A DNA stretch of 64,000 nucleotides, from contig CAWGJO010000026.1 of the NCBI GenBank assembly GCA_963822945.1, positions 32,001 to 96,000 on the forward strand, given 5' to 3'. Made by a program: the position numbers and the translations under genes. Below are positions 1 to 64,000 of the stretch, one piece after another. Numbering within the stretch: the stretch's first letter is position 1; every line of letters starts with the position of its first letter. A model generated the notes under the pieces. That model saw only the letters and a program-made list of their open reading frames with translations. It searched no databases and was not told the DNA's origin. Source of the DNA: an uncultured Gemmatimonadaceae bacterium (lineage in GTDB: Bacteria > Gemmatimonadota > Gemmatimonadetes > Gemmatimonadales > Gemmatimonadaceae).

Positions 1-869
1 ACATGAAGATCCAGGAGACCGACGCCATCCGCGCCTCGCAGCTCGGCGTCGCCTCCATCGAGCACTGGTACGGCATTCCCGACGCCGCCACGCCGGGGCC
101 GCAGAACTTCCCCGACTACTACAACTACGACAACGAGGCCGACCGCTTCCGCTGGGGCGGCGATATCTGGCGCCAGGCCGACTCGGCCCGCCTCTCGGCG
201 GTGCTCGACACGATGCTCGCGCACCACGTGACCTGGGATCCGACCTTCGCCATCTACGAGGCGAACCGCGATCTGGCCAAGGCGCAGACCGAGCCCTGGT
301 TCAAAGACTACGCCCTGCCGGCGATGATCAAGTTCTACCAGCCCAGCCGCACGTCGCACGGCTCGTACCAGGCCGACTGGACCACGGCCGACGAGGTGAT
401 GTGGCGGAACAACTACCGCATCTGGATGCACTGGGTGCGCGAGTATGCCGCCCGCGGAGGCAATGTGACGGTGGGCTCCGACGCGGGGTTCATCTGGGCG
501 TTGTACGGCTTCACCACCATTCGCGAGATGGAGATGCAGCAGGAGGCCGGGTTCCACCCCATCGAGGTGATCCAGCACGCCACCTCCAACGGCGCCAAGC
601 TGCTCGGCCTGCCGCACACCGGCGTGGTCCGCGCCGGATTCGACGCCGATCTCGCGATCGTGGACGGCAACCCGCTGCACAACATGAAGGTGCTGTACGG
701 CCTGGGCATGGACACGCCCGGCCCCGACGGCAAACTCGTGCACCACGGCGGCGTTCGCTACACCATCAAGCAGGGCATCGTGTTCGACGATCACCAACTC
801 CTGGCCGACGTGCGCGCGATGGTGCGCCAGGCCAGGGCCAACGGCACCACGGGGGAATCCGGTAGATGA
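1..869 (+). CDS. Amidohydrolase family protein (5' end outside window)
   Basis: SIEH, VGSDAG, ATSNGAKLLG and ADLAIVDGNPL motifs of the amidohydrolase superfamily C-terminal half. Confidence 0.85.
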   Translation, partial: MKIQETDAIRASQLGVASIEHWYGIPDAATPGPQNFPDYYNYDNEADRFRWGGDIWRQADSARLSAVLDTMLAHHVTWDPTFAIYEANRDLAKAQTEPWFKDYALPAMIKFYQPSRTSHGSYQADWTTADEVMWRNNYRIWMHWVREYAARGGNVTVGSDAGFIWALYGFTTIREMEMQQEAGFHPIEVIQHATSNGAKLLGLPHTGVVRAGFDADLAIVDGNPLHNMKVLYGLGMDTPGPDGKLVHHGGVRYTIKQGIVFDDHQLLADVRAMVRQARANGTTGESGR

Positions 870-2128
870 GCGCTCGTCTGTCACAACTGGCTCAGGGACT
901 CGTCGGATCGGAGATCCTCAAGATCGCCGCCGAAGTGCGCGAACTCATCGCGCAGGGGCGGCCCATCTGCAACCTCACGGTCGGCGACTTCTCGCCCACC
1001 GAGTTTCGGGTGCCGGAGCGGCTGGCCCGCGGCGTCGCCGACAACGTCACCAAGGGGCAGACCAACTATCCGCCCTCCAACGGCGTGCTCGAACTGCGCA
1101 AGGCCGTGGCGGCGTTCTACAAGCGCGGGCTCGGGCTCGACTATCCGATCGAGAGCATCATGATCGCGTCGGGCGGGCGCCCGGTCATTTACGGCGTCTA
1201 CCAGACGGTGGTCAACCGGGGCGACACGGTGGTGTACCCCGTGCCGAGCTGGAACAACAACCACTACGCCAGCCTGGTCGGGGCCAAGGCCGTGGAGATC
1301 ACCTGCGGCGCCGACACCAACTTCCTGCCCACGGCCGCCATGCTCCGCGAGCATGTGCGTGGGGCGTCGCTGCTCGCGCTCAACTCGCCGTCCAATCCCA
1401 CCGGCACGCTATTCACCGACGAGCAGCTCGGTGACATCTGCGATCTGGTGCTCGAGGAGAACGCCCGCCGCGGCAGCGGCGACCGCCCGCTGTTCGTGAT
1501 GTACGACCAGATCTACTGGATGCTCACCTTCGGCGGCGCCCATCACGTGAATCCCGTGGGGCTGCGTCCGGAGATGGCCAAGTACACCGTATTCGTCGAC
1601 GGCATCTCGAAGGCCTTCGCGGCCACCGGACTCCGGGTGGGCTGGGGGGTGGGGCCGGCCGATGTGGTGAAGAGCATGGCCGACCTGCTCACCCACATCG
1701 GCGCCTGGGCGCCGCGGCCGGAGCAGATGGCCACCGGCGAGCTGCTCTGCGCCGAAGACGACATCCGCGACTACCACGCCGTGATGATCCGCGACGTTCA
1801 GGAACGCCTGGGGCTCATGGCCGAGGGCATCGACCAGCTCCGGCGCGAGGGGTTCCCGGTGGAGAGCACCACGCCCCAGGGGGCCATCTACCTGAGCGCG
1901 CACTTCGGGCTGCACGGCAAGCGCAGGCCAGATGGCCAGGAACTCCGCACCAACGAGGACGTGCGCCGGTACCTGCTGCAGGCGGCGGGCATGGCGGTGG
2001 TGCCCTTCCAGGCCTTCGGCCAGCGCGAGGAGACGGGCTGGTTCCGCCTCTCGGCGGGCGCCGTGTCGCCGCAGGCGGTGCGCGAGCTGATCCCGAGGCT
2101 GCGGGGGGCGCTGCAGGCGCTGCGCTAG
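866..2128 (+). CDS. PLP-dependent aminotransferase class I/II (aspartate aminotransferase-like)
   Basis: NSPSNPTG, YDQIY and SKAFAATGLRVGW (PLP lysine); ATGA overlap with the upstream gene. Confidence 0.92.
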   Translation: MSARLSQLAQGLVGSEILKIAAEVRELIAQGRPICNLTVGDFSPTEFRVPERLARGVADNVTKGQTNYPPSNGVLELRKAVAAFYKRGLGLDYPIESIMIASGGRPVIYGVYQTVVNRGDTVVYPVPSWNNNHYASLVGAKAVEITCGADTNFLPTAAMLREHVRGASLLALNSPSNPTGTLFTDEQLGDICDLVLEENARRGSGDRPLFVMYDQIYWMLTFGGAHHVNPVGLRPEMAKYTVFVDGISKAFAATGLRVGWGVGPADVVKSMADLLTHIGAWAPRPEQMATGELLCAEDDIRDYHAVMIRDVQERLGLMAEGIDQLRREGFPVESTTPQGAIYLSAHFGLHGKRRPDGQELRTNEDVRRYLLQAAGMAVVPFQAFGQREETGWFRLSAGAVSPQAVRELIPRLRGALQALR

Positions 2129-2157
2129 CGCGCCGGACCCCGGAATGGCACAACCGG

Positions 2158-2241
2158 GCGCGAACTCACGTACCTTCCTGACGTGAGGTCGCGCGCCGGG
2201 TGCGGCGCGCCGGGTTCCCCAACCAGGAGGGTACGGCCATG
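2158..2241 (+). promoter_or_regulatory. Candidate cis-regulatory leader: hairpin with anti-Shine-Dalgarno loop
   Basis: Stem 2158-2171/2181-2194 (one mismatch); loop ACCTTCCTG (2172-2180) can pair with CAGGAGGGT (2224-2232). Confidence 0.5.
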
Positions 2242-2499
2242 AGTTGGATCATCTCCCTGATCATCGGCGGCATCGTCGGCTGGCTGGCCAGCATCATCAT
2301 GAAGACGAACGCTCAGATGGGCCTGGTCGCCAACGTGCTGGTCGGCATCGTCGGCGCGGTGCTGGGCAGCTGGATCGCGGGCCTCGTGGGGCTGGCCCCC
2401 ACGGGCGGGGTCGGCCGGTTCCTCGTCGCCCTGCTTGGCGCGGTCGTCCTGATCTTCATCCTGCAGGCGCTCGGATTCTTCAAGAAGAAGCCCGCGTAG
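2239..2499 (+). CDS. GlsB/YeaQ/YmgE (transglycosylase-associated) stress-response membrane protein
   Basis: MSWIISLIIGGIVGWLASIIM...NVLVGIVGAVLG family pattern; AGGAGG RBS. Confidence 0.9.
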   Translation: MSWIISLIIGGIVGWLASIIMKTNAQMGLVANVLVGIVGAVLGSWIAGLVGLAPTGGVGRFLVALLGAVVLIFILQALGFFKKKPA

Positions 2500-2607
2500 C
2501 GTCCGGCGTGCCGGCGCGCCGGCTGTCAGGACACGCAACGGAGCCATGGGGGCACGGCGGCGAGCCGTGCCCTTTGCTTCATGCCGCAAACGGGTGATCT
2601 TGGAACG

Positions 2608-3450
2608 ATGACGACACTTGCCCTGGCTCCCGAAACGCTCGAAGGCTGGTACGTACTGCACCAGACCTTTGCCCTCGACCGCCCGGCGCTGCGCGCCCTG
2701 ACGCCGGCGGAGTTCGACGCCGTGGCGCGCGATTTCGCCGCGGCCATGCACGACCTTTCCGGCGGCGATGGCGCCCAGGGGTGGAGCGCGCTCGTGCCCC
2801 TCGTCGGGTCGAAGGCCGATGTCATGGTCATGCACTTCCGTCCCACGCTCGACGAACTGGGCGTGGCGCAGGCGCGGCTCGCCCAGGCACGGCTCACCGA
2901 CTTCGTGTCGCCCGTCGAGTTCTTTCTCAGCGTCGCCGAGGCCGGGCTCTATTACATCACCGCGCAGCTCGCCAAGGCCGCCGACGCGCGCGGCGGCAAG
3001 GTGGGCGACGACGAGTACCGGGCCGAGTTGAAGAAGCGCGTCGATGCCGAACTCGCCACCGAGCACGTGCGCAAGCGCCTGTACCCGCCGCCGCCGAGCG
3101 ACCGGATGCCGTACGTCTGCGTGTATCCCATGGACAAGAAGCGCGAGACGGGGCAGAACTGGTATGCACTGCCCATCGAGGCGCGCAGCGATCTGATGAA
3201 GTGGCACGGTCTCACTGGACGGAAGTACGCCGGGCGCGTGCTGCAGATCATCAGCGGGTCCATCGGACTCGACGTGTGGGAATGGGCGGTGACGCTGTTC
3301 GCCGCCGATCCTCTGGAATTCAAGAAGATCGTGAGTGAGATGCGCTTCGACGAGGCGAGCGCGAAATACGGAGAGTTCGGCAACTTCTACGTGGGGAAGA
3401 TCGCGGCCCCCGAGGCGTGGCTGAGCACGCTGCGTCCGGCCGCCGGGTAG
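2608..3450 (+). CDS. hemQ: Coproheme decarboxylase (HemQ/ChdC, chlorite dismutase family)
   Basis: YPMDKKR...NWY, proximal His (WHG), QIISGSIGLD.WEW and EMRFDEASAKYGEFG; start could be 2581. Confidence 0.85.
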   Translation: MTTLALAPETLEGWYVLHQTFALDRPALRALTPAEFDAVARDFAAAMHDLSGGDGAQGWSALVPLVGSKADVMVMHFRPTLDELGVAQARLAQARLTDFVSPVEFFLSVAEAGLYYITAQLAKAADARGGKVGDDEYRAELKKRVDAELATEHVRKRLYPPPPSDRMPYVCVYPMDKKRETGQNWYALPIEARSDLMKWHGLTGRKYAGRVLQIISGSIGLDVWEWAVTLFAADPLEFKKIVSEMRFDEASAKYGEFGNFYVGKIAAPEAWLSTLRPAAG

Positions 3451-3495
3451 GAGCGGAACCGTCCACCGACATCCCCAAGGGGAGGAAGGCGACCG

Positions 3496-5088
3496 ATGCT
3501 CGTGACCCTGCTGCTGCTGTTCGTTCAGCAGACCACGCCGCCAATCCAGCGCGACACCGTGCTGCCCGATACGGCGCGTCTGGTGGTGGCCAACCGGACC
3601 GTGACCGTCTTCCGGGCACCGCTCGGCGCGCTGTCGCCCGCCGAGCGGGCGGCGGCGGCGATGGTCCGGATCGACTCCGCGGTGGCTCGCGGGCACGATT
3701 CGGTGGACGTGACGCCGGCGGCGGAGGGGCTGCTGGTGCGGGCCGGCGGCGTGGCGATGTTCGTGGTGACGCCGGGCGACGTGCACGCCACGGGGCGCGA
3801 CACGGTGGCCAACCGCGACTCGCTGGTCCTGGCGGCCCGTGCGGCCGCCGAGACGCTGCGCCTGTCCTTGCGCGACGCACGCGACGCGCAGAGCGTCAAG
3901 GCCATTCTGATCGGGCTGCTGCTGGCGCTGCTCGCCACGGCTATTCTCGTCGTGCTCTTCCGCCTGCTGTTCAAAGCGCGCCGTGCATTGCTGGCGCGTG
4001 TGCGGGCTTTCTCGGCGCGGGCCGCCCCCCAGTTGGAATTCCGCGGCACGCCGCTCATGCGAGCCAACCAGATCGCGAAGTTCCTGCGGCACACCATCAC
4101 CTGGGTCAGTGCCGCGCTCGTGGTGCTGGCGCTGTACGTCTACACGGGCTACGTGCTCACGCGGTTTCCCTGGACGCGTCCCGCGGGCGAGGCGCTGGGC
4201 AACTACCTGGGCACGACCCTGCTTCATCTGGGGGGCTCGCTGCTGCATGCGGTGCCCAAGCTGTTCACGATCTTCCTCATCTTCGTGATCACGCGGTTCG
4301 CGACGAACATCGTCCGCACGCTGTTCGACGCGCTGGGCCAGCAGCGGATCACGATTCCCGGCATCCATCCCGATACGGCGCAGCCCACGCGGCGCATCGC
4401 GAATGCGCTGCTCTGGATGTTCGCCATCGTCGTCGCGTATCCCTACGTCCCCGGCAGCGATTCGGCGGCGTTCAAGGGCGTGTCGGTGTTCGGCGGCCTG
4501 CTGATCACGCTGGGGTCGGCGGGGCTGGTGGGGCAGGCGATGAGCGGGCTGGTGTTGATGTATTCACGCAGCTTCCGGGTGGGGCAGTTCATCCAGGCCG
4601 GGACACTGCAGGGCACGGTACTGGAACTGGGCCTGCTGGCCACGAGGTTGCGGACGCCCAAGAACGAGATCGTGACGCTTCCCAACACGGTGGTGATCGG
4701 CGCTGCCGTCACCAACTACAGCGCGGCCACGGAATACGGCCATCCGCTGCTCATCTACTCGTCGGTGACCATCGGGTACGACGTGCCCTGGCGCCGCGTG
4801 CACGAGCTGCTGATCGCGGCGGCGACCGGCCTCGACTTCGTGCTCGGGGAGCCGGCGCCGTTCGTGCTGCAGCGCGCGCTCGACGACTCGTACGTGGAGT
4901 ACCAGGTGAACGCGGCCATCGACGCGGCGCGGGCTGACGAACTGCCGTCGTTGTACGCCAAGCTCCACGCGGCCATTCAGGATACGTTCGCGGACGGGGA
5001 CGTGGAGATCATGTCGCCGAGTTATCTGAGCATGCGCGACGGGAACAAGTCCACGGTGCCGGTGCGCAGCGGGCCGGCAGCCGGCTGA
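3496..5088 (+). CDS. MscS-family mechanosensitive channel with N-terminal periplasmic domain
   Basis: Several TM segments; FRVGQFI, VTLPN, VTIGYDVPW and VEIMSP motifs. Confidence 0.88.
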   Translation: MLVTLLLLFVQQTTPPIQRDTVLPDTARLVVANRTVTVFRAPLGALSPAERAAAAMVRIDSAVARGHDSVDVTPAAEGLLVRAGGVAMFVVTPGDVHATGRDTVANRDSLVLAARAAAETLRLSLRDARDAQSVKAILIGLLLALLATAILVVLFRLLFKARRALLARVRAFSARAAPQLEFRGTPLMRANQIAKFLRHTITWVSAALVVLALYVYTGYVLTRFPWTRPAGEALGNYLGTTLLHLGGSLLHAVPKLFTIFLIFVITRFATNIVRTLFDALGQQRITIPGIHPDTAQPTRRIANALLWMFAIVVAYPYVPGSDSAAFKGVSVFGGLLITLGSAGLVGQAMSGLVLMYSRSFRVGQFIQAGTLQGTVLELGLLATRLRTPKNEIVTLPNTVVIGAAVTNYSAATEYGHPLLIYSSVTIGYDVPWRRVHELLIAAATGLDFVLGEPAPFVLQRALDDSYVEYQVNAAIDAARADELPSLYAKLHAAIQDTFADGDVEIMSPSYLSMRDGNKSTVPVRSGPAAG

Positions 5089-5229
5089 GCCCACCCGGTG
5101 TCGGTCATGCCGTCGCCAGGGGCTGCCGTTTAATCGATTCCTAATCATCGATTCATGGCGGAACAGCCGATCGGCCTTAGCTTGGCCAGCGCTGCATCTC
5201 CCCCACGCATACCGACCGGGAGGACCGCG

Positions 5230-6051
5230 ATGACGGAAGCTGGCACACACCGGCCCGGAGCCGGACTCGTTCCCGCAACGCTATCCCGGAAATCGTATTC
5301 GGCCTGGCTCGTGGCGGCCGCCGTACTCGGGGCGGCTTCCCTGCTGGTTGGCGTCTTCGCCGTGCTGGCAACACGGTCGCACCCGGCCGTCACGGGACCA
5401 TCGGGCGATTTTGCCGGCTACCTCGCGAAGGACGTCGGTTCCGGATTGCCGGTGGCGCTCAATCCGGGATTCGTGCTGGCGGTCGACGGCCCGGGCCTCT
5501 CGGCGCGGGCCCGCGCCGTCCGCCTCGGCGCCCGGATCGTGGACCTCGAGGTCGTGGCGCTGGCGCGCGACGACGCGAGCGACGCGGCGTACTACCATCG
5601 CGATCCGATCGCGCTGGCCACCGTCGCCTACAACTCGGATCTCGTGGTTCAGCTCGCCGACAGTCTGGTCTCGACGCTGCGTGCGGTCGGCGGCTCCGAG
5701 AACGCCGAGCGGCTGTATGCCTATGTGGCCTCCGATGGCCGGCGGGGAGCGACCGTCGGCGGGGAACTGGAGATGGCGCGACGGGAACTCCGGAGCCTCG
5801 AGCCGCGATTCGTCGCGCTCGGGAACTGGATCGAGGCCGCGCGCGTGGCGGCGCTTCGCGGCGATCGGAAGTTCTTCGCGTCCTGGGTGAGCGCAGCCAT
5901 GGCCGCGCGCGCGCCGGCGATCGCGGGAATCCCCGCAGAGGCGCGCGCGTCGCTGACGGACGTCCGGGCGCTGATCTCCGCCGGACTCCCGGACGATTCG
6001 CTCGCCGTCGCCCGGGGCCTGACACGGGCGCTGACGGCGCTCACGCGCTGA
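5230..6051 (+). CDS. Hypothetical single-TM protein
   Basis: GGGAGG RBS before ATG 5230; one hydrophobic helix followed by a helical-looking domain. Confidence 0.65.
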   Translation: MTEAGTHRPGAGLVPATLSRKSYSAWLVAAAVLGAASLLVGVFAVLATRSHPAVTGPSGDFAGYLAKDVGSGLPVALNPGFVLAVDGPGLSARARAVRLGARIVDLEVVALARDDASDAAYYHRDPIALATVAYNSDLVVQLADSLVSTLRAVGGSENAERLYAYVASDGRRGATVGGELEMARRELRSLEPRFVALGNWIEAARVAALRGDRKFFASWVSAAMAARAPAIAGIPAEARASLTDVRALISAGLPDDSLAVARGLTRALTALTR

Positions 6052-6193
6052 GCATCGGCCGTCGACACTCTGCAGACCTTCGACTTCGGGGGCGGCGAAC
6101 GGTACGGAGGCGGAGGCCTCTAACGGCCGCGTCTCGAAACGGCGAGGCCCGCGGCCACTTGCCCGCCGGCCCTCATCGCTACAACGTCCCATC

Positions 6194-6571
6194 ATGCCAG
6201 ACCCCAACGTTCCCTTCGTCTCCCCCGCAGCCGCGCTGCCCGCCAACGCGGTGAAGGCCGGCACCGCCACCAACATGCAGGTGCTCGTGGGCCCCGACAC
6301 CGGCGCTCCCAACTTCGCGCTCCGCCGCTTCATCATGGGGCCGGGCGGTGGCATGCCGCTGCACACCAACGAGGTGGAGCACGAGCAGTACGTGCTGCGC
6401 GGCCGCGCCCGCATCCGCATCGGCAACGACGTGCACGAAGTGGCGCCGGACACCACGCTCTACATCCCGGCCGGCGTGCCGCACAGCTACGAGGTGCTCG
6501 AGGCGCCCTTCGAATTCCTGTGCGTGGTTCCCAACCGCCCCGACCAGATCCGGCTCGTCGAGGGCTGCTGA
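6194..6571 (+). CDS. Cupin domain protein
   Basis: MPLHTN.VEHEQYVLRG and YIPAGVPHSY cupin motifs. Confidence 0.9.
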   Translation: MPDPNVPFVSPAAALPANAVKAGTATNMQVLVGPDTGAPNFALRRFIMGPGGGMPLHTNEVEHEQYVLRGRARIRIGNDVHEVAPDTTLYIPAGVPHSYEVLEAPFEFLCVVPNRPDQIRLVEGC

Positions 6572-6575
6572 ACCC

Positions 6576-7868
6576 TCACCCGCGCAGCCGGAATTCGCGT
6601 CCCGCCAGGCGGTAGCCGCCCTCGATGCCGACCGCGAGTGCGAGCATCACGAACAGCACCCAGAGTTTTGCCGGGTCGGTGACCCAGGTGTGCCAGACGA
6701 GCGCGCCCAACGCCGCGACGCACGCCGCTGCGCCCGCCATCGAGATCCACCGCCGGCTGCCCGTGTTGCCGGCGCGGCGCACGTTGGCGGCGTTGACCGC
6801 GGCGAAGATCAACAGGAACCCCGCGCTTCCCAGCGTCGAGATGCTGGTGAGGTCGAACGCATTGGCCACCACGAGCGTGAGCGCGGCGGTGATCAGCAGC
6901 CCTTCGATGGGCGTCCCCCACACCTTCCGCTCCAGCTGCGCCGGCAATTCGCCGTCGCGCGCGATGCCGTAGCTCAGCCGCGCCGCGCCGTACAGGGTGG
7001 CGTTGATGGCCGAGGCCGTGGACAACAGCGCGGCGGTGGCGATGAGCGTGAACCCGGCCTGGCCCAGGAAGGGCCGCGCCGCTTCGGCCAACGCGTAGTC
7101 CCTGGCCGCCACGATCCGGCTGACCGACAGATTCCCCACCGTCACCAGCGCCACGAGGACGTACAGCACGATCACGAATCCCACCGCCACGTAGTACGCG
7201 CGGGGCAGTGTGCGCGACGCGTCGCGCACGTCCTCCGCCGTGTTCGCGATCAGTTCGAAGCCCTCGTACGCCAGGAAGATGATCATCCCGCCGGCAGCCA
7301 GCTGCAGCGGCGGTGTCCAGGAGGCCGGGGCGACCTGCGCGGCATGAATGCCGAACGCGCCCACCGCGACGAATACCAGCAGGATCGTGATCTTCAACCC
7401 GACGATCCAGTCCTCGGCCCGGCCGATCCACTCGGCGCTCAGCAGGTTGAGCCCCGTGATGCCCACCACGCTCCCCGTCACCAACGCGTGCTTGGCCACG
7501 CCCTGCCACGCGTGCGGAAAGAAGGTGGCGCCGTAGCTGCCGAACGCGAACGCGTAGAGCGACAGCATCACCACGTAGCTCAACCAGAGCAGGACGTTGA
7601 GGCTGCCGGTGATCAGCCCTGCGCCGAACGCGCGGTCCAGGAACGTGACCGTGCCGCCGCGGCTGGGATACGCAACGCTGAGCCGGGCGTACGAGTACGC
7701 GGTGAGCAGGGCGACGACCCCCGCCAGCGCGAAGGCCACCGGCGTGCCGCCGTGCGCCAGTTGCACGGCCAGCCCCAGGACGGCGAAGATGCCGCCCCCG
7801 ACCATGCCCCCCACGCCGATGGCGACCGCCGCCCAGAGGCCGATCTTGCCGTCGCTCGCTCTGCCCAT
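6576..7868 (-). CDS. APC-family amino acid permease
   Basis: GGMVGGGIFA, FLAYEGFELIAN; about 12 TM helices. Confidence 0.9.
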   Translation of the reverse strand: MGRASDGKIGLWAAVAIGVGGMVGGGIFAVLGLAVQLAHGGTPVAFALAGVVALLTAYSYARLSVAYPSRGGTVTFLDRAFGAGLITGSLNVLLWLSYVVMLSLYAFAFGSYGATFFPHAWQGVAKHALVTGSVVGITGLNLLSAEWIGRAEDWIVGLKITILLVFVAVGAFGIHAAQVAPASWTPPLQLAAGGMIIFLAYEGFELIANTAEDVRDASRTLPRAYYVAVGFVIVLYVLVALVTVGNLSVSRIVAARDYALAEAARPFLGQAGFTLIATAALLSTASAINATLYGAARLSYGIARDGELPAQLERKVWGTPIEGLLITAALTLVVANAFDLTSISTLGSAGFLLIFAAVNAANVRRAGNTGSRRWISMAGAAACVAALGALVWHTWVTDPAKLWVLFVMLALAVGIEGGYRLAGREFRLRG

Positions 7869-7942
7869 GGGCCCATACTAACCCGTTCCGGCCGGCGGTG
7901 GCCCACCGTTCCCCCACGCCGCGGTCGGGAGTACCTTCCAGC

Positions 7943-8353
7943 ATGCTGACCTATCCGGCGGCCCGGGACACCCTCGTCAACCAGCTCCGCGCCGACGCGG
8001 CGTCGCATCGCGCCGTGCAGTACGACGCCATCGGCCGCCGCTTCGACCGTGTCGAGCACGAGTTCCCCACCGGCACGGCGCCGGAGTTGGCCAAGCTCCA
8101 CATCGCGCTGGCGTTCTGGGACGGATGGATCGACGCCCGCAACAACGGGTGGCCCCGCGGGCCGATTGCCGAGGCCGACTGGCCTGCGCTCGCCGAGTCT
8201 GTGGCCGACGACCTCGCCGCCGACCATGAGATCGGCAATCCGCTGGTACTCGCGCGCTTCGACATCGTCCGGCATCCGAACCTCAACGAACGGGTGCAGA
8301 CCCTGGCCGCGCGCCTCCGCAAGCGCGACGGAGAAGGAAACGTCGTCGCGTGA
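7943..8353 (+). CDS. Hypothetical protein
   Basis: Coding-like ORF with an ALAFWDGWIDARN motif; stop overlaps the def start (GTGA). Confidence 0.7.
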   Translation: MLTYPAARDTLVNQLRADAASHRAVQYDAIGRRFDRVEHEFPTGTAPELAKLHIALAFWDGWIDARNNGWPRGPIAEADWPALAESVADDLAADHEIGNPLVLARFDIVRHPNLNERVQTLAARLRKRDGEGNVVA

Positions 8354-8859
8354 GGGACCTTCCCATCGAGCTGCTCGGCTCTCCGCTGCTTCGACAGCGC
8401 GCCGCCGAGATCGAACATTTCGACGACGCCCTGCGCGAACTCGTCCAGGCCATGTTCCGTACCATGTACCGGGCCCAGGGGCAGGGGCTGGCCGGTCCGC
8501 AGGTCGGCGTGCTGCAGCGTGTGATCGTGATCGACATGCCCGACGACGACTCGGCGGCGCTCGCGCTCGTCAATCCGACGGTCGTGGAACGTGCGTCGCA
8601 GACCCGGAAGTTCGAGGAGGGCTGTCTGAGCATTCCCGGGGTGACGGCCCCCGTGGCACGGAGTACCCGCGTCGTCGTCGAGGCCCGCACGCCCGACGGC
8701 GCGCCGATCCGGATCGAGGCAGAGGACGCGCTCGCCGACTGCCTGCAGCACGAGATCGATCACCTGGACGGGGTGTTGTACATCGACCACCTCTCCCACC
8801 TGCAGCGCCAGCTGCTGCTCAAACGCTACCGGAAACTCGAGACGCGCCGGCAGGCCTGA
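8350..8859 (+). CDS. def: Peptide deformylase
   Basis: GLAGPQVG, EGCLS and QHEIDHLDG motifs. Confidence 0.95.
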   Translation: MRDLPIELLGSPLLRQRAAEIEHFDDALRELVQAMFRTMYRAQGQGLAGPQVGVLQRVIVIDMPDDDSAALALVNPTVVERASQTRKFEEGCLSIPGVTAPVARSTRVVVEARTPDGAPIRIEAEDALADCLQHEIDHLDGVLYIDHLSHLQRQLLLKRYRKLETRRQA

Positions 8860-8881
8860 CCGGCGCTCGAGGAGGATACCG

Positions 8882-9328
8882 ATGGCCGATGCCCGACTCT
8901 CTCAAACGCTGATCGGCACCTGGGAACTCTACGCCCGCGAGGACCGCACCCCGGCCGGTGACCTGCGCGTCGATCCGGCGTTGGGGGCCGACCCGGTGGC
9001 GCTCCTCTACTACGACCGCGGTGGCCACTTCGCCGCGCAGTTCATGAAGCGCGACCGGTCGGGGGTCGAAGCCGAAGCCGGCAGCGCCGGCCCCAACAAC
9101 AGCCGTGCACGCGGCGGCTACGACGCGTACTTCGGCGAGTACTCGGTGAACGACGCCGACGGCACCGTGACCCAGCGGCTCACCGGCGCGCTCTCCCCCG
9201 AGAACGTGGGGCAGGTGCTCACGCGCGGCATGACGGTGCGGGGCGATGAACTCGTCATCGAACTCGACACCGCGTCGGTGACGGGCGAGCCGGTCACCCG
9301 AACGCTGCGCTGGCGGCGCGTCGGATAA
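8882..9328 (+). CDS. Lipocalin-like domain protein
   Basis: LIGTWEL N-terminal motif, AYFGEYSV, C-terminal LRWRR; GGAGG RBS. Confidence 0.8.
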   Translation: MADARLSQTLIGTWELYAREDRTPAGDLRVDPALGADPVALLYYDRGGHFAAQFMKRDRSGVEAEAGSAGPNNSRARGGYDAYFGEYSVNDADGTVTQRLTGALSPENVGQVLTRGMTVRGDELVIELDTASVTGEPVTRTLRWRRVG

Positions 9329-9355
9329 CGCGCCATCGCCGCCCGGCCACCCCGC

Positions 9356-11248
9356 CTACGCGGCGTGGTGCTGCTGCATTTTGGCTTCGGTGACGGTGCG
9401 CTCGTACAGGTTGAGCACGTGGCTGCGCGTGATGAGGCCCAGGTAGCTGCCGTCCTCCGCATCCACCACCGGCACGGCGCCCGCGCCGCGCACACCCATC
9501 TTGCGAATCGCGTCGAGCAGGGTGTCGGCCGGCGTCACGGTCTCGGTGGGCCGCGCCACGTCGGCGGCCACGATCAACTCCGCCAGATAGCCCGAGTTCG
9601 CCGCCACCTCTCCCAGGTCGTTGATCGCAATCACGCCGATGAGCTGCCGGTCGTCGCTCACCACCGGGAAGTAGGTCTGGTCGCTGTTGCCCAACTGCCG
9701 GAGGAAATCGTGCACCGGGGCCTCTTCCGGAAGCGTCTGCGCATTGCGGTCGTACGCATCGGCCACGCGCAGGCCGGCCAGCGTGTCGCGGTCGGCGCCA
9801 TGCGCCACGCTCTCGCCGCGCCGCCGCAGCCAACCACTGTACAGCGAATCGGGTTCGAGCTTGCGGGCCACCGTGTGCGCAATCACCACCGTGAGCATCA
9901 GCGGAAGCATGATCGCGTAGTCGTGCGTCATCTCGAATGCCAGCAGGATGCCGGTGATCGGCGCGTCGGTGGCGCCGGCGATCATCGCTCCCATGCCCAC
10001 CAGGCCGTAGATGCCGGGGTGGATGTTTCCGGCGGGCCAGGCGGCAGCCAGCGCGCTCCCAACGGCGCCGCCGGTGGCCGCACCGATATACAAAGAAGGC
10101 GTGAAGACGCCGCCCGATCCGCCGGTGTTCAGTGTGAGGGAGGTGGCGATGATCTTGCCGATGGCCAGCGCCGCCAGCGCGTACCAGCTGAACGTGGTGA
10201 ACGAGGTGACGTTGATGGCCAGGTGCCCGAAGCCGACCAGATGCCCCTGCGAGACGAATACCATCACGCCCACGGCAGCGCCGCCGATCGTGGCGATCAT
10301 CGGCGCGCTGTACGTCTGCTTCTTCACCCAGTCGCCGATGTTGAAGTAGACGCGGACGAATCCCGCCGCCGTGAGTCCGGCGATCAACCCCAGTAGCGGG
10401 AAGAACACCAGCACCTCGCTCACATGGCTGTAGGTGAAGGCATCCATGTTGGCACTCGGCAGCGCGAACGCGGGGTGGTTGCCGAGGAAGGCCTGCGACA
10501 CCACCGCCGACATGACCGCCGCCACGACCACCGGGGCGAACGAAATCCCCGCCATCGTGCCCAGCGTCTCCTCGAGGGCGAAGAAGGCGCCGGCGAGCGG
10601 GGCATTGAAAGCGGCGCTGATCGCCGCCCCGGTGGCGCATCCCACGAGCACGCGCACCCGTCCCGGCTCGAAGCGGAAGCGGCGCCCAAGCCACGAACCG
10701 ATCAGCGCGCCCAGCACGACGACGGGACCTTCGCTGCCGGCCGACCCTCCGCTGCCGATGGTCACCGCGCTGGCGGCGGTGCGCGCCAGCGCCGGGCGGG
10801 TGGGGATGAAGCCGCCCCGCTTGACGACGGCCAGCTGGACGTCGGGCACGTTCATCCCTTCGTTCCCCTGGCCCAGCCGGTGCATGATCCAGTACGCGGC
10901 GGCGAAACCGAGGCCGGTGATCACCGGGCGGTAGGCGTTGACCGTGACCTCGGGGATGTACCGCGACGGCCACTTGTAGAAGACGTCGAACGCCAGGTCG
11001 ATGCTCTTGTAGAAGGCGACCACGCCGAGGGCCGCGAGGATGCCGATGGCGACCGCGAAGCCAAGGAGCACCCAGTTCTCACTGAACTCACGGGCGTTGA
11101 ACCACTTGACGAATTCGTCCCAGATGATCTTGCCGACGACGATGCTGCGCCGGACGAACTTCCGGGTCGCGTCGGCGAGGCTAGATTTTGGGGCGTCGGA
11201 CGCCGGTTCGGTTATGGCTGGCACAGCAAGGCGGTCCAACCCGGGCAC
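9356..11248 (-). CDS. ClC-family anion channel/antiporter with C-terminal CBS pair
   Basis: GGSAGSEGP, AFNAPLAG, GGSGGVFTP, DSLY and two CBS domains; start uncertain. Confidence 0.92.
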   Translation of the reverse strand: MPGLDRLAVPAITEPASDAPKSSLADATRKFVRRSIVVGKIIWDEFVKWFNAREFSENWVLLGFAVAIGILAALGVVAFYKSIDLAFDVFYKWPSRYIPEVTVNAYRPVITGLGFAAAYWIMHRLGQGNEGMNVPDVQLAVVKRGGFIPTRPALARTAASAVTIGSGGSAGSEGPVVVLGALIGSWLGRRFRFEPGRVRVLVGCATGAAISAAFNAPLAGAFFALEETLGTMAGISFAPVVVAAVMSAVVSQAFLGNHPAFALPSANMDAFTYSHVSEVLVFFPLLGLIAGLTAAGFVRVYFNIGDWVKKQTYSAPMIATIGGAAVGVMVFVSQGHLVGFGHLAINVTSFTTFSWYALAALAIGKIIATSLTLNTGGSGGVFTPSLYIGAATGGAVGSALAAAWPAGNIHPGIYGLVGMGAMIAGATDAPITGILLAFEMTHDYAIMLPLMLTVVIAHTVARKLEPDSLYSGWLRRRGESVAHGADRDTLAGLRVADAYDRNAQTLPEEAPVHDFLRQLGNSDQTYFPVVSDDRQLIGVIAINDLGEVAANSGYLAELIVAADVARPTETVTPADTLLDAIRKMGVRGAGAVPVVDAEDGSYLGLITRSHVLNLYERTVTEAKMQQHHAA

Positions 11249-11374
11249 GCAGGGCGCCGGGCGTTAGATTCAGGGGTTGGAAGTGTTCCAGAAGAATCAA
11301 TCTATTTAGTTTTGGCAGTTCGTGCATTGTCGGGGCCGGGCGGCCCCTACTACACCTTGGGGAGGAATTCTGTG

Positions 11375-11899
11375 ATGAACGTTCGGTTTGGTGCGGGCGT
11401 GGCTGCGGCCATGCTTTCGCTGGCGATGATTGGCTGCGGCGGCGGTGGCGAGAAGGCGGCGGCGGGCAGCAGCACGGCGGCGGCTCCGGCTGCGGCGGCG
11501 TCTGCGTCCGATTCGTCGAGCATGGCGGCCACGAGCTCGGCCAAATACATGGCGCCCACCGGCAAGACGTGGGAAGTGAAGATGATGGGTGACGCGCAGG
11601 GCTATCGTTTCGATCCCAAGACGCTGACCATCCATCAGGGTGATGCGGTCAAGTTCATCATGGTGTCCGGCGGCCCCCACGACGTGACCTTCTGGGCTGA
11701 CAGCATCCCGAGCGGCGCCGAGGCGCAGCTCACGGCCAACATGCCCGACCACACGGCGCCGCTCACCGCGCCGATGTCGGTCAACCCGAACTCGGCGTAC
11801 ACCGTTTCGTTCGCCGGCGTTCCGACGGGGCTGTACAAGTACTACTGCACGCCGCACCTCGCGATGGGGATGGTCGCGCAGATCACGGTCGAGAAGTAA
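11375..11899 (+). CDS. Plastocyanin/halocyanin-like type-1 copper lipoprotein
   Basis: Lipobox-like LAMIGC, Ala/Ser linker, GPHD and YYCTPHLAMGM copper ligands; GGAGG RBS. Confidence 0.9.
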   Translation: MNVRFGAGVAAAMLSLAMIGCGGGGEKAAAGSSTAAAPAAAASASDSSSMAATSSAKYMAPTGKTWEVKMMGDAQGYRFDPKTLTIHQGDAVKFIMVSGGPHDVTFWADSIPSGAEAQLTANMPDHTAPLTAPMSVNPNSAYTVSFAGVPTGLYKYYCTPHLAMGMVAQITVEK

Positions 11900-12003
11900 G
11901 CACCAATCCTCTGCCGACGGCTGGCCGAGAACGGTCGGCCGCCGGTAGACGACGGGTTCAGAGTTCTCAGTCGACGGGTAGCGGTCGACCGTGCACAAGA
12001 GAA

Positions 12004-12041
12004 CGGGGTGGGGCTCCGGGTACCGAGTCCCACCCCGCTTT
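12004..12041. terminator. Probable intrinsic terminator between convergent genes
   Basis: CGGGGTGGG...CCCACCCCG stem followed by CTTT. Confidence 0.55.
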
Positions 12042-12118
12042 CGTTGCCATCACGGGTGACGGAACCCCGTCGATCCGCGACGCCCCGCATGCGGTTGCGC
12101 CGTAACTTGCCGCCGTCG

Positions 12119-14814
12119 TCAGCCGTCGGCCCGTAGTGCGATGGCCGGATCCACCCCCGCCGCCCGCCTGGCCGGCAGATAGCTGGCGCCCAGCGCCACC
12201 ACCAACAGCACCACGCCCAGCAGCGCGAAGGTGATCGGATTCCCGGGCTGCACGCCGTACAGCACACCCCGAATCAGATGGGTGAAGACGAACGCCGCGG
12301 GCAGCCCGATCGCGATGCCCACGGCGGCGAGCCCGAGTCCCCGGCGCACGATCATTCCCAACACCCGGCCGCGCCCCGCGCCGAGCGCCATGCGCACGCC
12401 GATCTCTTTGCGACGCTGACTCACCAGATAGGCCAGCACGCCGTAGATCCCGAGCGCGCCGAGCACCAGCCCCATCACGCCGAACGCGCCCAACACCGTG
12501 GTCAGGGCCCTCGGTCGGGCCACGGCGTCACGCACCAGCTGATCGAAGGTGAACACCGACGTCACCGGTTGGTCGGGATCCATCGACTGGATCGCCGCGC
12601 GGATGCTCCGCGCCGCCGCCATCGGGTCCGCGCGCGTTCGCATCACGAGCGTCGTCTTGACGCGGGGCGACTGCATGTTGTTCACGTAGACGAGTGGCGG
12701 GGCCGGCTCGTCGAGCGCCGTCTGCCGGATGTCACCCACGACACCGACAATCGGAACCGGCGCCGGGCCGCCCCCGAACTGTATCTTCTTCCCCACGGGG
12801 TTCTGGCCCGGGAAATATCGGTCGGCGAGTGGCTTGTTGACGATCACGCCGAACGGCGTCTTCTGGTTCTCGTCGGCGCGAAACTCCCGGCCGGCGATCA
12901 GCGGGGTGCCGATGGTGTGGAAGTACCCGTCGCTCACCCGCTGCACGTATGTCGTCGGCCACTGCGCACCGGACGCCACCTGCATCCCTTCGGGGCGGAA
13001 GCTCGCTTGCTCGCCCAACCCCTGGAAGGGCGCATACTGTGCCGCGCCGGCCGACACGACGCCCGGGAGCGTCCGCGCCCGCTCGACCACTCGGTGATAG
13101 AACCCCTGGTACCCCGACGAGTCGGTCCAGCGTCCCGGGCTGATGGTGAAGTTCACCGCGACCAGGTGGTCCGGCCGAAATCCGGGGTCAACCCGGAGCA
13201 GCCGCACGAAACTCTCGGTCATGAGCGAAGCGCCGGCCGCGAGCACCAGCGCCAGCGCGACCTCGAACACCACGAGCGCGCTGCGCAGTCGGTGCCCGCC
13301 TGCCAGAGATCGGCCGCCCTCGCGCAGCGTCCGCTGCAGATCACTCCCCGCACTCCGCATCGCCGGTACGAGTCCGAACAGCACGCCGGTTCCCAACGCA
13401 AGGGCGAACGCGAACAGCAGCACTGTTCCATCCACCCCCACCTCGGCGGCGCGCGGCACCTGCCCGGCGGTGAGCGCAAGCAGCCCGCGGGTGCCCAGCA
13501 CGCCGAGTCCCAGCCCCGCTGCCCCTCCCAGCAGGGCGAGCAGGAGACTCTCCGTCAGCAGTTGGCGCGCGATCCGCCCTCGCGTGGCCCCGAGCGACAT
13601 CCGAATCGCCAGCTCATGGGCGCGCCCGGCCCCCCGCGCCAGCTGCAGGCTGGCGAGGTTCACGCAGGCGAGCAGCAGCACCAGCCCTACCGTCCCGAAG
13701 AGCACGAGAAGGCTCGACCGGATGGGCCCCGTCATCGCGCCCTGCAGGGACTCGACGCGCCCCCCGTGGAAGGCCGAATCCTCGACGAACTTCGCCGATA
13801 GACGATGGGCGATGGCATTGGCCTCGTTCCCAGCCTGCGCCACTGCCACCGCCGGCTCGAGACGCGCAATGCCCGTCAGAAAGCGATTCCACCGGATGCG
13901 CGGCGCCATGTCGTCGGTGATCGTGGCGTAGGGGACGTACACGTCCACGTGGTCGGAGGGATAGCGGAACTCCGGCGGGAGGACGCCGATCACCTGATAC
14001 GGGGCATCGCGCAGAGTGAGCGTGGAATCGATCACCGAGGGGGAACCGCCGAATTCCCGCTGCCAGAATCCGTGGGAGAGCACCACCACGTGGACGTTCC
14101 CCCCGCGCACCAACTCGTCGGGCGGGGCAGGCGCCCGCGCGCCGCCTGCACGCCGAGGGTGGCGAAGAAGTCGCGCTCGACGAAGGCGGCGGAGAGGCGC
14201 TGTGCCTCGCGCCCGCCAGTGAGGTCGATGCCGCTGGCTCCGGGCGTGTACCAGAATCCCAGACCTGCGCGAAGTCGCCGCCCTGCTCGCGCCAGTCGTC
14301 GACGTCCACCGCCGATACCGGAGCCGGCGTGGCGCCGTTCTGCGCCGGCCACCCGAAGCGTACGAGTTGCTCGGGGTGCGGGAAGTTGAGCGGGCGCAGC
14401 AGCACCCCGTTCACGATCGAGAAGATGGCGGTGTTCGCGCCGATCCCCAGCGCCAGCGTGAGGACGGCAATGAGCGCGAACCCCGGGCGAGGCGCGCAGC
14501 TTGCGCACGGCGAACACGAGATCCTGGCGAAGCTCACCCATGTAGTCCTTCCGGCGTTGCAGGGTTTCGGTCTCGAGGTCGACGGAGCGGAGATGGCCGC
14601 GCGTCGTCGAGATCACCGAATTCGCGCAGGGCCTGCTCGCGCGCGGCCGTCGGCGACACCCCCGTCCCCACCAGCGCTTCGGCACGACGGTCGAGGTGGA
14701 AGCGCAGCTCCTCGTCCACGTCGGCGGCGATGTCGTTCGGCGTGCGGCGGATGAACCCGAACAGCCGGCGGATCTTCACCTGAAGCTCCGGGACGAACGC
14801 GGGGCGGAGTTCAT
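12119..14814 (-). pseudogene. MacB/FtsX-type duplicated orphan permease (ADOP-like), frameshifted in its 5' part
   Basis: EELRFHL prefix, [29 protein letters not shown] and DPAIALRAD; 5' part split over three frames with shifts near 14600, 14485, 14262 and 14130; may be assembly error. Confidence 0.8.
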
Positions 14815-15143
14815 GTGGGGGCGAGGACTCGGGCCACCGCATCGGCGTAGCGCCGCCAGGCCGCCTCTTCCGACTTGAGCCGCTGTCGTCCCTTGGCGGT
14901 GAGGCGGTAGAACCGGGCCCGGCGGTTGTTCTCCGACAGCCCCCACTCGGCGGTCACGGCGCCCGCCCGCTCCAGGCGGTGCAGTGCCTTGTAGAGGGGC
15001 GCGTCCTCGATCTCAATGGTCCCGTCGGTCCGCTCGCGGATCCACCGTGACACGGCGTAGCCGTGCATCGGTTCCCAGGCGAGGGTGCGGAGCACGAGCA
15101 CGTCGAGCGTGCCTTGAAGAAGATCGAGCGAGCGGTCCGGCAT
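14811..15143 (-). CDS. PadR-family transcriptional regulator (ADOP-associated type)
   Basis: LLQGTLDVLVL, MHGY, LYKALHRLE and EWGLSENNRRARFY. Confidence 0.93.
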   Translation of the reverse strand: MPDRSLDLLQGTLDVLVLRTLAWEPMHGYAVSRWIRERTDGTIEIEDAPLYKALHRLERAGAVTAEWGLSENNRRARFYRLTAKGRQRLKSEEAAWRRYADAVARVLAPT

Positions 15144-15147
15144 CGTG

Positions 15148-15168
15148 TCCCCTTACTTGGTACGGGGA
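15148..15168. promoter_or_regulatory. Candidate PadR operator overlapping the PadR RBS
   Basis: Near-perfect palindrome TCCCC-T-TAC-TTG-GTA-C-GGGGA. Confidence 0.55.
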
Positions 15169-15311
15169 AGGTCGCACGACCGATGCCATCGCGCAAGCGC
15201 CCGGGGAAACTTGCGCGTATCGCCCTCGGTTGTTGCCACGGGGGCGGTGATGCCCCGCATGGCAATGTGTTACGGCCGCTGACCCATTCCGTTCAGTGAT
15301 GCCGGGCCGGC

Positions 15312-16839
15312 TCAGCGCGGGCTCCGGCGGGCAGTCGTGGCCCGCCCGCCCGCCGCGCCGCGGGAACGCGGCGCCAACGCCTGGAGGGCCGGCCGCAGCC
15401 GGCGAACCGCCGTGGCGATCGTGCGTTCGGTGACCGCCGAGTAGCCGAACAGGAGCGCCGGCGGCAGCGTCACCTGCTGGCAGTAGCGCGAAAGGGGTGG
15501 CGTCTCGATGCCGACGTCCAGCGCCGCCTGGAACGCGGCGTGGTCGTTGATGCCCTCGCGCAACCGCCCCACCGCGTGCATGCCGATGGCGGCGGGCTCG
15601 ATGCGGAGCAGGCCGCCCAATTCGCGCTCCGCGGCTGCCACGAGGGCCTGCTGCCGGGACCCGTACAGAGTGCGCATGCGGCGCACGTGCCGCGCGAAGT
15701 GTCCCTCGGCCAGGAAGTCGGCCACCACCGCCTGTTCGACCGTGGGTGACAGGTAGTCGGCCAGCGTGCGCCCCATGTGAAACGCATGGGCCAGGTCGCG
15801 CGGCACCACGACGTACCCGAGCCGCAGGGCGGGGAAGAGCGTCTTGCTGAAGGTGCCCAGGTAGATCACGCGGTCCTCGGCGTCCAGCCCCTGCAGGGCG
15901 AGCTGCGGCTGGCCGGCGTAGCGGAACTCGCTGTCGAAGTCGTCCTCGACGATCCAGGCGTCGGCGCGGCGCGCCCAGTCCAGCAGTTCGAGCCGGCGGG
16001 GCAGCGACATCGTGACCCCCAGCGGATACTGGTGCGAGGGCGCGACGAAGGCGGCGCGCGCCCCGGGAGCGCGGCGCTGTCCTTCGTCCACCACCAGCCC
16101 CTCGCCGTCCACCGGTACTGGCACGATGCGCGCGCCCGCCGCGCCGAGCGTTGCCCGGGTGCTCATGTAGCCGGGATCCTCCATCCAGACCGGGTCGCCG
16201 GGGTTGAGCAGCACGCGCGCCGCGAGATCGAGCGCCTGCTCGGGTGCCGCGCACCAGGATCACCTGGTCCACCGCCGCCTTCACGCCGCGGGCGGCGCCG
16301 AGATAGTCCACGATCTCCTGGCGCAGGGGGCGGAAGCCCGCGGGGTCGCCGTAGCGCATCAGCGCGGTGGGGGTCACGCGCCAGCGCCGCTGGTAGAGTT
16401 GACGCCAGATCTTGACCGGGAACGCGTCCACGGCCGGTTCGCCCAGACGGAAGGGGACGGGCGACCGGTTGGAGAAGGGGGCGCCGATGACGGCCGACGT
16501 GTACTGCTCGGCGCGGTCGGCGATCGTCCGCCGGCCGGCCGGTCTGGAACGCTGTCGCGCGGGCGTTCTGGCGGGCGCGGGTCGCAGGTCGGGCAGGTCG
16601 CGCGCCACGTAGCTCCCCGACCCGGTGGACCCGGTGAGGTATCCCTCGGCGATCAGGTGCTCGTAGGCGAGCACCACGGTGCTGCGGGCGACGCCGAGTT
16701 GGGCGGCGAGCCGCCGGGTGGAGGGCACCTGCGTGCCGGGCGGCAGGCGGCCGGCGAGGATGCTCTGGCGGATGGCGTCGAAGATCTGCCGGTAGCGGGT
16801 GCGCCCCGAGTCGGATTCGAGGTTCACGAAGAGTGGCAT
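15312..16839 (-). CDS. MocR/GabR-type GntR regulator with PLP aminotransferase domain (one frameshift near 16241)
   Basis: PSTRRLA...STVVLAYEHL.AEGY HTH; EDPGY, PSHQYPLG, EDDFDSEFRY and GTFSK; removing one base restores TQQALDLAARVLL. Confidence 0.88.
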
Positions 16840-16903
16840 GGCGCTGGGGGCGCGTCGGCTCACGGAAGTCTCTCGTTCGAGGGTTGCCGGGGCGCAGAGG
16901 GAC

Positions 16904-17015
16904 CAAAGTGGTATGGCACAATACCGCATCTTGGCGCTCCGTGCCAGACCGTTCTGCGCATGGTTCCCCACCAATTCCCTGAGGCGGCGGCAAAGTGGTC
17001 TGGTCGATTCGACCA
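16904..17015. promoter_or_regulatory. Candidate MocR operator
   Basis: CAAAGTGGT at 16904 and 16991; palindrome TGGTCGA-T-TCGACCA at 17001-17015. Confidence 0.55.
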
Positions 17016-17125
17016 TATCTGGAGCTTGTGGACGCGCCATTGGCTGGCGAGCGTACAGACATAACACGGCCCCGCTCACGGATGAGCGGGGCCATTAGGC
17101 AGGTGAATCTCCAGCACATTCGGTT

Positions 17126-17632
17126 ATGGCGACTCGTAACGGCGACCGCTTTCGTGTCGTGCGCGCGACTCGGAAGCATCTGGAAATGCTCACGGAACTG
17201 TTCCATTCGTACCTGGCGTTCTATCGGTGCGATCACGACCGCGAGCGGGTGAAGACGTTCCTGACGGCGCGGCTGCTCCGCAAGGAGTCGGCGTTGTTCG
17301 TGGCGCTGGAGGGGACGGGGGTCGCGACGCGGGCTGTGGGGTTCGCGCAGCTCTATCCGACGTTCTCGTCGTTGCGGCTGTCGCGGATGTGGGTGCTGAA
17401 CGATCTGTACACCATTCCGGAGTGCCGGCGGCACGGGGTGGCGCACCTGTTGCTGGCGGCGGCGCACACGATGGCGGTGGGCACGTCGGCGTCGCATCTG
17501 GAGTTGATCACGGAGCGGAGCAACGGGGCGGCGCAGCGGGTGTACGAGTCGGTGGGCTTCCGGCCCGACGATCGCTTCTGCCGCTACGAGCAGGATCTGG
17601 TGGACGCCGAGCATCCGGCGATGCTGGCGTGA
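17126..17632 (+). CDS. GNAT N-acetyltransferase
   Basis: GFAQLYPTFSS, LNDLY...RRHGVA and AQRVYESVGF. Confidence 0.9.
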   Translation: MATRNGDRFRVVRATRKHLEMLTELFHSYLAFYRCDHDRERVKTFLTARLLRKESALFVALEGTGVATRAVGFAQLYPTFSSLRLSRMWVLNDLYTIPECRRHGVAHLLLAAAHTMAVGTSASHLELITERSNGAAQRVYESVGFRPDDRFCRYEQDLVDAEHPAMLA

Positions 17633-17660
17633 AACGCGGCGGGGGCGCCTGACGTAGGGA
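17630..17660 (+). promoter_or_regulatory. Candidate ECF sigma promoter
   Basis: TGAAAC-N17-CGTA; the same spacing and GACGTAGGGA recur at 32091-32120. Confidence 0.45.
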
Positions 17661-17690
17661 GGGGTGCCCCTTACCGATGAGGTTCACGCG

Positions 17691-17940
17691 ATGTTCACGC
17701 TCGTCAATGGTCTGATCAGACTCGTCGCCGCGGTGGTCCTCGGCGTGTTGTTCCTGATCGGGTTGCCGTTTCTCATCATGGCCGTGATCGCTGGTGGCCT
17801 TTGCGGTGCTGGCGGCGATCTTCGGATTGGCCATCGGTCTGCTGAAGCTGGCCATCTTCGTGGTGTTGCCGGTGTTCATCCTGTTCTGGCTTGTGAAGAA
17901 CGTGCTAGGATTTGGCCGGAAGCGCTCGATGGTGCCGTAG
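17691..17940 (+). CDS. Small hydrophobic membrane protein (frameshift near 17790)
   Basis: GAGGT RBS; MFTLVNGLIRLVAAVVLGVLFLIGLPFLIM continues in another frame as LVAFAVLAAIFGLAIGLLKLAIFVVLPVFILFWLVKNVLGFGRKRSMVP*. Confidence 0.6.
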
Positions 17941-18196
17941 CGAGGGAATCTGGACCGGGGCGGTTGCGTCTCACTCAGTGCAGGTGCAGTCTCCTCCAGG
18001 GGAAGGGGTGGGCGGGTCGATACGCGCTGGTGCAGAGGGAAGGACGTAGGTGGTACCGCGTGTGGGGCCTTGCCCGACCGGACTGTGCGACGTTGGCGTA
18101 GTTGATGGACCAGGGCGCGCAGGTTAGGTTACGCGTTCTGCCGTTGGGCCGGATGGCAGTCGAGGGTAGGCTGCACAGGGACATCCGATCCGCGAA

Positions 18197-18270
18197 CGGG
18201 ACGTAGCGCAGTCCGGTAGCGCACCTGAATGGGGTTCAGGGGGTCGCGGGTTCGAATCCCGCCGTCCCGA
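18197..18270 (+). tRNA. tRNA-Pro (anticodon GGG), CCA not encoded
   Basis: Acceptor CGGGACG/CGTCCCG-A, D arm, anticodon stem CCTGA/TCAGG with loop ATGGGGT, GGTTCGAATCC T arm. Confidence 0.95.
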
Positions 18271-18302
18271 TAGAGATACCAGTGGACTTGGAGTATTCGC
18301 GC

Positions 18303-18335
18303 AAAAGCGCCTCGGCCAGTTGCCGAGGCGCTTTT
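18303..18335. terminator. Bidirectional intrinsic terminator
   Basis: AAAAGCGCCTCGGC-CAGTT-GCCGAGGCGCTTTT perfect inverted repeat between the tRNA and a convergent peptidase. Confidence 0.85.
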
Positions 18336-18363
18336 CATTTCTGCTTCAACATCTACCCCGCCC

Positions 18364-20425
18364 TCACTCCCCGGGCCGCAAATGCTCGCCGAAGAACTGG
18401 TCCACCCTCCGCCAGGCGTCCTCGAGCACGAACGCCCGGTCGAAGTAGTGAAATTCTCCCGGGTACATCATGAATTGCACCAGGTGGCTCTTGCCCGCCT
18501 TGAGGATCGAGTCGAGCAGCAGCGTCGTTTCCCAGAAGGGCACGTTCACGTCGGCGGTGCCGGCAAGGACGAGCAACGGGTCCTGCATCTGCCCCACGCG
18601 GGTGGTCACCGCCGAGCGGGCGTAAATCTCGGGGTTCTGTTGCGGCGTGCCCATGCGCGCCTGCATCCAGCCCGAGTGGTACGGGTCCAGGTAGTAGTAA
18701 CCGGGATTCACCAGCCCCGCGACGTCCACGGCGCAGGCGAACAGCTTGGGCTGGCGCGTGATGGCGGTGAGGGTGAAGAACCCGCCGTAGCTCAGCCCCC
18801 AGACGCCCACGCGATTCGGATCCACGTAGGGCAGGGTCTTCAGATACGCGCCGGCCAGCCGAGCGTCGGTCGCGTCCTGGCCGCCGACGTCGTGGTAGAC
18901 GGCCTCGCGCCAGTCGCGGCTGTAGCCGATGCTGCCGCGGTAGTCGGGCGCGATGACGATATAGCCCTCCTGGAGCAAATACTGATGGAAGGCGTAGTAG
19001 ACGCCTTCTCGCCGATCGACGTGCCAGCCGTCGTAGTTCTGGTTCACGCCGTCGGGATGGATCCAGACGATCGCGGGGTGCTTGCGCGATTTGTCGAGGT
19101 GATGGCGGGACGAAGAGCCAGGCGGGCACGGACCTGCCGTCGGCGCCGCGATAATGGATCAGCTTGGGCGCCACGAAGTCGTAGCCCGCGATGCTGGCCG
19201 GCATGGAGTGGGTCAGGCGCAGCGGCGTGCCGCCGCTGGAGGCGACTACGTAAATGTCGGGCGACTCTTGCGCGTCGGTGTGCTGGTAGGCGATGCGGGC
19301 ATCGTCCGGCGACCAGACGGCGTCGATGTTGGTGCCGTTGCCGTGGGTGAGCCAGGTGACGGTAGCGTGCTCGGGTGAACCGTGCAGGTCAACGACTCCG
19401 ACCTGACGGTCGCCGGGGCGGCCGGGCTCGTTGGCATCGAAGGCGATGCGGTCGCCCTTATGCGACCACACCGGCCGCCAGGAATCGAACGCGCCGCGCG
19501 TCACCTGCACGGCGGGCCCCCCGTCGGCGGGCATGACGTACAACTGATCCCAGCCGCTGGTGTCGCTGGCAAAGAGAATCCATTTGCCGTCGGGCGAGAC
19601 CTGGGGCGTGGCGCCGCGGTCGATCATGCTCCAGAACTTGTCCTCATGGTCCACGTGCACGGCGCGCGCCGGGCCGCCGTTGGCGTCGAGAAAGTAAATG
19701 GTGCGGCTCTTGTAGTCGTCGGCCACATGGCTGAGCACGAGCGTGGTGGCGTTCACCCAGCTCGGCGCGCCGTACCCCCCGCTCGGCCCCTGGACCGCCA
19801 CCGGGGCGCCGCCGTCAACCGCGGCGACGTAGAGCTTGCCGGACACGAACTCGGGGCGGGCGAAGATCAGCTTGTCGCCGACCTCCGGAAAGATGGTGTC
19901 GTGCGGCACGGAATGCGCGCCTACGGTATACGCGATGCGGTTACCGTCGGGCGACCATCGCAGGCCGCCGATGTTCTCGGCAGCGCTCGCGACGCCGCGT
20001 CCCGCGCCGCCGTCGCGCGGCGTGACGACGAGTTCGAAACCGCCGTCCCGGTGCTCGACACGGGCAAGCAAGCGGCCGTCGGGTGAGGGCGCGGCTCCGC
20101 CGGCACGGCCGCCGCCCGACTCACCGGCCTGCGCGCCGGGCACCGGTGTGGGCGTCCCCGGATTTTCGGCGCTGACGCGGTACCGGCCGTAGACGCCGCC
20201 GGAATCCCAGGTGAACGTCAGACTCTGGCCGTCGGGCGACCAACGCCAGGCGGATGGGTATTTGATGCCGACGACGGCGGGAATGGTCAGGCGCTGCGCG
20301 CCCGCGGGCACCGCGAACAAGAGGAACAGGAACAGCCAGGACTTGTGCGGGAGTCGAGCGGACGCGGGCAAGGCGATCTTCATGTTGCACTCGGGACGGT
20401 GGGCGCGGCGGGACGGTTTCGACAT
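18364..20425 (-). CDS. Secreted S9 peptidase with TolB/PD40 propeller (one frameshift near 19105)
   Basis: WSPDG repeats, DYRGS.GY, GLSYGG nucleophile, GTAD and GEFH triad; GAGGAG RBS before 20425. Confidence 0.88.
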
Positions 20426-20673
20426 CGGGGACTCCTCTTCGTCAGCGGCAAACTTCCGCCCCAAGAGGCCGCCTGTCCAGATCGCTTGCGCGCTCGGAAA
20501 ACCGAGCCCACTTCTGAGCGCGTCCGTCGCGCGTATACTTGTCACGCCGCCGCGCTCAGCGGGCCGCCGGCCCGCGGGCGACGATTCCCGATCAAGGAGA
20601 GTACACGTGACCGTGAAGATCGAGGTGTCGCCGGACAACGAACACTGGACAACCACGTTGGACGGCACCGGGG

Positions 20674-21438
20674 TCAAGCAGTCGGAGTAGCGCCTCCTCC
20701 GGTGACCGGCCCTCGATCGTCGTCCGCCGGCATTTCACGCGGGTCGGCAACGTGCTCGGCCTTCAGCGTGGCGATCGCCCGGCGGAGCTGCGGCGCAACG
20801 CGGGAGTCGGGATAGCGATCGACGAGCCGGCGCAATTCGACGAGCGCGCGGGCCGGCGTGCCCAGCGGGCCGAGATAGAGGTCGGCCAGGCGGTTGCCGA
20901 CATACAACTCCTGGCCGGAGGGGAGTCCCGAGATCCGCTGGGTCTCGCGCAGCAGCTCCGCGGCGCGCTGCGGATCGCGCGCCGGCCCGGCGTACAACTC
21001 GGCGGCACGGATGCGCGCTGACGCGTTGGCCGGGTCGGCGGCGATGCGTGCTTCATAGAGCGCGAGCGCCTCGGGTAGACGACGCTGCATCACGAGCGCC
21101 TCCTCCCGCGAGAACTGTTCCTCGTATGGCGTACTGTCGCCGGTGGGAAGCAGATAGAGCTTTGCCACGCCCGCGACCGGCTCGATCAGCAGCATGGCGA
21201 GCGCGAAGAGCAAGGCCCAGGTGAGGACGAACGCCACCGGTACGGCGATGATTCCGGGGATGGCCGCCGGTGTGTGATACAGCACTACCGGAACGATGAT
21301 CAGCGAGCCGAACCCGGTCCACCCGGCCGCCTTGTAGACGTGGGCGGTATTCGGACCCAAGCGGTCGCCCAGAGTCCGCCGGTAAGGGCGCGGCTGCGGA
21401 GGTGGCGAGTGACGAGGCATGCGGTCTGCTCCGGGCAC
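20674..21438 (-). CDS. Membrane-anchored TPR-like protein
   Basis: Two N-terminal TM segments, then TPR-like helices (ALALYE, LADLY, LVDRYPDS). Confidence 0.7.
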   Translation of the reverse strand: MPGADRMPRHSPPPQPRPYRRTLGDRLGPNTAHVYKAAGWTGFGSLIIVPVVLYHTPAAIPGIIAVPVAFVLTWALLFALAMLLIEPVAGVAKLYLLPTGDSTPYEEQFSREEALVMQRRLPEALALYEARIAADPANASARIRAAELYAGPARDPQRAAELLRETQRISGLPSGQELYVGNRLADLYLGPLGTPARALVELRRLVDRYPDSRVAPQLRRAIATLKAEHVADPREMPADDDRGPVTGGGATPTA

Positions 21439-21507
21439 GATGGAGACGCTCTCAAGGTACGTCGCCGGCCAGGAGGCGTCCGCCTCGTTGCCCAGGTTAG
21501 TGCCAAC

Positions 21508-22422
21508 TCACAGGATCAGTCCCGACGCCCAGAGCGCGAACCCGTTCGCCGAGATCCCTGCGGGCACATTCACCCGGGGAATCGAAAATGACTTCTCGAT
21601 CTGCGCGGGCACCCAGCCGCCCTCGATCGCGAATGCGGCTTCGTAGCCCGCCGCGGCCGCACCGCGGATCACGCGGGCATCGTGGCGGCCGTACGGATAC
21701 GCGAGCAGCGGCACGGTGCATTTCGGGAATCGCTCGCGCAACCAGGCCAGCGGCTTGGTCAACTCCTCCGTCAGCCGATCGTTGTCCACCTCGACGAGAT
21801 TCGGGTGGCTCCAGCTATGAGCGCCCAGGGCCACCTTTCCACTCCGCGTGGCCGACTCGAGGTCGGCGACCCCCGCGGCCCGGGCTTCGGGGGCAGCCGC
21901 CCAGACGGGGGCATGCTGCGAGGCCGCCCACGCCCGGATGGCCTTGTCATCGCCGGCGAACGCGTCGAGTCCTGCGGCCCGTATCTCGGGATCCAGCCCG
22001 TGTGTCGGCGAGGAGAGCTCGTCCCACCAGAACGCGCCACCTTCGAGAAACTCGGGGGTCACGAACACGGTGGCCGGCAGACGCCGCCGCGCCAACTCGG
22101 CAAGCCCGAGCGAGACGGCGCCGCGGTAGGCGTCGTCGAACGTGATCGCCGCCCGGGGGCGCTTGTGGTCGGTCGACGCCGAATGGAGCAGCTGCCGCAC
22201 CGGCACGATGTCGTGCGTGGCCTGGAGGATGTCGAGTTGTGCGCGAAAATCGCTGATCGGCAGGTGCAGTGATCGATCGCCGGCGCCGCTCCATCCATCC
22301 GGCACCACGTCGTGGTACGCGAAGATCACCCCGCGCTGCCGAAACGCGCGGCGGAGCAATGGGGCCAGGGTGACCCGGAGCCCGAACTCGGCGGTGTGCT
22401 TGGCGGTGTCCCGAAGCGACAT
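21508..22422 (-). CDS. Polysaccharide deacetylase (NodB/CE4)
   Basis: AYHDV, ITFDDAY, HSWSH and LAYPYG motifs. Confidence 0.9.
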   Translation of the reverse strand: MSLRDTAKHTAEFGLRVTLAPLLRRAFRQRGVIFAYHDVVPDGWSGAGDRSLHLPISDFRAQLDILQATHDIVPVRQLLHSASTDHKRPRAAITFDDAYRGAVSLGLAELARRRLPATVFVTPEFLEGGAFWWDELSSPTHGLDPEIRAAGLDAFAGDDKAIRAWAASQHAPVWAAAPEARAAGVADLESATRSGKVALGAHSWSHPNLVEVDNDRLTEELTKPLAWLRERFPKCTVPLLAYPYGRHDARVIRGAAAAGYEAAFAIEGGWVPAQIEKSFSIPRVNVPAGISANGFALWASGLIL

Positions 22423-22526
22423 TCTCTCTCCCCGATGTACGACTGCGCGCCGGCGGCCGTGGTCGACGGGAGTTTGGGGGGCAGGGCGTGTTTGAGCAAG
22501 GGCAGCGGGCGGTACGTCGTGGGCGC

Positions 22527-22556
22527 TTGACTCGGCTCCCGCGCCGAGCGTACCCT
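22527..22556 (+). promoter_or_regulatory. Candidate sigma-70 promoter for the Uma2 gene
   Basis: TTGACT-N18-TACCCT. Confidence 0.45.
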
Positions 22557-22687
22557 CGGCAAAGGTGCCGGCCGGATTCCGCAGCCCCCGGATGATGCCG
22601 GGGAGGTTCCGGTGCCGTGCCCGGCGGACGCATCCGGTATCCTCGTCCCATGCGTACGCGTCGCCGAATCACGAGGAGGGGTGAGCG

Positions 22688-23230
22688 ATGCCCATGGCCC
22701 AGAGCACCACGCAGTGGACGTTGGATCGATTGCACAGCCTTCCCGACGACGGCAACAAGTACGAACTCGTTCACGGGGAGCTGTTCGTGACACCGGCTCC
22801 CGCGCCGCTTCACGAGACGATCGCCGCGCGCCTCACACGGCTGCTGGACCCGTACGTTGCCGCGCACGGGTTGGGCTACGTGTATCGCCCGCGCGCGGTG
22901 TTCCGGCGGCACGGTTCGGAGGTCGAACCGGACATGATGGTGAGCCGGCCCATCGACACCGACCGGGGATGGGACGTCGCGCCAACGCCGATCCTCATCG
23001 TCGAGATCCTCTCGCCGACCACCCGCCGCCGGGACCATCAGCACAAGCGGGCGTTCTACATGGAAGAGGCGGTCGGGGAATACTGGATCGTGGATCCGGA
23101 ACGCCGCACGATCCTCGTCGCGCGACCGGGGCGCCCCGACGTCGTGGCCGAGGACGCGCTCACCTGGGCACCCGTGGGTGCGGTGGAGCCGCTGGCGATC
23201 CGCCTGGGCGAGGTGTTCGGAACGCCATAG
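22688..23230 (+). CDS. Uma2-family putative endonuclease
   Basis: YELVHGELFVTPAP...H, EPD, VEILSP and EYWIVDP. Confidence 0.9.
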   Translation: MPMAQSTTQWTLDRLHSLPDDGNKYELVHGELFVTPAPAPLHETIAARLTRLLDPYVAAHGLGYVYRPRAVFRRHGSEVEPDMMVSRPIDTDRGWDVAPTPILIVEILSPTTRRRDHQHKRAFYMEEAVGEYWIVDPERRTILVARPGRPDVVAEDALTWAPVGAVEPLAIRLGEVFGTP

Positions 23231-23432
23231 GGTCCGGCGATACGTCGTGCGCGTCTCCGGCCCGGCGGGACGGCCGCCGACTGATGCGCCGCCTCACGCA
23301 TTGACCCCCCGTGGTCCCGCGGCCATGTTCGCCCCGTTGCGCGCGGCCGGGTCCCCCAACCGCCGTCGTACGTCCCGCCGACGGGCACGCACACGGAGCC
23401 GCCCACTGCTTCCATCCTCTTCGGGACCGACC

Positions 23433-24977
23433 ATGAAATCCACCACGCTCGCCATCGGCACGATGGCCGCCCTCGTTCTCGCGGGGGCCGCCCCCGCCAC
23501 TGCCGGCGCCCAACAGCGCGGCCGCGGCCGCGGCGGAAATCCGGCAATGTCCACCATGACCGCCGCACCCGGGGCGGAATCGGGCGGCGGCTTCCCGCAA
23601 ATGCCCGCCGTCGACAGCGTGGTGGTCACCCACCACTCGGCGACCATCGGCGGACAGAAGATCGACTACACCGCGACCACCGGTACCTACGTCGTGCGTG
23701 ACGACGCCGGGCGGCCCAAGGCCAGTTTCTTCTTCGTCGCCTATACCAAGGACGGCGTCACGAACATCGCCGATCGGCCGGTCACGTTCGTGTACAACGG
23801 CGGCCCGGGCTCGGCGTCGCTGTTCACGCACATGGGGATGGGGCCCAAGGAGGTGGTGCTCACCGCCGACGGACACGGCATGCCGGCGCCCTATCGCATC
23901 AGGGACAATCAGGACTCGTTCCTGGACGCCACGGATCTCGTGTTCATCGATGCCGTGTCCACGGGCTACAGCCGCCCGGCGCCGGGGCAGAACCCGTCGC
24001 AGTTCTACGGGGTGACCCAGGACGCGACCATCTTCTCCGACTACATCTACCAGTACATCACCCGCAACGGCCGGTGGGATTCGCCCAAGTTCCTGCTCGG
24101 GGAGAGCTACGGCACCACGCGCTCGGCGGAGCTGGCCGGCGTGCTGCAGCACCGGCACCAGATCTACCTGAACGGAGTGATGCTGCTCTCCACGATGGCG
24201 TTCGCACCCTGGGGCGCGGACGACCGCACGGAGTTCTTCCTCCCCACCTTCGTGACCTCGGCCTGGTACCACCACCTGCTCGCGCCGGATCTGCAGAACG
24301 AATCCCTGGATCAGATCGCGCAGACGGCGCGCACCTTCGCGCACGGCGAGTACGCGCAGGCGCTGGAGAAGGGGGACGAGTTGCCGGCCGCCGAGAAGGA
24401 GAAGGTGGTGAGTGACATGTCGCGTCTCACCGGCCTCTCCAAGGAGTACATCGAGGAGGCCGACCTGCGGGTGAGTCCGCAGCGGTGGTTCGCCCAGCTC
24501 ATGCGCAACAAGCGGTTGATCGTGGGGCGGCTGGACTCGCGGTTCACCGGCATGAATCGCGACGCGGCGGCCGAGCGCGCCGAGTACGACCCAAGCGAGG
24601 CGAGCTACGAGGGGGCATTCACGGCGACCTTCATGGACTATGTACGTCGCGACCTGGGCTGGACCAGCGATGCCTTCTACGCGGTGAGCGGCAACGTCCG
24701 CCCGTGGGACATGTCGGCGCTCACCAACGTGGCCGAGACGTTGCGCTCGGCGATGACCGAGCAGGGCTCGCTCCGGCTGCTGGTGCTGTGCGGCTACTAC
24801 GACCTGGCGACGCCGTTCAACGGCATCGAGGAGACGGTCTCGCACATGCAGCTCGAACCGTCGGTGCGCAAGCACGTGAGCTTCGACTACTACGCGTCGG
24901 GGCACATGGTCTATATCGACCAGAAGGAGCACGACAAGCTGCACCACGACGTGGACGCGTTCATCAACGCCAGGTAG
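23433..24977 (+). CDS. Secreted S10 serine carboxypeptidase
   Basis: Signal peptide; NGGPGS, DLVFID, GESYG, DLATP and GHM. Confidence 0.92.
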   Translation: MKSTTLAIGTMAALVLAGAAPATAGAQQRGRGRGGNPAMSTMTAAPGAESGGGFPQMPAVDSVVVTHHSATIGGQKIDYTATTGTYVVRDDAGRPKASFFFVAYTKDGVTNIADRPVTFVYNGGPGSASLFTHMGMGPKEVVLTADGHGMPAPYRIRDNQDSFLDATDLVFIDAVSTGYSRPAPGQNPSQFYGVTQDATIFSDYIYQYITRNGRWDSPKFLLGESYGTTRSAELAGVLQHRHQIYLNGVMLLSTMAFAPWGADDRTEFFLPTFVTSAWYHHLLAPDLQNESLDQIAQTARTFAHGEYAQALEKGDELPAAEKEKVVSDMSRLTGLSKEYIEEADLRVSPQRWFAQLMRNKRLIVGRLDSRFTGMNRDAAAERAEYDPSEASYEGAFTATFMDYVRRDLGWTSDAFYAVSGNVRPWDMSALTNVAETLRSAMTEQGSLRLLVLCGYYDLATPFNGIEETVSHMQLEPSVRKHVSFDYYASGHMVYIDQKEHDKLHHDVDAFINAR

Positions 24978-25218
24978 ACCACGGACGGTGGGATCCGAAC
25001 GAGTGGGCCCGGGGGCGGATGACCGCTCCCCGGGCCCTTCGGATATCGTGACGTGCCGTCAAAGCGGGCGGGTCGTTGACCAGTGGCTCGTGCGGCGGGC
25101 GACGGCCCATCCCAGAGGATCCGTGGCGCTCGATGTTAGCTTTGTCGGCTGGGGCGACGGGCGAGCCTTTCGTGTCGGCCCCGCGTGCCCCCCACAGCAA
25201 CCGACAACGGAGGCTCAC

Positions 25219-25953
25219 TTGTTCCGAAATCGTTTCGCGATCATGCTCGGCGAGGCCGCCGCGCTGGCCCTCGTCGCGGCCGCCGCCGGCGCGCAGACCG
25301 CCAAACCCACCACTTCGTTCACCGGCGACCTGGGCTACGTGGGCGCGTCGGGGAACACGAGACTCACCACGCTCAGCATCGGTGACAAGATCGTCCACAC
25401 CCGCGGCGTCTGGACGCTCACGCAGACGGCGGCCTATGTGTACGGCAAGACCAACGGCACCGAAAGCGCCAACCAGTTCGGCGTGTCCGGGCGCGCCGAC
25501 TGGGCGTTCCAACCGCGCCTCGGCCTGTTTGCCGCCGCGTCGTACGAGCGCAATCCGTTCGCCGGCTTCAAGCGGCGCACCGACGAGCTGATCGGTCTGC
25601 GCTGGAAGGCGGTGGTGGCGCCGCGCGATTCGCTGAGCGTGGACGCCGGCGCCGAGTTCACGCAGCAGACGGACGTGTCGGGACTCAACGACAGCTATCC
25701 GGCCGCGCGCGCCGCCGCGGCCTACAAGCACGTATTCAGCAAGCTCGCCTACTTCCAGCAACTGGCCGAGTACATCCCCAACCTGCAGTCCGGCGGCGGC
25801 TACCGCGTGAACACGGAGTCGTCACTCGTGGCGCCCATCTCGACGCACATCGGGATCAAGATGAGCTACGCCATCAAGTACAACAGCCAGCCGCCGGTGA
25901 ACTTCGGCACGACCGACCGGCTGTTGACCGCGGGCATACAGGTCTCCTACTAG
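25219..25953 (+). CDS. DUF481/YdiY-like outer-membrane beta-barrel protein
   Basis: GGAGG RBS and TTG start, signal peptide, LGYVGASGNT, amphipathic strands, terminal aromatic residue. Confidence 0.8.
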   Translation: MFRNRFAIMLGEAAALALVAAAAGAQTAKPTTSFTGDLGYVGASGNTRLTTLSIGDKIVHTRGVWTLTQTAAYVYGKTNGTESANQFGVSGRADWAFQPRLGLFAAASYERNPFAGFKRRTDELIGLRWKAVVAPRDSLSVDAGAEFTQQTDVSGLNDSYPAARAAAAYKHVFSKLAYFQQLAEYIPNLQSGGGYRVNTESSLVAPISTHIGIKMSYAIKYNSQPPVNFGTTDRLLTAGIQVSY

Positions 25954-25963
25954 CGCTCGCCAG

Positions 25964-27697
25964 CTAGCCGCCCCCGCCTCCGCCGCCGCGGCCCTTCCTG
26001 GGCTTCGGCGGCGAGGCTTTGGTAGTCGAACCCTTTGCCGGCTTCGCGGTGCGGCTGGGCGGCGCCTTGGTCGGTGGCTGCGCCTCACGCACCTTCTTCA
26101 TCTGATCGGGGTTCAGCGGGCGGCCGGGGTTCGCCTTCATCACCTTGGCGCGCTCGTTGAACGGCGGCGTGGGCGGTGGGGGCGGCCGCTTGGTGATGAT
26201 CGGCTGCGCCCCGCCCGTGCGCGGTTGCGCTGTACGGCCTGCCGGCGGCGCTTCGGGGCGCGGCCGCGCCACGGGCGGTGGCTCGGCGCCACGCCTCGGC
26301 TCCGCGGTCCGCGGCGGCGTCACGTGGATCATCGGCGGACGCCGGCCCGCGGGCGGCCGGGCCACAGGCGCTCCGCCCGCCGCGGCCCGGCCCGTAGGCA
26401 TGACCGGCGGATGCGACTGGACGCGTCCCCGCTCACCGCTGCGCACCTGCACCACGGCGCCGTCCACTCGATGTCCCTCGCGGAAGACCGAGACGGGGAC
26501 GGCCGTGATGCCGTTCACGCGATGCGCGTACCGGATGCGCGACATGTCGGTAACGCGCACGAAGCGGTCGATGTCGTGCACGCCGCGCACGTTGGCCGCG
26601 TTCACGCGCCGCAGGTAGCGCGGCCCGTAGTGGTACCACGGGATGAACGGGTCCCGCGGTCCCAGGGGGAACCAGGCCTGGACGCCGGCGCGGAATCCTC
26701 CATCGCCCACGAACACCACCAGCGCGGGAGAGTAGACCGGGCGCACCATGGGCCCCGGCACCCATGCCCAGGCGCCGCCCAGCAGCGCCCAGCGTCCGTA
26801 GTGGTAGGGCGCGAAGCCCCACGGCTCGCCGGCCACCCACACCCAGCCCCATGGCTCGATCCACACCCAGTGGCCCATGCGGTACGGTGCCCACCCCGGA
26901 ATTCCCGGCGGCGGATACCACACGAATCCATACTGGGCGGTATTGGCCCAGTGCCCGTAGTGGTGCAGATCGGCGCAGCCGGGAATCTCGCTGCTCATGT
27001 ACTGGCCGCAGTCCGCCGAGGCGTACCGAGCATCGCGGTCGGCGCTCCACGCGTCGAACGACGTGAACAGCGGTGGCGGCGCCACGGTCAGGTCCACGGG
27101 CTCGAAGCCGGTGAGACGCACGGTCTGGTGGCCGCGCACCGTCTGTCCGAGGCCCGGCCCTTCGACGTCCACGGCGCCGTCGTCCACGCTGATCAGCGTA
27201 TAGGCCGCGTTCTCCGGAATCTCGACGCGGTAGTGCCCCGGGTCGCGAATGGTGACGGCGCCGTTGGGCGTGTCGATCTCGATGGTGTCACCGAAGTCCA
27301 GGCGACTGACCGTCAAGCGCAGCGTGCCACGCGCGAGTCCCAACTGGGCCAGCTGGTCGGTGAGATTGGTGATCGTGAGATCGGTGGCGTCACCGATGCG
27401 TGCGGTAAACGCGCCCGCTTCCAACTCGGCGCGCGACTGAACATCCGCGTAGATGCGGTCGCCGGCGGTGAGCGAATAGTTGAGTCCCGCCATCGTCCAG
27501 TCGGAATCGCCGGCCGCCTGGAGCGAGACGGCGCCGTCCATGGCGCTCAGGCGCGCCACGCGGCCCGGGGGACCGTCGGGCGCGGCGTACTGCGCCCGGG
27601 CGGCGGGCGCGACGACGGTGAGAAGAACGATGGCGGGGACCAGGGCCCGCCGAAGGAACGGCCGGTCGATCCCGAACGCGCGTGTCTGCTGCGTCAT
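25964..27697 (-). CDS. FecR-like/DUF6600 exported protein with Pro/Arg-rich tail
   Basis: PPGRVARLS, EIDTPN, WAPYRMGHW and PWGFAPYHYGRW motifs. Confidence 0.82.
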   Translation of the reverse strand: MTQQTRAFGIDRPFLRRALVPAIVLLTVVAPAARAQYAAPDGPPGRVARLSAMDGAVSLQAAGDSDWTMAGLNYSLTAGDRIYADVQSRAELEAGAFTARIGDATDLTITNLTDQLAQLGLARGTLRLTVSRLDFGDTIEIDTPNGAVTIRDPGHYRVEIPENAAYTLISVDDGAVDVEGPGLGQTVRGHQTVRLTGFEPVDLTVAPPPLFTSFDAWSADRDARYASADCGQYMSSEIPGCADLHHYGHWANTAQYGFVWYPPPGIPGWAPYRMGHWVWIEPWGWVWVAGEPWGFAPYHYGRWALLGGAWAWVPGPMVRPVYSPALVVFVGDGGFRAGVQAWFPLGPRDPFIPWYHYGPRYLRRVNAANVRGVHDIDRFVRVTDMSRIRYAHRVNGITAVPVSVFREGHRVDGAVVQVRSGERGRVQSHPPVMPTGRAAAGGAPVARPPAGRRPPMIHVTPPRTAEPRRGAEPPPVARPRPEAPPAGRTAQPRTGGAQPIITKRPPPPPTPPFNERAKVMKANPGRPLNPDQMKKVREAQPPTKAPPSRTAKPAKGSTTKASPPKPRKGRGGGGGGG

Positions 27698-27970
27698 ACG
27701 ACGCTCCGCGATGGTCGTTGTGAATCACTAACCGCGAACCCGGCCGGAGTTCCGGCCGGAAACGCGCCACATGTTCCACCATAGCACGGTGCGTCGACCC
27801 GAACAGTCGGAAGAATGGCGGGGGTGCGGAAAGGGGAAGGTGTAACTCGGGATGGGGAGGGCCCGGCGCGTGCGGGGAAATGTCAGGTGGGGGACAGCCG
27901 GCATGCGATTGTCAAGTCGTGATCGCACAAGGTCTTGGGGCCATACTGCAATCTGCAGGCAACGTCCCGA

Positions 27971-27998
27971 TTGATCCATTGCGTTCATGGGCTATACT
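27971..27998 (+). promoter_or_regulatory. Candidate sigma-70 promoter of the lipid operon
   Basis: TTGATC-N16-TATACT in an AT-richer intergenic stretch. Confidence 0.55.
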
Positions 27999-28123
27999 TT
28001 CCGGGCATCACTTCCCGCAGGCGTGATCGGCCGAACCGACCCCACCGACGCGACGTGCGTGCAGGGAGACAAGCTCCGTTCGCCGTCCGCCGCCAATCTG
28101 ATCGGCCCTCCAACCCCGCCGAG

Positions 28124-29266
28124 ATGCGCATCTGCCTGGTTACGCCATACGATCTCTCTCATGACGGCGGCGTCAACCGACATGTCATCACGCTGGCCCA
28201 GGCGCTTCGGCGGTTGGGGCACCACGTGCGGGTGCTGGGCCCGGCGAGCGGCGAGACGCCGCCCCGCTGCGACGGCCTGCCCGGCGTGGTGCCGGTGCGC
28301 GGCAACGGATCGCGGGCCCGCGTGGGGCTCCTGTCGTCCAAGCGTGCGGTCCGTCGCTATCTCGAGAACGGGTGCTTCGACGTGGTGCACGTGCACGAGC
28401 CGTGGGTGCCGGGCCCGGCGCGCTATGCGGTGCAGTGCTCGCAGATTCCGCTGGTGGCGACGTTCCACACGTTCGCCGAGTCGGAGCCGCGGATGGCGTC
28501 GTTCGCGCGGCGCATGCTCGCCCGCCCGCTGCACCGGCTGAGTCTCGGGATCGCGGTGTCGAATCCCGCCGCGGACTACGCGCGCCGCATCTTCGACGGG
28601 CCCATCCGGATCCTGCCCAACGGCATCGATCCGACGGCGTTCGCGGAGCCTCACGCCACGCACGGCGTGGACGGCGCGGGGCCGTGCCCCCGTGCGCCGG
28701 GTCCGCTGCGGCTGCTGTTCGTGGGCCGGTTCGACGAGCCGCGCAAGGGACTGCGGCACCTGCTGGCGGCGGCGGCGCTGCTGCGCGAGCGCGGACGCGA
28801 GTTCGAGCTGCGCGTGGTGGGCCCCGGCGACCCGCTGGCGTTCGGCGATCTGGCCCGCCGGTCGGGCGCCATCTTCATCGGGCGCGTGGACGACCACGAA
28901 CTGGCCGCCATGTACCACTGGTGCGATCTGTTCTGTGCCCCGTCCACGCACGGCGAGAGCTTCGGCGTGGTGCTCATCGAAGCGATGGCCAGCGGGCGGC
29001 CGGTGGTGGCCAGCGACATCCCGGGATACCGCGATGCCACGGCGGGGGCCGCGATCCTGGTGCCGCCCGGCGATCCCGCCGCGCTCGCCGATGCGATCGA
29101 GCGGACGGCCGACGACGAGTGGCTGCGCCACGCCGTGGTGGGGCGCGGGTGGCACCGCGCCCACCAACTGGCATGGAGCCGCGTGGCGCTCTCGCTGAAC
29201 GAACTCTACGAAGACGTGGCGGCGATGCGGGCGCTGGGCCGCGACGCCGTCGGCGTCCCGGCGTGA
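28124..29266 (+). CDS. GT4 glycosyltransferase, PimA-like
   Basis: TPYD...GGV, NGS, DVVHVHEP, ATFHT, GRFDEPRKG and GESFGVVLIEAMA. Confidence 0.9.
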   Translation: MRICLVTPYDLSHDGGVNRHVITLAQALRRLGHHVRVLGPASGETPPRCDGLPGVVPVRGNGSRARVGLLSSKRAVRRYLENGCFDVVHVHEPWVPGPARYAVQCSQIPLVATFHTFAESEPRMASFARRMLARPLHRLSLGIAVSNPAADYARRIFDGPIRILPNGIDPTAFAEPHATHGVDGAGPCPRAPGPLRLLFVGRFDEPRKGLRHLLAAAALLRERGREFELRVVGPGDPLAFGDLARRSGAIFIGRVDDHELAAMYHWCDLFCAPSTHGESFGVVLIEAMASGRPVVASDIPGYRDATAGAAILVPPGDPAALADAIERTADDEWLRHAVVGRGWHRAHQLAWSRVALSLNELYEDVAAMRALGRDAVGVPA

Positions 29267-29963
29267 CGGGCGGTCCGGCCGTCACAACCCGGTTCGAACG
29301 CAGTCCCGCTCTCGCGCGCGTCATCATCCCCTTTGCCCGCGCGTTGGGGCGATGGTACTTTCGCGCGCGGTCCGTCGGCGCCGAACACATTCCTGCCGAC
29401 CGTCCGGTGATCTACGTGTGCAAGCATCCGCGTTCGTTTCTCTACCTGGAAACGGTGCTGCTCGCCCTCATGACGTTCTGGGACAACGATCGGCCCCCCA
29501 TCCGCGTGCTCGAGAAGACCGGGACCTCGCTCCACCGGACGCCGGTGCTCGGCTGGATGCGGCGCAACGTGAATGCCGTGCCCGCCACCGAAGAACACGC
29601 GCTGGACGCTCTGGGGCATGGCGAATCGCTGCTGATCTTCCCCGGCGGCACCCGCGAACTCTATGGCCCGCGCGATACGCTCCGTTGGGAGGGACGCACC
29701 GGCTTCGCCCGGCTGGCCATCGCCGCCGGCGTGGCGGTGCTGCCGTTCGCCATCGCCGGCGCCGACCGCCAGCACTGGGGACGAGTGGCGATCGGTGGCG
29801 GGAGTCTCTGGATGCCGCCCTTTCCACTCCCGGTGCGGCTGGAATATCGGTTCGGCGTACCGATGCTGGCGGCCGAAGGGGAGCGCGCCGCGCCGAGTTC
29901 GCCTCGCGGGTGGAGGCCGCCACGCGCGAATTGATCGCGACGAGCCGGCGGAGCGCCGCATGA
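29263..29963 (+). CDS. Lysophospholipid/MGAT-like acyltransferase (probable frameshift near 29890)
   Basis: GAEHIP, H-x6-E, FPGGTRE and TGFARLA; the alternative frame ends in an ATGA overlap with the next gene. Confidence 0.8.
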
Positions 29964-30700
29964 CGGGCAGCAACGGTTCGTCACCGGCCCTCAACCCCAC
30001 GCTCTACCGCAAGAGTTCGGGCTACCTGCGCCTGGCGCGCTGGATGTCGCGCTACCACCGCACGCGCGTGGAGGGCACGCCGCCAACGGGCCAGTGCATC
30101 TACGTGACGCACCATGGCGCGGGATATCTGAGCGGTGACCTGTCGATCGCCATCTACCACCTGGCCTGGAGCGACTGGTTCGAACACGGCGGCGAACCGC
30201 GCCCGCTGGCGGTGGCCGCGGTGCAGGGCAATGCGTTGGAGCGCGCCATCCCGGGCATCGCGCGGCTCAAGCGCGACGTGGGGCTCATCGATCCGTCGGA
30301 ACGCTCGTGCCTGCGCGCGTTGGAAGAGGGACGCCAGCTGTTGCTCACGCCGGGCGGCAGCCGCGAGTCGACGCCGCGCGCGCGCGGCTACCGTCTGCGG
30401 TGGAACGATCGCTATGGCTTCGCGCGGTTGGCGGTGCGCACGGGCGTGCCCCTGGTTCCGCTGGCGACGGTGGGCGGGTTCGCCGCGTACCCCGGGTTCA
30501 CCATGGGCCGGCTCTCGTTCTGGAGTCCGGTGCCGCTGCCGGTGCGATTGGACATCGCCATCGGCACGCCGATCGAAGTGGAACGCGATCCGGAGCACGC
30601 GCGCGACGTGGCGGTGTTGAAGCCGGTACACGCGCGCGTGCGACAGGCGACGCAGGATCTCTACGACCGGCTGCTGGCACGGCGCGGTGGCCGCGCGTGA
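29960..30700 (+). CDS. Lysophospholipid/MGAT-like acyltransferase
   Basis: HHGAGYLSGD, TPGGSRE and YGFARLA. Confidence 0.82.
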   Translation: MTGSNGSSPALNPTLYRKSSGYLRLARWMSRYHRTRVEGTPPTGQCIYVTHHGAGYLSGDLSIAIYHLAWSDWFEHGGEPRPLAVAAVQGNALERAIPGIARLKRDVGLIDPSERSCLRALEEGRQLLLTPGGSRESTPRARGYRLRWNDRYGFARLAVRTGVPLVPLATVGGFAAYPGFTMGRLSFWSPVPLPVRLDIAIGTPIEVERDPEHARDVAVLKPVHARVRQATQDLYDRLLARRGGRA

Positions 30701-31383
30701 CGCGCACGCTCGTGTCCGGCGACTGGCACCTGGGCACCTACAGTCCGCCGGCGCACCGCGCGCTGGCGCTCGGCTTCCTGCGCTGGGCCGCAGACACCGC
30801 CGATCTGATCGTGCTCAACGGTGACATCTTCGAGGGGCTGTTCGAATCGCCGGCGCGCGCCGAACGCGCGCACCCGGAGGTGGCGGCGCTGATCACGAGC
30901 CTGGCGCGGCGGGGCAGGCTCCGCCGCACGCTGGGCAACCACGATCCGGAGGGCGGCGCGGCATCGGTGGTGCTCCAGCACCCGAGGCTGGGACGCGTGC
31001 TGGTGGCGCACGGCCACCTGGCCGACCCGGTGCACGTGTCGTCGGTGGGCAACTTCGGCGACGGCATCTCCCGCCGGTTCGGCCACCTGTCGCTCGTGCG
31101 CGGGGCCGCGTGGGTGGCGGAGTCGTTCGTGGCCGGCACGATGGCGGCGCCCGTGGACCGGATGTTCCGTCGCAAGTGCCTGACGCTCATGGCCCGCGAG
31201 CAATGCGCGTTCGGCGTGTTCGGCCACAATCATCGCCGGCATCTCGTGCCGGGCGATCCGTACGCGAATGCCGGCCGCCTGCGGCGCTCGCGTCTGGAAT
31301 ACCTGATGCTCGACGACGGCGGTCCGTCGTTGCGCGACTTCACCGTCGACGGCGCGACGGCGGACGTGGCTGCGGCGTCGTGA
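30697..31383 (+). CDS. Calcineurin-like metallophosphoesterase (LpxH/PlcP-like)
   Basis: DWHLG, NGDIFE, GNHD, HGH and GHNH metal-binding motifs. Confidence 0.85.
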   Translation: MTRTLVSGDWHLGTYSPPAHRALALGFLRWAADTADLIVLNGDIFEGLFESPARAERAHPEVAALITSLARRGRLRRTLGNHDPEGGAASVVLQHPRLGRVLVAHGHLADPVHVSSVGNFGDGISRRFGHLSLVRGAAWVAESFVAGTMAAPVDRMFRRKCLTLMAREQCAFGVFGHNHRRHLVPGDPYANAGRLRRSRLEYLMLDDGGPSLRDFTVDGATADVAAAS

Positions 31384-32081
31384 TCGCCTCGGTGCTGGCG
31401 TTCCTGGCGCGCTGGCAGTATCTGGGCGCCTTCGTCGGGATCTTCCTGGAGGAGGCGGGGGTTCCGCTGCCGGTACCGGGCGACGTGTTCATCGCGGCGC
31501 TCGGCGCGTCGGGGCGTGCGGGACACGCCAGCTACCTGATGACGACGCTGGTGGTGTTCGCGGCCACGCTCAGCGGCAGCACGGTGCTGTTCGAGCTGTC
31601 GCGGCGCGTGGGCCACCCGCTGCTGCGCCGCGTGGGGCATCGATTCGGTTTCGACGGCGAGCGGGCCGACCGCGTGGAGGTATGGCTGAAGAACCATGGG
31701 TCGGTGACGGTGGCGCTCGGCCGTCTGGTCCCGGGATTCCGCATCGTGCTCACGGTGGCGGCGGGCGCTCTGCGCATGGGGCGCGTGAACTTTCTGGTGG
31801 GCGCGGCGGCGGCATCGGTGCTCTGGGCGGCGATCTACTACTGGCTGGGCTACGCGCTCGGCGCGGGGGTGACGCAGATGATCCGGACCGCCGCGGGGCG
31901 CGCCTACCACAACCCCGAGGTGGCGGCGGCGATCGTCGTGGTGGTGGTGCTGGCGATCGCGGCCGTGATCGCGACGGTGGTGTGGAAGCGGCGGTCGTCG
32001 CGCGAGGCGGAAGCGGAGGCGGAGGCGGAGGCGCGGGTCGAGTCTGCGGACGCGCCGGCCGACGGCGAAGCGCCGCGGTGA
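31380..32081 (+). CDS. DedA-family membrane protein
   Basis: EEAGVPLPVPGD and GRLVPGFR...AGA motifs. Confidence 0.9.
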   Translation: MIASVLAFLARWQYLGAFVGIFLEEAGVPLPVPGDVFIAALGASGRAGHASYLMTTLVVFAATLSGSTVLFELSRRVGHPLLRRVGHRFGFDGERADRVEVWLKNHGSVTVALGRLVPGFRIVLTVAAGALRMGRVNFLVGAAAASVLWAAIYYWLGYALGAGVTQMIRTAAGRAYHNPEVAAAIVVVVVLAIAAVIATVVWKRRSSREAEAEAEAEARVESADAPADGEAPR

Positions 32082-32090
32082 GTCGCACGC

Positions 32091-32120
32091 GGAACCCGGG
32101 CGCCTGGTTCGACGTAGGGA
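32091..32120 (+). promoter_or_regulatory. Candidate ECF sigma promoter
   Basis: GGAAC-N17-CGTA(GGGA), matching 17630-17660. Confidence 0.45.
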
Positions 32121-32253
32121 ATCGGGAGGCGCGGCGCATTCTTCCCGTAGCGGGGTAGAAAGTGGCCACGTAGGTTTGGAACCTGTCGCCGGAGGGCGCG
32201 ATCGCACCGTTGAGGTCATCGCGTGCCGGCGGCGCACACCGCTCGAGGCTTCC

Positions 32254-32817
32254 ATGTCCGATACGTCCAGAAAGTGGGCCGGCCGCGCCATCCAGGTGGT
32301 GCTTCTGATCGCGGCGCTCGCCTTCATCGGGAACTGGTTCCGCTCGCACTTCAACAACGCGCGCCACGAAACGCACGTGGCGGGATTGGAGTCGCCGCCC
32401 GATTCGCTGGGACCGGGCGATCTGATGATCCAGAATGCGGACAGTTCCGTGGATCTGATCCTGGCCGGCGACCGGATCTGGGCGGGGCTGTCGCCGAAAA
32501 CGGTCGCGAAGGTCCGTAGCCAACTCGACACCTCCCAGCACTCCGACTCGGGGTTGGGCGGGAGCATCGCGAAGATGGTGAAGTCGGGGGTGGCCGGCGC
32601 CATCGACAAGCACGCCGTGTACCGGCTGTCCGACCTGCGTGACGTGCGCTACGAGAACGGCCGCCTGATCTTCGATTGGAAATCGGGCGGGCACGATACG
32701 ATGTTCAAGAACACGAAGGTCAACGGCGATCGCGCCGACGAGACGTTCAGCAAGGACGACGCCGAACGGTTCATCGCCGCGGTCCACGCGCGCCAGAAGC
32801 AATTGGGACTTCCTTAG
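32254..32817 (+). CDS. Hypothetical membrane-anchored protein
   Basis: GAGG RBS, N-terminal TM helix, coding-like codon usage. Confidence 0.75.
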   Translation: MSDTSRKWAGRAIQVVLLIAALAFIGNWFRSHFNNARHETHVAGLESPPDSLGPGDLMIQNADSSVDLILAGDRIWAGLSPKTVAKVRSQLDTSQHSDSGLGGSIAKMVKSGVAGAIDKHAVYRLSDLRDVRYENGRLIFDWKSGGHDTMFKNTKVNGDRADETFSKDDAERFIAAVHARQKQLGLP

Positions 32818-32828
32818 ACCTCCATTCC

Positions 32829-33983
32829 ATGCTGAACACATTGGCGGCGCTTCTCGCGCTCGGCATGCCGGGCGTCCGGCCCGCGCCGCAGGCGGCCCCG
32901 CCGGCCATCCGGCACGTCTTCGTGATCGTGCTCGAGAACCAGGCCTACGAATCGACCTTCGGCGCCGGATCGCCCGCCCCGTATCTGGCCGACACGCTCG
33001 TGCGCGCCGGCGCGTTCCTGAGGCAGTACTACGGCATCGGTCACGCCAGCCTCGACAACTACATCGCGATGGTGAGCGGCATCGCGCCCAACCCGCATAC
33101 ACAGGCCGACTGCGAACGCTACGTGGAGTTCGTGCAGACGGGCACGGCGCCCGACGGCCAGCCCATCGGCAGCGGATGCGTGTATCCGGCCGGCGTGCCC
33201 ACCATCGCCAACCAACTCATGGACCGGCATCTGAGTTGGAAGGCGTACATGGAGGACATGGGCAAGGATCCGTCGCGCGAGTCCGCCACCTGCGGCCACG
33301 CCGCGATCGGGACGGTGGATCGCACGGAGCGGGCCGCGCCCAACGACCAGTACGCGGCCAAGCACAATCCCTTCGTGTACTTCCACGCGATCATCGATGC
33401 GCCGGTGTGCCACACGAACGTCGTGCCGCTCACGGCGCTGAACGCGGACCTGCGGTCGGCGGCCACGACGCCGAACTATGCGTTCATCGCGCCGAACCTC
33501 TGCCACGACGCACACGACCGACCCTGCCGCAACGGCGAGCCGGGCGGACTGGTGTCGGCCGACCGGTTCCTGGCCGAGTGGGTGCCGCGCATCATGCGGT
33601 CGGCGGCGTATCGCGACGGCGGACTGATCATCATCACCTTCGACGAGGCGCAGAGCGGGCACAAGGAAGCGTGCTGCAACGAGCCGACGGGGCCCAACAC
33701 GTCGTCGCCCGGCGCGGGTGGGCCGGGGGGCGGACGCACCGGTACGGTGCTGCTGTCCCCGTTCATCCGGCCGGGCACGGTGTCGGACGTGCCGTACAAC
33801 CACTACTCCATGCTGCGCAGCGTGGAGGACATCTTCGGACTGCCGCATCTCGGGTACGCGGGGCAGAAGGGGTTGGTGCCCTTCGGCGACGACGTCTATA
33901 CGGGGTCGGCGTCCTTGAGGCCTACCAGTTCGAGCAGCTTGAGCGCGTTGCTCGACGTCGCCTTGCCGGGGCGCAGCCGGTAG
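32829..33983 (+). CDS. Secreted phosphoesterase (acid phosphatase/phospholipase C family)
   Basis: HVFVIVLEN, HASLDNY, KHNPF, NLCHDAHD, TFDE and YNHYS. Confidence 0.88.
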   Translation: MLNTLAALLALGMPGVRPAPQAAPPAIRHVFVIVLENQAYESTFGAGSPAPYLADTLVRAGAFLRQYYGIGHASLDNYIAMVSGIAPNPHTQADCERYVEFVQTGTAPDGQPIGSGCVYPAGVPTIANQLMDRHLSWKAYMEDMGKDPSRESATCGHAAIGTVDRTERAAPNDQYAAKHNPFVYFHAIIDAPVCHTNVVPLTALNADLRSAATTPNYAFIAPNLCHDAHDRPCRNGEPGGLVSADRFLAEWVPRIMRSAAYRDGGLIIITFDEAQSGHKEACCNEPTGPNTSSPGAGGPGGGRTGTVLLSPFIRPGTVSDVPYNHYSMLRSVEDIFGLPHLGYAGQKGLVPFGDDVYTGSASLRPTSSSSLSALLDVALPGRSR

Positions 33984-35743
33984 TCGAAGCTCATCGACGC
34001 CGCGCCATTGGCGCGCGAGAACTCCTCGCGGAAGTGCACGTGCCGCGAGACGGATGAGAGTTCGGGGTCGTCGACGAGTTGCAGGTCGTGGGTGGACACG
34101 GCGCCGATGGCCCCCGTGCCCACGAGGTGGCGCAGCACGTGGCGCGCGGCCACGGTGCGCTCGGCCGAGTTGGTGCCGTGCAGGATCTCGTCGAGGAGGT
34201 AGACGAACGCCCGTCCCTCGCCCGGGGTCACCGCGTCGGCGGCGTCGACCACCGACTTCAGCCGCTCCAACTCGGCCATGAAGTAGCTCACCCCGCGCTG
34301 CAGCGAGTCCTGCACGCGCATGCTCGTGTGCAACACGGCGGGCGGGTGGCGGAAGCGGCGCGCGCACACCACCGATCCCGCCTGGCTCAGCACGAGATTG
34401 AGACCGATGGAGCGGAGCAGGGTGCTCTTGCCCGCCATGTTCGACCCCGTGACCACGAGAATGCTGCCGGCGGGGCCGACGGTCACGTCGTTGCGCACGC
34501 CCACGTCGTCGGCGAGCAGCGGATGGCCGAGCGCTTCGGCTTCGATGGTGGGCGCCGCGTGGTCGGCGAGTTCGGGGAAGCTCCAGTCGGGGTTGTCGTG
34601 GGCCAGCGTGGCCAGCGCCGAGAGACTCTCCATCTCCCCGAGCGCGGCCATCCAGTCGGCCACGCGGGCCCCCGACCGCCGCTGCCATCGCTCGATCAGG
34701 TGCGCCACGTGGAAGTCCCACAGGGTGAGCGTATTCACCGCGAAATACAGCAGCGGTGACAGGCGGAGTTCGGTGCAGTCGGCGAGGGCTGTGAGCCGCC
34801 GGATCTCCGCGTCCGCGGGGGCCGGCGTCGTGAGGCGCTCGCGAATGGCCGCCAGCAATGGAGCGTCGAACCGCTGATCCGCCACCACGCGTGCCATCGC
34901 GCCGTACCGCCGCAGCATGTTGGCTTGCCCGACCACCGGCTTGAAGCATTCGCTCAGCCGCCGGGAATGGTCGCTCATCAGCAACCAACCGGCGATGGCC
35001 GGCACCACCCAGAAGGAGTGCGGCGTGGCGCCCGACAGCTGCGCGGCGAGCAGGGCGATGGTTGCCGCGGGGATGAGCACGGTGAGCGCCAGGAGCCAGG
35101 GCTTGGCCAGCAGCCAGCCGTCGCCGGCCGCCCAACGCGCGAGTTCGCCAAGCGCCTCGCCGCTTACGGTGACGCGCAGGCCGGCGACGGCCAGCTCCTC
35201 GCGAAAGACGTCGCGCTCCCGCAACTCGGCCACCGCGCGCTGCCGTTCACGGATGGTGGCGGGGTCGGCGGGCGCGACCAGCCACTCCCGCAGGGTCGCG
35301 CGTCCCGGGGCGCGGCTCATGGCCGGCATCAATTGGACCAGCGAGGCCTGACCGAACAGATCGAGATCCACGGCGTACGGGTGGCCGGGCGGCTCGACCA
35401 CCCAGGGACGCGCCGGAATCTGCTCCCACGCGCGGGCGGTGCGATGCTCGCCCTCTTCGGCCAACGTGAGCAGGTCGTTGGTGTGCTGGAGCCGGGTCTT
35501 GGCGCGGTTGCTCGCGCGCACGAGCAAGAGGAATCCGGCGAGTACCACGACGGCGGCGGTGAGCCAGAGCGCGCGGTGCGTGCCGGCGGTGGCCCATCGC
35601 GCGAACAGCAGTCCGGCGGCGACGAACACCAGCAGGCGCAGGTTGCCCAGACGGTCCACGGCGGCCGACTGGCCGGCACGGCGTGTGCGGAGTTCAGCGG
35701 CCCGGGCCGAGTAGGCGGCGCGGACGTCGGCGGAAGTTGCCAT
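33896..35743 (-). CDS. Membrane-anchored MutS-family ATPase (domain V type, no mismatch-binding domain)
   Basis: N-terminal TM helices; TGSNMAGKST, SYFMAE, LLDEILHGTNS and STHDL. Confidence 0.88.
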   Translation of the reverse strand: MATSADVRAAYSARAAELRTRRAGQSAAVDRLGNLRLLVFVAAGLLFARWATAGTHRALWLTAAVVVLAGFLLLVRASNRAKTRLQHTNDLLTLAEEGEHRTARAWEQIPARPWVVEPPGHPYAVDLDLFGQASLVQLMPAMSRAPGRATLREWLVAPADPATIRERQRAVAELRERDVFREELAVAGLRVTVSGEALGELARWAAGDGWLLAKPWLLALTVLIPAATIALLAAQLSGATPHSFWVVPAIAGWLLMSDHSRRLSECFKPVVGQANMLRRYGAMARVVADQRFDAPLLAAIRERLTTPAPADAEIRRLTALADCTELRLSPLLYFAVNTLTLWDFHVAHLIERWQRRSGARVADWMAALGEMESLSALATLAHDNPDWSFPELADHAAPTIEAEALGHPLLADDVGVRNDVTVGPAGSILVVTGSNMAGKSTLLRSIGLNLVLSQAGSVVCARRFRHPPAVLHTSMRVQDSLQRGVSYFMAELERLKSVVDAADAVTPGEGRAFVYLLDEILHGTNSAERTVAARHVLRHLVGTGAIGAVSTHDLQLVDDPELSSVSRHVHFREEFSRANGAASMSFDYRLRPGKATSSNALKLLELVGLKDADPV

Positions 35744-35813
35744 GCCTTGAAAATGGCGACCCGCGCCGTTTCCCGCGCGGGGTGTCGTGGGGAGGCGGCC
35801 GCCCGCCCCCGGC

Positions 35814-37247
35814 TCAGTTCCCGCCCTTGTCGATCAGATCGGTGAAGGCATCGAGCGACCGCATGAACTGGTAGCGTGGGTCGCGCACGATCTCGTCGAT
35901 GGTGATGGCCTTGCCCGCCAGCGCGCAGCGCAGTTCGTCGAGAGTGCTCCCGGCGTCGCCGCTGAGGGCGTAGGCGCGGGCCCGTTCGCGGCACACCGTC
36001 GGCGAACGCGGGTGGATCATCTCGGCTATGGTGAGCATGGCCAGCGCGCGCGACTGGTCCTTGACCGCGATGTAGGCCTCGGGTTCGTAGAACGACGCCT
36101 GGACGTACAGCTCGGCCAGCCGCCGTTCGGCCCACATGGCGCGGACCGAGTCCTGCCGGTCGGTGGCCCACTGCTGGAACTGCACGATGCGCAGGTCGCC
36201 GGCAAGCTTCCGCAGGTCGGGCACACCCGGATGCTTCCGCACCGCGAGCAACGTGGCTCCCATGGCGCGCTGCACGCCGGGCGTGCTCTTGTGGAGCGAG
36301 TCCAGTTCGGCACGCCACCGTTGCACGGCCGGCGACCCGTCGAGCGACGCGAGCTCCGCGCGCGCCCCGCTCAGGTCGTGGAGGCCCGCCCAGGCGGCAA
36401 TGATGCCGGCCCACTGGTTCGCCGCCTCGCCCGTGCGGCCCGAATCGGCGGTCGCCACGGCGTGCGTCGAGTCCACGGAGAACACCGAGTCGACCAGCAG
36501 CGAGTCCATCGGACGCAGCTTCCGCGCCATGGCGCGGGCCTCGAGCCAGCCCATGGCCTGCGCCAGTACCGGCTCGGGGGGCCACCGGTGGCCGCCGCGG
36601 AACAGGTCGGTGCGGATCGGCGCGCCGAGCGCGCGCAGCGTGTCGGTGGTGTTCAACACCTCGTCGTAGTTGAACCCGCTGTCGCCGGCCGCCATCGCCA
36701 CGTCGAACGGCGGCTTGCCGCCGTGCTGCCGGCGCCAGGCGGAATCGCCGGGCATCGAAGCGCCCGCCGAGATGATGCCCGCCACGTGCCCGCCGGCGCC
36801 GTACGCGAACACCCACGTGTCGCGCGCGGTGCCCGAGAAGCCGGCCAGGTAGATGCGCGAGGTGTCGACGCGGAACGCCGAGAACGCATCGTCGAGCATC
36901 AGGTTCACGGCGCGCTGGTTGGGTGCGTTCTCCTCGTCGCTGCGGGTGTCGTAGCTGCTCATCACCACCCATCCCAACCGCTCCGCCGCGGGCACCATCA
37001 ACTCGATTGAACGCCGGGCATTCCCCCGCGGGTCGAGCACGAGCAGCAGGGGCACGGGCGCGGTGCCCGTGTAGCCACGCGGGATGTACGCCGCGTAGCG
37101 GAAGTTGCTGTCCCGTCGCGCAACGAGCGGTGCGAGCACGGATCCCTTGTATGCACTGTCGATCTGCTGCCCGGCGGCCCGACCGGTGGGCACCAGAGCG
37201 GGGAGGGTGGCGAGCGCGGCGACGAAAGCGATGCGTAGGGGGCGCAT
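35814..37247 (-). CDS. Exported alpha/beta-hydrolase with TPR-like C-terminus
   Basis: Signal peptide; YLAGFSG nucleophile elbow, D (GDSGFN) and GGHRW. Confidence 0.75.
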   Translation of the reverse strand: MRPLRIAFVAALATLPALVPTGRAAGQQIDSAYKGSVLAPLVARRDSNFRYAAYIPRGYTGTAPVPLLLVLDPRGNARRSIELMVPAAERLGWVVMSSYDTRSDEENAPNQRAVNLMLDDAFSAFRVDTSRIYLAGFSGTARDTWVFAYGAGGHVAGIISAGASMPGDSAWRRQHGGKPPFDVAMAAGDSGFNYDEVLNTTDTLRALGAPIRTDLFRGGHRWPPEPVLAQAMGWLEARAMARKLRPMDSLLVDSVFSVDSTHAVATADSGRTGEAANQWAGIIAAWAGLHDLSGARAELASLDGSPAVQRWRAELDSLHKSTPGVQRAMGATLLAVRKHPGVPDLRKLAGDLRIVQFQQWATDRQDSVRAMWAERRLAELYVQASFYEPEAYIAVKDQSRALAMLTIAEMIHPRSPTVCRERARAYALSGDAGSTLDELRCALAGKAITIDEIVRDPRYQFMRSLDAFTDLIDKGGN

Positions 37248-37441
37248 GAAAGCGGCCTCGGCGGACGGGTGGGTCGTTGCCGGACAACATTACAACATTC
37301 GCGGCCGGGCGCGAATGGTTCCCGGGATCCTTACAGGGCGCGTACGTGAAACGGCAACCCGGAGGTGAATGACGAGTGGCGGGAGCCGGCAGTCGACAGC
37401 CTGCAGCCGCCGGTGAACCGCGCGCCGCCGTCCGGTGAGTG

Positions 37442-38479
37442 CTAACTCGCCGCCGTCATTGCCAGGACCGCGAACGAGGCCAGCCAGTGCTCTCCCATGT
37501 AGTCGCCGGCCACGTGCGGCAGGCTGGCGGCGAGGTGCCGGTCGGCCGCCGCGTGCGCCACCGCAATCCGGGGGTCGTCCGCGGGCAGCGCACCAGCGAT
37601 CGACCGCCAGCACCAGGCGCGAGTAAGGTTCAACCCGTCCAGGTGCGCGATCTTGCCGTCGCTGCGGTCGCTGACGTGCGCGGGCCGAAAGAGCGCGGCC
37701 GGTTCCTGCTCCGCGATGCGCGGCAGAAAGCGGCCGAGCCAGTCGGCGAATCCGCGCGGCGGCATCATCCGTCGCATGCATTCGGCTTCGATGAGCGCCG
37801 ATGACAGGAAATCGTCGCCGCCGGGTTCCCAGGCCTGGCAGTCCGCGTCGGTTCCGTACCAGCCGTTGGCCTTCTCGCGCAGCAGGTCGGCCAACGCGGT
37901 GTCGCCCGCCGTCGTGGCGTAATCCATGGCGAGGGTGAGCGCGAAGGCCGTATTGAAGTGGGTGCCGACGCGCACGGGATACGTCGCTTTGGGCAGGAAC
38001 TCCCGGAACCGCTGCACGAATTCGGCGACGAGCGGTTGGAGCGCGGACGACCATCGCCGGCCTTCCGGGGTGGTGTGGCGGGCGAGTTCGCCCCCGAGCA
38101 TCAACAGCCATGCCCACCCGTAGGGGCGCTCGAATCCGCCGCGTGACGGCTGCCGGAGATACGCCACCTCGCCGGCCACGTGCTCCGCGGTGAAGTGCGC
38201 GTCGAACTGCGCGCGGATGTGGGGCGATTCGTCCAGCGACGGGAAGTGCCGGTGGAGCAGGGCCAGCATCCAGTAGCCGTGCACGCACGAATGCCAGTCG
38301 AAGCTTCCGTAGAAGACCGGGTGCAGGGCGCGCGGGCCGCGGACGTCGTCGGCGCCGTTGAGCACATGGTCGAGCTTGTTGGGGTACTCACGCGACACGT
38401 GCCCGAGCGCGATGGCCGCGAACCGCGAGGCGGTGGCGGCGGAGAGCGTCGCGTCGGAGCGGTCGAATTCGACGGTCAT
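37442..38479 (-). CDS. DUF2891 family protein
   Basis: EYPNK, HPVFYGSFDWHSCVHG, FERPYGWAW, HLDGLN and YMGEHWLASFA. Confidence 0.88.
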   Translation of the reverse strand: MTVEFDRSDATLSAATASRFAAIALGHVSREYPNKLDHVLNGADDVRGPRALHPVFYGSFDWHSCVHGYWMLALLHRHFPSLDESPHIRAQFDAHFTAEHVAGEVAYLRQPSRGGFERPYGWAWLLMLGGELARHTTPEGRRWSSALQPLVAEFVQRFREFLPKATYPVRVGTHFNTAFALTLAMDYATTAGDTALADLLREKANGWYGTDADCQAWEPGGDDFLSSALIEAECMRRMMPPRGFADWLGRFLPRIAEQEPAALFRPAHVSDRSDGKIAHLDGLNLTRAWCWRSIAGALPADDPRIAVAHAAADRHLAASLPHVAGDYMGEHWLASFAVLAMTAAS

Positions 38480-38481
38480 GA

Positions 38482-39438
38482 TCAGTACCGGAAGACCAGG
38501 AAGTTCATGAGCAGGATGTTGGCTGCCAGCAGCAGGATGCCGGTGGGAATCTGTACCTTGATCACGCCGTTCTCGTCGGGGAGTTCGAGCAGGGCGGCGG
38601 GCACGATGTTGAAGTTGGCGGCCATCGGCGTCATCAGCGTGCCGCAGTAGCCGGAGAGCATGCCGATGGCGGCCATGATCGCCGGGTCGCCGCCGAACTT
38701 CGTGACGATGAGCGGCAATCCGATGCCGGCGGTCATCACCGGGAAGGCCGCGAACGCGTTGCCCATGATGATCGTGAACAGGGCCATGCCCACGGCGTAC
38801 GTCACCACCACCACGAAGGCATGGTCCAGCGGAATCCAGCGGTTGAAGAGCGTGGAGACCACGCCGCCCACACCGGCAATGGCGAACAGCGCGCCCAGCG
38901 CGGCGAGCATCTGCGGGAGCACCGCGGCCCATCCCACCGAGTCCATCAGCCGGCGGGCCTCCTTGATGGGCGACGCCAGAGGCGCGCGGAGCATGATCAT
39001 CCCCGCCACCAGCGACACCACCGTTGCCAACCCGAGCGAGATCACCGTGACCTGCTTGGGATCGACCAGCGGGACGCCGTGAATCTGCAGATGCTTGAAC
39101 GCGCTCGTGCCGGCGAGCGTGACGGCGGGAATGAGCAGGGCGGGGACGAAGAGCCGGTTGCCCCACCGCCGGGCGCTCGCCTCGCGCTGTTCGCGCGTGG
39201 CCGATTCGGCGCCGCTGCCGCCCAGGCCGCCGATGCTCGACACGAGCACCATACCGATGACCAGGCAGCCATTGGTGAAGTCGGAGAGGTGCGAGCCGAT
39301 CAGAAATGTGATGGCGTAGATGCCCCAGAACAGGAGCTTGTTGTAGCGCTTGCGGTCGCCGGCGTCGAGCACGTTCACGATCGCGATGCCGGCGAGCATG
39401 AGGCCCATGAGCAGGTAGACGGAGCCGAGCCCGATCAT
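38482..39438 (-). CDS. DUF979 membrane protein (putative 5-oxoproline transporter subunit)
   Basis: LPQMLAALG, MGNAFAAFPVMTAGIG and GTLMTPMAANFNIVP. Confidence 0.88.
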   Translation of the reverse strand: MIGLGSVYLLMGLMLAGIAIVNVLDAGDRKRYNKLLFWGIYAITFLIGSHLSDFTNGCLVIGMVLVSSIGGLGGSGAESATREQREASARRWGNRLFVPALLIPAVTLAGTSAFKHLQIHGVPLVDPKQVTVISLGLATVVSLVAGMIMLRAPLASPIKEARRLMDSVGWAAVLPQMLAALGALFAIAGVGGVVSTLFNRWIPLDHAFVVVVTYAVGMALFTIIMGNAFAAFPVMTAGIGLPLIVTKFGGDPAIMAAIGMLSGYCGTLMTPMAANFNIVPAALLELPDENGVIKVQIPTGILLLAANILLMNFLVFRY

Positions 39439-40253
39439 CGCCCGGCCTCCGCGTCGTCGTCCCGCCGTCCCGCCCGTTGACTGTCCGACTGTCCGACTGT
39501 CTGACTGTCCGACTGGCCGGCCCTCCGGCCATCCGACTGTCCGACTGTCTGACTGTCCGACTGGCCGTCCGTCTGGCCGATCCTCCGCCCCTCCCACTCC
39601 CGCATCAGGCTCCGGTCCAGCATCGCCAGCCGCACGAAATGGATGGCCGTCGCGCAGAGCGCCGTGGGCACCGCCCACTTGGCCAGCGTGGTCGCCGCGA
39701 CGTCGATGCCGTTCTGGGCCAGGAACCCCTTGATGAGCAGGATGGAGCCGATGGCGATGAAGATGTCCTCGCCGAAGAAGGCGCCGATGTTGTCCACCGC
39801 CGCGGCGTGGGCACGAATGCGGAACCGTGTCTTGTCCGGCAGTTCGCCGAACCGGCTCTCGGCCGCGCCCTCGGCCATCGGCGCGAGCAGGGGGCGCACC
39901 ATCTGCGCGTGTCCGCCCAACGAGGTGAGCCCCAGGGCGGCGGTGATCTGCCGCAGCGCCATGTACGCCATGAGCACGCGACCCGTCGTGGCCGCGTGGA
40001 TGCGGGCGATCATCTCGCGCGCGCGTTCCTTGAGGCCGCTGCGTTCGAGCAGGCCGATCACCGGCAGCACCATCCAGACGATGGCCACGTACCGGTTCTC
40101 GGTGAAGGCCTTGCCGAAGGCGGCGATCACGTCGTGCAGACCGAGTCCGCCGGCGAGGCCGGTGACGATGCCCGCCACCGTAACCACGAGCAGCGCATTG
40201 ATGCGCAGCGCGAACCCGATGACGACGACGAGAACTCCGAGCAGGGTGAGCAT
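39435..40253 (-). CDS. DUF969 membrane protein with a repeat-encoded C-terminal tail
   Basis: LPVIGLLER.GL, GGHAQMVRPL and NIGAFFGEDIF. Confidence 0.88.
   Translation of the reverse strand: MLTLLGVLVVVIGFALRINALLVVTVAGIVTGLAGGLGLHDVIAAFGKAFTENRYVAIVWMVLPVIGLLERSGLKERAREMIARIHAATTGRVLMAYMALRQITAALGLTSLGGHAQMVRPLLAPMAEGAAESRFGELPDKTRFRIRAHAAAVDNIGAFFGEDIFIAIGSILLIKGFLAQNGIDVAATTLAKWAVPTALCATAIHFVRLAMLDRSLMREWEGRRIGQTDGQSDSQTVGQSDGRRAGQSDSQTVGQSDSQRAGRRDDDAEAGR
39481..39568. repeat. 8-bp tandem repeat (CTGTCCGA)n, about 11 units, partly degenerate
   Basis: Units read directly; a 31-bp block is duplicated at 48-bp period (39489-39519 and 39537-39567). Confidence 0.9.
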
Positions 40254-40378
40254 GGGGCGGGAAGCTACCCCGTGGCGGGAGGCGGCGGCAATCCGAGTGT
40301 CCGCGTCGGTTTGCGCGCGAGGGATGGCGTCGCGGGGATTCCGGGGTGACACTTCAGCATCTACGGAGGAGCCCCCCA

Positions 40379-40966
40379 ATGCAGATCCAGCGAGTCTTCC
40401 ACGCCGCGGCCTGCGCCGCCGCCATCGGCCTCGGCGCCACCAGCGCCGCCGCCCAGCACGACCACGGCGCCATGAATGCCGCCCCGGCCGCGCAGCCCTC
40501 CAGGCCCACCGAGGCGGGGCAGGGTGCGTTTGCCGCCATTCAGGAAATCGTGCGCATCCTCAAGGCCGACTCCACCACCGACTGGTCGAAGGTGAATCTC
40601 GAAGCGCTGCGCCAGCACCTGATCGACATGAACGACGTGGTGCTGCACGCCCAGGTTGCGCAGCACGACACCGCCGGTGGATTCGAGGCCGACGTCACCG
40701 GGCAGGGGCGCACCACCGGCGCCATCCGCCGGATGCTCACGGAACACGCCCGGATGATGGAGATGATGGGCGGCTACCACGTGAGCGCGACCCCGATCCC
40801 GAACGGCGCCCACCTGGTGGTGACCGCCCTCGATGCGAACGACGCGCGCTCGGTGGCCGAGTTGCGCGGGCTCGGCGTCATCGGCATTCTCGCGGACGGC
40901 GACCATCACCCCATGCACCATCTGGCGCTGGCGCGGGGCGAACCCATGATGCACAACCACCGGTGA
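40379..40966 (+). CDS. Exported His/Met-rich hypothetical protein
   Basis: GGAGGAG RBS, signal peptide; QHDHGAM, DHHPMHH and MMHNH. Confidence 0.75.
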   Translation: MQIQRVFHAAACAAAIGLGATSAAAQHDHGAMNAAPAAQPSRPTEAGQGAFAAIQEIVRILKADSTTDWSKVNLEALRQHLIDMNDVVLHAQVAQHDTAGGFEADVTGQGRTTGAIRRMLTEHARMMEMMGGYHVSATPIPNGAHLVVTALDANDARSVAELRGLGVIGILADGDHHPMHHLALARGEPMMHNHR

Positions 40967-41038
40967 GTCCGGCGACCGACACGAAACCGTGACCGGGCGG
41001 ATCTCGACACCGCCCGGCGACACTCCAGACTTGAGCCC

Positions 41039-43750
41039 ATGATTCTCTCCGCCCTCCTCGTCGCCCTGCTGCAGCAGACGGGTGCACAGCAGCCCAGGCG
41101 CACCGTGCCCGATCCCGGCGTCATCGCCACCGACCAGCGCGTGACGCCTGCCGGTGTGCAGACCGTGTTCACCGGCCGCGTAGCCGGCGTGCGCTTTGCG
41201 GGCTCGGCCAGCCGCATCTGGGTGGCCGTGCCGCGCGCGGCCTACGAACTCGACTGGCGCGACAACCGTGTGCTCGCCACGGCCCACTTCGACGGCCGGC
41301 CGGGCGTGCACGGCGTGGTGGTGGACCCGCTCACCGGGCATGTACTCGTGTCGTCGGTGGGGCGGCTGCCCGCCGGGATGGAGAACAGCCGCACGCCCGG
41401 CACCGGTGCCATGCAACGCGGACGGGCGGTGTCTCAACTCACCGCCTACGCGCCCGGCGCATCGGCGAACGACTCCGCGGTGGCCACCATGAACTCGGGC
41501 GAACTCGGGTCGTACATGGCGGGCGGGCCCGCCGTGGCGCGCCGCCCCAACGCCTCGGGCCATCGCGTGGCCGTCCTGCCCCTGCCCGCCAACGACCAGT
41601 TGGCGATCGTTGACGCGGACTCGGGTACCGTACTGCGCACGCTCGACGTCGGTGTGCTGCCCGTGGCCGCGGTGATCGACGACGACGGCACCACCGCGTG
41701 GATCAGCAACTTCGGCGGGCCCAAGCCGGCCAGCGGCGACCGTGCGGCGCGCCAGTGCTGCGATCCGATGGCCGAGCCGGTGCGCATCGATGCGCGCGGC
41801 ATCGCCGAGCCGGGGACGGTGGCGGAGATCGATCTGGTCGCCGGTCGGATCGTGAAGAGCGTGGTCGTGGGGCGGCATCCCACCGGCATCGCGTGGGACC
41901 AGCGGCGTGGGCGTCTGTTCGTGGCCGACGGCAACTCCGACGCCATCACGATCGTGAACACGCGCACCGGTACCGTCACGGCCAGCGTGCGCGTTACGCC
42001 ATTCACGGAAACGCGCATCGGGCTCGCGCCCACCGCGGTGGCGCTCGCCCCCGACGGGCTCACGCTGTACGTGGCGCTGGGCGGGCTCAATGCGGTGGCG
42101 GTGTACGACGTCTCCACCGGGGCCGTGTTCAAGGGGCTGATTCCCACCGGCTGGTACCCGTCCTCGCTCGACGTCAGTCCCGACGGCTCGACGCTCGCGG
42201 TCGGCACGCTGCTCGGTGTTGGGTCGGGTACGGGCACCACGTCGGGCTCGCCCGGCAAGACGGGCCGGCAGGTGTACGCCGTGCGCGGTTCGGTGAACGT
42301 GATCCCCGTGCCCACCGACGCCGAACTGGCTGCGTACACCACCTCGGTGGCGCACAACAACCGGCTGCGTCTGGCGGGACCCGGCGCGGATTACCAGCCG
42401 GGCGTGCGCTCCGGCGAGCCCCCGCGTGCGGTGCCCGAGCGTCCCGGCGAGCCCTCGCTCATTCAGCACGTCGTGTTCATCGTCCGCGAGAACCGAACGT
42501 ACGATCAGGTGCTCGGCGACATGGGCCGCGGCGCCAGCGACAGTTCGCTCGTGATCTTCGGCCGCGACGTGACGCCGAATGCGCATGCGCTGGCCGACCA
42601 GTACGTGCTGCTCGACCACTTCTTCGCGTCGGGCGGCAACTCGGCCGACGGCCACCAGTGGCTCACGCAGGCCAACGAGACCGACTATCCGATGTGGCCC
42701 CTGTACCAGGGACGGAGCTATCCGTCGGAGGGAGACGACGCGCTGACGTACTCGCTGGGTGGATTCCTGTGGGAGAACGCCGAGCAGAAGGGGAAGTGGG
42801 TGTCGGTGTTCGGCGAGTACGCGCCGGCGCCGTCGGATTCCATCTCGTCGGTGCGACGCGACCTTCTGGCGCAGTATCGCGATTCGGCGGCGCATTCGCC
42901 GGCGTATTTCCGGACGCTCGCGCGTGCGCGCTACGACACGCACTCCGACATCCCGTCGCTCGACAAGGTGCTGGTGCGCGAGTATCCGGGGTGGACGCAG
43001 GAGATGCCCGACGTGGTGAAGGCCGACATCTTCGACGAGCACGTGAAGGAGTGGAACGCGGCGGACTCGATGCCGAACCTGGTGATGGTGATCCTGCCGA
43101 GCGACCACACCAACGGCACCGCACCGGGGTGGAGCACGCCGCGGGCGTCGGTGGCCGACAACGACCTCGCGCTGGGACACATGGTGGAGGCGCTGACGCA
43201 CTCGAAGTTCTGGCCCTCGATGGCGATCCTGGTGGTGGAGGACGACGCGCAGAACGGCGTGGACCACATCGACGGCCATCGCACCGTCGCCCTGGCGATC
43301 TCGCCCTATGCCCGGCGGCACGCCATCGACAGCACCTTCTACAGCCAGCCGAGCATGGTCAAGACCGTGGAGCTGATGCTGGGGCTGCCGGCGATGAGCA
43401 TGTTCGACCTCGTGGCCAAGGACATGCGCGCCAGCTTCCTCGATTGGAATGCGCGCCCCGACCTGACGCCGTACACGGCGATCGTACCCCGCCAGTCCAT
43501 CTACGAAGTGAACCCGCGCCTCGGGCAGCTCAGGGGCGCGGCGCGCGCGGGCGCGCTGGCCTCGTCGCGCATGCGTCTGGACGTGCCCGACGCGGCGCCG
43601 AGCGACGAGCTGAACCGCATTCTCTGGCACGACGTTCGCGGGTGGAATACGCCGTACCCGGGGGTGCACCACTCGCTCTTCTTCCCGATGTCGGTTGACC
43701 TGCCGGACGGGGACCGCGAAGAGCGGGGCGGGGCGCGTCGCGACCCGTAA
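41039..43750 (+). CDS. YncE/YVTN beta-propeller fused to an alkaline-phosphatase-superfamily domain
   Basis: VG..P propeller repeats, IPTGWYP, ENRTYDQVLGD, SADGH and DHIDGHR. Confidence 0.88.
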   Translation: MILSALLVALLQQTGAQQPRRTVPDPGVIATDQRVTPAGVQTVFTGRVAGVRFAGSASRIWVAVPRAAYELDWRDNRVLATAHFDGRPGVHGVVVDPLTGHVLVSSVGRLPAGMENSRTPGTGAMQRGRAVSQLTAYAPGASANDSAVATMNSGELGSYMAGGPAVARRPNASGHRVAVLPLPANDQLAIVDADSGTVLRTLDVGVLPVAAVIDDDGTTAWISNFGGPKPASGDRAARQCCDPMAEPVRIDARGIAEPGTVAEIDLVAGRIVKSVVVGRHPTGIAWDQRRGRLFVADGNSDAITIVNTRTGTVTASVRVTPFTETRIGLAPTAVALAPDGLTLYVALGGLNAVAVYDVSTGAVFKGLIPTGWYPSSLDVSPDGSTLAVGTLLGVGSGTGTTSGSPGKTGRQVYAVRGSVNVIPVPTDAELAAYTTSVAHNNRLRLAGPGADYQPGVRSGEPPRAVPERPGEPSLIQHVVFIVRENRTYDQVLGDMGRGASDSSLVIFGRDVTPNAHALADQYVLLDHFFASGGNSADGHQWLTQANETDYPMWPLYQGRSYPSEGDDALTYSLGGFLWENAEQKGKWVSVFGEYAPAPSDSISSVRRDLLAQYRDSAAHSPAYFRTLARARYDTHSDIPSLDKVLVREYPGWTQEMPDVVKADIFDEHVKEWNAADSMPNLVMVILPSDHTNGTAPGWSTPRASVADNDLALGHMVEALTHSKFWPSMAILVVEDDAQNGVDHIDGHRTVALAISPYARRHAIDSTFYSQPSMVKTVELMLGLPAMSMFDLVAKDMRASFLDWNARPDLTPYTAIVPRQSIYEVNPRLGQLRGAARAGALASSRMRLDVPDAAPSDELNRILWHDVRGWNTPYPGVHHSLFFPMSVDLPDGDREERGGARRDP

Positions 43751-43780
43751 CGGGCAGCAGGCCGCCGGATTCGCTATCGT

Positions 43781-44767
43781 ATGTCCATGCGAGTTCTGGC
43801 GGGGGACGTAGGGGGCACCAACGCGAGGCTGGCCATCGTCGAACTTGGCGATGGGTCGGCGCACCTGGTCCACGAGCGCGACTACGCGAGCGGCAAGGCC
43901 GACGGTCTCGCCCCGATCATCACGCGGTTTGCCGACGAGGTGGGGGAGCTTCCCTCGCGCGGGTGCATCGCGATCGCCGGCCCCGTGGTCGGCGACGAGG
44001 TGCAGGCCACCAACCTGCCGTGGGTAGTCAATCGTGCCGACGTGGCGCGGGCGGTGGGCATCGACCGGCTGGGATTGATCAACGACTTCTTCGCGGTCGG
44101 GGTCGGGCTCGAGCATCTCGAGGGGGCCGATCTGGTGACGCTGCAGCGCGGAGAGCCGGAGGAGCGCGGTCCGGTGGCGTATCTGGGCGCCGGGACGGGG
44201 CTGGGCGTCGGGTTCCGGCTGTGGTCCGGCGAGCGCTACCGCGTCTATGCCTCCGAGGGCGGACACGTGGACTTCGCCCCGCGCAACCGGCTGCAGGACG
44301 GGCTGCTGTCGTTCCTGCGGGGCAAGTACGGCCGCGCGTCGAACGAACGCATTCTCTCGGGCGCCGGACTGGCCGACCTCTACGCCTACCTGTCCACGGT
44401 GGCCGCGGCCGCCGAACCGCAGCCGGCCGTCGAACGCGAGATGCAGGAGCAGGATCCGGCCGCGGTGGTCACCACGCACGCACTGGCCGGCGACGACGCG
44501 CTGTGCGGGCTGGCGCTCGATCTGTTCGTGTCGGTGCTCGGCGCCGTCACCGGCAACCTGGCGCTGATCGCCGTGGCCACCGGCGGGGTGTTCATCGCCG
44601 GCGGTATCGCGCCGCGGATCGTGGAGCGGCTGCAGAGCCGGGCCTTTCTGGATGCCCTGCACGACCAGGGGCGCCTGTCGCCGATGGTGGCGAAGGCGCC
44701 CGTGCACGTGGTGATGAACACCAAGGTCGGCCTGCTCGGCGCCGCCGGATACGCGGCGCGCCACTGA
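43781..44767 (+). CDS. glk: Glucokinase
   Basis: GDVGGTNAR, INDF, GAGTGLG, SEGGH, ERILSG and GGIAP. Confidence 0.93.
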   Translation: MSMRVLAGDVGGTNARLAIVELGDGSAHLVHERDYASGKADGLAPIITRFADEVGELPSRGCIAIAGPVVGDEVQATNLPWVVNRADVARAVGIDRLGLINDFFAVGVGLEHLEGADLVTLQRGEPEERGPVAYLGAGTGLGVGFRLWSGERYRVYASEGGHVDFAPRNRLQDGLLSFLRGKYGRASNERILSGAGLADLYAYLSTVAAAAEPQPAVEREMQEQDPAAVVTTHALAGDDALCGLALDLFVSVLGAVTGNLALIAVATGGVFIAGGIAPRIVERLQSRAFLDALHDQGRLSPMVAKAPVHVVMNTKVGLLGAAGYAARH

Positions 44768-44778
44768 TCAACTGCTCT

Positions 44779-44907
44779 TCAGCCCTCTCCGCATCCGTAC
44801 TTGGGTCCGGTGAGGGCGAGTTCCTCGTGGAGCACGCTTAGCAGCGGCCGTCCCGGGTCCACGTCCACTTCGTGGTGCTTGCCGTTCACGTCGAGCGCGA
44901 TGCGCAT
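44779..44907 (-). pseudogene. Truncated (2Fe-2S)-binding small subunit (CoxS/IorA-like)
   Basis: [19 protein letters not shown]...[11 protein letters not shown] then stop, lacking the remaining cysteines. Confidence 0.75.
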
Positions 44908-44976
44908 GGCTCGGTCCTCCTCGGCTGACCGGTACGATTTCGAATGTTCGGGCGTGTCCGGAATCGCGGGCAGCCG

Positions 44977-45012
44977 GTGCGGTTTTCGCACCCCCGGGTG
45001 CGGGTTCGGCAG
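44977..45012. promoter_or_regulatory. Candidate tandem enhancer for a sigma-54 activator
   Basis: GTGCG-N5-CGCAC at 44977 and GTGCG-N5-GGCAG at 44998, 21 bp apart. Confidence 0.55.
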
Positions 45013-45066
45013 CCCCCGCCCACCGCCTCATCAGGCGAAGTCATTCCGATACGAACACTTAGCCGG

Positions 45067-45082
45067 TGGCATGCGTATTGCT
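45067..45082 (+). promoter_or_regulatory. Sigma-54 (-24/-12) promoter
   Basis: TGGCATGCGTATTGCT fits GG-N10-GC, 66 bp before the adaptor ATG. Confidence 0.75.
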
Positions 45083-45147
45083 TTTGGAGAAGGACAGCGA
45101 CCACGCTCGATGGCGTGGAGACTCACTCGAGAGGGATGCATCCAGCT

Positions 45148-46458
45148 ATGAAACGAATCATCATCGCAATTGTCGTGATCGCGGCCGTGGGCGCCGGCGT
45201 GTTCTATTTCAAGCGGCAGGCATCGGCCGACCCGACCACGTATCTGTTCGTTCCCGTGACGCGGGGCGATATCGAGGCGACCGTGAGCGCCACCGGCAAC
45301 CTGAGCGCCGTGGACTCGGTGCAGGTGGGCACCCAGGTGTCCGGCCGCATCGACGCGCTGTATGCCGACTTCAACGATCACGTGCGCAAGGGCGAGCTCA
45401 TCGCGCGACTGGACACCACCGTGCTGCAGCTTTCCGTGGACCGCGCCAAGGCTGCGGCGGCCCAGGGTGTGGCGAGTCTCCGTCAGACGAAGTTTGCGCT
45501 GGAGCAGACGGAGCGCCTGTTGGCCACCAAGGCGGCCACGCAGACGGACTACGAGGGCGCGGTGGCCGCGTTCGCGGTGGCGCAGGCGAACCTGAAGTCC
45601 GACTCGGTCCAGTTGAAGGAGGCGGTGCAGAACCTCAACTACGCCACCATCTACTCGCCCATCAACGGCATCGTGATCAAGCGTAGCGTGGATGTGGGGC
45701 AGACGGTGGCCGCGAGCTTCTCGGCGCCCGAACTGTTCCTCATTGCCGGCGACCTCAAGGACATGCAGATCGTGGCGTCGGTGGACGAGTCGGACATCGG
45801 AGAGATCCACAAGGGGCAGGACGTCACCTTCACGGTGGAGGCGTATCCCAACCGCGTGTACCACGGCACGGTGAGCCAGGTGCGGCTGCAGTCCACGACC
45901 TCCGACAACGTGGTGAACTACCCGGTCGTGGTGGGTGTGAAGAATCAGGACGGTTCCCTGCTGCCCGGCATGACGGCGACGGCGAACTTCCAGATCGCGC
46001 AGGCAAAGAACGTGCTCAAGGTGCCCACCGGGGCGCTGCGCTTCCAGCCGACGCAGGAGATGGTGGCGGAGATGCGCGCCGAGTACGCGGCGCGCGGTGA
46101 TACCGCCGGGCGCGCGGGCCGGGCCGGTGGTGAATCCGCGGCGGCCGGCGAGCGGCGCGGCGGCAACGGCGGCTTCGGCGGTGCCAGAGCGGGCGGTCGG
46201 GGCGGCAACGGGGGGCAGCGTCCAGCGGACGTGGGCATGCTGTGGTACGTCGGGCAGAACGGCAAGCTGGCCGTGGCGCGCGTGCACACCGGGCTGACCG
46301 ACGGGCAGTACACCGAGGTCTCGGGTCCGGACCTGAAGGAAGGGATGCAGATCATCGCCGCGGTGACCGGCGGATCGATGGCCGCCGGCGGCGCCCAGAA
46401 TCCGTTCTCGGGCCAGCAGGGTCGCGGCGGCCGCGGCGGATTCCGCGGAGGGTTCTAA
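45148..46458 (+). CDS. MacA-like periplasmic adaptor subunit
   Basis: VGTQVSG, ADFN, ATIYSPING and GQTVAAS. Confidence 0.92.
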   Translation: MKRIIIAIVVIAAVGAGVFYFKRQASADPTTYLFVPVTRGDIEATVSATGNLSAVDSVQVGTQVSGRIDALYADFNDHVRKGELIARLDTTVLQLSVDRAKAAAAQGVASLRQTKFALEQTERLLATKAATQTDYEGAVAAFAVAQANLKSDSVQLKEAVQNLNYATIYSPINGIVIKRSVDVGQTVAASFSAPELFLIAGDLKDMQIVASVDESDIGEIHKGQDVTFTVEAYPNRVYHGTVSQVRLQSTTSDNVVNYPVVVGVKNQDGSLLPGMTATANFQIAQAKNVLKVPTGALRFQPTQEMVAEMRAEYAARGDTAGRAGRAGGESAAAGERRGGNGGFGGARAGGRGGNGGQRPADVGMLWYVGQNGKLAVARVHTGLTDGQYTEVSGPDLKEGMQIIAAVTGGSMAAGGAQNPFSGQQGRGGRGGFRGGF

Positions 46459-46459
46459 C

Positions 46460-47224
<765 letters not shown>

Positions 47225-47225
47225 C

Positions 47226-48443
47226 ATGAAAGCCTCTCGACTCATCAACATTGCGGGCAAGAGCATCCTGAAGAACAAGATGCGCACCCTGCTCACGATG
47301 CTCGGCATCATCATCGGCGTGGGCGCCGTGATCGTCATGGTCGCGGTGGGCCAGGGGGCCAAGTCCGAGATCCAGCGCCGCATCGACAACCTCGGCACCA
47401 ACATGGTGGTCGTCACACCGGGGGCGATCAATCAGGGCGGCGTGAGCCAGGGCGCCGGCAGCTCCAACCGGCTCACGATCGAGGACTACAAGGTGCTGGC
47501 GCAGCAGGCGCTGCTGCTGCAGCACGTATCGCCGGTGGTGATCACCTTCGCCCACATCGTGGGCGGCACCGGCAACTGGCGCACCGGCATCCAGGGCGTG
47601 ACGCCCGACTTCGCCGACATCCGCGCCTGGAAGGTTGCGTCGGGCCGGTTCTTCGACCAGGCCGACGTGAATTCCAACGCGCGCGTGATCGTGATCGGCA
47701 AGACGGTGGCCAACAACCTGTGGCCCAATCAGGATCCGGTGGGGCAGGAGGTCCGGATCAACCGCGTGCCGGTGAAGATCATCGGCGTGCTGGCGCCCAA
47801 GGGACAGACGGCCGAAGGCAACGACCAGGACGACGTGATCCTGGCGCCGTACACCACGGTGCGGACCCGGATGTCCCGCCACCAGTTCATTCCGCAGATC
47901 ATCGCCAGCACGGCCTCCAAGGAGCAGATCCCCGCCGCCGAGGCGGAGATCACGCAGATCCTGCGCGGCGCGCACAAGCTGGCGTCGTACGACCCGAACG
48001 ACTTCACGGTTCGCAATCAGACGGATCTCGCCCAGGCTGCGTCGGGCACGGCGGACGTGATGACGCTGCTGCTCGCGGCCATCGCCAGCATCTCGCTGCT
48101 CGTGGGCGGCATCGGCATCATGAACATCATGCTCGTGTCGGTCACCGAGCGGACGCGTGAGATCGGAATCCGGATGGCGATCGGGGCCCGCGGCACCGAC
48201 GTGCTCACCCAGTTCCTGGTCGAGGCGATCGTGATGAGCATCATCGGCGGGCTGTTCGGCGTCGGTCTCGGCTATGCCGGGTCGGCGATCGTGCAGCATA
48301 CGACGGGCTGGCAGACGTCCATCGAGCCGGCCATGGTGGGCATCGCCATCGGCTTCTCGGCGGCGGTGGGGATCTTCTTCGGGTACTATCCGGCGCGGAA
48401 GGCGGCGGCGCTGGATCCCATTCAGGCTCTGCGGTACGAGTAG
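47226..48443 (+). CDS. MacB-type ABC permease
   Basis: LTMLGIIIGV, GGIGIMNIMLVSVTERTREIGIR and DPIQALRYE. Confidence 0.95.
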   Translation: MKASRLINIAGKSILKNKMRTLLTMLGIIIGVGAVIVMVAVGQGAKSEIQRRIDNLGTNMVVVTPGAINQGGVSQGAGSSNRLTIEDYKVLAQQALLLQHVSPVVITFAHIVGGTGNWRTGIQGVTPDFADIRAWKVASGRFFDQADVNSNARVIVIGKTVANNLWPNQDPVGQEVRINRVPVKIIGVLAPKGQTAEGNDQDDVILAPYTTVRTRMSRHQFIPQIIASTASKEQIPAAEAEITQILRGAHKLASYDPNDFTVRNQTDLAQAASGTADVMTLLLAAIASISLLVGGIGIMNIMLVSVTERTREIGIRMAIGARGTDVLTQFLVEAIVMSIIGGLFGVGLGYAGSAIVQHTTGWQTSIEPAMVGIAIGFSAAVGIFFGYYPARKAAALDPIQALRYE

Positions 48444-48569
48444 ACGGTGCACGGTGGCACGGATCGGGCCGGCGGGGCGGACACGATGGTCGCTCCGATT
48501 CCCGCGGCCCCGTATATTCGCACCTCGGCCCCGGACACTTCCGTTCGGGGCAGCGCCGATGGGGAGTTC

Positions 48570-49826
48570 ATGCGGACTTCTCGGGTGGGCCGCTGGGCCC
48601 GTTGGGGATGGCTGGCCACGACGTTCGCCATGGGCGCGGCCCTGCTCGCGACGGCGTGGACCAGCCGCGTGCGCGTGGACCGTGCGGCCTCGACCCTGAA
48701 TCGCGGCCAGGCCGGCGTGCTGCTGGAATCGGCGCGACAACTCGTTCGCGAACTCCCATCGCCCATCAACTCCGCGCAACTCGACTCGCTGCTCCGGCTG
48801 CGTGAGGATGCCGGGTTGCGCTACGTCGGCGTGTTCAATTCCGACGGCACGCCGATTGCCGAGGCCGGCACGCCGCTGGGCGCGGTGCAGTTGGCGCACG
48901 GGCACTTCGATCCGGGGCCGCCGGTGGCGGCGAACGTCGGGTCGCGCATCCGGATCACGGCCCCCGCACCGTCGGAGCGTGGATCGTTCGGCGAGGATCG
49001 CCGTGGGCGCCGCCGGTTCCTGGCCGTCGAGTTCGAGCCGGTGGTGGCCGAACAGATGGCGGCCGATTCCACGAACACGTTGCTGCTCTCGGCGCTGATG
49101 GCCGCTGCGCTGCTGGCTGCCGCGTTCGTGTTCTGGCGGCTCTCGGTGCAGCAGGAGCAGGCCGAGCGGCGGCTCGAAGACCAGCGCCGCCTCAGCGCGC
49201 TGGGCGAGATGGCGGGCGTGATGGCGCACGAGATCCGCAACCCGCTGGCGTCGCTCAAGGGGCACGCGCAACTGCTCGCCGAACGGCTGCGCGGAGGCAA
49301 CGAGGCCGAGCGACGCAAGGCCGATCGGGTGGTGCACGAAGCCGAGCGGCTCGAGGCACTCACCACCGATCTGCTCGACTTCGTGCGCTCGGGGCCCATC
49401 GACGTGACCCCGTCCGATCCCAGGGCGCTGGTGTCGGCGTGCGTGGACGAGGTGGGGGCGGACGCGTTCTCGCTCGACCTCGACGCGGCACCGGCCAGTT
49501 GGCCCTTCGATCAGGCGCGCATGCGACAGGCGCTCACCAACGTGCTCCGCAACGCCCAGCAGGCCACGGCGGCGGGCACGCGTCCCGAGGTGGCGGTGTG
49601 CGAGCGCCGTGGGCAGCTCGAGATCAGCGTGCGCGACTTCGGCAGTGGGATTCCCGCCGGCGACGAGCAGAAGATCTTCACGCCCTTCTACACGACGCGC
49701 ACCACGGGCACCGGGCTCGGGTTGGCCGTGGCGCAGCGCGTGACGCAGATGCACGGAGGGACGATCACCGCCGCGAACCACGAGGGCGGTGGGGCGGTGT
49801 TCCGCATCACGCTGCCGCGGAGCTGA
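48570..49826 (+). CDS. Sensor histidine kinase
   Basis: Two TM helices; AHEIRNPL H box; N, DFGSGI and GTGLGL boxes. Confidence 0.92.
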
Positions 49827-49834
49827 CGCGCGCG

Positions 49835-51190
49835 ATGGCGAAGATCCTCGTGGCGGACGACGAGCAGGGATTGCGCGAATTCGTGGCCGAGGCGCTCGAG
49901 GACGACGGCCACACCGTGGTGGCGGTGGCCGACGGCCAGGAGGCCGCGCGCCGGATCTCGCGCGAGAGCTTCGACCTGCTGATCTCCGACCTGCGGATGC
50001 CGAAGCTGGACGGACTGGGCGTGCTGCGCCACGCGCGCACCGAACAGCCCGAGATGGAGGTCATCCTGCTCACCGCGCACGGCTCGGTGGAGAGCGCGGT
50101 GGAGGCCATGAAGCTCGGTGCGTTCGACTACCTGGAGAAGCCGATCAGCAGCCCGCGCGAACTGCGGCTCCTGGCCGCGCGCGCGCTCGAACGACGGACG
50201 CTTCTTGCCGCAAGAGACCGCGCGGCGCGCGAGGCGGAGCCACTCCCCCCGCTGTCGTACGGGGATCCGGCCATGGAGCCGGTGGTGGAGGCGCTCCGCA
50301 AAGTGGCGCCGACCAATGCCAGCGTGCTGCTCATCGGCGAGAGCGGCACCGGCAAGGAAGTGGCGGCCCGCACGCTGCACGCGTGGAGTGCCCGCGCGGG
50401 CGGCCCGTTCGTGGCGGTGAACTGCGCGGCGCTTCCCGAAACGTTGCTCGAGAGCGAGTTGTTCGGACACGAGAAGGGGGCGTTCACCGGCGCCAGCGCG
50501 GCACGGCGGGGGCGCATCGAACTGGCCGACGGCGGCACGTTCTTTCTGGACGAGATCGGCGAGATGAAGCCCGAGGTCCAGGCCAAGCTGCTCCGCGTGA
50601 TCCAGGATCGCCGCTTCGAGCGCGTGGGCGGCACGCGAACCATCGAGTCCGATGTGCGCTGGGTGGCGGCGACCAATCGCGACCCCGCCGAACTGCGGGC
50701 CTCGGGAGCGTTGCGCGAGGATCTGTACCACCGGCTGGCGGTATTCCCCATCCATCTGCCGCCCCTGCGCGACCGGCCGCGCGACATCCTGCCGCTGGCC
50801 GAGACCCTGCTCCGCCGAATCGGAGCGCAGATGGGGAGAGCCCACCTGGAACTCGACGACGAGGCGAAGCGTCTCATCCAGTACGCGGAGTGGCCCGGCA
50901 ACGTGCGCGAGCTGGCCAACGCGCTGGAGCGCGCGGCCATTCTCGCCGGCGCATCGCTCATCCGGGGCAGCGACATCCAGTCGCCCAACGGTACCGGCGC
51001 CGCCAAACCGATACCCGCCGCCGCCGGCGCGGCCAACGGCCCGCGCGCGTTGGCGACGATGGAGCGCGATGCCATCGCCGCCGCGCTGGCCGCCACCGGG
51101 GGCAACCGGCGCGAGGCAGCGGAGCGGCTCGGCATCGGCCTGCGCACGCTCTACGACAAGTTGAAGCGGTATCGACTCGAAGATCAGTGA
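49835..51190 (+). CDS. Sigma-54-dependent response regulator (NtrC family)
   Basis: REC domain, [22 protein letters not shown] and Fis-type HTH. Confidence 0.95.
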
Positions 51191-51199
51191 GAGGGCAAG

Positions 51200-51240
51200 C
51201 AGCGAGGCGGTGAGGGGGTGAACCCCTCACCGCCTCGCTG
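51200..51240. terminator. Perfect 18-bp hairpin between convergent genes
   Basis: CAGCGAGGCGGTGAGGGG-GTGAA-CCCCTCACCGCCTCGCTG; no T-tract. Confidence 0.6.
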
Positions 51241-51277
51241 TCCGACTGTCCGACTGTCCGACTGTCCGACTGTCCTA
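51238..51277. repeat. (CTGTCCGA)4 plus a variant CTGTCCTA
   Basis: Read directly; the variant unit contains the amidohydrolase stop codon. Confidence 0.9.
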
Positions 51278-54200
51278 CTGCTTCTCGCTCCACCACCACA
51301 ACGTCGGCGCCGCCTTGGTCCGCGGCCAGATCTCGTTCAGCGTGTTCCCGTCGTAGAGGCGGCCGTTCTTCATCACGTACTTGATGGTGTTCGTGTTCTT
51401 GATGTCGTCCAACGGGTTCTTGTCGAGCACCTGCAGGTCGGCGAGCTTGCCCGGTTCCAGCGAACCGAGATCCTTCTCGAGCCCGATGGCCTCGGCGCCG
51501 AAGATCGTGGCCACGCGCAGCACGTCCATGCGGGGCATGCCGCCCGACGCGATGTTCCAGATCTCCCACTGCGCGCCCAGCCCCTGCAACTGGCCGTGGC
51601 TGCCCATCCCCACGCGCCCGCCCGCCGCCACCACCTTGGCCGCCTGGGCGGCGAAGAGCGGGAACGACCACTGCGTGGGCGCCCACCAGCCGGGCCGGCG
51701 CGAGGCCTTCTTCTCCACCACGTCGCGCGGCGTGAAGTGGTTCAGCTTGGGGTCGTCGAGCACGTCGGTGTGCTCGTACCAGTAGTTCTCGGCCCACGGC
51801 CCGCCGTACTGCACGATCAGCGTCGGCGTCCAGGTGATGCCCGCCGCGGCATACAACTCGATCACGTCCTTGTAGAGCGGCGCGATGGGGAGGGTGTGTT
51901 CGCTGCCGGAGTAGCCGTCCATCGCTTCGGTGAGATTCTTCTTGAAGTCGAGGCCGCCCTCGAGCGTCGGCATGAGATGCTGCTCGCGGGCCGCCATCTC
52001 CACGAACTGCCGCACGCGCCGGTCGCCCGTCATGTACTGCTTGATGGTGTTCGTCTGGTAGTACTTGGAATAGCGCGACAGCACGAGTTGGGCATCGGCC
52101 AGCGACTTGATGTTCTCGGCCGCGAACACGCCCGGACCCGTGGAGTAGATGCGCGGGCCGATGAACTGCCCGGTGGCCACCATGTCCTCGTACGAGAGCA
52201 CGTCGGTGGCCGAGGTCTGTGGATCGCGCGTCGTGGTGACGCCGTAGGCCAGGTTCACCATGTACTCGAACGGCTGCGAGCGGTGCACGCCGAACGCCGG
52301 CCAGATGTGGGCGTGGATGTCCACGTACCCCGGAATGATCGTCTTGCCCGACACGTCGATTACGCGCGCGCCGCGCGGGATGGCCACCTGGCCGCGCGCG
52401 CCGATGGCGGCGATGCGGTTGTCCTTTACCACGATGTCGCCGTCGGCAATCACCTGATCGCCCTTCATCGTGATGATGCGGGCGCCGCGGAGCACTACCG
52501 TGCCGCGTGGCACGTCGCGGGCCACGGTGATCACCACGTCGTGCTGCGCCGCCTCGTAGGCCGGCTTGTTGGCGGGGCCGCCATCGCCTCCGCGACCGCC
52601 GCGTGCGCCCGCGCCCCCACCGCGTCCGCTCCGCCCATTGCCGCCGCGAGCCGCGGCGATGGAATCGGCGCGCTCCGTGGAATCGGCAATCGCCGTGGCC
52701 GCGGCCGCGACGTCGTACGTGAAGAGCGTGTGGGCGAGCGAGAAGTAGATCGTCTTGCTGTCCGCCGTCCACGTGCCGAATTCCCCACCCACCGTCGTGA
52801 GCCGGTGCACCGGCACGGCCGACGGACCCGTCAGGGTGACTTCGGGGGCGGCGCCCCCCTTCTGCGGCACGGCGTCCACCAGATACGCCTGCACGCCCGA
52901 CTGCACGAGCACCCGGGAGCCGTCGGGTGAGATCAGCATGTTGCTGGCGCCACCACCGCCACCGCCGCCGCGCCGCCCGCTGCTCCGAACGCGCAGGATG
53001 TCCCTGATGTCGGTGCCGTCCCAACGCATCGACGTGAGCTGCCCGCCCTGGAACAGGTAGATGCGCGACGTGTCCGGGCCGAAGTGCGGCTGTCCGAAGC
53101 TGACGAGCGGCGCGATCATCGTGGCCGGTCCACCTGCCGCCGGCATCCATGCCAGCTCCACACCGGTGGCCTCCGCGTTGGGCCGTTCCAGTTCGTCGCG
53201 GTCGCGTCGCATGTCGCGCGGGCCGCGGCCGAACACCAGCCGGCTGCCGTTGGGCGAGTAGGCGAGTTCCTCGTAGTACGCGGACTGCGTCGTGAGCTTC
53301 TGCGGCGCGCCCTGGCCGTCGGCCCGCACGCGATAGATGTCGCCGCCGGTGACGTCGCTCCAGGTCACGTAGGCGATGTAGCGGCCGTCGGGCGACCACG
53401 CCGGCGAGTACTCGCCCACCGTGCTCGAGGCGACCAGCCGGTGCGGGGTGCCGCCGGGCAGATCCATCACCCACACACGGTCCAGCGCCGTGAACGCCAT
53501 GCGCCTGCCGTCGGGCGAGGGCGCCAGATCGCGAATCTGGTGCACCGTGATCGTCGAGTCATCGAACGGATACTGATCCTTGATCGCGCCGGCGATCATC
53601 TCGTCGTAGTCGGCGCTGAACGGGATCATCGTCGCCTGGCCGTCGGGAACGCCCACCCGCCAGAAGTGCCCGAGATACGCGACCACGATGGCCTTGCCGT
53701 CTGGCGTGAAGGCGAACGGCGGCTCGAGGTCGCGAGTGAACCGCGACTCCTGGTCGTCGCGCTGCACGCGGTGCACCAGCCAGTGTTCGTCGCCGCTCGA
53801 CAGGTCGCGGATGCGGAGCGAGGTCACCGAGTCCTCACGCGTGGCGTACACCAGCCACTTGCCGTCGGGGCTCACTTCGGGGCGCATGCCCGAGCCAGGC
53901 GCGTCGGTGCGGATGTAGGTGTGCCCGGTCTCGCGATCGTACACGGCGATCTGCCAGCCGAGCGACGTCTGGTTGTACCCGCCGCCGCCATTGCGCGCCG
54001 CCACGTACATGTAGCGGCCGTCGGGGCCGAAGGCCGGCCCCACGAAGTTGTTGAGGGCGCCGGCGCCTCCGCGCCCGCCGCCGCGTCCGCCGGCGCCGGC
54101 CGAGTCGGTGCCGGTGAGCTGCAGCCCCGTTCCCCCGCCGACGTAATACATGTAGACGTTGTACGCGCCGCCCGAGAAGCTGTTGGACCGCGATGCCACC

Positions 54201-54679
54201 ACGTACCGGCCGTCGGGCGTCCAGGTGGGCGAGACGAAGCTGTGGTCGTTCTCCCTGGTCAGCGCGCGCACGTGACTGCCGTCGGCGTCCATCAGCCAGA
54301 GATTCTCCGATCCGCTCCGGTCGCTCGCGAACACGATCGTCTTGCCGTCGGGCGAGAAGTTGGGCTGTCCGTCGAACGCCTGGCCGCTGGTGAGGCGCGT
54401 GGCCTTGCCGCCCGCGATCGGCATCTTGTAGATGTCGCCCAGGAGGTCGAACACCACCCACTGGCCGTCGTTCGAGACGTCGAGCGACATCCACGTCCCT
54501 TCGGTGGTCGTGAAGCGGAGCGGCTTGGTGGGGCGCTCGGGCAGGTTGTAGCCGGGGCCGCCGCTGGAGTCGGCGGTCGCCTCTCCCTGTTGCGCGGCGG
54601 CCGGGCGGGCACCGGCCAGCAGGACGGCCACGAGCGCGGCGGTGGCGGACGTGATGCGGGAGAGCGGGAGACGACGCAT
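51275..54679 (-). CDS. Secreted amidohydrolase with TolB/PD40 propellers
   Basis: EGTWMSLDVS, SPDG repeats, PGYVDIHAH, GSHGQLQG and GKLADL. Confidence 0.9.
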   Translation of the reverse strand: MRRLPLSRITSATAALVAVLLAGARPAAAQQGEATADSSGGPGYNLPERPTKPLRFTTTEGTWMSLDVSNDGQWVVFDLLGDIYKMPIAGGKATRLTSGQAFDGQPNFSPDGKTIVFASDRSGSENLWLMDADGSHVRALTRENDHSFVSPTWTPDGRYVVASRSNSFSGGAYNVYMYYVGGGTGLQLTGTDSAGAGGRGGGRGGAGALNNFVGPAFGPDGRYMYVAARNGGGGYNQTSLGWQIAVYDRETGHTYIRTDAPGSGMRPEVSPDGKWLVYATREDSVTSLRIRDLSSGDEHWLVHRVQRDDQESRFTRDLEPPFAFTPDGKAIVVAYLGHFWRVGVPDGQATMIPFSADYDEMIAGAIKDQYPFDDSTITVHQIRDLAPSPDGRRMAFTALDRVWVMDLPGGTPHRLVASSTVGEYSPAWSPDGRYIAYVTWSDVTGGDIYRVRADGQGAPQKLTTQSAYYEELAYSPNGSRLVFGRGPRDMRRDRDELERPNAEATGVELAWMPAAGGPATMIAPLVSFGQPHFGPDTSRIYLFQGGQLTSMRWDGTDIRDILRVRSSGRRGGGGGGGASNMLISPDGSRVLVQSGVQAYLVDAVPQKGGAAPEVTLTGPSAVPVHRLTTVGGEFGTWTADSKTIYFSLAHTLFTYDVAAAATAIADSTERADSIAAARGGNGRSGRGGGAGARGGRGGDGGPANKPAYEAAQHDVVITVARDVPRGTVVLRGARIITMKGDQVIADGDIVVKDNRIAAIGARGQVAIPRGARVIDVSGKTIIPGYVDIHAHIWPAFGVHRSQPFEYMVNLAYGVTTTRDPQTSATDVLSYEDMVATGQFIGPRIYSTGPGVFAAENIKSLADAQLVLSRYSKYYQTNTIKQYMTGDRRVRQFVEMAAREQHLMPTLEGGLDFKKNLTEAMDGYSGSEHTLPIAPLYKDVIELYAAAGITWTPTLIVQYGGPWAENYWYEHTDVLDDPKLNHFTPRDVVEKKASRRPGWWAPTQWSFPLFAAQAAKVVAAGGRVGMGSHGQLQGLGAQWEIWNIASGGMPRMDVLRVATIFGAEAIGLEKDLGSLEPGKLADLQVLDKNPLDDIKNTNTIKYVMKNGRLYDGNTLNEIWPRTKAAPTLWWWSEKQ

Positions 54680-54953
54680 GCTTCGCCTCGATGTTGAGGG
54701 GGCGGGGGAGGAGGGGTGGGGGTCGATCGACGCCGTCGACGGGAAATCGGCGGCGCGTCGGGTGCAGCAAACTGCGGCCTGGCGGGCGGTGCGGCAAGGC
54801 TCCCGGCCGGTATTCGGGACCGGATGCCGCACCGGCAGCGGGCGCCCCGCGGGCGTGCAATCGCACCGGCCGCAGGGGAATCCCTATGGACGGTGCCGGC
54901 ACCGGTTCCTACTATCGAGCGAACGCGGTTCGCCGAGCGCATCAGGAGGTGAG

Positions 54954-56255
54954 ATGTTCATGCTCGTGGGAGTGCTCCCGGAAGCAACGCCGGCGCTGGA
55001 TGCGGCCGCGCGGCTGAGTATCGCCGCGCTCGTCGGGCTGGCCGTCGGCACGGAGCGGGAGTGGTCCGGCCACGCCTCCGGTCCGCATGCGCGCTTTGCC
55101 GGGATGCGCACCTTTCTCCTGCTCGGTCTGCTCGGCGGGAGCGCGGGCCTCTGCTTCCTGTGGGGCTACACCGTGGCCGGCGGCGTGTTGTTGGCCGCGG
55201 GCGCGGCGTTCGTCGCCGTGGCCTATGCCATGGCGGTGCGCCGTCCCGATTCGGATCTCGACGGCACCACCGAAGGTGCGGCCCTCGTGGTTCTGGCCCT
55301 CGGCGTGCTCTCCGGGCTGGGGCAGATGGGGCTGGCCGCCGGTGCGGTGGCCGTGGTGCTCCTGGTCCTCGGCGAGAAGGAGCGGCTGCACTGGGTGGTG
55401 CGCAAGATCGGCGAACGGGAGATGCGCGCCACGCTCCAGTTCGCGGTGCTGGCGCTCGTCGTGCTGCCGCTGCTCCCGGCCGGACCCTTCGGCCCGTTGG
55501 GCGGCATCCGTCCGCGTGCGCTGTGGGCCATCGTGCTCTTCTTCGCCGGCCTCAACTTCGCCGGACATATCACGCGGCATGCCGTGGGGCCCAACCGGGG
55601 CTACGGCGTCACCGGCCTGCTCGGAGGGCTGGTGTCGTCCACCGCGGTCACGCTGCAGTTCTCACGGCTGAGCCAGGGCGACGACGAGTTGAGCCGGCCG
55701 CTCGCGTTGGGGGTGATCGGGGCCTGCACGGTGCTCGTGGCCCGTGTGTTCGCGGCGGCGACCGTGCTGAACCTCGACGTGGCCCGCGAACTCCTGCTGT
55801 ACCTGCTGCCCTCGGCGGTGGTGGGCGCGGTATTGGTGACGCGCGCGCTGCGCCATCCCTGGCCGGCCGCGTCGGCCGAAGCCAGGCCCGATCTTCAGAG
55901 CCCGCTGCGCCTCTGGTCGGCCATTCAGCTTGCATTGGCGTTCCAACTGGCGATGATGCTGCTGGCGCTGGCCCAGCAGCTCTGGGGGAAGGCCGGTGTG
56001 CTCACGTCGGCGGCCGTGCTCGGACTCACCGACGTCGATGCGCTCACCGTGTCGATGTGCCGGTCGGTGACCGACGGCGCCGCGGCGTCGCTGGCGGCGC
56101 AGGGTATCGCGATCGGCATCCTCTCGAACACCGTCCTCAAGCTGGGGCTGGCGCTCACGCTCGGATCGCCCCGATTCCGGAAGGCGGTGGCGCCGGGCTT
56201 CCTGGGCCTGGGCGCCGCCGTGCTGCTCGGGCTCTGGCTGGGCATCCGGTTCTGA
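54954..56255 (+). CDS. MgtC/SapB + DUF4010 membrane protein
   Basis: GTEREW, AGMRTF, GGLVSSTAVT and GLTDVDA; AGGAGG RBS. Confidence 0.88.
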   Translation: MFMLVGVLPEATPALDAAARLSIAALVGLAVGTEREWSGHASGPHARFAGMRTFLLLGLLGGSAGLCFLWGYTVAGGVLLAAGAAFVAVAYAMAVRRPDSDLDGTTEGAALVVLALGVLSGLGQMGLAAGAVAVVLLVLGEKERLHWVVRKIGEREMRATLQFAVLALVVLPLLPAGPFGPLGGIRPRALWAIVLFFAGLNFAGHITRHAVGPNRGYGVTGLLGGLVSSTAVTLQFSRLSQGDDELSRPLALGVIGACTVLVARVFAAATVLNLDVARELLLYLLPSAVVGAVLVTRALRHPWPAASAEARPDLQSPLRLWSAIQLALAFQLAMMLLALAQQLWGKAGVLTSAAVLGLTDVDALTVSMCRSVTDGAAASLAAQGIAIGILSNTVLKLGLALTLGSPRFRKAVAPGFLGLGAAVLLGLWLGIRF

Positions 56256-56381
56256 AGCCCTGGAGAGGGCGGTTGCGGGGCGGCGTCCGACAAATCCCGG
56301 GACTTGTGTCGGGATTCCCTGACGGCATCAGCGGAGACCTCCTTATGGAATGGGCCGCCCGACGGGGCCATCGTTGGGCCC

Positions 56382-57071
56382 ATGAGCATGGGGCTTGCCG
56401 TGACCACTGACGAGAATCCGAGCGGAGCACTTGCGCCGTTCGACACGCCGCACGCCGCGGGGGCCGTCGTACATCCGCGCTGGGAATGGCGGGTCTTCGA
56501 GCGGACCTTCGGCGCGCCACCGGCCGAAGACATCGTGGGCGGGGCGCCGCCCGTCGAGCAGACCTATCTGCTCTCGTTGCTCTCGCCGCACAGCGTGAAG
56601 GTTCGCGATGGGCTGCTGGACATCAAGCGGCTGGAAGGGGTCGACGAGAGCGGCCTCCAACTGTGGCGCCCCGTGCTGACCGCGGAGTTCCCGATCGACG
56701 CCACCGTCCTGGCCGCGGCCTATGCGGCCTGGGGGGTTCCGGCGCCGGCCGCCGACACGCCGCTCCTCTCACTGAGCGACCTGTTGTATCGCGTCGTGGT
56801 GCCGCATCGCCAGCTGCGCATCGTGACGCTCACCAAGCGCCGCATGCCGATCGCCATCGGTCCCTGCCAGGGCGAGCGGGCGCAGTTCACCATCGGACGC
56901 CACCGGTGGAACACGGTGTCGGTGGAGGACGCCGATCGCGGGCGGGTGCTGGCCGCCCTGCACGAGCTCGGCCTCGATCCCGCGGACAACGAGGACTATC
57001 CGCGCACGCTCAAGCGCATTCTGGGACTGCCCGACCACTCGTCGGACCCGCGCGCCCTGCCCACGTTCTGA
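56382..57071 (+). CDS. Hypothetical protein, possibly CYTH-like
   Basis: RWEWR, TYLLS, VKVRD..LDIK, KRR, terminal YP spaced as in CYTH folds. Confidence 0.6.
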   Translation: MSMGLAVTTDENPSGALAPFDTPHAAGAVVHPRWEWRVFERTFGAPPAEDIVGGAPPVEQTYLLSLLSPHSVKVRDGLLDIKRLEGVDESGLQLWRPVLTAEFPIDATVLAAAYAAWGVPAPAADTPLLSLSDLLYRVVVPHRQLRIVTLTKRRMPIAIGPCQGERAQFTIGRHRWNTVSVEDADRGRVLAALHELGLDPADNEDYPRTLKRILGLPDHSSDPRALPTF

Positions 57072-57133
57072 CCGGGACCTCCTGCCGGCCCGGGGCTACA
57101 TTTCCGCTCCTGGCCCACATTCCGGAGGCAGGC

Positions 57134-57613
57134 ATGGCGACCGAAATCGAGCGGAAGTTCCTGGTGCGGCGTGAGGCGTGGCCCGCCGATGCCGTAGCCG
57201 GCGTGCGCTACCGTCAGGGGTACCTGGCCAGCTTTCCGCTGCCCGTGGTCCGGGTGCGCGTGGCCGGCGACCGCGGCTATCTCACGATCAAGGGCCGGAC
57301 GTCGGGCATCGCGCGGGAGGAGTTCGAGTATCCGATTCCGCTGGCCGATGCGGAGCAGATGCTCGACACCCTGTGCGCGACGCCGCTCATCGAGAAGGTG
57401 CGGTACCGGGTGCCGTACGCCGGGTTCACGTGGGAGGTGGACGCGTTCGAAGGCGCGAACGCAGGGTTGCTCCTGGCGGAAGTGGAACTCCCGGCCGCGG
57501 ATGCGCCGGTGAAGCTGCCGCCGTGGGTGGGGCGTGAGGTGTCGGACGACCCGCGCTACTTCAACGCCAACCTCGTCGTGCATCCGTTCGCGGAGTGGGG
57601 CGACCGAGCATAG
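57134..57613 (+). CDS. CYTH-domain protein (triphosphatase-like)
   Basis: EIERKFLV, QGYL, LTIKG, EFEY, WEVD.F and AEVEL. Confidence 0.92.
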   Translation: MATEIERKFLVRREAWPADAVAGVRYRQGYLASFPLPVVRVRVAGDRGYLTIKGRTSGIAREEFEYPIPLADAEQMLDTLCATPLIEKVRYRVPYAGFTWEVDAFEGANAGLLLAEVELPAADAPVKLPPWVGREVSDDPRYFNANLVVHPFAEWGDRA

Positions 57614-57617
57614 CGCA

Positions 57618-59294
57618 CTACCGGTCGCGTGCCCGCCAGGAACCGGCCGCCACGAGCGCCGTGCCCACGGCGCCCCACGCGAGGAACAGGTCGCCGGCGT
57701 AGCGATACCATCCGCCTGCCACGACGAGCAGGCTTCCGCCAATCAGCAGCGCAGCGGCCGCCACCGAACCGGTGAGCCGTTCGATGCCGCGGGTCGCCCG
57801 GCGTTCGGTGCGTTCCAGACCCGGCACGCGCACCTGTCCCAACTCTCCCTCCGAGATGCGGCGGAGCGTGCGGCGCAGATCGCCGGGGGCGCTGTCGGCC
57901 AGTCGCTCCAAGTCGCGGTGCATGCGGCGCGCATGCTCCAGCAGCCGCGTCGGCGCGAACTGGCGCGACGCCACGCGCCGCAGCTCGTCCTGGAACGCCT
58001 CGGCCACGCTCATCGAGGGGTCGAGATCGCGCATCACCGCTTCGGCCAGCAGGAACGCCCGGGTGAGCAGCAGAATCGGCCCCGGATTCCTGATGCGGTG
58101 GCTCGTGCCGAGCCGGAGCAGCGACTGGAGCGCGTCGCCCACCGAGACCTCTGCCAGATCCTGCTCGTGGATGTGGCGGAGGAGCGTGCTGAGGTCCGCT
58201 TCGAGCGCCGGGCGGTCGACGTCGGCGCCCACGAGTCCGACATCGAGGTAGGCGTCGGCCGTGTCGCGGACGTCGCCGCGCACCACGGCGTCGAGCAGCG
58301 CCGTGAGGCTCTCGCGCATCGTCGCGTCGAGTTCACCCACCATGCCGAAGTCGTGCAGGCAGAGCCGCCCGTCCTCGAGCACCGCAATGTTGCCGGGGTG
58401 CGGGTCGGCCTGGAACAGCCCGTTCTCGAAGATCTGGTGCAGGAGCAGCGTCGCGATGCCCCGTGCCAGCCGCGGCCGTTCGTCGGGGTGCGCGGCGGCG
58501 TAGTGGTCCACGCGGACGCCGCGGAAGTACTCCATCGCGATGACGGCGGGACCGCAGGCTTCGGGGACGATGTCGGGCGTCCACACGCCCGGGACATCGC
58601 GCAATTCCTCGCGGAACCGCCGGATGGTGCGCGCCTCGAGGCGGAAGTCCATCTCGCGCTGGAGGCTGAAGCGAAATTCCTGAATCAGCCCCACGAGATC
58701 GAACGTCTGCAGCCGGCGCACGTAGTGTTCGCTCAGCGCGGCGAGGTAGGCGAGGATCGACCCGTCCTCGGCCACGCGGGCTTCGAGGCCGGCCCGGCGC
58801 ACCTTGAGCACGATCTCGCGTCCGTCGCGCAGCCGGGCGCGATGCACCTGGGCGATCGTCGCCGCCGCGATCGGGTCGGGATCGACCCACGCGAACTGAT
58901 CGGACAGCCGGCCCCCGAGATCCTGCTCGACGATGGCCGAGACGTCGGCGAAGGGCATCGGCGGCAGGTCGTCGTGCAGCCGCTCCAGTTCGCGAACGTA
59001 CTCGTCGGGCAGCAGGTCGCGGCGCACCGCGAGCACCTGCCCGAACTTGAGGAACACGATCCCCAACTCCTCGAGCGCCAGGCGCACCTGCACCGGGTCG
59101 GGCCAGTGGCGCCGGCCGCGCATGGCGCCCAGGATGCCGTGCCGTCGCAGCACGCGGAGGATCGCGAACATCCGTGGGGCGCGGCGGGCCACCGCGCGCG
59201 GGCCGAACGCCACCACATGCTGGGGCAGCGCTGGAGTCGCGGCCGGGGCACTCTCGCGCGAAGATGGGGTACTGATCGTTGGCTGACTCGACAT
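57618..59294 (-). CDS. ABC1/UbiB/AarF-family atypical kinase
   Basis: KFGQ, AAATIAQVH, QADPHPGN and DFGMVG; C-terminal TM helices; start could be 59309. Confidence 0.9.
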   Translation of the reverse strand: MSSQPTISTPSSRESAPAATPALPQHVVAFGPRAVARRAPRMFAILRVLRRHGILGAMRGRRHWPDPVQVRLALEELGIVFLKFGQVLAVRRDLLPDEYVRELERLHDDLPPMPFADVSAIVEQDLGGRLSDQFAWVDPDPIAAATIAQVHRARLRDGREIVLKVRRAGLEARVAEDGSILAYLAALSEHYVRRLQTFDLVGLIQEFRFSLQREMDFRLEARTIRRFREELRDVPGVWTPDIVPEACGPAVIAMEYFRGVRVDHYAAAHPDERPRLARGIATLLLHQIFENGLFQADPHPGNIAVLEDGRLCLHDFGMVGELDATMRESLTALLDAVVRGDVRDTADAYLDVGLVGADVDRPALEADLSTLLRHIHEQDLAEVSVGDALQSLLRLGTSHRIRNPGPILLLTRAFLLAEAVMRDLDPSMSVAEAFQDELRRVASRQFAPTRLLEHARRMHRDLERLADSAPGDLRRTLRRISEGELGQVRVPGLERTERRATRGIERLTGSVAAAALLIGGSLLVVAGGWYRYAGDLFLAWGAVGTALVAAGSWRARDR

Positions 59295-59540
59295 GGCCGT
59301 TCCCTGCAATGACGGACCCCGCGGCGCTCGGATGGTTCGCGCAGGGGAACCATCACCGTCTACGGGTTCTGCCGTAGGCTAGGGGGCGTTTCGGCGGTAG
59401 TCTGTCCGGAGCCCACCACGGGCGCGTGAGCCTTTTGCTCATTATCCTGTGGGGCGTTTCCTGTTCGGCGGTGTCGCCGCGTCCGATCTCGGCCGCGGCC
59501 ACCGCGGTGTGTGTCCCGCATCCATACCACGGAGAGACCT

Positions 59541-60014
59541 ATGAAATTTCAAACGCTCGGCTTGGCAGCGTCCCTGGTGGCGATCGGCGCCTGGAGTGCG
59601 CCGGTCCATCCGGTACCGGCACGGTCGCAGGCGGTTCACTACGAGGCGCAGCTGAACGCCGCCAGTGAAACGCCGGCCAATACCTCGACCGCGACCGGCA
59701 CGGCCACGTTCGTCCTGAACGGCAACCGGCTGCGCTATACGGTCACCGTGCTCGGCCTCTCGGGTCCGGCCACGATGGCGCACATCCACGTGGGCGCCAA
59801 GGGAGCCTCGGGCCCGCCGGTCTACAGCTTCAAGATCAACAAGGTGGCCGCCGGCACGCTGGCGCAGGGCTACGTCGACCTGAGCAAGGAAGTCAGCAAG
59901 GGAGTTTCGGGCGACTCGCTCAAGACGTTGCTCGCCAATGGCGATGCGTACGTGAACGTGCACACGGCCGCGCACCCCGGCGGAGAGATTCGGGGGCAGA
60001 TCGAGAAGAAGTGA
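59541..60014 (+). CDS. Secreted CHRD-domain protein
   Basis: Signal peptide; AHIH and YVNVHT...PGGEIRGQ. Confidence 0.9.
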   Translation: MKFQTLGLAASLVAIGAWSAPVHPVPARSQAVHYEAQLNAASETPANTSTATGTATFVLNGNRLRYTVTVLGLSGPATMAHIHVGAKGASGPPVYSFKINKVAAGTLAQGYVDLSKEVSKGVSGDSLKTLLANGDAYVNVHTAAHPGGEIRGQIEKK

Positions 60015-63000
60015 CGCGTGAGCAGGGAAGGGTGAACGGGAGCGAGCGGCCGCCCGTTCGCCCCTCCCTCTCTACGGTCTGGCCTTCCTCATTCAGCACG
60101 TCGCGCACTTTGACCAGAAACACGTTGTGCGTGAACGGCTTCTGCAGGAACCACACCTTGCGCGCGGCCAGGCCGTGCTCCACCACGGCTTCGTCGGTGT
60201 AGCCGGAGACGAAGAGCACGCGGGCTTCGGGATGGCGGGCGTTCACCGCCAGCGCGAGCTCGGGCCCGCTCATGCCTGCCATCACCACGTCGGTCACCAG
60301 CAGGTGGATCGGGTCGGCGTGCGCCGTGGCCAGCGCCAGCGCCTCCTCGCCGCTGGCCGCGGCGAGGACGGTGTAGCCGCGGCTCGTCAGCACCCGGGTG
60401 AGCAGGGCGCGGATCCCAGGCTCGTCCTCGGCCACCAGCACCGTCTCCGCTCCGTCCAACTCGGTGCGGCGTGCGCCCGGCGGTGCCGGTGCCCGCGGGG
60501 CGTCTTCCACGCCGGGCAGGTAGATCTTGAACGTGGTGCCCTGGCCGACTTCGCTGTACACCCACACGAAGCCGCCCAGCTGCTTCACGATGCCGTACAC
60601 CGTGGCCAGTCCCAGTCCGGTGCCCTTGTCGCGGGCCTTGGTCGTGAAGAAGGGCTCGAAGAGGTGCTCCTTCACCTCGGGTGGCATGCCCTCGCCGGTG
60701 TCGCTCACCGCGATCATGACGTACGGACCGGCGGGCATCGCGGCCTGCCGTTCGCGGACGGGCTCCGCGAAATCCAGATGCGTGGTCTCGATCGTGAGCG
60801 TTCCCCCGTCGGGCATCGCGTCGCGGGCGTTCACGGCGAGGTTCATGAGCACCTGTTCCAGCTGCCCGGCGTCGGCTCGTACGATGTCGGGGTCCGCCGT
60901 CGGCACCACGCGGATCTGCACATCCTCGCCCAGCACGCGGCTCAGCAGCCGTTCCACGCCGGCCACGAGCTGATTGATGCTCATCGGATGCATGCTCAAC
61001 ACCTGGCGCCGGCTGAACGCCAGGAGCTGCCGTGTCAGCTCGGCGCCGCGTTGCGCGCTCCGATAGATGTCCTGCAGTTCGGCGTGGACCGCGCCGTCGG
61101 CGGCCTCGCTGTCGAGCAGGAGTTCGGTGGTCGTGAGAATGACGGTGAGCAGATTGTTGAAGTCGTGCGCGATGCCGCCCGCCAGCCGTCCGATCGCCTC
61201 CATCTTCTGCGATTGGTGGAACTGGGCTTCCAGGCGCAGGCGCTCGGTCACGTCCTCGATCATCGTTTCGATATACGGCTCGCTGCGCTCGGAGTCGCGA
61301 ACCAGCCGTGCACTGAACCGCACCGTGATCACCTGACCGTCGCGCCGCCGCCACTGGATCGAGTCGCGTCGCGCGTACCCGGTGGCCTGAACATCGCGCA
61401 GGCTCGATTCGCGGTCGGCCGGGTTCACGTAGACGTCGAGCATGTTCTGGCCGGGCAGCTCAGCGGGGCTCGCCACGCCGAGCATCCGCGCCAGCGCGGG
61501 GTTCGCGTCGAGAATCCGTCCGTCGAGCGTGGTGAGCTCGATGCCGTACGGAGCCTCCTGGATCAGGTGGCGGTAGCGCTCCTCGGACCGCTGGAGCGCC
61601 TCGGCGGCGCGGCTGCGGTCGGTGATGTCGGTCGCGAGCGCGAGCACCGCCGGCCGGCCGTTGAACTGCAGGGTGTGCGCCACGATCTCAACCGTGATCG
61701 GAGTACCGTCCTTCAGGAAGTGGCGCCACACGCCATGCGGCTGCGGCCGCTCCCCCATGGCGTCGATGGCTGATTCCAGGCGCGCGACGTCCTCCGGCGG
61801 CCGGATGTCACGCAACGTCATCGCGAGAAATTCCTCGCGGCTGTACCCGTAGTGCTCCACTGCGGCAGTGTTCACGGCCAGGAACTGCAACGTCTCGGCG
61901 TCGACGACGTACAGTGGGGTGGGGACCGATTCGAACAGGTTGCGGTAGAGCTGCTCGGAGACGACCGCGTGGTCCAACGCCTGCTCGATCCGGGTCCGCA
62001 TCGCGTCGAAGGCATGGGCGAGTCGCGACAACTCGTCTCCGTCGCCGTCCACTTTCGGTTCCGCTCCCGCCCGCTCGGCGCCCATGGATTCGGCGGCCGA
62101 GGTGAGACGTCCCAATCGCCTGGTGAACCGCCGGCTCAGCAACCACGCGCCCACCAGTCCCAGGAGCAGCGTCAAGGCATTCACGAACAGCAGCCGGTGC
62201 ACATCCTGGAGCGCCGGCGCGAGCACCGAATCGGCGGGGAATGCGACGACCACGGACCACGGCGTTTGAGCAACCTCGTGGGCCACGGCGAGCATCTCGC
62301 CGGCGCCCGGGTGCACGAAATTCTGGAGCACCACGGGCGTCGAGGGGCGGACCGGCGGCGGGCGCGCCGCCGAGTGGAGGTCGGTCCACACGCTGTCGTC
62401 GGTGTTGCCGACGAACAGCTGACCGCCGGCGCCGACGAGCAGGGCCAACTGACGCCACGATGTGGGCGGCGGCAGGACCGGGCGCCATTGCACCAGGTAC
62501 CCGATCACGCGCCGGCCTTCCGTCATCCGCATCGCCACGGGAATGAACGGCGTCGAGCCCTGGAGTTGCAGGCGTCCGACCACTGCGGAGTCGGTGCCCG
62601 CCGCCCGCTGTCGCAGCGCGTCGCTGAAGGTCAGGGCCGCATCGGTGTCGTTCCCGGGAACGGTGGTGACCACGCGTCCCGATACGTCCCGCAGTTGAAT
62701 GATCGACGTCGGCGAGATCAGGCGCAGCCGGTCCACCGCGTCGGCAACCAACGCCGGAACGCGCGTGGAACGGGTCCGAAGCAATCGTGCAGCGCGGGAG
62801 CCTGCGCGAGCGAGGCCATGTGCGCCGTGTACTCCTCGCGCGACAACTCCAGCATGTCCGCGAATTCGTTGGCGACCTGGGTGAGGCGATCCGCGGCGTG
62901 CGCGCGATCGGCCGACACCCGCGTGCGGTAATCGCCCCACGTATTGATGGCGACCACCAACGCGATCAAGGCGCCGATGAACAGCGGCAGCTTGACGGAG

Positions 63001-63065
63001 ATCGATGTGCGCAGCAGCGGGCCCTGGACGGCCGCCGCGGTCGGTTCGTGAGGGGTAACGGACAC
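59920..63065 (-). CDS. Hybrid kinase: TM-HAMP-PAS-PAS-HisKA-HATPase-REC (frameshift near 62780)
   Basis: [31 protein letters not shown] and REC domain; N-terminal TM part is in another frame; the true stop may be the TAG at 60072-60074. Confidence 0.85.
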
Positions 63066-63102
63066 TGCCCCAATCTTGAGGAATGAACCAGATGATGCGC
63101 AA

Positions 63103-63135
63103 GCAGGGTCTCCCGGACAAGCGGGGAGACCCTGC
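63103..63135. terminator. 12-bp hairpin downstream of the prolyl oligopeptidase
   Basis: GCAGGGTCTCCC...GGGAGACCCTGC. Confidence 0.5.
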
Positions 63136-63176
63136 CGGCGCGGAGCCTTGCATCAATAATGTGTTTGCCGATTCCT

Positions 63177-64000
63177 CTATCTCATCCCGGTCTCCCACCC
63201 GGTGAACGCCCAGACGTCCGCCAACTGCGCGATCCGCTTGTCGGTGGGCATGTACCCGTGGCTCGTCTTCGTCTCCACGCGGATCAGAATGGGCCGGTTG
63301 CAGCTCTGCGCCGCCTGCATCGCCGCCGTGAACTTGAACGAGTGGCCCGGCACCACCCGGTCGTCGTGATCGGCCGTGGTGACGATCGTGGCCGGATAGC
63401 AGGTGCCCGGCTTGGCGTTGTGCACCGGGGAGAACTTGATCAGGTACTTGAACTGGTCGGGATTGTCCGACGACCCGTATTCCGGCACCCAGCCGATGCC
63501 GGCGCTGAACTTCTGATAGCGCAGCATGTCCATGACGCCGGCGCCCGGGTAGGCGGCCGCGAACAGTTCCGGGTGCTGCTCCTCCGTGGCGCCCACCAGC
63601 AGCCCGCCGTTGGAATACCCGTGGATGGCCAGGTGCTTGGGCGACGTGTACTTGTGCGCGATGAGGTACTTGGCCGCCCATGCGAAATCGTCGAATACGT
63701 TCTGCTTCTTGCCCAGCCGGCCGGCATGGTGCCAGGCCTCCCCGTACTCGCTGCCACCTCGGATGTTGGCCACGGCGTAGATGCCGCCGTGTTCCAGCCA
63801 CACGGCCACGGTCGGGCTGTAGGAGGGAAGGGTGGCGATGTCGAATCCGCCGTACGCGTAGAGGATCGTGGGGTGCGAGCCGTCGAGCGTGGTGCCCTTC
63901 TTCATCGTGATGAACATCGGCACGCGTGTGCCGTCCTTCGAACGATAGAACACCTGCTTCGTCTCGTACGGCGACGCGTCGAACAGCGTCTTCCGCGCCA
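63177..64000 (-). CDS. Prolyl oligopeptidase S9A (5' end outside window)
   Basis: YGGF, RGGSEYG, GYSNGG, DHDDRV and SHG triad. Confidence 0.93.
   Translation of the reverse strand, partial: ARKTLFDASPYETKQVFYRSKDGTRVPMFITMKKGTTLDGSHPTILYAYGGFDIATLPSYSPTVAVWLEHGGIYAVANIRGGSEYGEAWHHAGRLGKKQNVFDDFAWAAKYLIAHKYTSPKHLAIHGYSNGGLLVGATEEQHPELFAAAYPGAGVMDMLRYQKFSAGIGWVPEYGSSDNPDQFKYLIKFSPVHNAKPGTCYPATIVTTADHDDRVVPGHSFKFTAAMQAAQSCNRPILIRVETKTSHGYMPTDKRIAQLADVWAFTGWETGMR

Follow-up and report, generated by a model that had tools for sequence, protein, structure and literature searches.

SAM-II riboswitches, in which a hairpin loop and the Shine-Dalgarno (SD) sequence form an H-type pseudoknot, are one described system that the element examined here resembles, and the IS10 transposase represents another, being a case of transcript-length control related to that of phage T4. 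In T4 gene e and I-TevI, a long transcript folds into a helix that covers the SD and AUG, and a promoter nested in the region of the 5' strand produces a short mRNA that is translated, as described in a passage of PMC3014915; for the IS10 transposase, SD sequestration is documented by a citing passage and a reference title (PMC13181058). preQ1 riboswitches control que genes and transporters (queCDEF, queT and yhhQ), and preQ1-I shares with our locus an SD-complementary hairpin loop and a possible H-type pseudoknot of about 7 bp, as far as the relevant part of PMC11625349 describes it. The Li+-I/II (nhaA-I/II) and Na+-I (DUF1646) riboswitches are associated with cation transporter genes (part of PMC9646797); they resemble this locus in nothing beyond having been suggested for it by an earlier sequence-only reading, and they gave no Rfam match here.

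We analysed a window of 64 kb (by which we mean the whole stretch of DNA under study), in which that reading had proposed that a hairpin loop pairs with the SD of a YeaQ/YmgE stress gene and controls it through a riboswitch-like pseudoknot or an alternative fold. The sequence and the gene order were observed directly, and the features to which the text refers are as follows.

866-2128, + strand: class I/II aminotransferase gene (PF00155), a possible source of read-through RNA.
2131-2154, + strand: probably what is left of the ancestral spacer between the aminotransferase gene and chdC (gene order; a local alignment with the spacer of genome G009 that is short and weak).
2158-2194, + strand: hairpin or inverted repeat P1, with a 14-position stem (2158-2171/2181-2194, 13 Watson-Crick pairs) and a 9-nt loop (2172-2180).
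2163-2180, + strand: 5' strand of the alternative helix ALT (anti-SD and anti-AUG), upstream of the predicted +1.
2167-2182, + strand: 16-nt core CACGTACnTTCCnGAC, matched at 16/16 positions in genome G012 and 14/16 in genome G003.
2171-2176, + strand: predicted sigma70-type -10 box TACCTT, the best -10 of the leader, with no good -35.
2183, + strand: predicted transcription start, a 6-nt spacer after the -10 (G here, A in G012, T in G003).
2183-2242, + strand: possible leaderless uORF of 19 codons, with a GTG start (ATG in G012) and a TGA that overlaps the yeaQ ATG.
2224-2235, + strand: SD region (AGGAGG at 2225-2230), 3' strand of the 12-bp ALT core.
2239-2499, + strand: GlsB/YeaQ/YmgE-family (transglycosylase-associated) membrane protein of 86 aa (PF04226, 36.5 bits, cut-off 25.3), here called yeaQ.
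2550-2610, + strand: ancestral spacer hairpin and conserved leaderless promoter of chdC (-10 GATCTT at 2596-2601, ATG at 2608).
2608-3450, + strand: chlorite dismutase / HemQ-ChdC family gene.
18197-18270: tRNA gene (RF00005), the sole Rfam match at gathering score in the 64-kb window.

When we re-derived the pairing, the stem, the loop and the 12-nt match to the SD were found at the coordinates reported earlier, including the single G-U (2169-2180 pairs with 2224-2235 through 11 Watson-Crick pairs and 1 G-U), and the gene's assignment to the YeaQ/YmgE family was borne out by a PF04226 score above cut-off. The one mismatch of the P1 stem is an A.G at 2164/2188, and the loop reads ACCTTCCTG. 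A contig from a public soil run, which may be related to the source sample, matched 2091-2244 with 0 differences. Folding added six further Watson-Crick pairs (2163-2168 with 2240-2245) after a 4-nt bulge, so extending the match to ALT, an 18-bp helix that spans the SD and start codon of yeaQ, encloses an inner region of 43 nt (i.e. a long-range helix) and is mutually exclusive with P1. In an H-type geometry, a 9-nt loop is unable to pair fully while its stem stays closed, and the 12- and 18-bp forms therefore need P1 to be opened; the ceiling for a pseudoknot is about 7 bp (2174-2180/2224-2230), computed at -8.5 kcal/mol as a duplex.

In RNA reading through from the aminotransferase gene, the computed probability of ALT was 0.85-0.99 in all 30 contexts for G012, 0.00-0.99 depending on context in the genome of the window (G000), and at most 0.09 in G003. 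P1 was dominant only in some G000 contexts and reached at most 0.12 in G012; the two folds are near-isoenergetic in G000 by computation, and flip with context and temperature. We also computed, with pseudoknots left out of the model, the cost of opening positions -15 to +3 of yeaQ in read-through versus short RNA. The extra cost in the read-through RNA was +2.2 to +9.5 kcal/mol in G012 and -2.2 to +3.8 kcal/mol in G000 (rank 22 of 73 comparable genes), with no consistent effect in G003, and the small and mixed values in G000 are explained by the competition of P1 with ALT. The SD opening cost fell only from 6.4 to 4.6 kcal/mol across 15-45 C (computed), and in G000 ALT, the OFF state, rose from 20 to 37 C (computation only), the wrong direction for a heat-opened RNA thermometer, which we rejected. 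The supposition of the sequence-only reading that an alternative fold could shut the SD is credible on thermodynamic grounds for RNA that includes 2163-2180, and for no other.

We derived a promoter consensus from G000 itself, TTG(A/C)C-17-TAnnTT, and this consensus and its spacing are direct observations on the genome: TA..TT occurs 338 times in its leaders versus 146.5 in shuffled ones (2.3-fold), with GTA..TTCC enriched 3.7-fold, and the distance from -10 box to start codon has a peak at 6 nt, with 70 genes where other spacings have about 17 (n = 3341). In the leaders of G000, G012 and G003, no -10 candidate scores higher than TACCTT (7.5, 8.3 and 8.7); it ranks 378 of 1425 as a -10, and lies 68 nt from the yeaQ ATG, where the genome median is 63. 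From the peak at spacer 6, the +1 of yeaQ is predicted at 2183, and a yeaQ mRNA begun there would contain neither the loop nor the 5' arm; the element would lie outside it, whereas read-through RNA would include it. From these data we infer that the -10 box is used and that transcription starts at this position. The changes between genomes are consistent with this: G2183A in G012 retains a purine at +1 and breaks a P1 pair, and the C-to-A change within the hexamer in G003 falls at a position that the -10 consensus leaves free (C 0.35, A 0.31) yet breaks the middle of the anti-SD helix. In G004, where yeaQ is elsewhere in the genome and the element is absent, a canonical TTGACA-17-TAGTGT is found at a similar distance from the gene, and throughout the genus the promoter of chdC shows conservation that spans a comparable length (TTTG..(G/C)ATCTT-N6-ATG, at 2573-2610 here, kept in 12 of 17 genus loci). 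The GlsB/YeaQ/YmgE family appears among stress responses in a table of the Pseudomonas RpoS regulon, at 0.165-fold (down), in the part of PMC6372562 that lists it. Such an entry fits control at the promoter level by analogy, though from another phylum.

The site thus shares TAnnTT, a 6-nt spacer to a purine and a typical ATG distance with sigma70 promoters, and differs from them in having no -35 and in being embedded in a 14-bp inverted repeat, which leaves it a candidate site by prediction. No usable -35 box was found (scores -4.1, -4.1 and -10.1 in G000, G012 and G003), and the promoter is a deduced one because a good -35 is absent; the two-box score ranks 730 of 1425, and a generic promoter scan of the region returned neither a promoter nor a -35. 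A -10 score of at least 7 occurs in 33% of real versus 18% of shuffled leaders, and is for that reason weak alone. In public runs, for which contigs were the material, an RNA contig from run X19, a run with a small word share, covers 2257-2407, part of the yeaQ coding sequence, with no coverage of the leader. Other promoter types were rejected: no sigma54 GG(-24)-N10-GC(-12) box is present in 2129-2240, and the ECF consensus was either absent from the site or not conserved. A LexA-like GAAC-N4-GTAC box is lost in G012 and absent upstream of lexA and recA of G000.

Several observations on promoters elsewhere may be recorded here. Many mRNAs of G000 look leaderless, with start codons 6-7 nt after the -10 (70 + 48 genes versus about 17). 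Among 346 strong promoters with longer leaders in this genome, 10 have an out-of-frame ATG or GTG at spacer 6, and in 5 of these 10 the short ORF ends at a stop codon that overlaps the start of the main gene; it is possible, judging from their sequences, that they are leaderless uORFs coupled to the main gene. Upstream of lexA (L240) and recA (L241), a TTCG-N7-TTCG direct repeat was seen by eye over the promoters and is a candidate SOS box of the lineage. Distant yeaQ-family leaders (L017, which is from the unpublished genome G022, L019-L022, L153 and L155, with L020 the same as L022) have a sigma54-type GG(C/T)AC-N5-TTGC box 57-115 nt upstream.

The host genome is best read as belonging to a Gemmatimonadaceae-like genus; among the matches listed, the closest named relatives carry the label Gemmatimonadaceae or Gemmatimonadota. 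Of the 17 genomes of the genus, 4 (G000, G012, G003 and G008) have yeaQ next after the aminotransferase gene, 11 have chdC directly after it, and the remaining two have another gene or a contig edge at this position. As the ancestral spacer hairpin and chdC promoter are now found behind yeaQ, with an apparent remnant of the spacer at 2131-2154, we conclude that a cassette was inserted. From the alignment, yeaQ and the element appear to have entered together in a cassette that begins near 2155, and the insertion junction would fall roughly at the expected -35 position. No intrinsic terminator was found after the aminotransferase gene in a generic promoter and terminator scan. In G000 and G012, spacer 2129-2242 holds an open frame continuous from the aminotransferase TAG to the TGA over the yeaQ ATG. 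We rejected stop-codon read-through from the aminotransferase, as the frame is not kept in G003 and G008, whose spacers of 222 and 36 nt put it out of frame. The peptide of the 19-codon uORF differs at 2 internal residues in G012; G003 keeps the uORF frame and the stop overlap, but its +1 is no start codon.

We examined whether the pairing recurs in related leaders. The 162 loci among the matches listed gave 129 distinct leaders of at least 120 nt with an SD, which were scored (5 duplicate or mis-assigned loci and 4 without an SD were dropped, together with short or identical leaders and those in which no start was called; 2 of the 129 came from unpublished G022, leaving the result unaffected). 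A 12-bp anti-SD was present in 2 of them (G000 and G012); one unrelated leader has a 10-bp anti-SD, and three leaders hold the core motif. The combined pattern was found in 2 of 301 genomes of the order. Metagenome and genome scans returned, among the matches listed, mostly relatives of 40-80%, and closer strains may exist. A DNA search with 2129-2241 found no hairpin homolog in the 201 family genomes (again excluding G012); its hits were short, fell nearly all in the GC-rich part that follows the loop (E at least 8e-5) and were taken as chance, and a protein search of 401 family genomes yielded no additional close orthologs. The core pattern with 1 mismatch occurs in 251 of 401 genomes and is commoner than its reversed control. 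However, 30 inspected loci were mostly coding by eye, for which reason we ascribed the excess to codon usage and discounted it as evidence of a promoter or RNA motif. In five ortholog leaders (L003, L004, L005, L136 and L148), short C-rich stretches located 3-8 nt ahead of the SD may allow a small hairpin with it, a weak feature that may possibly be generic in GC-rich leaders.

The pattern of change among the orthologs was directly observed. Between G000 and G012, divergence is 6% at third codon positions and 12 of 110 positions in the spacer; the arms of P1 carry 3 differences in 28 positions, with 0 compensatory changes, leaving 11 Watson-Crick pairs, 1 GU and 2 broken pairs in G012, where the original mismatch has become a wobble. 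P1 is eroding at the background rate of the spacer. The ALT core is identical in the two genomes and its extension one pair shorter in G012; zero core changes are uninformative at this divergence. In G003, 14 of 16 core bases are kept (46 of 2000 shuffles reach this, p about 0.02), collinear in position and with diverged flanks, and P1 is reduced to 5 of 14 pairs; the ALT core has 10 of 12 pairs, with 1 compensatory change, 1 new wobble, and 1 internal and 1 terminal break, and the two core changes are also compatible with the coding frame (TYLPD/TYIPD). A second MAFFT alignment placed another G003 hairpin opposite P1; matched to the SD by hand, this hairpin yields no more than about 8 pairs out of 12, and it was left unused. 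In G008 the protein is 88% identical and the gene in the same position, with a 36-nt spacer that lacks the element. What persists is therefore the core in three genomes and ALT in two. The loop-SD pairing, which the sequence-only reading expected orthologs to conserve, does not hold in G003 (where ALT is at most 0.09), G008 and G004, and at 12 bp is missing from 127 of the 129 leaders among the matches listed; neither does P1 show the covariation for which it had proposed a test, with 2 pairs broken and 1 wobble gained in G012. These changes suggest an absence of selection on the pairing, although with three informative genomes the conservation tests have low power.

Against chance, the pairing is rare by length and less so by energy. 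From 3360 genes called in G000 by a simple script, we scored the 561 SD-bearing leaders of at least 60 nt. The 12-bp SD-covering helix of the yeaQ leader is the longest (the runner-up is 10 bp), the only one of at least 11 bp over the SD, and of a length for which shuffles predict 0.1 cases; the hairpin together with the loop-SD match is an architecture unique among the 561. Cross-pairing real promoters with real SDs gave 12 bp in 2 of 27060 combinations, or 0.012 expected for 165 genes, and a -10 box lies in the loop of a stem of at least 13 bp in 3 of 165. By energy, at -28.2 kcal/mol, 142 of 20000 shuffles do as well and the rank is 38 of 561 (3 of 561 by z); with the resulting p of 0.007, about 4 cases this good would be expected in a genome; the region as a whole does not fold unusually (z -1.15), and 106 of the 561 leaders contain a 12-bp hairpin of some kind. 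Pairing of promoters with their own SD over at least 6 bp shows no excess genome-wide (9 seen versus 10.1 expected), and over at least 8 bp a small one (4 versus 1.2) that includes the yeaQ case. These p-values are optimistic, because the thresholds were chosen after the case was seen, and the window came from a very large scan. The rarity of the pairing is a hint, and does not establish function. Four other G000 leaders sequester their SD strongly (L236, C21 near 340572; L237, C36 near 100287; L238, C28 near 11343; L239, C17 near 61390). None has an Rfam match at E 0.5 or better, and the SD-pairing test thus has no positive control.

Comparison with described RNA classes gave a similar picture. 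An Rfam 15 covariance search of 1500-3200 returned best E-values of 2-9, all far below gathering, the whole 64-kb window gave only a tRNA, and the G012, G003 and G008 loci gave none; the Rfam check that the sequence-only reading had recommended found no match, with nhaA-I/II, preQ1 and SAM-II among the families covered. The element differs from preQ1-I and SAM-II in its 14-bp stem, in having no A-rich 3' tail and no conserved pocket nucleotides, in its downstream gene (PF04226, unrelated to queuosine or SAM) and in its occurrence in two genomes only. The proposal of a riboswitch-like pseudoknot, lacking an Rfam match and covariation, with P1 eroding and the loop coinciding with a -10 box, falls short in those membership tests that were possible and is not supported, at the low power that three informative genomes afford. 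Among the papers listed, we found none on this element: YeaQ, YmgE and GlsB have no mention in the main text of a 50-genome motif survey (PMC11109978), nor transglycosylase in the text of a 224-motif paper (PMC5737381), and the supplements of both could hold gene associations. Likeness to T4 gene e and IS10 consists in the position of 2163-2180 upstream of the predicted +1 at 2183, and is conditional on the promoter being real; in contrast to T4 gene e, the locus has a long-range helix (43-nt inner region), a competing hairpin and a chromosomal stress gene, and the computed effect appears clear in G012 only.

We consider it somewhat probable, on balance, that the region is an internal promoter for yeaQ whose own mRNA lacks the anti-SD, the pairing being incidental. 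Under this model, the yeaQ/ymgE cassette would have brought its promoter region with it between the aminotransferase gene and chdC in one branch of the genus; the sigma70-type -10 TACCTT (2171-2176) would sit in the P1 loop and transcription would start at about 2183, within the 3' arm, such that the yeaQ mRNA would carry neither P1 nor the anti-SD and expression would be set at the promoter. The loop-SD match would then reflect partly the natural complementarity of TAnnTT-CC to GGAGG and partly chance, and P1 would be a young, decaying inverted repeat. Not all of the evidence fits well. The 12-bp match is rare even given a promoter (2/27060), as is a -10 box in the loop of a stem of at least 13 bp (3/165); there is no -35, the two-box rank is 730/1425, and the +1 is a T in G003; and the match to the G003 core has a p of about 0.02, with changes that fit the coding frame as well. 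Between G000 and G012 the ALT core has not changed, and in G003 it carries one compensatory change; both speak against the pairing being incidental.

In the main rival model, the same observations are read as a promoter combined with a silencer of read-through, in which RNA from the aminotransferase gene would fold into ALT and remain untranslated and RNA from the nested promoter would be translated. We regard this as unlikely, while giving it real weight, and hold the same doubtful opinion of its corollary, that the inserted stress gene is insulated from the host operon and P1 is a toehold for the anti-SD or a by-product. The geometry fits, with the 5' strand overlapping the -10 box and the 3' strand covering the SD and AUG, and T4 gene e and I-TevI are a precedent (a passage of PMC3014915); the aminotransferase gene lacks an intrinsic terminator, and the 36-nt spacer of G008 suggests read-through in the lineage. 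In G012 ALT dominates (0.85-0.99) and opening costs 2.2-9.5 kcal/mol more in read-through RNA, and between G000 and G012 the ALT core is kept while P1 decays, 10 of 12 pairs surviving in G003 with one compensatory. However, the extra cost in G000 itself is only -2.2 to +3.8 kcal/mol (rank 22/73), G003 does not form ALT, G008 has no element, and promoters show no genome-wide excess of pairing to their own SD at 6 bp or more and a small one at 8 bp or more. A bistable translational switch in the read-through operon mRNA, with P1 as ON and the pseudoknot or ALT as OFF, is less likely again, and equally improbable is that a ligand, ion, protein, temperature or upstream ribosome triggers it. The exposed, SD-complementary loop, the architecture unique among 561 leaders, and the near-isoenergetic G000 folds that flip with context and temperature are what such a switch would predict, but there is no Rfam match, it occurs in 2 of 301 genomes of the order and 2 of 129 leaders, P1 does not covary, the balance is gone in G012 (P1 at most 0.12), nucleotides conserved and unpaired for a ligand pocket are missing beyond the -10-like core, and warming favours OFF in G000, the opposite of a heat-opened thermometer. 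The more specific versions are very unlikely: ligand sensing; and a recent, lineage-specific bistable switch of no described class, in which a toehold anti-SD in read-through RNA is driven by ligand, ion or protein into strand displacement to the 18-bp helix, and which a nested promoter with its -10 in the same bases would bypass.

At the other extreme, the element could be a young GC-rich inverted repeat with an accidental match in a read-through spacer, neither promoter nor switch. The lack of a -35, the 12-bp hairpins in 106 of 561 leaders, the roughly 4 equally good energies per genome and the selection of the case from a very large scan are all compatible with this. It is nonetheless improbable, considering that the G003 core is kept at 14 of 16 bases, collinear between diverged flanks, and that the -10 matches and a purine start codon stands at the genome's +1 spacing in two genomes. 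Repressor sites often overlap -10 and +1 positions, and a repeat centred on a -10 box is unusual (3/165), so that a DNA site, a repressor operator or a cruciform over the -10 box and +1, was also considered. We think this highly improbable: with up to 4 mismatches allowed, the genome holds no further copy of the 23-nt palindrome, TCACGT..ACGTGA sites elsewhere appear coding by context, complementarity in the DNA drops to 11 of 14 in G012 and 5 of 14 in G003, and the LexA-like box is lost in G012 and absent before lexA and recA.

A ligand-sensing switch, if true, would be a new riboswitch class, and nothing here supports one. If read-through is silenced, the locus would be a chromosomal case of the trick used by phage T4 and IS10, by which an inserted stress gene is insulated from the operon around it. 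If the internal promoter with incidental pairing is the correct reading, yeaQ would be served by an ordinary promoter, and the locus would illustrate a pitfall, TAnnTT-CC boxes being mimics of anti-SD loops in GC-rich genomes.
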